A DNA stretch of 25,908 nt from positions 1-25,908 of the forward strand of contig CAMAPH010000040.1 of NCBI GenBank assembly GCA_945859975.1, written 5' to 3'. Numbering within the stretch: the first letter of the stretch is position 1; every line of letters starts with the position of its first letter. Source of the DNA: Chthonomonas calidirosea. Its GTDB lineage: Bacteria > Armatimonadota > Fimbriimonadia > Fimbriimonadales > Fimbriimonadaceae. The notes under the pieces are model-generated. The model was not told where the DNA came from and made no database searches. It saw only the letters and a program-made list of their open reading frames with translations. The translations under genes were made by a program, and so were the position numbers. Shown one piece after another: positions 1-25,908 of this stretch.

Positions 1-509
1 CCGATTTTCAAGACACGCTGAACATTGTCCGGATAAATCTCAACTCGCGCCGTAAGCGAATTTGTCCGGTCTTGAGACATCCAATCGACGCCGTTTGGCA
101 GCGAAGTTGGCTGCCAGCCATCCTCCCCGTTTCGCCAAAGCTCCAAAAACAGATCACGTGCCGGCCGCATGCTTTCAAAATTGATGGTCGCAGCTTGGCT
201 AAGAACCTGCCGCGACGCAATGGCAGCAGCCAACGTTTCGCGCGGCGAACGATACGGACTGTCCAGCAGAACTTGGGCCGAGACATCGCCAACCTCCACT
301 TCTTTTCGGAGGCTGCTACCATTTGGAAGAAGGGCTTGAACGGAGTAGGTGCCCGGTCGGAGATCCTCGACGTCCAAATACCCGGACTGAGGGATGGCGG
401 CAGTGATCGGAACTCGCTGGACCGTGCGATCCAGGTGAGTTAGAGTTACCGGCACCACCGGCTGAGGAAAACTGCTTCCTAAATCGAGCCTAATCGATAG
501 CCGGGCCAT
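1..509 (-). CDS. Hypothetical protein, third gene of the hydrolase-caspase operon; 3' end lies outside the window; beta-rich N-terminal domain (carboxypeptidase-regulatory/PEGA-like)
   Basis: Not in the ORF track. ATG at 509-507 overlaps the caspase TGA (TGATG). Manual translation is open for 169 codons to the window edge: MARLSIRLDLGSSFPQPVVPVTLTHLDRTVQRVPITAAIPQSGYLDVEDLRPGTYSVQALLPNGSSLRKEVEVGDVSAQVLLDSPYRSPRETLAAA... The 'G-Y-L-x-V-x-x-L-x-P-G-x-Y-x-V' pattern is typical of small beta-sandwich domains (inference). Confidence 0.85.
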   Translation of the reverse strand, partial: MARLSIRLDLGSSFPQPVVPVTLTHLDRTVQRVPITAAIPQSGYLDVEDLRPGTYSVQALLPNGSSLRKEVEVGDVSAQVLLDSPYRSPRETLAAAIASRQVLSQAATINFESMRPARDLFLELWRNGEDGWQPTSLPNGVDWMSQDRTNSLTARVEIYPDNVQRVLKI

Positions 510-1609
510 CAGAAATCCTCCAGAAGAAGTACAGGTGGCTTCGCGTGGCAGGATTTCCAGTCCGGGCTACCGGGACGCTGAACGTCAATTGGCCCGACCG
601 GGGCCGAGAAGGTCACCGGTTCGTCGTCGCCAACAAACCGCCCCAGCCCCTTCGCCTCAATTCCCACTTTTGGACCGGGCGAGGTGGCCTCGAAGAACAC
701 TTTTGCGAAAGCTTTTGGCTCCTTGACGTTGACGAGCGACTGTTCCCAGACCGTCTCACCTCCGACCTCAAAAATCGCGGGAAGCTTTTGTCGTCGATGT
801 GGATTTCCGACCGCCTTTACCGCGGCACCGAGCGAATCAACCGTGACTTGCCATCGGTTGCCGACCTCGGTCGCGGCGTAGTGGTTGAGACAATCGAGCA
901 AGACTTCACAGAACCGGGTCTCCGCATTCACCGTCCCCTCCGCAGTTTGATTGAGCGTCGCGGCGCGAATGACCGGCACGTTCTTGCCGCTGATCAGCAA
1001 GGGGCGCGCCGTAAGTAGGGTGCTCAATCCCTGACGCGGAATGTCCATATAAGATTTCGGCACGTTCCGGCAGGCATCCACCAGATACACCTGGGTCATC
1101 GCCTCGTTCGCCCCCATGGACCGCTTGAACTGCTCGAAGTTCACGGAGTTTCGCCAGAACTCTTCCTCAATGTCACCGAAGTCTTGGAGAAGCAGGATGC
1201 TTTCACTCGTGCTCGGGTCGGAGACGCCGTGCCCGCAGAAGTAGAAGATCGCGACGTTGTCGGCGTTCTGATTGCAAAGGTCCGACCAGGCTCTGGCGGC
1301 GGCTTTGACTTCTGCGAGAGTCGCTCCGCCGGTAACTTTCCCGGTGGGGTCGTTGCCGATTAAGAGTTGCACCGTTCCGAGCGGGACTTCAAGTCGATCT
1401 TGATTGGCAATGAACCAATCTGCCACCGCCCGAGCGGAAGGTTGTGGTGACGTCAATCGGTTCATGATTGGCGTCTCCTTGTGGTACTTCCCTTTCAATG
1501 CAGCGGGCATCGTTTCCTTGGGCTTTGGCATGAAGAAGTAGTCCCCCACGCCGATGCAGAGGACATGAACTGCCGCCGAAGCGCCAAGATCGCCGTCGAA
1601 AACAAGCAT
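509..1609 (-). CDS. Caspase-like cysteine protease (peptidase C14 family)
   Basis: N-terminal 'HVLCIGVGDY' strand; catalytic His in FYFCGHG (H127, codon 1229-1231); catalytic Cys in YLVDACR (C180, codon 1070-1072); later 'TRFCEVLLDCL' helix typical of prokaryotic C14 proteins. ATG overlaps the upstream TGA. Confidence 0.92.
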   Translation of the reverse strand: MLVFDGDLGASAAVHVLCIGVGDYFFMPKPKETMPAALKGKYHKETPIMNRLTSPQPSARAVADWFIANQDRLEVPLGTVQLLIGNDPTGKVTGGATLAEVKAAARAWSDLCNQNADNVAIFYFCGHGVSDPSTSESILLLQDFGDIEEEFWRNSVNFEQFKRSMGANEAMTQVYLVDACRNVPKSYMDIPRQGLSTLLTARPLLISGKNVPVIRAATLNQTAEGTVNAETRFCEVLLDCLNHYAATEVGNRWQVTVDSLGAAVKAVGNPHRRQKLPAIFEVGGETVWEQSLVNVKEPKAFAKVFFEATSPGPKVGIEAKGLGRFVGDDEPVTFSAPVGPIDVQRPGSPDWKSCHAKPPVLLLEDF

Positions 1610-2802
1610 CAGATGACCTTAAACTCTTGCAGACGGACCTTCAGGCGGGTGTAGTAGCTCGGCAAGCCGAAGTACAGATTGTGGGCATTGATCAACGAGC
1701 CGCCAGTGTTGAACTGGAAGTCGTGGGCTCCTTCTAGCATGGGTTCCAATCTAAATCCGAGCGGGTCGGCGAAGTCGTACGAGTTGAGCCAAACGCCGAA
1801 GTTGTTCGGCTTTGCGGTCTTTGCCGGTGGCACGACGCTCAACTTTTGTCCGTAGACATCGAGCTCCATGAAGAGGCCTACCTGGGTCCCTCCGGTGACT
1901 ACGGCATCGGCGAAGAAGCCCGCTGGCAGCAGGTCTCGGTGGTGGGTCAGGATGTCCCAGATGACCGTTCCGCCGAAGCTGTGGCCGACAAGCACCAGCT
2001 TTTCGCCGTTCTTTTGAGCTTCATTCCACGCCGCCGTAATGTCGGTCAAGGCGATTTTTGTGATCTCGTTGGGGGCGTTTGCCGCTCCACGAGAGTTGAG
2101 ATACACGAAGGCATCACCGATAAACTTCGCCGCACCAACGGTCATGGCGCTCTTTGTCTTCAGCATGAACTTGTCCGAAACGCGATCGATGACGCTGCCG
2201 ACGGCTTTCTTAAACCCATCGGAGATTTTGCTGAGAAAGTCGAAGGCACCCAGGCTCTCTTTGATCTTTTCCGTTTCCCGTTGTTGCTGGAAGGCGTTGA
2301 CTTGGGGCAATAATTCATCGATAAGTTCGGCGTCCGTGTTGACCGAGTCCAACCAAGTCCAGTCGCCTTCTTTGGCGTACTCGGACAGAATCTTGACCGC
2401 TTCCCCGTAAGATTCCTCGCTATCGTTTTCGGATTGATCCATCCCGCTCACGATGAGGTCGATCAGTTGCTCTTTTCCGCTCAGTTCGCTCCCGTCCGTC
2501 GCGGGTTTGCGAGCAATGGTCAGGAGTTGATTCCCCTTTAACCCAGACTTTGCAGAAGGGTCGCCCAGGACTTCGAGAGTTTTTTCTTCGCCCAGCGTTT
2601 CGGCACCTTCTGCGGTGGGTACGCAGGCCCCGTTGTAACGCAACCGCCCGCCGTGGTCACCCCAGTACGGATTTCGAACCTTGGCTTTGCCATCAAAGGT
2701 GATTTTCGAAAGCAGTTGAGACCGGTTCGCAACATCTCGCTCAAACGCAGTCCCATCTCCTTCCTTACGATTCGCAACTCCATGGACAAAAACAACTTGC
2801 AT
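1609..2802 (-). CDS. Alpha/beta-hydrolase (lipase/esterase-like) with a large acidic insert
   Basis: VVFVHG oxyanion motif, GHSFG nucleophile elbow, putative acid in YDFADPL and His in AHNLYF. Start placed at ATG 2802 (397 aa) because TAGAAT lies 7 nt upstream; the ORF track uses 2838. Confidence 0.88.
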   Translation of the reverse strand: MQVVFVHGVANRKEGDGTAFERDVANRSQLLSKITFDGKAKVRNPYWGDHGGRLRYNGACVPTAEGAETLGEEKTLEVLGDPSAKSGLKGNQLLTIARKPATDGSELSGKEQLIDLIVSGMDQSENDSEESYGEAVKILSEYAKEGDWTWLDSVNTDAELIDELLPQVNAFQQQRETEKIKESLGAFDFLSKISDGFKKAVGSVIDRVSDKFMLKTKSAMTVGAAKFIGDAFVYLNSRGAANAPNEITKIALTDITAAWNEAQKNGEKLVLVGHSFGGTVIWDILTHHRDLLPAGFFADAVVTGGTQVGLFMELDVYGQKLSVVPPAKTAKPNNFGVWLNSYDFADPLGFRLEPMLEGAHDFQFNTGGSLINAHNLYFGLPSYYTRLKVRLQEFKVI

Positions 2803-2809
2803 CTTCTGC

Positions 2810-2815
2810 ATTCTA
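2810..2815 (-). promoter_or_regulatory. -10 element (TAGAAT) of a probable leaderless promoter for the hydrolase-caspase operon
   Basis: Minus strand reads ggtTAGAATgcagaagATG; no Shine-Dalgarno sequence before the ATG. Confidence 0.6.
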
Positions 2816-2867
2816 ACCCGGTCGTGCTCGGATGGCAATGATTCTGCCGGGTAACTTTTCCGGAGTT

Positions 2868-3665
2868 ATGCAAGTCTCCACGCCGCGCCGGTATTCCCTC
2901 TCCACTTGGGCGGTCAATGGGTGGATTGGGCAGTCGCTTTGGGATAAGCCGGGGGCGGAGTTGGCCGGAGAAGAACCGCTAGGCAACCTAGGAAATGTGC
3001 CGGCCGAAGCCGCAAAGCTCGGCATCCGCAACCTTGAGGTCTGTCACTTCCATCTTCCTCGAACGCGAGCCAGCGAGTTGAAAGCAGCCGCTGAAGCGGC
3101 GGGCGTTCACCTTTATCAACTACTGATCGATGATGGCGACATCGCGGACCCGGAGAACCATGAGCGTGACCTTGCTTGGATCAAAGGTTGGGTTGATATT
3201 GCCGCAGAAGGAGGGTTCGCCCGAGTTCGAGTGATCGCCGGCAAGACCAGCCCAGAAGGCGCCCTCGAGCGCGTGACCGAACACCTGAAAGACCTCACCT
3301 CCTACGCCAAAGCGCGAGGGATTCGAGTTGTTATTGAGAATTGGTTCCCGCTCATGTCCACGCCGGAGGCGATTTTGCATGTCACTCGGGAGTTGGGCGA
3401 TGAACTCGGCCTTTGCTTCGATTTCGGCAACTGGGGCGGCGAGAACAAGTATTCCGACTTAGGTCAGATCGTCCACCTCGCCGAGTCTTGCCACGCCAAA
3501 TGCAATTTCGTCGACGGCAAGCCCGATTTGGATGACTTTGTGAAGTGCCTTGAACTCACGAAAGAGGTGGGATTCAACGGCCCCTACACCCTGGTTCACG
3601 GGGAAACCGGAAACGAGTGGGAAAGCCTCAAGGTCCAGCTGAGTGCGCTCGAACCGTACATTTAG
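2868..3665 (+). CDS. Sugar phosphate isomerase/epimerase family (xylose isomerase-like TIM barrel) protein
   Basis: Motifs 'VVIENW', 'LCFDFGNW', 'CHAK' and 'GFNGPYTL' fit the AP_endonuc_2/IolE-like family. Start ATG 2868 preferred; the ORF track start 2832 would crowd the divergent promoter region. Confidence 0.8.
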   Translation: MQVSTPRRYSLSTWAVNGWIGQSLWDKPGAELAGEEPLGNLGNVPAEAAKLGIRNLEVCHFHLPRTRASELKAAAEAAGVHLYQLLIDDGDIADPENHERDLAWIKGWVDIAAEGGFARVRVIAGKTSPEGALERVTEHLKDLTSYAKARGIRVVIENWFPLMSTPEAILHVTRELGDELGLCFDFGNWGGENKYSDLGQIVHLAESCHAKCNFVDGKPDLDDFVKCLELTKEVGFNGPYTLVHGETGNEWESLKVQLSALEPYI

Positions 3666-3679
3666 GTTAACCTGCGGGA

Positions 3680-4657
3680 ATGAAGTTCAGACCGTTTGGT
3701 AAGCACGGGTTCGACGTTTCAGAAATTGGGTTTGGCGCGTGGGCCATTGGCGGAAGCTGGGGACCGCAGTCCGAAACAGATTCGGTGGACGCGCTCAAGA
3801 AGTCGCTCGACCTTGGCGTGAACTTTATCGACACCGCGGCCGGCTACGGCGGTGGAAAGAGTGAGCGCATTATCGGCGAGGTACTGAAGGACCGAGGCGG
3901 CAGCAAAATCCATGTCGCCACGAAGACGCCTCCCGCTTCCGGAGCATGGCCTCCGACTCCATACGATGATCCGGAAGATCGATACAGTGAGCTGTACCTT
4001 CGGGAAAACCTCGCTGAGCGAATGAAGTTCCTGGCCAGCGACAAAGTCGACGTGCTTCAGCTCCACACTTGGACCCGGGCTTGGAACCGTGATCCAAAGC
4101 CATTTGCCCATCTCCGCAACATTCAAGCCGAAGGCAAGATCGGGCTCATCGGAATCTCAACACCTGAGCACGACCAGAACGCGGTTATTGATCTGATGCG
4201 CGGTGGATGGGTGGACACGGTTCAGGTCATCTACAACATTTTCGAGCAAGAACCCGCCGCCGAACTTCTCGACGTCGCAGGCGAAACGGGCACGGCAATT
4301 ATTGTCCGGGTTGCCTTTGACGAAGGCGTATTGACCGGCAAGTTCACCGCCGACACGCAGTTCGCTGAAGACGACTTCCGACGAAACTACTTCGCAGGAG
4401 ACCGACTGACTCGAGCCGTTGATCGTGCAGAGGAAATCCGCACGGACGTTGAAGGTAGCGGATACACGATGGCGCAGGTTGCGCTGAAGTTTGTGTTGGC
4501 GCACCCAGCAGTGAGCACCGTGATCCCCGGAATTCGAAATGTGAACCAAGCCGAGCTGAACTGTGCGGTTTCGGAACTACCGGATTTGGACACCGATTTG
4601 ATGATTCGACTACGACGCCACAACTGGCGACGTGCTTTTTGGTATTCCGGCAAATAA
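3680..4657 (+). CDS. Aldo/keto reductase
   Basis: 'VSEIGFGAW', 'NFIDTAAGYG' (catalytic D/Y), 'VATK', 'QLH', 'AQVALKFVL', 'VIPG'. TAACCT lies 6 nt before the ATG. Confidence 0.95.
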   Translation: MKFRPFGKHGFDVSEIGFGAWAIGGSWGPQSETDSVDALKKSLDLGVNFIDTAAGYGGGKSERIIGEVLKDRGGSKIHVATKTPPASGAWPPTPYDDPEDRYSELYLRENLAERMKFLASDKVDVLQLHTWTRAWNRDPKPFAHLRNIQAEGKIGLIGISTPEHDQNAVIDLMRGGWVDTVQVIYNIFEQEPAAELLDVAGETGTAIIVRVAFDEGVLTGKFTADTQFAEDDFRRNYFAGDRLTRAVDRAEEIRTDVEGSGYTMAQVALKFVLAHPAVSTVIPGIRNVNQAELNCAVSELPDLDTDLMIRLRRHNWRRAFWYSGK

Positions 4658-4673
4658 AGCCGGAACTTTTCTG

Positions 4674-4685
4674 TACTCTTCGGTA
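4674..4685. promoter_or_regulatory. Putative TetR operator (TACT-N4-GGTA) overlapping a TATATT -10 upstream of tetR
   Basis: Near-palindrome matching the perfect copy at 5336-5347. Confidence 0.55.
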
Positions 4686-4709
4686 TATTAAAGTTGTCAG
4701 GAGGAAAGA

Positions 4710-5288
4710 ATGGGAAGGATCAAACAGTTCAAAGTCGAAGACGCGCTCGCAAAAGCGACCGATGTCTTTTGGCAGAAAGGGTTTGAAGCCGCTTCCCTAA
4801 CCGACCTCACCGAAGAAATGGGGATCCAGAGGCCAAGTCTTTACGACACCTTTGGATCGAAGGCCGAGCTTTATCGTGACGCGCTGATGGCCTACCAGGC
4901 CGGAGCACGGGCGCAGCTAGATAAGCTTCTCGCCGAAGGAACGACTCCGGTCGATTCCCTTCGGCGATTCCTTGCCACCGCTATCCCCGACAGCGTGAAT
5001 GACCGGAAGGGTTGCTTCTGTGTGAACGCGTCCATCGAGACCGCGTCGCACGAAGCCGAAATCCAAGAAGTGCTTCAAAAGCACTTCCTGCAGGTTCAAA
5101 CCCTGCTGGCGCGTTACGTTTCCGCCGGACAGGCGGCGGGAGAGATCTCCCTCGATCTGTCTCCGATGGATGCGGCGGGCTACCTCCTGACCCTCATTCA
5201 TGGCCTGCACGTCACCGCAAGGACGACGGCCGACCCCGCAATCCTCACCGCCCGCGCTGAATGCGGGCTGTCCGCACTACTTCCGTAA
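4710..5288 (+). CDS. TetR/AcrR family transcriptional regulator (NemR/ComR-like)
   Basis: HTH region 'FWQKGFEAASLTDLTEEMGIQRPSLYDTFGSKAELY'; 'KGCFCVN' motif; AGGAGG Shine-Dalgarno before the ATG. Confidence 0.95.
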   Translation: MGRIKQFKVEDALAKATDVFWQKGFEAASLTDLTEEMGIQRPSLYDTFGSKAELYRDALMAYQAGARAQLDKLLAEGTTPVDSLRRFLATAIPDSVNDRKGCFCVNASIETASHEAEIQEVLQKHFLQVQTLLARYVSAGQAAGEISLDLSPMDAAGYLLTLIHGLHVTARTTADPAILTARAECGLSALLP

Positions 5289-5335
5289 TCCCTACCCACC
5301 GTAGCGATGACCTTTTACGCGTGAAAATCAAAACA

Positions 5336-5347
5336 TACCAAACGGTA
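5336..5347. promoter_or_regulatory. Putative TetR operator (TACC-AAAC-GGTA) immediately upstream of the SDR gene
   Basis: Perfect 4-bp-arm palindrome ending 6 nt before ATG 5354; a second copy lies upstream of tetR. Confidence 0.6.
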
Positions 5348-5353
5348 CACAAA

Positions 5354-6106
5354 ATGAATCAACTCTCAAACAAAATCGCTCTCATCACTGGCGCAACCTC
5401 CGGCATCGGCCGCGCCACCGCGCTTGCCTTTGCCGCCGAAGGCGCAAAGGTCGTCGTTGCGGGCCGTCGGGAATCCGAAGGAAACCAAGTCGTAGCCGAA
5501 ATCATCGCCAACGGCGGCGAAGCCATCTTCGTCCAGACCGACGTGTCGATTGAAGCCCAGGCCGAAAATGCGGTGAATCAGACGGTGGAGAAGTTTGGCC
5601 GTCTCGATATTCTTTTCAATAACGCGGGAATCGAGGGCACGTTCGGGTCTCCGCTGCACGAAGCCGGAGTCGATGCTTATGATGACGTGTTCAATATCAA
5701 CGTACGGGGACTTCTGTTTGTCCAAAAGTACGCGGTGCGGGCCATGCTTCAAGCAGGTGGCGGTTCCGTGGTGAATACCACCAGCGTCGCCGGCCTCGTG
5801 GGCTTCCCCGGAGCAGGCGTTTACGACGCGAGTAAGCACGCGGTTGAGGGCATCACAAAGTCCGCTGCGCTTGAGCTGGCGAAGCTTGGTGTCCGAGTCA
5901 ATGCCGTTGCTCCCGGCGCTGTTCAAACCGAGATGGTTGACCGCGCATTCGGCGAACAAAAAGACTACGTTGCCGGTATGCACCCAATCGGTCGACTCGG
6001 CCGAGCTGAAGAAGTCGCCGCGGCTGTAGTGTTCTTGGCTTCAGACGCCGCCTCCTTTATCACCGGAGTCAGCCTGCCGGTCGACGGCGGATTCCGAGCC
6101 GCTTAA
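5354..6106 (+). CDS. Short-chain dehydrogenase/reductase (SDR)
   Basis: TGATSGIG Rossmann motif, NNAG, catalytic YDASK, 'VNAVAPG', 'LPVDGG'. Start at ATG 5354 (MNQLSNKIALITG); the ORF track start 5261 overlaps tetR. Confidence 0.95.
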   Translation: MNQLSNKIALITGATSGIGRATALAFAAEGAKVVVAGRRESEGNQVVAEIIANGGEAIFVQTDVSIEAQAENAVNQTVEKFGRLDILFNNAGIEGTFGSPLHEAGVDAYDDVFNINVRGLLFVQKYAVRAMLQAGGGSVVNTTSVAGLVGFPGAGVYDASKHAVEGITKSAALELAKLGVRVNAVAPGAVQTEMVDRAFGEQKDYVAGMHPIGRLGRAEEVAAAVVFLASDAASFITGVSLPVDGGFRAA

Positions 6107-6115
6107 TGTCATCGA

Positions 6116-6145
6116 TGCCCCTCTTTCGGAACTGAACGAGGGGCA
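6116..6145 (+). terminator. GC-rich hairpin after the SDR gene, possible terminator
   Basis: TGCCCCTC...GAGGGGCA 8-bp stem just after the stop codon; no U-tract. Confidence 0.4.
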
Positions 6146-6198
6146 AAACTGGGTTTCTGAGGGCTGGGTCTGTCACTATAGGGACACCACCCAATTTC

Positions 6199-7935
6199 AT
6201 GAGAAAACCTAAGCCAGAATTCAAAGGCAAATTCCAACCGCGAGACAAGTTTGCGGGTAAGCCAAAACGTAACAAACCCGCTTTCCAAAAGCCGCTAGAC
6301 CCCGACGCCCAGACGGCCGCACCAGCACCCGTTGTTGAGGAAACTCCTGCAGATCTTCCAACGTTCGCCGAACTCGGTCTAAAAGATTCCATCGTCAAAG
6401 CCATCGTCGAAATGGGCTATGAGTGCCCAACGCCGATTCAGGCCCGCGCCATTCCAGTCCTGCTCGAAGGCGGTGACCTCATTGGCCAAGCTCAAACCGG
6501 AACCGGAAAGACCGCCGCTTTTGCTCTTCCAATCATTCAGAGAGTCGATCCTTCTACCAACGACACCCAGGCCCTGATTCTCGCACCGACGCGAGAGCTT
6601 GCGGTGCAGGTTGCGGGCGGCATTTGGGATCTGGCCAAGCACACCGGAATCCGCGTGGTTCCGGTTTACGGCGGACAGCCGATTGACCGACAGTTCCGCG
6701 CCCTCAAGTCCGGCGCGCACGTCGTAGTCGGAACTCCAGGTCGAGTTCTGGACCATATTCGGCGCGGCTCCCTCAACCTGAGTACGGTCAAGTTCTGCGT
6801 TCTCGACGAAGCGGACGAAATGATGGCCCTTGGCTTTGCCGAGGACATGGAAGCGATTCTGGCGCAGTTGCCCGATGAGCGACAGCTTGCCTTCTTCTCG
6901 GCTACCATGCCGCCGAAGATCGCCGCGCTAACAAAAACTTATCTCAAGAATCCGAAGCACGTCAGCATCGAGAGCAAGCGACGAACGGTCGAAACGACCA
7001 ATCAGACGTACTACGAAGTGCCGAAGGGCAAAAAGCTCGAAGCATTGGGCCGTGTGCTCGACATGGAAAGCCCTGGGCCGACCATCGTCTTCTGCCGAAC
7101 GCGACAGGAAACGAACGATCTTTCGGACAACCTTCGACTTCGCGGCTACAACGCGGAAGCCCTGCACGGCGACATGAGCCAGCAGGAGCGAGATCGGGTC
7201 ATGCGACGTTTCCGCGACGGCGCGGCCGACTTGCTGGTCGCGACCGACGTTGCGGCACGTGGACTCGACATCGAAACCGTCACCCACGTCATCAACTACG
7301 ACATTCCGTTTGACGTTGAGGCTTACATTCACCGAATCGGTCGAACCGGTCGAGCGGGACGAACGGGCGACGCGATCACCCTCATCGAAGGCAAACAGCG
7401 ACGTCAGCTCGAAGCCATCGAGCGGGTTACCGGCGCGAAGATCAAACCGGCGCGCATTCCAACCGCCGCCGATATTGCGGCGCGACGACGAGACCAGTTT
7501 AAGGACACCCTCCGCGAGGCAATTGCCGCCGGACAGTTCGAGGCCCACCTTGCCACGGTCGATGACCTTGCCGAGGACTTCGATCCGGCACAGATCGCCG
7601 CCGCCGCACTTCACCTGCTCTGGCAAAACCAGCACTCGACTCCGGCCGCCGCCGAAGAGTTGGATGCCGATTTCGAACAGCCAGAAATGGGCATGACCCG
7701 AATCTTCATCGGCCTTGGCCGACAAGACGGCCTCCGACCTGGGGACATCGTTGGCGCGATCGTTAATGAAGCGGGAATCGCTTCGAAGGCCATCGGCGTC
7801 ATCGACGTGCTCGACCGCACGGCCTTTGTCGAAGTGCCGCTCGCCGAAGGCGAGCGCGTGGTCCAGGCCCTTCGCAACACAAAGCTACGAAACAAGAAGG
7901 TCAAAGTACAACTCGCTCGTCCACCGGCTGAATAA
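6199..7935 (+). CDS. deaD: DEAD-box RNA helicase DeaD/CsdA-like with C-terminal DbpA-type RNA-binding domain
   Basis: Q motif (PTPIQ), AQTGTGKT, PTRELA, DEADEM, SAT, ARGLD, HRIGRTGRAG; C-terminal 'IFIGLGRQDGLRPGDIVGAI' domain. Confidence 0.93.
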   Translation: MRKPKPEFKGKFQPRDKFAGKPKRNKPAFQKPLDPDAQTAAPAPVVEETPADLPTFAELGLKDSIVKAIVEMGYECPTPIQARAIPVLLEGGDLIGQAQTGTGKTAAFALPIIQRVDPSTNDTQALILAPTRELAVQVAGGIWDLAKHTGIRVVPVYGGQPIDRQFRALKSGAHVVVGTPGRVLDHIRRGSLNLSTVKFCVLDEADEMMALGFAEDMEAILAQLPDERQLAFFSATMPPKIAALTKTYLKNPKHVSIESKRRTVETTNQTYYEVPKGKKLEALGRVLDMESPGPTIVFCRTRQETNDLSDNLRLRGYNAEALHGDMSQQERDRVMRRFRDGAADLLVATDVAARGLDIETVTHVINYDIPFDVEAYIHRIGRTGRAGRTGDAITLIEGKQRRQLEAIERVTGAKIKPARIPTAADIAARRRDQFKDTLREAIAAGQFEAHLATVDDLAEDFDPAQIAAAALHLLWQNQHSTPAAAEELDADFEQPEMGMTRIFIGLGRQDGLRPGDIVGAIVNEAGIASKAIGVIDVLDRTAFVEVPLAEGERVVQALRNTKLRNKKVKVQLARPPAE

Positions 7936-7965
7936 GCCAGCGGACGAGCGCTTCGGTCGGTCCAG

Positions 7966-10440
7966 TTAAAGATTAGGTTCGATAACTGGCTCGACCTTTC
8001 CTTTTTGCGATCGAATGTAGGCGTAACCACCGCCGAGCATCGCCAGTCCGAGACCAGTGAGCATTAGCACTCGGATGATTGGGTCCTGGGCTTCCCAGAT
8101 CACTCGGAAAAGCACCCCGACCGTCGTTACGCCAAAGACCGCTATGCCTCCGAGGCGCAGGGTTCGATCGTCAGACCGGAATCCTATCGCGAGCAGAATC
8201 ACGGCGAAGCCTGCTCGCAATCCGACCGTCACCCACTCCGGGCTGAGGCTGACCGACCACGCCTTAGCGAGGCTCTCCAGCAGGAACCAAGTGATCGCGA
8301 TGCCGGCGTAGACGGAGAGGGACCCATCCGCGCCCTTAGACTTGCGCAGCCAGCTACCGGTGACGTAACTTGCCGCTGAGATCAGCACGATTTGAAGCCC
8401 AACCGAAGCGGGCGACCAAGTAACGCCGGTGGTAACGCTGAACATAAAGACACTTGCCGCTCCGAACAGCCAGCCCAGAATCGCGCCCCCTTGGAACTTA
8501 GTGAACGCCAGGGTGACCGATCCAATGAGGGAAACCGTCGCGAGCGAGTAGACGATGCTTACGCTCGTCGAGAGGTTAAGGCGGTTCGTAAACACAAGGG
8601 TCAACAGTTGTGTGACCGTCCCTGCAGCCGCAAGGCCGTACAGGTTCAAGATGATCTCTCGAGACTGCGCATGATCCTTCTCCGAGGCTCGCTGAAGGGT
8701 GACGAAGGCAAGAACCGGTGCCGCGACGAGTGTGCTAACTAGGATTGCGTACCGCAAGGTCGCGGGCACGGCCACGTCGCCAAGGCCGAGGTAAAGCACG
8801 CTGGCGAGGACCCAGATCATGACGCTGACCACAACGGCAACCGCCGACCGCTTTCCAAGCGCTACCCCGGCGAGGATCGCAAAGCAGGGCCAAGCGACGA
8901 GCAGGGCCGGAAGTGCGAGATTGAGTTCGCCGTACGGAAGCATCACCCAACGCGAAAGGATGATGAAAAGCAGACCGAGGGTGGCGAAGATCGTCGGCTC
9001 GGGGTTATCCGACTCATGAGCCGTGAACCAGCCAACCACCATCGTTGCGACGGCTAGGCTACCAAATGCCCAGGCTTGGATTTGCCAACTATCGGCATAC
9101 CGTCCCTGCAGCAACATCGCTCCGAAGGCGAGCAGCAGTTCGACGCTGGCAAACTTCAGCGCTAGGCGGCGGAAATGCCAGTGAGAAACGGCGGCCAAGG
9201 CGGCTGCCAGGCCAGCATAAACGAACACCGGCTGAATCGAGGTCAGGCTGCTTGGCGCGAAGCAGAGCGCGAGGATTCCCCCGCCGATGGCGAGCATGTC
9301 GGCACCCTTCTTCTCTCGGAAAATCCAAGCGATGGCAAGCGCAACGCCGGCCAGAACTAGTTCAACAAGTCCGTAAGACACGGTCGCTTTCGCGAAAACG
9401 AGAAAGATTCCGGTGAGAGTAAGCGCGATCGCCGGGAAGACGCCTCTCGGGTCGAACTCGGTTTTCTCGAATGTGAACAGATTGGCAAGGCACGCGATGA
9501 TGGTGTTAAGACCGATGAGGCCGATCCAGATGGGTGCGCGATCGGACTGGTAGTACGCGAGCGACAACGAAAAGGAGGTGATGAACCAGCCGAAGGTGAC
9601 AAAGCTGTTCCACTTCACCCGGACCGCCGCGAGCATAGACGGGATGACGATGGAGAAATGAAGCAAGGCGGCGGCCGTCGAGTTCTCGTTTTGCAACGGC
9701 ATGATGGAGGCTAACAGACCGCCGATAAAGCCAATGGCATGAAATGCTCGGGAGCCGATGATGAGGCTGTAGCCTAGGTTCACCAAGCTCCAGACAAAGA
9801 ACGCCGCGACCAGCACTTCACCTACAAACAGCTTGTGAAACACGTGTGCCCCGGCAAACGAAAGGTAGACGCCGCATGAGCCAAGGCCCATGAGCAACTG
9901 ACCAAAGTCCTCGCGCTCCTCGCGATGGCGATAGCCGAAGATCATGAACACGGCGCTACTGAGCAAAGCGAGCCCGAACTGAACCGCCGGCGTGAGCCAG
10001 CCGCGCTCGATGCCGATGGCAATGAAGAAACCAAGGGCCAAGATGAGGGTCAGCGCACCGGCCCAAGGGAGCACTTTCGCGCCGATGTTGTACTCGACGT
10101 CCTCTTTCGGCTTTGGTGGCGTGGCTTGGGTTGCTTGAAAGGCGCGGGGCGCGGCGATGACCGGAGGCGGGACGTTCCAGGCTGATGGTGCGGCGGCTTC
10201 TGCTGGCTCGCGGACGGTTTCCGTCTTTGGCATTGCCGGCTTCGGGGTCTCCTGCTCCGGTCGAAGGGCCGGAGGCGTGGGCGGAGGAGTCTCGCGAGCG
10301 GGAGCCACCGCCGTTCGGCCCGTCACGAGGCGCTCAAGCGAATCCATCCGCCGGGACACGGAGGCTAGCTGCCGCTCAATCTCATCAAAGCGCAATTCAG
10401 AACGCTCAGAACTGTTCACGCTTTGATTGTCGAGCTTCAT
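7966..10440 (-). CDS. DUF2339-like predicted multi-pass membrane protein
   Basis: N-terminal coiled coil, Pro/Ala-rich linker, 'VEYNIGAKVLPWAG' motif, many TM helices, C-terminal 'RVLMLTGLG...GYAY'. Possible alternative start at GTG 10419 (GACAAT 6 nt upstream). Confidence 0.85.
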   Translation of the reverse strand: MKLDNQSVNSSERSELRFDEIERQLASVSRRMDSLERLVTGRTAVAPARETPPPTPPALRPEQETPKPAMPKTETVREPAEAAAPSAWNVPPPVIAAPRAFQATQATPPKPKEDVEYNIGAKVLPWAGALTLILALGFFIAIGIERGWLTPAVQFGLALLSSAVFMIFGYRHREEREDFGQLLMGLGSCGVYLSFAGAHVFHKLFVGEVLVAAFFVWSLVNLGYSLIIGSRAFHAIGFIGGLLASIMPLQNENSTAAALLHFSIVIPSMLAAVRVKWNSFVTFGWFITSFSLSLAYYQSDRAPIWIGLIGLNTIIACLANLFTFEKTEFDPRGVFPAIALTLTGIFLVFAKATVSYGLVELVLAGVALAIAWIFREKKGADMLAIGGGILALCFAPSSLTSIQPVFVYAGLAAALAAVSHWHFRRLALKFASVELLLAFGAMLLQGRYADSWQIQAWAFGSLAVATMVVGWFTAHESDNPEPTIFATLGLLFIILSRWVMLPYGELNLALPALLVAWPCFAILAGVALGKRSAVAVVVSVMIWVLASVLYLGLGDVAVPATLRYAILVSTLVAAPVLAFVTLQRASEKDHAQSREIILNLYGLAAAGTVTQLLTLVFTNRLNLSTSVSIVYSLATVSLIGSVTLAFTKFQGGAILGWLFGAASVFMFSVTTGVTWSPASVGLQIVLISAASYVTGSWLRKSKGADGSLSVYAGIAITWFLLESLAKAWSVSLSPEWVTVGLRAGFAVILLAIGFRSDDRTLRLGGIAVFGVTTVGVLFRVIWEAQDPIIRVLMLTGLGLAMLGGGYAYIRSQKGKVEPVIEPNL

Positions 10441-10550
10441 GCCCCCGGGTTTGGGGATAGACGGAGAAAAGTCAGACCCGGTCTAGCGATCGTTGAATTC
10501 GAGACTGCGTTCTAGCGTTCCTCGTGCGTCACTTGCCTAAGCAGTTAGTC

Positions 10551-10579
10551 CTTGGGCACCAGAGGTTCCGGTACCCAAG
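10551..10579 (-). terminator. Hairpin downstream of the merR-AKR operon
   Basis: CTTGGGCACC...GGTACCCAAG 10-bp stem (one G-U pair in the minus-strand RNA), 10 nt past the AKR stop. Confidence 0.45.
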
Positions 10580-10589
10580 TAAGTGAGCC

Positions 10590-11588
10590 TTACCGGGCCG
10601 AGAACTCCATAAATGCGTCGGGGTAGCGGTTACCTACTGGGGTGAACTCGGCAAGGCTTTCAATATCCTCCGAGGACAGAACAATATCCGATGCCGCAGC
10701 ATTCTCTTCTAGATAAGCCACGCGCTTGGTTCCGGGGATGCTGACGATGCTCTCCGACTGCGACAGAACCCAAGCAAGGGCAACTTGGCCAGGCGTCACC
10801 CCAAGTCGAGTCGCAATTTCGCGAACTAGTTCAACGATGCCAAAGTTAATGGCAAAGTTCTCGCCGGTAAAGCGAGGATTCATTCGTCGCCAGTCGCCTT
10901 CTGGAATGTCGTCCGGCGTTGCAAAACTACCGGTTAAGAAGCCTCGGCCGAGAGGGGAGTAAGCCACAAAGGCAATGCCAAGTTCGTCACAGGCGGGCAC
11001 CTCAGCCGCGAGAAAGTCGCGAGTCCAGAGCGATAGCTCGTTTTGAACCGCCGCAATCGGATGCGCGGCATGCGCCTTTCTGATGGTGGATTCCACCGCT
11101 TCCGAAATGCCGATGTACCGGGTCTTCCCTTCCTTCACCAGCTCCGCCATACCGCCGATGGTTTCCTCAATCGGAATCGTGTTATCGATGCGGTGAACGT
11201 AGTAAAGGTCAACGTGATCGACCCCGAGTCGTTGTAGCGAGCCTTCTAGCGATTTGCGTGCGTACGCCGGCGTGCCGTCAACGATCCAAGGTGCGTTGGC
11301 TGCTACTTGGTCTTGGTGGGTCGTCATCCTTCGGTCGTGAACGTTGCCAAACTTGGTGGCCAAGAACACCTGATCTCGCTTGCCGACCAACGCCTTTGCC
11401 AGAAGTTCTTCGTTGGCAAATGGGCCATAGATATCAGCCGTGTCCCAATGGTTCACGCCGAGTTCCAGAGCGCGATGCAATGTTTTGAGGGACTCTGGCT
11501 CGTTTGGGGTGCCGTAGGCAAATGACATTCCCATGCAGCCAAGGCCAAGTTCGCCGACGAGATCACTACCGATTTTTCGTTGTTTCAT
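10590..11588 (-). CDS. Aldo/keto reductase (AKR13/YakC-like)
   Basis: 'LGLGCMGMS', 'DTADIYG', 'LATKFG', 'DLYYVHR', 'YSPLGRGFLTG', 'IPGTKR'. ATGA overlap with merR. Confidence 0.95.
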   Translation of the reverse strand: MKQRKIGSDLVGELGLGCMGMSFAYGTPNEPESLKTLHRALELGVNHWDTADIYGPFANEELLAKALVGKRDQVFLATKFGNVHDRRMTTHQDQVAANAPWIVDGTPAYARKSLEGSLQRLGVDHVDLYYVHRIDNTIPIEETIGGMAELVKEGKTRYIGISEAVESTIRKAHAAHPIAAVQNELSLWTRDFLAAEVPACDELGIAFVAYSPLGRGFLTGSFATPDDIPEGDWRRMNPRFTGENFAINFGIVELVREIATRLGVTPGQVALAWVLSQSESIVSIPGTKRVAYLEENAAASDIVLSSEDIESLAEFTPVGNRYPDAFMEFSAR

Positions 11589-12013
11589 TTCAATGTTCCT
11601 TCAAGGAGACTTGCGAGCTTCTTCGTGCAATCGTGTTCGTCCATTGGGCTGAGCCCGAGATCGTACATTTCAAGCTTTACGTCTACAATCTCGAGACAAC
11701 GCGCGAGCTCCGACATTTGCTGCCGAATTCGATCGCCGTGGCCTTGGAGAATGCTCCGTCGTTGGTCCGTGGTCGCGTCCCCTTGTCGAACAAGCTCGAC
11801 ATAGCGGCGGACGTCACGGATCGGCATGCCGGTCATGCGTAGCTTCAGAACAAAGCGGAGTCCGTTGAGATCAGCCGAAGAAAACCGGCGATGTCCGCCG
11901 ACGTTCCGGGAAACGCCATCCATCAATCCGGCTTTTTCGTAGTAGCGCAGCGTATCGGCCGAAACTCCGGTCATCTCCGCCGCTTCCTTTATCGAGAACC
12001 CTTCGCAAGTCAC
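11585..12013 (-). CDS. MerR family transcriptional regulator (AdhR/NmlR-like)
   Basis: 'FSIKEAAEMTGVSADTLRYYEKAGL...GGHRRF...LRMTGMPI'. Start at GTG 12013; the ORF track TTG at 12052 is the -35 box. Confidence 0.93.
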   Translation of the reverse strand: MTCEGFSIKEAAEMTGVSADTLRYYEKAGLMDGVSRNVGGHRRFSSADLNGLRFVLKLRMTGMPIRDVRRYVELVRQGDATTDQRRSILQGHGDRIRQQMSELARCLEIVDVKLEMYDLGLSPMDEHDCTKKLASLLEGTLK

Positions 12014-12020
12014 TATCCGT

Positions 12021-12052
12021 ACTGTACAAACTTGGAGTGCGCTCCAAGTCAA
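12021..12052 (-). promoter_or_regulatory. MerR-type promoter/operator: -35 TTGACT, 20-bp spacer with palindrome ACTTGGAG-N4-CTCCAAGT, -10 TACAGT
   Basis: Perfect 8-bp inverted repeat at 12030-12049 within an elongated spacer, the hallmark of MerR-activated promoters. GTG follows 7 nt after the -10. Confidence 0.9.
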
Positions 12053-12076
12053 GGTCCTAGCGAGTTTTTTCGGTCT

Positions 12077-12358
12077 TTAAAAGTGAACGATCCGAGCAAG
12101 CGGCGAATCGTCAATGCGCTGAAACGTTTCCATTGCAATCGTTTCGGTCGCAATGGCCTCTGCACATTCCAGGCGCAACTCAGTCAAGTTTCGCGGCCGG
12201 ATTGAAAAGCCCAAAAGGGTGAGAAACACAACTGCCGAAGACAACGCGAGCACCGCGTCGGCTCGGCCGGTCCAAAAATCCACCAGCGGAATTGTGAGAA
12301 TCAGTAGCATGGCAAGCTCAATTAGCCGAAGCCAAAGCGTGCCCTCCGTTGGTTTCAC
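12077..12358 (-). CDS. Small hypothetical membrane protein (2 TM)
   Basis: Two hydrophobic stretches; perfect TATAAT (12365-12370) 6 nt upstream of the GTG. Confidence 0.7.
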   Translation of the reverse strand: MKPTEGTLWLRLIELAMLLILTIPLVDFWTGRADAVLALSSAVVFLTLLGFSIRPRNLTELRLECAEAIATETIAMETFQRIDDSPLARIVHF

Positions 12359-12447
12359 GCTCCCATTATATGTAAATTTAAGATTTCATCCTGCAGAATT
12401 TTGGTACACAAGAAGCGCAAAATGGGACAAGAACCCATAACGTCCGC

Positions 12448-13632
12448 TTAAATTGGCGGAATCTCAGGCATGTGCAGTTGCCGATCGGAGAGCCACTCGA
12501 TGCCGTCGTCGGTCACAAGAACCATTTCTTCGATCCCAATGTAGCCTCGTCCGGGCGGGTTTACGCCGAGTTCCAGCGTGTAAACCTGTCCGGCTCGAAC
12601 CGGCTGAAACGGGGTGGTACCGTACCTTTCCCAAGCCGGTCCAAGGATCCCGCCTCCGTCGTGGGCGACCCGGCCGACTTGGTGCCCGACGGCGTGTTGA
12701 TACACGTCGTAACCGCTGGAACTGATCGAAGCTCTTGCCGCCGCGTCCACGTCTACTCCAAGCACTCCCGGGCGAAGGACACTCGCGGCGGCGGTAATGG
12801 CCGCATTGACCGCATTCAGGGCGTCGGTGACATCGGATGGAACGGTCTCTCCGACAAACCAGCAACGCTGAAGATCACTGGCGTAGTCGTCAACGATCAG
12901 GCCGAGGTCGATATGGAGCACCTGACCTTCGGCAAGCTTGATGTTCGGCGAGGGCACGCCGTGCCCGACCATTGACTCGGGTCCAAAGTTGACGATTGGA
13001 TTACCGCTCTTCGACCAGGCGTAGCCGAACTTGCGGTCCTCCATCCAGCCCTGAATCCGATCTGAAAGCTCGCGCTCCGAGCTACCAAGGCTCACCCAAG
13101 TTGGCACGTACCCAAAGATGGTTACCGTTTCGGCGATGGCGTTTCGCATTCGCGAAACTTCGGTCGAAGACTTCACGCCGCGCAGAGCTTGGACCAGCTT
13201 CTCGGCGGAAACAAGTGCTTGTTCAAAGCGCGTTCCGACTAGGTATGAGGCCAGAACTTGCTGCATTCCGTAGGTAATCCCGTCTGCTTTGTCGTCGCTC
13301 GTGGAGTAGTTGATGCCGATCTTGCCGCCGGCAGGAACGTGCGCTTCAAGGATATCGAGCAGCGGCTCGCGGATGCCCTGCACATACGGCACGACCAGAT
13401 CCCACTCGCCAGAAGCAATGAAGGCGTCCGCGTCGTAGTTACCAACCACGGCGATCTTGGTGGTTTTGGTAACGATCAGCGCGCTGATCCAAGTCAGACT
13501 CCCGTCCAAAATCAGCGGCAAAACGGGATCGGAGCCAGCCGAGGTTTCGCGAACAAAAGTCAGCCAAACATCAAAGTCGGCTTCATTCAACAATCCAGCA
13601 GCTTGGGCAAGTTTTTCAGCGGTTAACGACAT
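12448..13632 (-). CDS. M24 family (Xaa-Pro aminopeptidase-like) metallopeptidase
   Basis: Pita-bread metal ligands: HIDLG, YASDLQR, HAVGHQVG, TLELG, GIEEMV. Overlaps the nucleoside hydrolase 3' end by 17 bp. Confidence 0.92.
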   Translation of the reverse strand: MSLTAEKLAQAAGLLNEADFDVWLTFVRETSAGSDPVLPLILDGSLTWISALIVTKTTKIAVVGNYDADAFIASGEWDLVVPYVQGIREPLLDILEAHVPAGGKIGINYSTSDDKADGITYGMQQVLASYLVGTRFEQALVSAEKLVQALRGVKSSTEVSRMRNAIAETVTIFGYVPTWVSLGSSERELSDRIQGWMEDRKFGYAWSKSGNPIVNFGPESMVGHGVPSPNIKLAEGQVLHIDLGLIVDDYASDLQRCWFVGETVPSDVTDALNAVNAAITAAASVLRPGVLGVDVDAAARASISSSGYDVYQHAVGHQVGRVAHDGGGILGPAWERYGTTPFQPVRAGQVYTLELGVNPPGRGYIGIEEMVLVTDDGIEWLSDRQLHMPEIPPI

Positions 13633-14485
13633 CGAAGAACTCCTTAAAGAACCGATTGGAATCTACCAGTGTGGCGACTTGGTGCTGCCCCGCCAGGTTA
13701 GCCGTCCACTGCGTCAGGCCCATCACGTTCACATCTTGATCATTCGCCGGAACGTGGATTTCCCCGGTTTCATATGAGCACAAATCTCGATGGACCATCG
13801 CAACGCAAGCGAGGGGATCGTGGTAGGTCACCGTCGTCGGGTTCCCTTTCTCGAACCAAATCTGGGCCATGTCGCGAATCGGGCCAGACCAGCTTGCCTC
13901 GAACTCCTCTCGCGACTGTTGGCACTTCATCGTCACGTCGAGCCCGAACCAGGTTTGCCGTTGCGCGGAACGCGTAACCCGCATCGTTGCCGCCGGGTCG
14001 ACGCGGCAGTTCCACTCGCTGTAGGTTGGGTTCTGGAAGTAACCACCCATGGTGATCAGTTCCTTGACCATGCTCGGAATTTCAGGATGGAGTGCAAACA
14101 GCAGGGCAATGTTCGTTAGAGGTCCGATGCTGACCAAAGTCACTTCACCCGGCCGGGCGCGGATGGTCTCGCGCAGGAAAGCTATGGCCTCCGTCGGAAA
14201 AGAGTTTTCGTGGACTTGGTCTGCAATGGCGTCAAACTGCGGCACGTTCGGCTGGCCTGGACCGTATGCCAGCACTTCGCTTGCCCCGGCAAACACGGGC
14301 ACATCTGGCCGGCCGTAGTGGTTCAAGACGTACCGCGCGATGGCCGCTCGTTTCTGAGTGTCGCCGCTGACCGTCGTTACGCCGAGCAACTCAACGGCGG
14401 CACTTTTGGCGAGATAGGCCATCGCCAGTGCGTCGTCGATGTCGCTGCCTGGATCTGTGTCCAAAAGGACCAAGTGTTTGCCCAT
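13616..14485 (-). CDS. Nucleoside hydrolase (inosine-uridine preferring family)
   Basis: 'LLDTDPGSDIDDALA' Asp cluster, 'IGPLTNIA', 'MGG', 'EWN..DP', 'GLDVT', 'YHDP'. Start at ATG 14485; the ORF track extension to 14782 overlaps the divergent gene. Confidence 0.93.
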   Translation of the reverse strand: MGKHLVLLDTDPGSDIDDALAMAYLAKSAAVELLGVTTVSGDTQKRAAIARYVLNHYGRPDVPVFAGASEVLAYGPGQPNVPQFDAIADQVHENSFPTEAIAFLRETIRARPGEVTLVSIGPLTNIALLFALHPEIPSMVKELITMGGYFQNPTYSEWNCRVDPAATMRVTRSAQRQTWFGLDVTMKCQQSREEFEASWSGPIRDMAQIWFEKGNPTTVTYHDPLACVAMVHRDLCSYETGEIHVPANDQDVNVMGLTQWTANLAGQHQVATLVDSNRFFKEFFDVVNR

Positions 14486-14512
14486 TTGGCCGCAGTTTGG
14501 CACAATGGAGTC

Positions 14513-15082
14513 GTGCTCGAAACCCCGCTGATCGGTCGTTACCAAGGTGAAGACAAGAGGCTGGCGTTTCTGCCTCCTTGGCCCTACTTGCTTTTGGTCC
14601 GCGCGGTTACCGCAGCCGGAATTGTGTTCACGTTGAACTCCTTTCTTGGCTTTCTGCCGGGGTTCTGGTCGGGCTGGTGGTTCTTTGTTGGCATGATGCT
14701 GGTGCTCGCCGCGGTGATGGCCGGCTTGTCGCTCCACCGGGTGCTGTTCGACCTCCGGGAGCGGTCGTACAAACGCCGCCAAGGTCCCGGGTTCTTCCCA
14801 AGAAGCACGAGCGGATCGCTTTCAAATTTGGATGCGGTCCAGCTGATTGCCGAGCCAAGCGGGCGACGCGTCACGTATCACCTGCTGCTCCACTGGAAGC
14901 AAGGTATGGAGCCGTCCATGATCCTGCACCAAGAGACGCGTTCGATCGGCCCGGGACAGCCGCTCGGGCTTGCCGCGGATAACATTCGAAACATCGGCGT
15001 CCGTTGGGCAAAGTCTCTAGGCGTGACTTTCTACGACAACAGCCATTACGCCAGCCCGAATCCGACTGCCATCTGGCGCTAG
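14513..15082 (+). CDS. Hypothetical membrane protein (2 TM plus soluble C-terminal domain)
   Basis: Fills the gap between the nucleoside hydrolase and mgtE. GTG start lies 6 nt after TGG-CACAAT; two hydrophobic segments. Confidence 0.75.
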   Translation: MLETPLIGRYQGEDKRLAFLPPWPYLLLVRAVTAAGIVFTLNSFLGFLPGFWSGWWFFVGMMLVLAAVMAGLSLHRVLFDLRERSYKRRQGPGFFPRSTSGSLSNLDAVQLIAEPSGRRVTYHLLLHWKQGMEPSMILHQETRSIGPGQPLGLAADNIRNIGVRWAKSLGVTFYDNSHYASPNPTAIWR

Positions 15083-16509
15083 CCGGAAAGTTGAAGGCCG
15101 TAGAACCGCAGCACCAGGATCGCGATCTCGAAGTAGATGATCAATCCGGTGGCGTCGACAAAGGTGCTGATGAACGGCGCGCTCATGACGGCCGGATCTT
15201 GCTTGATCGCCTTTGCCCCGATTGGTAGCAGGCTCCCCACCGCCGCCGCCCAAACGATGATGACCGGTAGCGCGATGCCCACGATGATGCTGAGCGAAAT
15301 CGGCTGAGACCATCCGATCACCGGCAGGAAAGCGCGCAAAAAGCCGAGGACCCCGAGCGTGACACCGATCACAACCGCAACCACGAGCTCGCGTCGTACG
15401 ACCATGAACCAGTCCTTCGCGCTGACCTCACCAAGCGCTAGTGCACGGGTGATGGTGGTAGTGACTTGCGAGCCTGCATTTCCTCCGGCTCCAATCAGCA
15501 ACGGGACAAACAACATGAGCTGAGCGAGAATTCGCTGCCCCGCTTCCGCGGCTTCGAGCGTGTAGTGCCGCAAAACCGTGCCGGTGAAGAACTCGGCCAA
15601 GAACAGGAACATGAGCCAAGGCAACCGCCGCTTGACAAGTTGCGCCGTGCTGAGCGAGAAGTAGGATTCGGCATCACCAAAGACACCACCCATGGCAAGG
15701 ACGTCTTCGGTTTCCGCTTCTTCCAGGACTTCTTGGGCGTCGTCGGCGGTGACGATTCCGACCATGCGTCCACGCGAATCGAGGACCGGAACGGCCGAAA
15801 ATCCGTAGCGCGCAATGACACGGGCGACCTCTTCTTCCGGCATTTCGACCGGAACGGTGATCGGGTCCTCGTTCATCACCTCGCGGGCAATGGCGCTCGG
15901 TTGCGAGCGCAACACTCGCCGAAGGGTCAGAACGCCAAGCAAGTGCCGGTCTTCGGAGAGAACGTAAATGTAGTTGACCGTTTCGTATTCGCCGCTGGCT
16001 TCGCGGATGACGCTCAGTACATCTTCCATCGTCGCGGCTGGGCCGACTTCGACGAAGTCTTCGGTCATCAACTGACCGGCGGAATCGACCGGGTAGCTGA
16101 GCAATCGACGAATCTCGTCGGCATCCTCGCGCGGAATGACGTTTAGAAGCGCTTCAAACCGGTCGTGGTCGAGGTGCTCGCGAATGTCAATCGCGTCATC
16201 CATCGGGAGGATGTCGAGGTAGTTCGCAACCGTTGTGTCCGGAAGGAGATTGACGACACCACGCGCAATTTCGGTGGGCAATTCGATGAGGACGTATGAA
16301 GCGAGTTCGGGTTCGAGCGCCTCCAGAATGGCGACACGTGAAGACTCTTCCAAACGCTCGAGGATCTGGGCGATATCTTCGGCGTGAAGATCCTCTAGCT
16401 CTTCAATGAGCGTGGCTACGCCTTCCGTTTCCAGAAGGAATTCCACTCGCTCAATTAGCGCAACGACGTCGGTTCTCATAGCGGTCCTGATGTTTGGCCG
16501 CGAGATCAC
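15079..16509 (-). CDS. mgtE: Magnesium transporter MgtE
   Basis: Acidic MgtE_N domain, CBS pair ('SAGQLMT', 'YIYV', 'GIVTADD'), 'RLPWL', 'GGNAGSQ', 'DPAVMSAPFISTFVD'. Exact start uncertain. Confidence 0.96.
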   Translation of the reverse strand: MISRPNIRTAMRTDVVALIERVEFLLETEGVATLIEELEDLHAEDIAQILERLEESSRVAILEALEPELASYVLIELPTEIARGVVNLLPDTTVANYLDILPMDDAIDIREHLDHDRFEALLNVIPREDADEIRRLLSYPVDSAGQLMTEDFVEVGPAATMEDVLSVIREASGEYETVNYIYVLSEDRHLLGVLTLRRVLRSQPSAIAREVMNEDPITVPVEMPEEEVARVIARYGFSAVPVLDSRGRMVGIVTADDAQEVLEEAETEDVLAMGGVFGDAESYFSLSTAQLVKRRLPWLMFLFLAEFFTGTVLRHYTLEAAEAGQRILAQLMLFVPLLIGAGGNAGSQVTTTITRALALGEVSAKDWFMVVRRELVVAVVIGVTLGVLGFLRAFLPVIGWSQPISLSIIVGIALPVIIVWAAAVGSLLPIGAKAIKQDPAVMSAPFISTFVDATGLIIYFEIAILVLRFYGLQLSG

Positions 16510-16553
16510 GGCGGGGTTAGCGTTCGGGTAGTTCCATTGCGCTTGTTGGGTTC

Positions 16554-16563
16554 AGAGTACCCT
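16554..16563. promoter_or_regulatory. Candidate bidirectional -10 element (AGAGTACCCT) between mgtE and tilS
   Basis: TACCCT on + lies 7 nt before the tilS GTG. TACTCT on - shares the central TA. Confidence 0.5.
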
Positions 16564-16570
16564 TCACTTT

Positions 16571-17971
16571 GTGCTGGATCGCTTCAAAAAACACCTCGAT
16601 TCGTCCGGTTTGCTTCGCGATTCGAACCTCGGTATTGCCAGCTCGAATGGTCCCCGCGTTTTGGTGGCTTACAGCGGCGGCGCGGATAGCACTTGCTTGC
16701 TCCATCTCCTCTGCCAACTTGGAATCGATGTCGTGGCCGCGCACCTTCACCACGGCATGCGGGCTTCGGCAGACAAAGAGCTAGGGTTGTGCCAGGCGTT
16801 CGCGCAGGAGCTCAATATTCCGTTCATCGCTGGCCGGGCAGACGTGCCGCTCATGAGCCGGGAACTGAAATTGAGCCTTGAAGAAGCAGGGCGAAATGCG
16901 CGGTATGCCTTCTTTCGAAATGCGTCCATGCAGTCAGAATGTCAACTGATTGCGACAGGTCACACGCAAAGCGACCTAGTGGAAACGGTGGTTTTCAACC
17001 TCGCCCGCGGCACCGGAATGACCGGCCTGAGCGGGATCCCAGAATCTCGCGAGAACATCATTCGCCCGCTGCTTCCGTTCACTCGGGAAGAGACTCGCGC
17101 CTATTGCGAGGACCATGGGCTGTGGTTCCACGACGACCCGGCTAATGTCGACGTGAACAACCGGCGGAGCCGAATTCGGCTGAACATCGCGCCTGAACTC
17201 GCCCAGTTGAATCCCGACTACTCCGCCAGCATCGCAAGGACGGCGAGCTTGATTGGAGAGGAAGATCGCTTTCTCAACGGCATGGCCGCCGCGGCATTGG
17301 AGCAAGCGGAGATGCATCCCGAACACGAGCTTGGCTTCATCGGCTCCCCTTACGAGGCCACCTTTGATGTCTTAAAGCTCGGGCATCTGCCTCCGGTTTT
17401 GCTTAAGCGGGTCATTCGGCTAGCGGTCCGAGCCGTCGGGGGAGAACTCGATTTCGACCAAACGACGGCTATTGCAGAACAGTTCGCGCGCGAGCCGGGC
17501 TCCATCACTGCCGAGGGTGGCACCGCGACGGCCGACTGGAACGACGAGACCTTCCGAGTGCGTGACCTCACGGCGGTTGGGCCGTTTCGGTATCCGCTCA
17601 CCTTCCCCGGCGAGACAGCGAGCGACGAACTGGGCTGGATGCTGACGGCCGAGCCGATTGAACCTACCGCAGAAGTTGCTCCGAGAAACGCCCTCGTGGC
17701 GGACTTCTCGGCGGACGAGATAAAGGGCAGCTTGTACTTTCGCAACGCACAATCCGGCGACCAAATGCAACCCAGCGGGTTCGCCGGACGTCGAATGCTT
17801 GCGGATCTTATGAGCGAAGCTAAGCTGAGCTCTGCCATTCGACAACGGTTGCCAATCGTATGCGACCTAATCGGGCCACTTTGGGCTCCGGGGGTTTGCT
17901 ACGATCAGCGGCTAAGGCCATCAGCGGCCACCAAGCGAGCAGTCCGAATGGCTTTTGGGCCCGTTCGGTAA
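16571..17971 (+). CDS. tilS: tRNA(Ile)-lysidine synthetase
   Basis: PP-loop 'VAYSGGADS', 'HLHHGMR', 'EEAGRNARY', 'ATGHTQSD', 'IIRPLL', 'DPAN', C-terminal TilS_C region; adjacent to ftsH. Confidence 0.96.
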   Translation: MLDRFKKHLDSSGLLRDSNLGIASSNGPRVLVAYSGGADSTCLLHLLCQLGIDVVAAHLHHGMRASADKELGLCQAFAQELNIPFIAGRADVPLMSRELKLSLEEAGRNARYAFFRNASMQSECQLIATGHTQSDLVETVVFNLARGTGMTGLSGIPESRENIIRPLLPFTREETRAYCEDHGLWFHDDPANVDVNNRRSRIRLNIAPELAQLNPDYSASIARTASLIGEEDRFLNGMAAAALEQAEMHPEHELGFIGSPYEATFDVLKLGHLPPVLLKRVIRLAVRAVGGELDFDQTTAIAEQFAREPGSITAEGGTATADWNDETFRVRDLTAVGPFRYPLTFPGETASDELGWMLTAEPIEPTAEVAPRNALVADFSADEIKGSLYFRNAQSGDQMQPSGFAGRRMLADLMSEAKLSSAIRQRLPIVCDLIGPLWAPGVCYDQRLRPSAATKRAVRMAFGPVR

Positions 17972-18054
17972 CCCGCAAGGCATAATTTAGGAACAGGCAG
18001 TTACGACTTAACGTAGCGTAACAACATAGGACTTCACGTCCACTCGGAGCGCAT

Positions 18055-20019
18055 TTGACGAAACAACCCGCACGTACCATCCTAGCAGTGGTCATATTCA
18101 TAGTGGCAATCGTGGTTCTGATGAACACGTTTATGTCATCGAGCACCTTCCGGTTGGGTGGATCCCCGCCAAAAGAACTCACGATCTCCACGTTTTACAA
18201 AGAGCTCGACAACGACCAGATCAAGACGATTCGCTGGCAACAAAACACCATCAGCGGCGAACTTGCTGGAAACGCTGGTCGCTACACCCTTCGCGTACCG
18301 GAACAGCAGACTCCCACCGGCGCGGCAATCCTGCGCGAAATCGAAGCCAAAAAGACTTCTGCCGACATCAAATTTGAAGATGCCCCGCCGATCACTGGCA
18401 TCATGAACGCGCTGACGTTCATCGGCATCCCCATCCTCTTCTTCGCGCTCCTATACTTCCTGGTCCTTCGCCCCGCACAGATGGGCGGAAATCAAGCCAT
18501 GAGCTTCGGTAAGAGCAAGGCTCGCCGAGTTGGCGAAAGCGGACCGAAGATCACCTTTGACGATGTCGCCGGTATCGAAGAAGCGAAAGCCGAACTCTTC
18601 GAGATCGTCGACTTCCTGAAGAACACCCGCAAATATGCCGCGCTTGGCGCGAAGATTCCAAAGGGGATCTTGCTGACGGGCCCTCCTGGCGTTGGTAAGA
18701 CCTACCTTGCTCGAGCGATCGCTGGCGAAGCTGGCGTACCTTTCTTCCACATCAGCGGTTCGGACTTTGTTGAAATGTTCGTCGGTGTTGGTGCCGCCCG
18801 AGTTCGAGATCTCTTCGAAACGGCAAAGGCTCACCGCCCGTCGCTGATCTTCGTCGACGAAATCGACGCCGTCGGTCGCCAGCGTGGCGCGGGTCTCGGT
18901 GGCGGTCACGACGAGCGAGAGCAGACCCTGAACCAGCTTCTGGTCGAGATGGACGGCTTTGATCCAAATTCCGGCGTCATCATGATCGCCGCGACAAACC
19001 GACCGGACGTTCTGGACCCAGCATTGCTTCGACCCGGCCGATTCGACCGACAGGTTGTGGTCGATGCACCAGACGCCAAGGGTCGTGAAGCGATCCTCAA
19101 GATTCACGCCAAGGGCAAGCCGATCGAAACCGATGTGAGCATGGAAACCGTCGCTCGACGAACCCCAGGCTTCTCGGGTGCAGACTTGGCAAACACGCTG
19201 AACGAAGCGGCGCTGATCGCCGCCCGAAACAACAAGACCAAGATCGGCAAGCGAGAAATCGAAGAAGCTCTTGACCGCGTGATGGTTGGTACCGCGCTCG
19301 GCAGCCGACGACAAGCGGACAAGGAACGAGAAGTCACTGCTTACCACGAGGCCGGACACGCGATCATCGGTGAGTTGCTTGAGCACACCGACCCGATCCA
19401 CAAGGTCACGATCCTTCCGCGAGGACGAACGCTCGGCACGACTTGGTCGCTGCCTGAGGTCGAAAAGTACACCCAGAGTAAATCTGAGTTGCTTGACGAC
19501 ATCGCGATGCTTCTTGGCGGCTTGGTTGCCGAAGAAGTCATCTACGGCGAGCGCTGGACAGGAGCGAGCAACGACCTTGCCCGCGTGACGCGAATCGCTC
19601 GGGCGATGGTTTGCGAGTTCGGTATGAGCGATAAGCTCGGCACCCTCGCCATCGGTCGCATCAGCAACAACCCATTCTTGGGCCGCGATTACAACGAGGA
19701 CCGAAACTATTCGGAAGACATTGCTCGGCAGATTGACGAAGAGGTTCGCAGCATCGTAGATGACTGCCACCATCGCGCCACCGAGCTCATCACCAACAAT
19801 CGCGACAAGATGATTGCCGTGGTTGCTGCCCTGATGGAGCGAGAGACGCTCAATCGGGAAGAGTTCCTCGCCGTCCTTGCCGGCGAAACGCTGGCTCCGA
19901 TGGAAGAACTTTCAGTGCCGGGCGATCAAACCGGGACCGAGAGCCCGTCTAACCAGTCAGAACAGGACGAAAAGCGTCCACAGGTGAGCCCGCCTCGCCT
20001 TGAGCCAGGCCCGGCCTAG
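18055..20019 (+). CDS. ftsH: ATP-dependent zinc metalloprotease FtsH
   Basis: Two N-terminal TMs, Walker [19 protein letters not shown] pore motif, DEIDAVG, SRH 'LLRPGRFDR', HEAGH, GASND; GGAG before the TTG start. Confidence 0.98.
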
Positions 20020-20034
20020 CCAAAAATAAGTGAT

Positions 20035-20065
20035 GTTCCCCGACAAATGCGCTTCGTCGGGGAAC
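20035..20065 (+). terminator. Hairpin after ftsH
   Basis: GTTCCCCGAC...GTCGGGGAAC perfect 10-bp stem 15 nt after the stop; no U-tract. Confidence 0.55.
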
Positions 20066-20093
20066 TGACAATCTCGCCTGCCGGTGATATACT
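20065..20093 (+). promoter_or_regulatory. Sigma70-type promoter CTGACA-N17-TATACT
   Basis: -35 at 20065-20070, -10 at 20088-20093, TTG 6 nt downstream. Confidence 0.7.
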
Positions 20094-20099
20094 GCTAAC

Positions 20100-20462
20100 T
20101 TGGCAATGGCGGATCAAAACCAAATCGAAGCGCTCTACCAAAAAGGATTTGATGCACGTTGCGCCGGTAGATATGGGGAAGCCCGACTCTATCTGGAGAG
20201 CGTCCTAAACCAAGAGCCTGGACACATTAGAGCTCGGCACCAAATGGGCTTGATTCAAGGCTTTGAAGGCGATTTTGACGGCAGCCTTGAGACCTTACAA
20301 ACGCTCAGCACTCAGGACCCCAATGACCTCGATGTTCGGTACGACCTCGCGATGACCCAGATGATGCTGGGCATGAACGACGAAGCCGCGCACAATTTTC
20401 GGATCATTGTTGCCGTAAACCCAAGCCATGAAAAGGCTCGCCAACAGCTGGCTTACTTCTAG
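20100..20462 (+). CDS. Tetratricopeptide repeat protein
   Basis: About three TPR-like units ('GRYGEARLYLESVLNQEPGH', 'GDFDGSLETLQTLSTQDPND', 'GMNDEAAHNFRIIVAVNPSH'). Start is TTG 20100 or ATG 20106. Confidence 0.88.
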   Translation: MAMADQNQIEALYQKGFDARCAGRYGEARLYLESVLNQEPGHIRARHQMGLIQGFEGDFDGSLETLQTLSTQDPNDLDVRYDLAMTQMMLGMNDEAAHNFRIIVAVNPSHEKARQQLAYF

Positions 20463-20477
20463 CCGCAACTGACTGCC

Positions 20478-22700
20478 ATGCCTCCGATTCGAAAGCACTG
20501 GAATCTTATCCTGTGCATTCTGCTCGGATTCATTCCCATTGCCCCGGCGCTATTCAGCGGCAGCACCATCGGAGCCTTTGACCAAATTCGGCAGATGGCA
20601 CCGTGGAACGGCGAAAAGCCAAGCGTGCCTTGGGATGTGCTTCAGGCCGATAGCGTCCTTCAGTTCTATGTCTGGCGCGACCTGGTCTTCCAAAGTTGGG
20701 GGCGGTTTGAGGTTCCGGTCTGGAATCCTTACGAGCTTGGTGGGACGCCGCTGTTGGCAAACTCTCAGTCCGGAGCGCTGTATCCGTTCCATATCCTCGT
20801 CGGGATTCTCAAAATTCCGACCGGACTCGCGATCGTTCTTTTGGCCTGGCTGCACTTGTCTCTCGCTGCTTTGGGCACGGCAAAGGCGGCGAAGGCACTT
20901 GGGGCGAACGAGTTTGGGCAGACGGTTTCGGCGGTTGGGTTCGGCACGAGCGCGTTTATGCTCGCCTGGACGGCGCTGCCGAGTGTAATCACGACCGTTT
21001 GCTGGATCCCCTGGGGCATCGCGGCGGCGTTAAGTCTTCCGAAGGATCGGCTCGACGGCTTCGCCACTCTGCGGCTGGCGGCCCCAATTGCGCTCATCCT
21101 CCTAGCTGGACATTTGCAGTTTGCGGCTTATGGTCTGGGAGCCATCGGGCTTGCTATTATTGCAAGCTTTTTCGGTCAGTCTGCCTTCACTATTGGAATG
21201 CGTGCACTGATGATCCTATCGGTTGCCCTTTTATGTAATGTATTTGCAGGCAGGCAGGTCGCGACGGTGCTCGAATACTCGCAGTTCTCGCATCGACGCG
21301 GCACTCCAACTCCAGAAGGCTACGAAGCTTACGTTTCTTCGTCGCTGAAGCCATTTCATCTCAGCGCGCTTTCGTCCCCCACCATGCTGGGAAACCCGCG
21401 AGTTGCGGGCCCCGAAGCCGCGCCGGGGATAAAGGTTTCCGAATATTGGCCGGCCATTGCCGTGCGTGGCGCTAACTACGCCGAAGGCGCGTTGACGCTG
21501 GGACCGTTGATCCTCGCCTTCCTGTTCCTTGCTAATTGGCGAGCCAAACGCACTTGGTTTGCGGCGGCATTGTGCATCGGAGCAGCCCTGATCGCGTTCG
21601 GTTCCCCGCTCAACGCTGTGCTGTACTTCAACGTGCCGGGTTGGTCCGCAACCGGTTCGCCGGGGCGCGTCATTGTGCTGTTTGTCCTCGGAGCGAGTTT
21701 GCTCGCCGGACTCGGCGCATCAAACACAGTTCAGAACTTCACGAAGAAAAGCTGGATCGGGCTCGGAGTCGTGTTGCTGTCCATCTTGCTGGTGCCGGTT
21801 CTCAATGGCACTTTCTCTCCATCGAACGTGCCCGCCGAGCTGATCAGTCAGCTAGCGGCAGCAGGCTTTATCTCTGGTGCTACCACGGCGTTACTGGGGA
21901 TTTTGCTGGTCGTCGGTTGCTTCGTGTTTCTCCAGATGTCAGATGAGAAGAAGAAAACCCACGGGGCGCTTGGCCTCGTGACCGTCTTTGGCATCGCATG
22001 GCTTCTGTCCTTCAACCCGATCATGTTTGGCAAGCCGCTCGAATCCCCCGCGCAGCCAGCCAAAACCCGGGTCGCGGTTATAAACAACGACTGGGATTTG
22101 TTGACAGCAGCACGGGCGATCCTCCCTCCCAACACGGCAACCATGCTTCGGCAACCGGAACTCGGCGGATACGACTCGCTTCTGCACCGCGACACCGTGG
22201 GGATGCTGAATGACATCAACGGCCAAGATTCGCCTCCACCGGCGAACGGCAACATGATGTTCATCAAGGACAGCTTCGACCCGAGGAAAGCAGCCGATGC
22301 GGGCGTGACCGAGGTGTGGAGCCGCAATCCGCTTGCCTCGATGACCGGCGATCCCGTTCAACGGGATGGCTACTACGTTTATAAGATTGATGGACCTGGT
22401 TTGGCCGACGTGGATGGCAAGCAGGTGGAGATCGCCGAGCTGTCGCCCTCCGGCATACGCATCGTTGCCCCGCCCGGCGGAAAGTTGACCGTCCGGTTCC
22501 GCAACATCGGTCAGTGGACCAGTAACCTTGGCGAACCGCGGAAGGACACTCGTTGGCTAGAGTACGAACTGGAGCACAACACTCCCGAGGTGTTTATTCG
22601 TCCAAAGGGATTAGAAATTGGAATTAATTTTAATAACCTTTTCTCACTCTTTTTCTTTGTTTTCTTCTTCTGGAGAAGACCGGGAGCGAAACCCGAATGA
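20478..22700 (+). CDS. YfhO-like multi-pass membrane protein (putative GT-C glycosyltransferase)
   Basis: 'PVWNPYELGGTPLLANSQSGALYPF', 'LLAGHLQF', 'GGYDSL', many TMs and a C-terminal TM anchor. Confidence 0.75.
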   Translation: MPPIRKHWNLILCILLGFIPIAPALFSGSTIGAFDQIRQMAPWNGEKPSVPWDVLQADSVLQFYVWRDLVFQSWGRFEVPVWNPYELGGTPLLANSQSGALYPFHILVGILKIPTGLAIVLLAWLHLSLAALGTAKAAKALGANEFGQTVSAVGFGTSAFMLAWTALPSVITTVCWIPWGIAAALSLPKDRLDGFATLRLAAPIALILLAGHLQFAAYGLGAIGLAIIASFFGQSAFTIGMRALMILSVALLCNVFAGRQVATVLEYSQFSHRRGTPTPEGYEAYVSSSLKPFHLSALSSPTMLGNPRVAGPEAAPGIKVSEYWPAIAVRGANYAEGALTLGPLILAFLFLANWRAKRTWFAAALCIGAALIAFGSPLNAVLYFNVPGWSATGSPGRVIVLFVLGASLLAGLGASNTVQNFTKKSWIGLGVVLLSILLVPVLNGTFSPSNVPAELISQLAAAGFISGATTALLGILLVVGCFVFLQMSDEKKKTHGALGLVTVFGIAWLLSFNPIMFGKPLESPAQPAKTRVAVINNDWDLLTAARAILPPNTATMLRQPELGGYDSLLHRDTVGMLNDINGQDSPPPANGNMMFIKDSFDPRKAADAGVTEVWSRNPLASMTGDPVQRDGYYVYKIDGPGLADVDGKQVEIAELSPSGIRIVAPPGGKLTVRFRNIGQWTSNLGEPRKDTRWLEYELEHNTPEVFIRPKGLEIGINFNNLFSLFFFVFFFWRRPGAKPE

Positions 22701-22984
22701 GCCAGCCGCTACTCGAACCGATCTTTAGCGAGCAGTACGGCAACCAGGGGCGCTGGATGGTCGTCATGTTCAATAACGACACCAACTCCATGGACGAGGT
22801 GATCGAGGTTCTCATGGAAGCCACCGGCTGCGACGAAACAGAGGCTTACATCGAGATGTGGGAAGCGCATACGTTTGGAAAGGCGAGCGTTCACTTCGCC
22901 GCCCGGGAAGAGTGCGACACCGTTGCCACGACCATCTCCTCCGTTGGGATTAAAACCGAGGTGACGAAGGAATGGCCCGAATGA
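22697..22984 (+). CDS. clpS: ClpS-like ATP-dependent Clp protease adaptor (copy 1)
   Basis: 'WMVVMFNNDTNSMDEVIEVL...EAYIEMWEAHTFGKASV' matches the ClpS core pattern (V.L.NDD.T.M..V..VL ... A...M..VH..GKA). ATGA overlap with the upstream gene. Confidence 0.85.
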   Translation: MSQPLLEPIFSEQYGNQGRWMVVMFNNDTNSMDEVIEVLMEATGCDETEAYIEMWEAHTFGKASVHFAAREECDTVATTISSVGIKTEVTKEWPE

Positions 22985-23271
22985 TTCTCAACGCCGCCCC
23001 AAGCACGATTGAACGCCCGGACCTCGGAGACAGCCTTCGCTCCGAAAGATGGGTAGTGGTGGTTTACGACAACGACAGCAATTCGGTCGAGGAAGTCATC
23101 CACATTCTTCTTTTGGCGACCGGCTGCACGGTGGACGAAGCCGAAATGGAAACTTGGGAGGTGCATCACCTCGGCAAGTCGGTGGTCCACCACGGCGGGA
23201 AAGATGAGTGCGAAACCGTGTCCGTCATCATTTCCGAAATCGGAATCCGCGTCGAGGTTTACGAGGAATAG
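22981..23271 (+). CDS. clpS: ClpS-like adaptor (copy 2)
   Basis: 'WVVVVYDNDSNSVEEVIHIL...EAEMETWEVHHLGKSVV'. ATG 22981 overlaps the copy-1 TGA (ATGA). Confidence 0.82.
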   Translation: MILNAAPSTIERPDLGDSLRSERWVVVVYDNDSNSVEEVIHILLLATGCTVDEAEMETWEVHHLGKSVVHHGGKDECETVSVIISEIGIRVEVYEE

Positions 23272-23342
23272 TCCGCGAAATTGCGGATTCAAACCCTCTC
23301 CGGAATCTCTGATCGCAAATTGAGCGTAAGCTGAAGGTACTC

Positions 23343-24599
23343 ATGCGGCTTTTGAAGCTATTCGTTGTTCCCTTTATCGCGGCGATGACGGCCTTTGCGC
23401 CAGCCCAAGTCATCGAAAAGAATCCCGAGCTGAAGCAGGCGGTCTTGGCACGCATCACCGATGCGCTGACTCAGAACGCCTTCGTGCCGGGCATCGACTT
23501 CGCCAAGTGGCCGGACTTTTTGGAGGCAGAGCGATCTCGCCTTGAAGCTGCGAACGACGACGAAACGTTCACCCGGGCGGTGAACAGCGCGTTACGAAAG
23601 TTCGGGGCAAGCCATATCGTGCTGAACACGCCGAAGGCGACAAGCGTGCGCCGCGAGGCTAAGAACACGGGCATCGGCATCGGCGTCGCGCCGGATAACG
23701 GCACGATGATGATCACGTACGTGTACGCCGGATCACCCGCCGCAAAGGTCGGCCTGAATCCAGGCGACCGGATCTTGGAAGTCAACGGTAAAGCTATTTC
23801 TTCCGGTGTCCAAACCATCGCCGGCGAAGAAGGCAGTACGGTCGAGATCAAAGTCCAAAAGGCCACCGGCAAGATCGAGGACCTTTCGATCGTGCGCAAG
23901 AAGTACTCGACGGTGAAGCCGGAAGAGTTCAACTTGGTTGATGCCGATACGGCGATGCTCACCGTCCACACTTTCGACCTCACGTACAACGCAGACCGAG
24001 TCGAAACGCTGGTTCGCAAAGGCATCGGCAAGCGCAATTTCATTCTCGACTTGCGGGGCAATGGCGGCGGCGCGGTGTACAACCTCCAGCACCTGCTTTC
24101 CTGCTTCTTGCCGAAGGACGCCGAAATCGGCACCTTCATCTCCCGCCGCGTGGTGGAAGACTACAAAGAAAAGACCGGAAAGCCGGGCACGGACCTTGCC
24201 GATATCGCCACCTTTGCAAAGCGAAAGGTAAAGGTAACGCCGAAATCAGACGTGCCACGCTTCGTGGGCAATCTCGTCGTTTTGGTTAATGGCGCGTCTG
24301 GATCCGCTTCCGAGATGGCGGCAGCCGCCCTTCGCGAAGTCGGCGGCGCAACGATCATCGGACGAAAGAGCGCGGGAGCCGTGCTGGTTTCGGTCATCGC
24401 TCCGCTCACGAGCGGCTTCACGCTGCAATACCCCCTCAGCGACTACGTCACGATCAAGGGTCTTCGACTGGAAGGCAAGGGCGTCACGCCAGACATCGAG
24501 GTGAATCAACCTCCGTTCCTGATCCCGAACACACCCGATACCGCAATCGCGAAGGCGCAGGAAGTCTTTCAGCGGATCGCCCAGATCGACAAGCTCTGA
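23343..24599 (+). CDS. Exported S41 family peptidase with PDZ domain
   Basis: Signal peptide; 'GIGI...GSPAAKVGLNPGDRILEVNG' PDZ; 'ILDLRGNGGG', 'SGSASE', 'LEGKGVTPDI'. Confidence 0.92.
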   Translation: MRLLKLFVVPFIAAMTAFAPAQVIEKNPELKQAVLARITDALTQNAFVPGIDFAKWPDFLEAERSRLEAANDDETFTRAVNSALRKFGASHIVLNTPKATSVRREAKNTGIGIGVAPDNGTMMITYVYAGSPAAKVGLNPGDRILEVNGKAISSGVQTIAGEEGSTVEIKVQKATGKIEDLSIVRKKYSTVKPEEFNLVDADTAMLTVHTFDLTYNADRVETLVRKGIGKRNFILDLRGNGGGAVYNLQHLLSCFLPKDAEIGTFISRRVVEDYKEKTGKPGTDLADIATFAKRKVKVTPKSDVPRFVGNLVVLVNGASGSASEMAAAALREVGGATIIGRKSAGAVLVSVIAPLTSGFTLQYPLSDYVTIKGLRLEGKGVTPDIEVNQPPFLIPNTPDTAIAKAQEVFQRIAQIDKL

Positions 24600-25829
24600 C
24601 TACAACGTCTGGTCGAGCTTAGGTAACGCCCGCCATTTCGCTTTCGCAGGAAGCGCGATGGCGGGAATCGCTCTCGCACCCGTTTGATATTGGAAGGCAA
24701 CTTTGCTTCGGCTGATCGCTCTTCCCTGCCGGTCCTTAACTTCGGATTCCAGTTGCTTGACGAGTTTGGTTGCGGAATCAATCTGGAACACGAATCGCCG
24801 TTGCGGGTTTGTGAACTCGAAGATGTTCACCTTACGACCGTCCAGCGTGAGTTCACCGACGAGGCGTCCCTGCATGTCTCCGCTCAAGTTGTAGCGGTAC
24901 GGTGCGCGGCCGTTGAGCAGTTCGCGCGCGTAGGTACTGATCGCCGTTGGCAAGAGCTCACCCAGCAGCTTCCCTACGTCGCGTCGACGAGCTCGGCCAC
25001 GGTACCAGGCAGTGCCGTTTGTGGCGACCAGATCTTTACCGTCGTACCGCCACTTTGCTTTGCCGGAGTCTTCCCCAATACTGGCGCCGTTCAAGTAGAG
25101 CTTGGTCCCATTAGTCGCCACCATCGAACCGCGCTGAAACTTCCTCTGGGCGGTTAAAAATGTGCGGACCGCATTCTCGGTGGCCAAGTCTGGAAAACGC
25201 GGGAGAGCGGGGCGTGCGATGAAAGAATCGACGCTGACGAAGCCCGCCGTTGCCGGTGCGGTTACCGATGTGGTTGCGCCATACGAGTACTGCCACTGGA
25301 TTTCCTCCGCCGCAGACCGGAAGCGCACCAGACTTGGGAGACCATCCGCTTTTCGTTGCTCAACGACAATGCCTTGCTTTTCAGTCCCTCGGGTCCAGCG
25401 GGAGGTTGAACCCACAATCTGGTTCTTCCAGCCAGATTCCTTCTTTAGGCGCGTTGCCAGGTCCTTCGCATCGGCAGGATTTGCGACGAGCCGAACGCTT
25501 TCGTCCATCGCGTTGAGGACCTTAGCTAGACGCGCAATCGGGGTGCCGCTGGACGGCGCGGTTCGACGAATGAATTCGTTGTTCAGCAGATCCATTCCCG
25601 TGAGCTTGGAGCCGACCAGGGTGTAGGTGTAGTCCGTTCGGTCTAAGGCAACGGTTCGCGGCGTAATCACCCGAAGTTGGAGGTTGCGACCGGACTGGGC
25701 GACCCGAAACTCGATCGAATCTGCGACCGTCCCGACCTTCCGGGTGGCCACGATCCTGATGGCCCGGCTGCCAAGGCGCGCCAATGCGAGTTGCATCCGA
25801 TCGAAATCTGTGTTGTAATCCGAAATCAT
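24600..25829 (-). CDS. Hypothetical basic, beta-rich protein
   Basis: 409-aa ORF abutting the S41 stop; ATG overlaps the upstream permease TGA (ATGA). No family recognised. Confidence 0.75.
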   Translation of the reverse strand: MISDYNTDFDRMQLALARLGSRAIRIVATRKVGTVADSIEFRVAQSGRNLQLRVITPRTVALDRTDYTYTLVGSKLTGMDLLNNEFIRRTAPSSGTPIARLAKVLNAMDESVRLVANPADAKDLATRLKKESGWKNQIVGSTSRWTRGTEKQGIVVEQRKADGLPSLVRFRSAAEEIQWQYSYGATTSVTAPATAGFVSVDSFIARPALPRFPDLATENAVRTFLTAQRKFQRGSMVATNGTKLYLNGASIGEDSGKAKWRYDGKDLVATNGTAWYRGRARRRDVGKLLGELLPTAISTYARELLNGRAPYRYNLSGDMQGRLVGELTLDGRKVNIFEFTNPQRRFVFQIDSATKLVKQLESEVKDRQGRAISRSKVAFQYQTGARAIPAIALPAKAKWRALPKLDQTL

Positions 25830-25908
25830 GTTTTTCCTAGCCCAGCCGGTGTTCGTTGCTTGCCCAAGAATCCGGCAAGCGCAATAACCGTCGCAAGATA
25901 CGGCAGAG
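25826..25908 (-). CDS. ABC transporter permease (nucleoside/sugar type, BPD_transp_2), C-terminal fragment
   Basis: Not in the ORF track. Manual translation gives ...LPYLATVIALAGFLGKQRTPAGLGKT*, matching the 'LPY..T...LAG..G....P..LG' C-terminus of nucleoside ABC permeases. Confidence 0.75.
   Translation of the reverse strand, partial: LPYLATVIALAGFLGKQRTPAGLGKT

Follow-up and report, generated by a model that had tools for sequence, protein, structure and literature searches.

A CanAB-type caspase and partner core with an alpha/beta-hydrolase as putative effector in Armatimonadota

Introduction

The window analyzed here, a stretch of 25,908 nucleotides, opens with three genes that encode a lipase-like alpha/beta-hydrolase, a caspase-like protease and another protein, gene 3. 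Does this cassette constitute a defence or cell-death system in which the protease licenses the hydrolase, and what would the third protein contribute? The initial annotation proposed such an arrangement, with the hydrolase as both caspase substrate and toxic effector and gene 3 as sensor or activator. Bacterial gasdermin, reportedly described by Johnson et al. in 2022, is said to be an adjacent death effector of this kind, activated through cleavage by a caspase-family protease.

Results

Organization of the locus

The ORF list and the letters of the window place the hydrolase, caspase and gene 3 on the minus strand (Table 1), and both TGATG overlaps of the initial annotation can be read directly from the sequence. 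The hydrolase frame is open back to TTG 2838 (1609-2838) and includes in-frame ATGs at 2811 and 2802, the latter giving a protein of 397 aa. The −10 box of a promoter-like site overlaps ATG 2811 and lies 7 nt ahead of ATG 2802, which makes a leaderless start at ATG 2802 plausible. The proposed leaderless promoter is tentative: the site is a consensus match, and sigma-70-like sites occur about as often as expected by chance (1 observed, 0.8 expected).

Table 1. Features of the cassette (window coordinates)
Feature	Position	Strand	Basis or detail
Alpha/beta-hydrolase, lipase-like	1609..2811	-	400 aa from ATG 2811; weak Pfam, AF2, Foldseek
Promoter-like TTGCCA-17-TAGAAT, sigma-70-like, 10/12 matches	2810..2838	-	consensus match only
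Candidate caspase gate site 1, E71-T72-L73-G74	2590..2601	-	alignment, low-confidence loop
Candidate caspase gate site 2, E185-S186-L187-G188	2248..2259	-	alignment, lowest-confidence loop
Nucleophile Ser278 codon (GHSFGG)	1978..1980	-	sequence; invariant in relatives
TGATG stop/start overlap, hydrolase/caspase	1607..1611	-	stop TGA 1611-1609, ATG 1609-1607
Caspase-like C14 protease, CanA-like, 366 aa	509..1609	-	Pfam, PADLOC, invariant dyad
Caspase His127 (GHG) codon	1229-1231	-	invariant in 34 relatives
Caspase Cys180 (DAC) codon	1070-1072	-	invariant in 34 relatives
TGATG stop/start overlap, caspase/gene 3	507..511	-	stop TGA 511-509, ATG 509-507
Gene 3, Y4kD_C/CanB-like partner, first 169 codons	3..509	-	ORF runs off contig

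Extending the contig leftward, as had been suggested, completes gene 3. The end of contig C9 overlaps the start of the window by exactly 149 nt, and the joined gene encodes 454 aa; gene 3 is intact in the genome and cut solely by the contig end. Beyond it, the window's genome (G000, on C9) and two relatives (G036 and G014) carry genes matching PSCyt/PSD, DUF1552 and UvrB, and none matching Lactamase_B. The window and its flanks consist of housekeeping genes that are syntenic in these three genomes, with no defence island in the local neighborhood. PADLOC, one of the checks proposed in the initial annotation, calls no defence system on the cassette: its generic 'caspase' model is the only match, and the hydrolase and gene 3 match no model.

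The caspase and its partner

The protease belongs to Peptidase C14. It scores above the curated cut-off of PF00656 (25.5 bits against 21.4) and has the His/Cys dyad; the PADLOC 'caspase' model PDLC02987 matches with E 2e-8. Its C-terminal part, of about 100 aa, is probably beta-rich. The catalytic motifs were described as intact in both enzymes, and indeed the Ser/Asp/His residues of the hydrolase and the His/Cys pair of the caspase are invariant among relatives. The N-termini of the two enzymes, read by eye, display no signal peptide, again as first annotated.

Gene 3 belongs to a family that Pfam labels PF27295 (PF27295.1, Y4kD_C); the precomputed label is on all eight relatives listed, the window's own protein included. 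No other Pfam model matches gene 3, and no relevant literature on PF27295 or y4kD was found. The AF2 model features two Ig-like beta-sandwiches and a TPR-like helical domain. In a fold search the sandwiches yield only generic Ig-like, transthyretin or CnaB matches (Z 9-10), and the helical matches lie within helical-repeat noise (MalT domain III, Z 8.6). The family is large, with 1681 representative clusters matching the partner profile at E up to 0.001, and some relatives append sensor-type C-terminal domains (TPR-S, RAMA, pentapeptide repeats, pYEATS). Release of such fused domains at the gate motif described below was considered for the long Y4kD proteins and is not supported, the motif lying near the junction in 1 of 18 (P0204). 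Between close genomes, no stretch of the cassette varies more than the N-terminal Ig-like part (62-68% identity against 80-98%), as expected for a recognition surface.

The gene-3 protein is predicted to bind the caspase. The modeled complex attains a median score of 0.75 over three runs, compared with 0.00 for the best of 3 controls; in calibration, 116 of 157 solved complexes attained that mark, as did 2 of 215 mismatched pairs. The runs share at least 68% of their contacts, with a partner pLDDT of at least 76. In the predicted interface, caspase loop 202-208, which follows Cys180, docks into Y4kD helices 306-312 and 363-374, and the contacts adjoin His127 and Cys180. A sequence search found no solved structures related to either the caspase or Y4kD.

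The hydrolase and its candidate gate sites

Pfam Abhydrolase models match the hydrolase weakly, all under cut-off. The AF2 model (pLDDT 84.4) is a minimal hydrolase core with an all-helical insert (about 114-180 aa), and Foldseek ranks B. subtilis lipase A (1i6w, E 8.8e-5) first among its matches. Ser278 of the GHSFGG motif, Asp346/Asp349 and His377 do not vary among 24 relatives.

A conserved [EQ]-x-[LF]-G pair flanks the helical insert and occupies the two least confident loops of the model. Among the 24 relatives, the columns of site 1 read Q16/E7, a small residue, L20/F4 and G15; those of site 2 read Q16/E7, a small residue, L18/F5 and G21. Block 71-80, which forms the loop at site 1, has a pLDDT of 57, and residues 183-187 at site 2 are the sole hydrolase segment with a pLDDT below 50. 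Judged from the model and by analogy with the gate loops of CanC, the nuclease of the Canu system compared below, the insert and its two flanking motif-bearing loops appear to be hallmarks of a protease-gated zymogen, which the caspase probably switches on by cutting.

The same motif recurs in other enzymes. All 9 metallo-beta-lactamase (MBL) proteins of Y4kD loci have it in each of their two gate loops, and the printed sequence of KaeCanC, the Klebsiella aerogenes CanC, bears it in its gate loops (LEGLG104 and LESMG189). First-slot genes of the M12 (2/2) and S8 (3/3) types carry E[ST]FG near the N-terminus. By chance, E[STAP]FG would be expected 0.017 times per 400 aa, and the short motif [EQ].[LFM]G 0.5 times. 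Conservation of the motif could be structural, since a similar (E/Q)DFG is conserved within the caspase, in 19 of its 34 relatives.

Linkage and alternative neighbors

The caspase and gene 3 are the obligate unit, and the hydrolase is one of several alternative neighbors. Metagenome loci were found with a narrow alignment of Y4kD relatives, and all 43 with at least 1200 nt upstream have a caspase of the same clade directly upstream of Y4kD on the same strand; so do all 19 non-redundant long loci. The neighbors in these 19 are MBL-fold (9), hydrolase (4), M12 peptidase (2), subtilase (2) and other (2). The MBL-fold gene encodes about 355 aa and sits directly downstream of Y4kD; seven were recognized via Pfam and two via BLASTP.

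All three genes occur together, in the same order, in an Armatimonadota family that is only distantly related (21-31% identity), on four alphaproteobacterial plasmids and in metagenome loci. In plasmid records with a Y4kD match, the caspase adjoins in 5 of 5 and the hydrolase lies next to the caspase in 4 of 5; genes for AbiEii, an integrase, a restriction enzyme, RES and RelE are found nearby. No Y4kD relatives were found in phage records. The three-gene order anticipated by the initial annotation is thus conserved in distant genomes, plasmids and metagenomes, but the hydrolase is not an obligate member.

On a quick caspase tree, neighbor type is clustered: it requires 6 changes, where shuffles average 14.1 and none of 200 is as low. 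With midpoint rooting, the MBL-linked caspases are nested within the hydrolase-linked ones, so the hydrolase-linked form may be older than the nuclease form. That no more than 4 of the 19 non-redundant loci pair the core with the hydrolase counts against the licensing scheme discussed below.

Distribution among Armatimonadota

The Y4kD profile matches 3 of 301 sampled Armatimonadota genomes, and a search of genome contigs with the gene-3 alignment matched two close relatives and no others. The idea of a patchy distribution calls for caution: the 'genus' is broad, other close genomes in it number just two (G014 and G036), and both carry the cassette. The next relatives, G008 and G019, have a TIM-barrel gene alone in common with the locus and lack synteny. 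Between G000 and G014, the cassette genes differ with dS of 1.5-1.6, compared with 0.16-0.27 for the flanks, and allele replacement at the locus is evident. The dN/dS values for this pair are low overall (0.03-0.16) and give no hint that whole genes are under positive selection.

Discussion

A licensing mechanism and its alternatives

We lean, with somewhat better than even confidence, toward a protease-licensed effector cassette built on the two-protein core of Canu, in which a latent hydrolase replaces CanC. The CanA-like caspase and the CanB-like gene-3 protein would form a complex, and the upstream lipase-like hydrolase would stand in for the MBL pro-nuclease. The hydrolase would be made latent, held inactive by its helical insert of about 114 aa (residues 74-187). 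Once the caspase-partner complex senses a trigger, the caspase would cut both [EQ]-x-[LF]-G loops, near L73/G74 and near L187/G188, and the N- and C-terminal pieces would join as an active esterase or lipase. Cell killing or arrest by this enzyme would follow, and abortive-infection defence is its most likely purpose. What we infer is the cleavage, the toxicity, the trigger and a defence role in the source organism; gene order, linkage, conservation and catalytic residues are seen in the data, and the folds and the caspase-partner interface are predicted.

The role of gene 3 in this scheme can be recast. With the core as described, its product could, rather than sense, serve the caspase as an obligate chaperone, inhibitor or scaffold, for example by clamping the loop after the catalytic cysteine. 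Sensing of the trigger would then fall to the caspase's own C-terminal domain or to something outside the pair. The predicted docking of loop 202-208, with contacts beside His127 and Cys180, would suit such a function, and the available text of Tuck et al. (PMC12799240) describes CanA as purifiable only with CanB, which fits a stabilizing subunit. The variability of the N-terminal Ig-like part and the sensor-type C-terminal domains of Y4kD relatives argue for sensing instead, and we regard a non-sensor partner as unlikely. It is less likely still that the cassette is not antiviral and that it is a module of regulated proteolysis or lipolysis serving the physiology of the cell itself, for instance in stress-induced death, membrane remodeling or development. 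Housekeeping surroundings that are syntenic in three genomes, the lack of a PADLOC system call and the ordinary genes that flank most metagenome loci would all be natural for such a role, and Evans et al., in the text available, do not show phage defence by their hydrolase module. Against it stand the rarity of the cassette in the phylum, its carriage on conjugative plasmids beside toxin-antitoxin, Abi and restriction genes, the allele replacement at the locus, and the defence against T4 by the homologous-looking CanABC, as the accessible part of PMC12799240 describes it.

The proposal that the hydrolase is the caspase substrate can be questioned as well. The two enzymes might share expression only and work side by side against some other target, the conserved loops being structural; the motif is short and occurs inside the caspase too. 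We nonetheless find this improbable. The motif recurs, flanking an insert or near the N-terminus, in four unrelated enzyme folds that occupy the neighbor slot, and neighbor type follows the caspase tree more closely than shuffling allows. Mutation of the motif glycines in KaeCanC also abolishes defence, according to what is available of Tuck et al. (PMC12799240).

Beyond the licensing of this one hydrolase, the caspase and Y4kD/CanB could be a general licensing hub, in which any enzyme of this kind would be kept latent and released by the same protease. The E-x-hydrophobic-G code would then have arisen separately in four or more folds (MBL nuclease, alpha/beta-hydrolase, astacin-type metallopeptidase and subtilase), and the invader would be bound directly by the partner's N-terminal Ig-like domain, which changes fast. 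Taken jointly, as an exchangeable hub with a shared cleavage code, an Ig-like receptor and perhaps an older hydrolase form, this picture is doubtful. If the licensing scheme itself is right, Canu would be one branch of a much larger family with a constant caspase-partner core and an exchangeable killing enzyme, and there would be a concrete cleavage code to test, with residues named, in a death effector of the lipase type. G000 and G014 are a natural allele pair, near-identical genomes with diverged cassettes, and are well suited to mapping partner recognition. None of this creates a new category, as caspase-partner cores and caspase-gated hydrolases were both described in 2025, to the extent that the available texts tell.

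Comparison with known systems

The closest counterpart is Canu, KaeCanABC of Klebsiella aerogenes (Tuck et al., Science 2025, PMC12799240). The accessible text describes a caspase, CanA, obtained only together with CanB, which co-purifies with it, and a nuclease, CanC, an MBL pro-nuclease activated by the CanAB complex; CanABC protects against T4, and caspase, nuclease or gate-glycine mutants lose defence. A sensor-less caspase with this third gene was not an architecture that the initial annotation recognized, but caspase, CanB and nuclease had been published there. Common to the two would be a caspase of about 380-390 aa, probably ending in a beta domain, then a partner of about 350-450 aa that binds it, and a latent effector whose two gated loops carry E-x-hydrophobic-G. 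Caspase, Y4kD and MBL is the exact layout of 9 of the 19 non-redundant Y4kD loci, and in our loci the partner likewise follows the caspase directly (43/43) and is predicted to be bound. Printed sequences read by eye against consensus lines, rather than a computed alignment, suggest that KaeCanA has the THAL.IGV..Y.HL, GLGQL, GHG, LLL.DF and D.CR motifs of the caspase clade, and KaeCanB the PG.Y.V, K..DP..A, WLPD and TE..LL.D.L motifs of Y4kD. By analogy, and in a different fold, the gate glycines may correspond to G74 (15/24 hydrolase relatives) and G188 (21/24). The window locus differs in its host, an Armatimonadota bacterium, and in the length of its partner (454 aa compared with 347 aa for KaeCanB). 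It also lacks an MBL nuclease, and is not strictly 'caspase-nuclease' because the putative effector is the upstream hydrolase.

Pairs of a protease and an alpha/beta-hydrolase, which the initial annotation suspected were not new, have been described by Evans et al. (10.1101/2025.11.14.688446). In Lysobacter capsici AZ78, as far as the available text goes, the stand-alone LcCaspase cuts the adjacent lipase-like LcHydrolase at two sites, removing a middle fragment, and the N and C fragments together are toxic. Its first cut falls at residue 73, the position also proposed for the window's hydrolase. The cut motif is R-G, in contrast to the [EQ]-x-[LF]-G conserved here, and the middle fragment measures 44 aa against about 114 aa. 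The catalytic cysteine is residue 129 rather than 180, and a third partner gene is not mentioned in the accessible text. Cut sites of the R-G type were considered for our hydrolase and dropped: no R-G pair is conserved across the family, R241-G242 of the window protein included.

Other systems are more distant. The trypsin-MBL pairs of Hachiman, AVAST and Lamassu, as outlined in the available portions of Tuck et al. 2025 and Evans et al. 2025, also license a gated pro-enzyme through two-site cleavage by a protease. Their serine protease is fused to a known sensor (STAND ATPase or HamA), whereas the window has a cysteine protease and a separate Ig-like/TPR-like partner. CATRA, as citing papers describe it, resembles the cassette in its caspase dependence, TPR-type partner and variable effector position. 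Membership in CATRA was rejected: CATRA-N, CATRA-C and CATASP match none of the three proteins, nor does a search of 35 Y4kD relatives produce a hit (E up to 1), and PF20269, PF20270 and PF20271 give 0 matches in G000, as they do in control genomes. The window has no gasdermin either, and its putative effector is an enzyme, not a pore former. The cassette is best read as a CanAB-type core with a putative alpha/beta-hydrolase effector, a variant of an antiviral system described in 2025.

Organization and setting of the cassette

The evidence best supports reading the three minus-strand ORFs at positions 3-2838, at the beginning of contig C40 of the 3.1 Mb, 101-contig assembly, as a protease-licensed effector accompanied by a third, regulatory gene. 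The closest named relatives of this genome are the Fimbriimonadaceae (phylum Armatimonadota). The sequence TGATG lies at both gene junctions, with one base common to stop and start, and the ORFs together with the junction sequence confirm the overlaps at 1609 and 509 described in the initial annotation. Several alpha/beta-hydrolase Pfam models match the hydrolase, all under cut-off, and Peptidase_C14 detects the caspase at 25.5 bits (cut-off 21.4). The catalytic motifs are intact in both enzymes, as first noted: hydrolase Ser278 (GHSFGG), Asp346/349, and His377 do not vary in 24 relatives, nor do caspase His127 and Cys180 in 34.

Cassette genes and ORFs lacking a Pfam match (E up to 1e-5) in the window
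Feature	Position	Strand	Remarks
Alpha/beta-hydrolase ORF	1609-2838	-	open from TTG; ATGs at 2811 and 2802
Caspase-like protein ORF	509-1609	-	from ORF scan
Gene 3 ORF	3-509	-	leaves contig end
ORF, 740 aa	20478-22700	+	no Pfam match at E up to 1e-5
ORF, 409 aa	24600-25829	-	no Pfam match at E up to 1e-5

The leftward extension proposed earlier is provided by another contig of the assembly, C9, whose end overlaps window positions 1-149 by exactly 149 nt; the joined frame completes gene 3 as a 454-residue protein. The assembly break falls inside gene 3, within its most variable part, and may reflect strain-level variation at that spot. Downstream of gene 3, C9 encodes a PSCyt/PSD protein, a DUF1552 protein, and UvrB. 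Upstream of the cassette, on the opposite strand, are a xylose-isomerase-like TIM barrel, an aldo-keto reductase (AKR), a TetR regulator, and a short-chain dehydrogenase, and the remaining window genes are housekeeping (DeaD, MgtE, TilS, FtsH, S41 peptidase). The cassette surroundings are not a defence island, and the PADLOC search suggested for recognizing a defence system matched the cassette with the generic 'caspase' model alone (E 2e-8). Judged by its Pfam models, CATRA, another caspase-plus-TPR system, does not account for the cassette.

A single sigma-70-like site is found at 2838-2810, against 0.8 sites expected by chance. The -10 box of this site overlaps ATG 2811, with ATG 2802 following 7 nt later, and hydrolase relatives begin M-x-V-V-F-V-H-G; this placement and these N-termini make a leaderless start at 2802 plausible. 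The most likely start of the divergent TIM-barrel gene is ATG 2868, matching the close relative G036 (265 aa). The start codons of the two diverging genes would then lie only about 56 nt apart (2812-2867), leaving both transcripts with a very short leader or none.

Allelic variation and distribution

Between the window's genome and its close relative G014 the flanks differ little (dS 0.16-0.27; AKR, TetR, DUF1552, and UvrB 99-100% identical), whereas the cassettes are far apart (dS 1.5-1.6), with identities of 67% for the hydrolase, 82% for the caspase, and 78% for the partner encoded by gene 3. These two cassettes are old alleles. The comparison with the more distant G036 is the reverse, with hydrolase and caspase 94% identical and the flanks far (dS about 1.1), and allele exchange at the cassette locus is evident. 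The ratio dN/dS is 0.03-0.16 throughout; these low values and the contrast between cassette and flanks indicate purifying selection on the genes combined with exchange of alleles at the locus. The first 160 residues are the most variable part of the partner.

The cassette is sparsely distributed. The profile of the gene 3 family, Y4kD, has matches in 3 of 301 sampled Armatimonadota genomes, and, of the 36 other genomes in the broad 'genus', the caspase query finds a strong match in two, which are the only close relatives of the window's genome. Neighbour type clusters on a quick, midpoint-rooted tree built from 30 caspases (six changes against a shuffled mean of 14.1, a value as low in 0 of 200 shuffles), and the MBL-linked caspases group together, nested among those linked to a hydrolase.

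Gene 3 and its predicted complex with the caspase

Gene 3 has no match in local Pfam or PADLOC. Its relatives carry the precomputed label PF27295, named Y4kD_C in the protein atlas after y4kD of plasmid pNGR234a. A profile search of 1.84 billion representatives with the family returns 1681 proteins at E up to 0.001, 756 of them with E no higher than 1e-10. The AF2 model of gene 3 (pLDDT 69.8) comprises two beta-sandwiches followed by a helical domain; the first sandwich resembles Ig-like, transthyretin, and CnaB folds (Z 9-10), and for the helical part TPR-like folds match at noise level only. The 18 long family members examined carry varied C-terminal domains: Trypsin_2 in five, and elsewhere TPR-S, leucine carboxyl methyltransferase, pentapeptide repeats, sigma-70 region 2, adenylate cyclase, RAMA, and RNA polymerase alpha CTD.

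The caspase and Y4kD proteins are predicted to bind one another. The median complex score over three runs is 0.75, compared with 0.00 for the best of three controls. In calibration, 116 of 157 solved complexes attained the mark, as did 2 of 215 mismatched pairs; these figures apply only roughly to our own alignments. The runs have at least 68% of contacts in common and a partner pLDDT of at least 76. In the predicted interface, caspase loop 202-208 (TARPLLISGK), which follows the catalytic cysteine, docks into partner helices 306-312 and 363-374, with further contacts beside His127 and Cys180. Sequence search finds no solved relative of either family, and the result is thus unlikely to be the memory of a structure.

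Linkage to the caspase and alternative candidate effectors

The metagenome scan with the Y4kD alignment returned 62 loci. Of these, 43 extend at least 1200 nt upstream, and in every one Y4kD is immediately preceded by a same-strand caspase of the window's clade; the hydrolase precedes the caspase in only 9 of the 37 with a further 1300 nt. Removal of near-duplicates left 19 loci of at least 9 kb, every one with the caspase. In nine of them the third component directly follows Y4kD and is an MBL-fold gene of about 355 aa (seven by Pfam, two more by BLASTP); upstream positions hold the hydrolase in four, an astacin/M12 peptidase in two, and a subtilase in two, and the final two have another component. 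All five plasmid records matching Y4kD carry an adjoining caspase. The window's gene order, hydrolase included, recurs in four of them: Sinorhizobium meliloti pAK76, S. fredii pNGR234a, Agrobacterium pusense, and Rhizobium etli. The fifth, Bradyrhizobium barranii plasmid NZ_CP096257.1 (locus 4026-10789), carries in succession an M12 metallopeptidase, the caspase, and a trypsin-like peptidase gene of more than 4.5 kb, truncated at the edge of the locus, whose N-terminus is a Y4kD module. G042, from another Armatimonadota family, shares the three genes and their order (31%, 30%, and 21% identity). The expected conserved neighbourhood therefore holds for the caspase and Y4kD, and for the full trio in G042 and the four plasmids, but the hydrolase is a minority partner among the non-redundant loci. 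The G042 hydrolase ORF (locus L009, 10712-11899) is repetitive in its N-terminal part and contains a run of X (masked or undetermined bases), which make its N-terminus unreadable.

Other genes adjoin some of these loci. A fused prokaryotic E2/ThiF (E1)/JAB protein and a patatin-like phospholipase (L044, 1-3463) lie beside one caspase/Y4kD/MBL locus. In another, a 1229-residue Sel1/TPR-CHAT protein (L043, 7101-10787) directly follows the MBL gene and is a second caspase-fold protease in one cluster. A further caspase/Y4kD pair has a patatin gene downstream and, upstream, a 1177-residue ORF (L021, 3-3533) that carries a Tc-toxin TcA C-terminal TcB-binding domain.

The hydrolase as a candidate substrate

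The hydrolase AF2 model (pLDDT 84.4) has a minimal alpha/beta-hydrolase core that is most similar to Bacillus subtilis lipase A (1i6w, E 8.8e-5), with an all-helical insert between the second strand and the nucleophile strand. Two short motifs that the family conserves flank the helices that diverge most between close genomes, where identity is 38-42% compared with 70-90% for the core. One is E71-T-L-G74 (columns Q16/E7, small residue, L20/F4, G15 of 24), the other E185-S-L-G188 (Q16/E7, small residue, L18/F5, G21 of 24). Model confidence is lowest around both motifs (block 71-80, pLDDT 57; 183-187, the only stretch below 50).

The same motif recurs in other candidate effectors, several of the loci behind these counts being kin: E-x-hydrophobic-G at both gate loops in 9/9 MBL proteins (e.g. 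EPFGA twice in L026), and E[ST]FG near the N-terminus, ahead of the catalytic domain, in 2/2 M12 and 3/3 subtilase genes upstream of the caspase. The chance rate per 400 aa is 0.5 for [EQ].[LFM]G and 0.017 for E[STAP]FG. The motif is not in the patatin gene of locus L029, and only 1 of 18 long Y4kD fusions has it near the junction. The caspase clade has a conserved (E/Q)DFG of its own in 19 of 34 relatives (alignment A7; QDFG 141-144 in the window, shortly after the catalytic His), which resembles the proposed cut-site motif and may be structural or a pseudo-substrate. With these caveats, the conserved insert-flanking motifs lead us to propose cuts at about 73/74 and 187/188, which would remove a plug of about 114 residues.

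Comparison with known systems

The initial annotation regarded the architecture as unrecognised; it is instead a variant of systems published in 2025. Protease and alpha/beta-hydrolase pairs, to which that annotation referred, are indeed described. The Lysobacter capsici caspase LcCaspase cleaves the adjoining alpha/beta-hydrolase, LcHydrolase, at two R-G sites (Arg73 and Arg117); together, its N and C fragments are toxic, and the substrate of LcHydrolase is reported as not known (Evans et al., 10.1101/2025.11.14.688446). Our first proposed cut would coincide in position with that at Arg73, but the residue before the glycine is Leu/Phe in the window's family and Arg in LcHydrolase.

In the 'canu' loci (Tuck et al., Science 2025, PMC12799240), the caspase CanA has an Ig-like fold at its C-terminus; CanB, of function not known, is soluble solely in complex with CanA; and CanC is a downstream MBL pro-nuclease activated by CanAB. 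Canu protects against T4, and protection disappears when either active site, or either of the gate glycines (G104, G189), is mutated. This layout is that of 9/19 non-redundant Y4kD loci. By eye, against consensus lines, the Klebsiella aerogenes protein KaeCanA carries the motifs of the window's caspase clade, and KaeCanB those of Y4kD (PG.Y.V; K..DP..A; WLPD; TE..LL.D.L); KaeCanC plainly resembles the MBL proteins and has E-x-hydrophobic-G at LEGLG104A and LESMG189A. The predicted caspase-Y4kD binding agrees with the co-purification of CanA and CanB. Relative to the available portions of both reports, three points appear new: the linkage of a CanAB-type core to an alpha/beta-hydrolase, the apparent likeness of Y4kD_C to CanB, as judged from sequence only, and a putative cut-site motif common to four effector folds.

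Follow-up and report, generated by a model that had tools for sequence, protein, structure and literature searches.

Two conserved and co-varying motifs suggest activation by double cleavage of a caspase-linked alpha/beta hydrolase in Chthonomonas calidirosea

Gene organization of the locus

The DNA analysed here, called the window, is a stretch of 25,908 nucleotides from Chthonomonas calidirosea (GCA_945859975.1, CAMAPH010000040.1:1-25908) and constitutes the beginning of contig C40 of its assembly. It carries a cassette of three genes on the minus strand, in which the stop and start codons of successive genes overlap by one base:

1609..2802, minus strand: alpha/beta-hydrolase gene, 397 aa from the ATG at 2802, product beginning with MQVVFVHG
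509..1609, minus strand: caspase-like protease gene, 366 aa, whose final base doubles as the start of the third gene
3..509, minus strand: third gene, N-terminal 169 aa of a protein of about 453 aa, running off the contig

The TGA stop codon of the hydrolase (1609-1611) has one base in common with the ATG of the caspase-like gene. In the list of open reading frames the hydrolase is entered as 1609..2838, with a TTG start and 409 aa, and the ATG at 2802 lies inside this frame; this TTG at 2838 and an ATG at 2811 (400 aa) are the alternative starts. A protein 96% identical to the window hydrolase (P0001) is 400 aa long, matching the start at 2811. The third gene can be followed beyond the window, as the final 149 bases of contig C9 match window bases 1-149 exactly and the gene goes on in that contig. 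A locus 94% identical to this one (L004) carries these three genes without interruption, and the third occupies positions 8294-9655 there, encoding 453 aa. The genes around the cassette in the window are of housekeeping types and no defence island is found there, a setting that does not favor the interpretation proposed below.

Predicted cleavage sites and fragments of the hydrolase

A first inspection of this DNA, referred to here as the sequence-only reading, had located three E-x-L-G motifs in the hydrolase, around an acidic segment of about 114 aa that separates the HG strand from the catalytic core, and had predicted from them the cleavage of a zymogen at two sites. The coordinates of the three motifs were confirmed on the minus-strand sequence, the acidic segment lies where it had been placed, and residue numbering from the start at 2802 returns the same fragment sizes:

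2590..2601, minus strand: site 1, ETLG (E68-T69-L70-G71), predicted scissile bond between L70 and G71
2563..2574, minus strand: middle motif, EVLG (residues 77-80), retained in close relatives only
2248..2259, minus strand: site 2, ESLG (E182-S183-L184-G185), predicted scissile bond between L184 and G185
2593..2802, minus strand: predicted N fragment (residues 1-70), comprising a first strand that bears the HG oxyanion motif, and a PYWGD motif
2251..2592, minus strand: middle fragment predicted to be excised, 114 aa (residues 71-184), of acidic composition and mainly helical in the model
1612..2250, minus strand: predicted C fragment, residues 185-397, catalytic core

Cuts after L70 and L184 would release fragments of 70, 114 and 213 aa (7.7, 12.5 and 23.3 kDa), with Asp plus Glu contents of 11.4%, 21.9% and 9.4%, respectively. 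The HG motif of the N fragment consists of H7 (codon 2782-2784) and G8, and this fragment also contains a helix (18-35) and a strand (41-43) in the structural model. Downstream of the acidic segment, the C fragment carries the GHSFGG nucleophile elbow with S275 (1978-1980), as well as D343 (1774-1776), D346 (1765-1767) and H374 (1681-1683). When the hydrolase sequence was shuffled 100,000 times, the E-x-L-G pattern was obtained 0.26 times on average and at least three copies with P = 0.0018.

Fold of the hydrolase and location of the sites

Pfam matches to the hydrolase are weak, the best being Abhydrolase_6 with 20.3 bits for a cut-off of 26.3, and every Abhydrolase score is below its threshold. 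PADLOC and NCBIfam returned no match for the hydrolase or for the third protein. The hydrolase has a GxSxG nucleophile elbow (GHSFGG) and a Ser/Asp/His triad (S275/D346/H374), and residues H274, S275, G277, D346 and H374 are invariant across 64 hydrolase sequences, in which H7, G8 and D343 are likewise fully or almost fully conserved. An AlphaFold2 model built from these 64 sequences (pLDDT 85.2, pTM 0.76) gives the protein a lipase-like alpha/beta fold. Its core was superimposed with VIA-align on the minimal lipase LipA of B. subtilis (1i6w), with 164 of 179 residues aligned (Z 13.8, rmsd 2.9), as well as on the DDHD domain of Nir2 (9jyx; Z 14.3, 226 residues aligned). No structure matched the core better than these two, both of which differ from the window hydrolase in having neither an excisable insert nor a protease partner. 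The Pfam DDHD family (PF02862) is matched by 7 of the 64 family members, with a best E value of 3e-7, and the window hydrolase itself gives no match to it. A sequence search of the PDB with the family profile yielded designed helical repeats and matches to the nucleophile elbow, and no solved relative.

Both outer sites lie in loops. Site 1 falls within a long coil (residues 44-91), where the pLDDT drops from an average of 74 over residues 61-70 to 43 over residues 71-80; site 2 is found in the loop connecting helix 157-178 to helix 186-205, and the pLDDT falls below 50 at residues 180-183. Each is thus a low-pLDDT coil beside confident helices, which bears out the location that the sequence-only reading had foreseen. 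The insert is predicted with moderate confidence to be folded and helical (block-mean pLDDT 67-94 over residues 91-180), its helices spanning residues 92-97, 109-120, 129-145 and 157-178. A 1:1 complex of the caspase and the hydrolase, predicted with alignments, scored 0.04 for a mark of 0.32, a value that counts neither for nor against an interaction.

Conservation of the two sites

When 1.84 billion cluster representatives were searched with a profile, 5304 of them were retrieved at E <= 1e-3, 1956 at 1e-10 and 702 at 1e-30. The window hydrolase was aligned with the best 150 profile matches, which are representatives of 50%-identity clusters (n=151). In this alignment, both outer sites share the consensus E-[AST]-[FL]-G, whose four residues are designated P3, P2, P1 and P1'. 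Position P1 is occupied at site 1 by Phe (75), Leu (64), Tyr (7) or Met (3) in 149 of the 151 sequences, and at site 2 by Phe (68), Leu (61), Tyr (16) or Met (3) in 148. Arg is absent from both P1 columns, in which the nine commonest residues account for all 151 sequences. Gly is found at P1' in 135 (site 1) and 138 (site 2) sequences, and Ala, Ser or Thr at P2 in 107 and 110. Position P3 holds Glu in 96 and Gln in 14 sequences at site 1, for 100 and 12 at site 2; the retention of this Glu in just 96 to 100 of 151 counts against the predicted cleavage. A separate set of 73 sequences, taken from fetched loci, gave a similar picture overall, with a looser P1' at site 1 (Gly 37, Ser 23, Ala 6, Asn 4) and a more variable P3 among the proteobacterial members.

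The middle motif behaves differently from the outer two. Its Glu is kept at P3 in 20 and its Gly at P1' in 23 of the 151 sequences, and EVLG as such is retained solely in the proteins 96% and 66% identical to the window hydrolase. As it is not conserved, this motif is probably incidental. Within the protein, conservation is lowest in the sequence separating the outer sites: the column average is 0.59 at the sites, 0.49 in both flanks and 0.31 in the insert (n=151), which is so rich in insertions and deletions that 291 alignment columns correspond to the 114 residues of the window copy. The length of the insert ranges from 86 to 154 aa among the 151 homologues, with a median of 111. Its charge is preserved: the insert bears a net negative charge in 149 of the 151 sequences, and its acidity exceeds that of either flank in 135 of the 151. 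The pattern anticipated for cleavage motifs, namely constant E-x-L-G copies around a variable insert, is therefore observed for the outer two copies and fails for EVLG.

Co-variation of the two sites

The two outer sites do not vary independently. The same residue occupies P1 at both sites in 119 of the 151 sequences, for a mean of 60.4 after shuffling, and this number was reached by none of 5000 shuffles. In terms of site 1-site 2 pairs, Phe-Phe (60) and Leu-Leu (55) dominate over the mixed combinations Phe-Leu (2) and Leu-Phe (5). A comparable agreement exists at P3: in 104 of 151 sequences the two sites have the same residue there, for a mean of 65.6 after shuffling, and none of 5000 shuffles attains the observed number. 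Kinship among the representatives causes these shuffles to overstate their independence, a bias that control columns with the same kinship offset only partly: the mutual information between the P1 columns is 0.70 bit, versus 0.07-0.38 bit for ten other Phe/Leu/Tyr-variable columns paired with either site. Since the same four-residue word is present in two loops 114 residues apart and changes jointly in both of them, these alignments point to one shared reader as the best explanation. An examination of 31 caspases and 23 third proteins revealed no conserved motif of this kind.

The caspase-like protease and its linkage to the hydrolase

The partner expected by the sequence-only reading is encoded by the next gene of the cassette. 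Its product matches the Pfam family Peptidase_C14 (PF00656) with 25.5 bits for a cut-off of 21.4, as well as the PADLOC "caspase" model (E 2e-8), and residues H127, G128, D178 and C180 are invariant in 31 caspase sequences. H127 (codon 1229-1231) and C180 (codon 1070-1072) constitute the predicted catalytic dyad. In metacaspases, the aspartate of the D-x-C motif contributes to the binding of a basic P1 residue. The invariant D178, which occupies this place in the protease, would fit poorly with a hydrophobic P1.

This gene association is widespread. With the window caspase as query, a caspase homologue was detected downstream and on the same strand in 57 of the 64 loci containing a hydrolase relative, distributed among Armatimonadota, Alpha-, Beta- and Gammaproteobacteria, Actinomycetota and others. 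Among the seven loci in which this query found no match, L009 and L040 are located at contig ends and L030 and L047 contain a partial hydrolase match; the remaining ones are L036, L048 and L060, and the record of the latter (also L137) did match a caspase with a wider query set. The cassette was also found on plasmids, in 15 matching records of which 8 are typed as conjugative, and conjugative rhizobial plasmids are among the carriers of the clade. On pNGR234a, its genes are annotated as hypothetical protein, caspase family protein and hypothetical protein, and the cassette adjoins an IS21 element and a RES-family gene. Only three of 40 relatives of the window genome gave a match at E <= 1e-10, one alone being full length and strong; the cassette is therefore sporadic.

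In none of the 19 homologues whose 4-kb flanks gave no match to the caspase queries does a hydrophobic residue followed by Gly occupy both aligned sites. Another clade of 16 sequences, also linked to caspases, carries words of its own: [ST]-x-L-[LI]-G-[QM]-G at site 1, with G-x-G in 15 of the 16, and G-L-[AV]-G-M-G at site 2, with [GA]-[MQL]-G in all 16. Counts of motif classes against caspase adjacency by regular expressions were set aside, the rules for adjacency and P3 being overly strict and the result noisy.

The third protein gave no match to Pfam in the local library. Its model (pLDDT 65.5) has two domains of the beta-sandwich type and, after them, a helical one, and a Foldseek search with this model returned generic beta-sandwich matches only. 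The protein Atlas places it near clusters bearing Y4kD_C (PF27295) with a feature score of 0.97, which is a lead only. Among 19 relatives of the third protein, 10 have a C-terminal pYEATS domain, a type of domain reportedly described by Kaur et al.; the window copy does not have it.

Comparison with known systems

The closest precedent is found in Lysobacter capsici AZ78. According to the accessible text of Evans et al. (bioRxiv 2025.11.14.688446; PMC12642450), LcCaspase cuts LcHydrolase at Arg73 and Arg117, and the R-G junction is conserved in 161 LcHydrolase homologues. With the purified pair, LcHydrolase fragments of 8.1, 4.7 and 19.8 kDa are reported; the N and C fragments are jointly toxic and their exact junctions are needed for this effect. 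The principle of a hydrolase zymogen cut twice by a caspase-like protease is thus already published since 2025 (Evans et al., PMC12642450).

A locus from a Luteimonas metagenome-assembled genome (L148), found by means of a short back-translated motif, stands in for the Lysobacter pair in the present comparisons. In this locus, a gene for a caspase-like protein of 607 aa overlaps the start of the gene for a 295-aa hydrolase, which resembles LcHydrolase as printed in Table S1 and has R-G at the matching places. Profile comparison with hhalign relates the window hydrolase family (A2) to the L148 hydrolase with a probability of 98.75% (E 1.5e-16, 163 columns), and the caspase profile (A3) to the L148 caspase with 95.8%. 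The pairwise identity between the window hydrolase and its L148 relative is only about 22% by BLASTP, an alignment that places E-T-L-G of the window on I-V-R-G of L148, and consequently L70-G71 on the Arg-Gly at the published Arg73 position. The correspondence is looser at site 2. There, hhalign aligns Q-N-W-G of L148 with ESLG and leaves the L148 R-G six residues upstream, so that this alignment does not support an identical position for the two second sites; the W-G of L148 is moreover W-R in LcHydrolase (Table S1), which makes the register of the site 2 linker uncertain.

The Lysobacter and window systems have in common the neighbouring hydrolase and caspase genes, two sites (predicted ones in the window) with Gly at P1', a small HG-bearing N fragment (73 aa in LcHydrolase, 70 aa predicted in the window), an acidic middle fragment and a catalytic core contained in the C fragment. 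They differ first by their P1 code, which is Arg in LcHydrolase and Leu, Phe, Tyr or Met, without Arg, in the window clade. The middle fragment is 44 aa long in LcHydrolase, whereas it reaches 114 aa and is predicted to be folded in the window hydrolase. The gene order is caspase then hydrolase in the Luteimonas locus and hydrolase then caspase in the window. The window caspase, with 366 aa, does not possess the long C-terminal region of the Lysobacter type (594-607 aa), and a separate third gene is present in the window cassette. The possibility that the third protein is this C-terminal domain in a detached form was rejected on the basis of a profile comparison (probability 0.15%); BLASTP between the third protein and the long Lysobacter-type caspase gave a single match of 49 aa (E 2e-4). 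The hydrophobic P1 code, the larger plug that is predicted to be folded, the reversed gene order and the separate third protein are what distinguishes the window system from the published one. Homologues of about 300 aa of the Terrabacter/Humibacillus type were also considered as possible Lysobacter-type hydrolases, and were rejected since they contain no insert and none of their 31 loci matched the caspase queries; one such locus (L068) has a HAD hydrolase and a sigma factor as neighbours.

Two other classes of activated effectors offer partial parallels. In the VcMBL/VcAvs2 and AtMBL/AtAvs4 pairs, also treated in the accessible text of Evans et al. (PMC12642450), a zymogen is cut twice at copies of one short motif, between Ile and Ser, with an essential P1, and cleavage in the MBL case is quicker at one of the two sites. 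The window hydrolase resembles these zymogens by its two sites sharing one short motif and by its hydrophobic P1. It differs from them in that they are MBL-fold DNases, cut by the trypsin-like domain of a STAND sensor, and need each of their three fragments for activity. The gasdermin precedent invoked in the sequence-only reading proved correct, as the Runella bGSDM is cut after Leu247 at P1 and requires Gly at P1' (Johnson et al., bioRxiv 2021.06.07.447441, accessible text). It shares with the window hydrolase a non-polar Leu at P1, a Gly at P1' and the liberation of an autoinhibited death effector through a caspase-like cut, the last being a prediction in the window; it differs by being a pore-forming gasdermin, by a single cut that sheds a C-terminal peptide and by a CHAT protease borne on a Roc-COR protein. 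The protease of the window has an alpha/beta-hydrolase gene as neighbour and not a gasdermin gene, so that the likeness is limited to the Leu-Gly junction.

The pairing itself has been noticed in another context. In the part of their article that could be consulted, Kaur et al. 2020 (PMC7159879) state that the caspase-superfamily domains of conflict systems always adjoin an alpha/beta-hydrolase gene. The same pairing is present in the window, but those systems are built on vWA-MoxR or GTPase cores, and no core gene of these types was found beside the cassette in the window, in its C9 continuation or in L004. Literature searches that took in the text of Evans et al. short of its supplement, where a hydrolase tree may be given, brought up no description of a hydrophobic P1 in a caspase-linked hydrolase.

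Proposed mechanism and alternative explanations

On the basis of these comparisons, the following mechanism can be proposed. The hydrolase would be made as an inactive zymogen with a minimal lipase-type alpha/beta fold, in which the acidic helical insert of 114 aa would come after the second core strand and ahead of the helix leading to the nucleophile strand. Once activated, probably with the involvement of the third protein, the caspase-like protease (His127/Cys180) would cut after Leu70 and Leu184, in the two copies of E-[AST]-[FL]-G. Both cuts would free the acidic plug, and the 7.7-kDa N fragment, with its oxyanion HG strand, would remain paired with the 23.3-kDa C fragment, which bears Ser275/Asp346/His374, to form the active enzyme. 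This enzyme would damage the cell by acting on a substrate that is possibly a lipid or a phospholipid, and the cassette may in this manner take part in phage defence. The inhibitory role of the insert and the two-chain nature of the active enzyme are proposed by analogy with the Lysobacter pair. Conserved and co-varying sites, their position in loops, the linkage to a caspase-like gene and the homology to the hydrolase studied by Evans et al. all support the two-site cleavage of a zymogen predicted by the sequence-only reading, and activation of the hydrolase by the protease through two cuts is considered likely. The exact bonds, L70-G71 and L184-G185, are proposed with somewhat less assurance, the assignment of P1 within the motif being itself made by analogy.

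The caspase could conceivably process the hydrolase in another way, by cutting after the Glu or the Gly, at a single site, or at EVLG as well in this lineage. Such a variant draws on the analogical assignment of P1, on the retention of EVLG in the closest relatives and on the unequal speed at which the two sites of the published MBL zymogen are cut (accessible text of PMC12642450). The hydrophobic residue and the Gly are however the most conserved positions of the motif (149/148 and 135/138 of 151 at sites 1 and 2, versus 96/100 for Glu), the L-G of site 1 is aligned with the R-G of the Luteimonas relative, and EVLG is not conserved family-wide. Processing of these other kinds is thereby rendered unlikely.

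The motifs could also be structural, serving a lid domain as hinges or as helix caps, for instance, in which case the protein would be an ordinary lipase opened at an interface or by a ligand and the caspase would act elsewhere. Lid-forming inserts are frequent in lipases. The predicted folded and helical state of the insert (block-mean pLDDT 67-94 over residues 91-180) would suit a lid, as would the hhalign alignment of ESLG with the Q-N-W-G of L148 instead of its R-G. This last match is however not conserved, the W-G being W-R in LcHydrolase (Table S1). A structural role leaves unexplained the presence of the same four-residue consensus in two separate loops, as well as a co-variation of P1 and P3 far above that of other hydrophobic columns, and homologues without a caspase match in their flanks lack the motifs. 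For these reasons, an ordinary lid is regarded as quite improbable.

A linkage maintained for some other purpose, such as regulation or modification of the protease or of the third protein by the hydrolase without any proteolytic activation, finds room in the lack of an assigned function for the third protein and of an assigned substrate and phenotype for the clade, but is very improbable, as the homologous pair that was tested works as a protease followed by its effector (PMC12642450, accessible text) and as the paired motifs reside in the hydrolase and are absent from the other two proteins.

Wider implications

Activation through two cuts, if it does occur in this family, would extend the concept of two-cut hydrolase zymogens to caspase-like proteases cutting after Leu or Phe, in a clade that comprises 702 cluster representatives at E <= 1e-30, several phyla and conjugative rhizobial plasmids. 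The Leu-Gly specificity known from the Runella gasdermin would then be tied to a second class of effectors, and the natural Phe-type and Leu-type pairs would provide material for the study of S1-pocket specificity in bacterial caspases. The two sites constitute precise predictions, testable by mutagenesis and by expression of the split enzyme. The DDHD- and lipase-like core hints at membrane lipids as the substrate.

A broader hypothesis can be advanced tentatively, as a possibility that falls somewhat short of being favored. The hydrolase may be a scaffold equipped with interchangeable cleavage codes, specific to each clade, each written twice and co-evolving with its protease. Such codes would insulate co-resident modules from one another, and the trigger would be a separate Y4kD-like protein in place of a sensor fused to the caspase. 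Three codes are visible at present, namely R-G in the Lysobacter type, E-[AST]-[FL]-G in the window clade and L-x-G-[MQ]-G in the third caspase-linked clade. The window clade is itself further divided, in a nearly exclusive manner, into Phe-type and Leu-type pairs.

Linker motifs and hydrolase architecture

The caspase-linked hydrolases of about 410-440 aa constitute a sister clade (16 aligned loci among L102-L142, a series of loci fetched from other genomes). In the hydrolases of these 16 loci, both linker sites carry the word L-x-G-[MQ]-G, unlike the window-type consensus E-[AST]-[FL]-G, and this difference at the two sites suggests that the predicted cleavage codes are clade-specific. The acidic insert is absent from the hydrolase homologues of about 300 aa found in Terrabacter, Humibacillus and Intrasporangium (L068-L098), and no caspase-like gene was detected within 4 kb of them (0/31 loci). 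At L068, the neighbours of the short homologue are a HAD hydrolase gene and one encoding a sigma-70/DUF6596 protein. A tandem arrangement of two hydrolase genes (332-1510 and 1627-2811), preceding a single caspase-like gene, can be observed in a Mycobacteriales MAG (L006).

The third gene and its contig break

An assembly break between the window contig and contig C9 of the same assembly interrupts the cassette's third gene. These contigs probably abut, since window positions 1-149 are identical to the final 149 bases of C9 (L003, G000:C9, 15450-15598). Past the break, C9 carries large DUF1592-like and DUF1552-like genes and uvrB. A pYEATS domain (PF20305) forms the C-terminal end of 10 of the 19 third-gene products in alignment A6 (L045, L052-L054, L056, L058, L062 and others); the third protein of the window's lineage is devoid of it.

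Other observations

Two long ORFs elsewhere in the window gave zero Pfam matches at E <= 1e-5:

20478-22700, plus strand, long ORF of 740 aa
24600-25829, minus strand, long ORF of 409 aa

The three-gene cassette is also carried by the symbiotic plasmid pNGR234a of Sinorhizobium fredii NGR234 (L149, NC_000914.2, 376354-380347), where an IS21-family element and a gene for a RES-family NAD+ phosphorylase lie alongside it.
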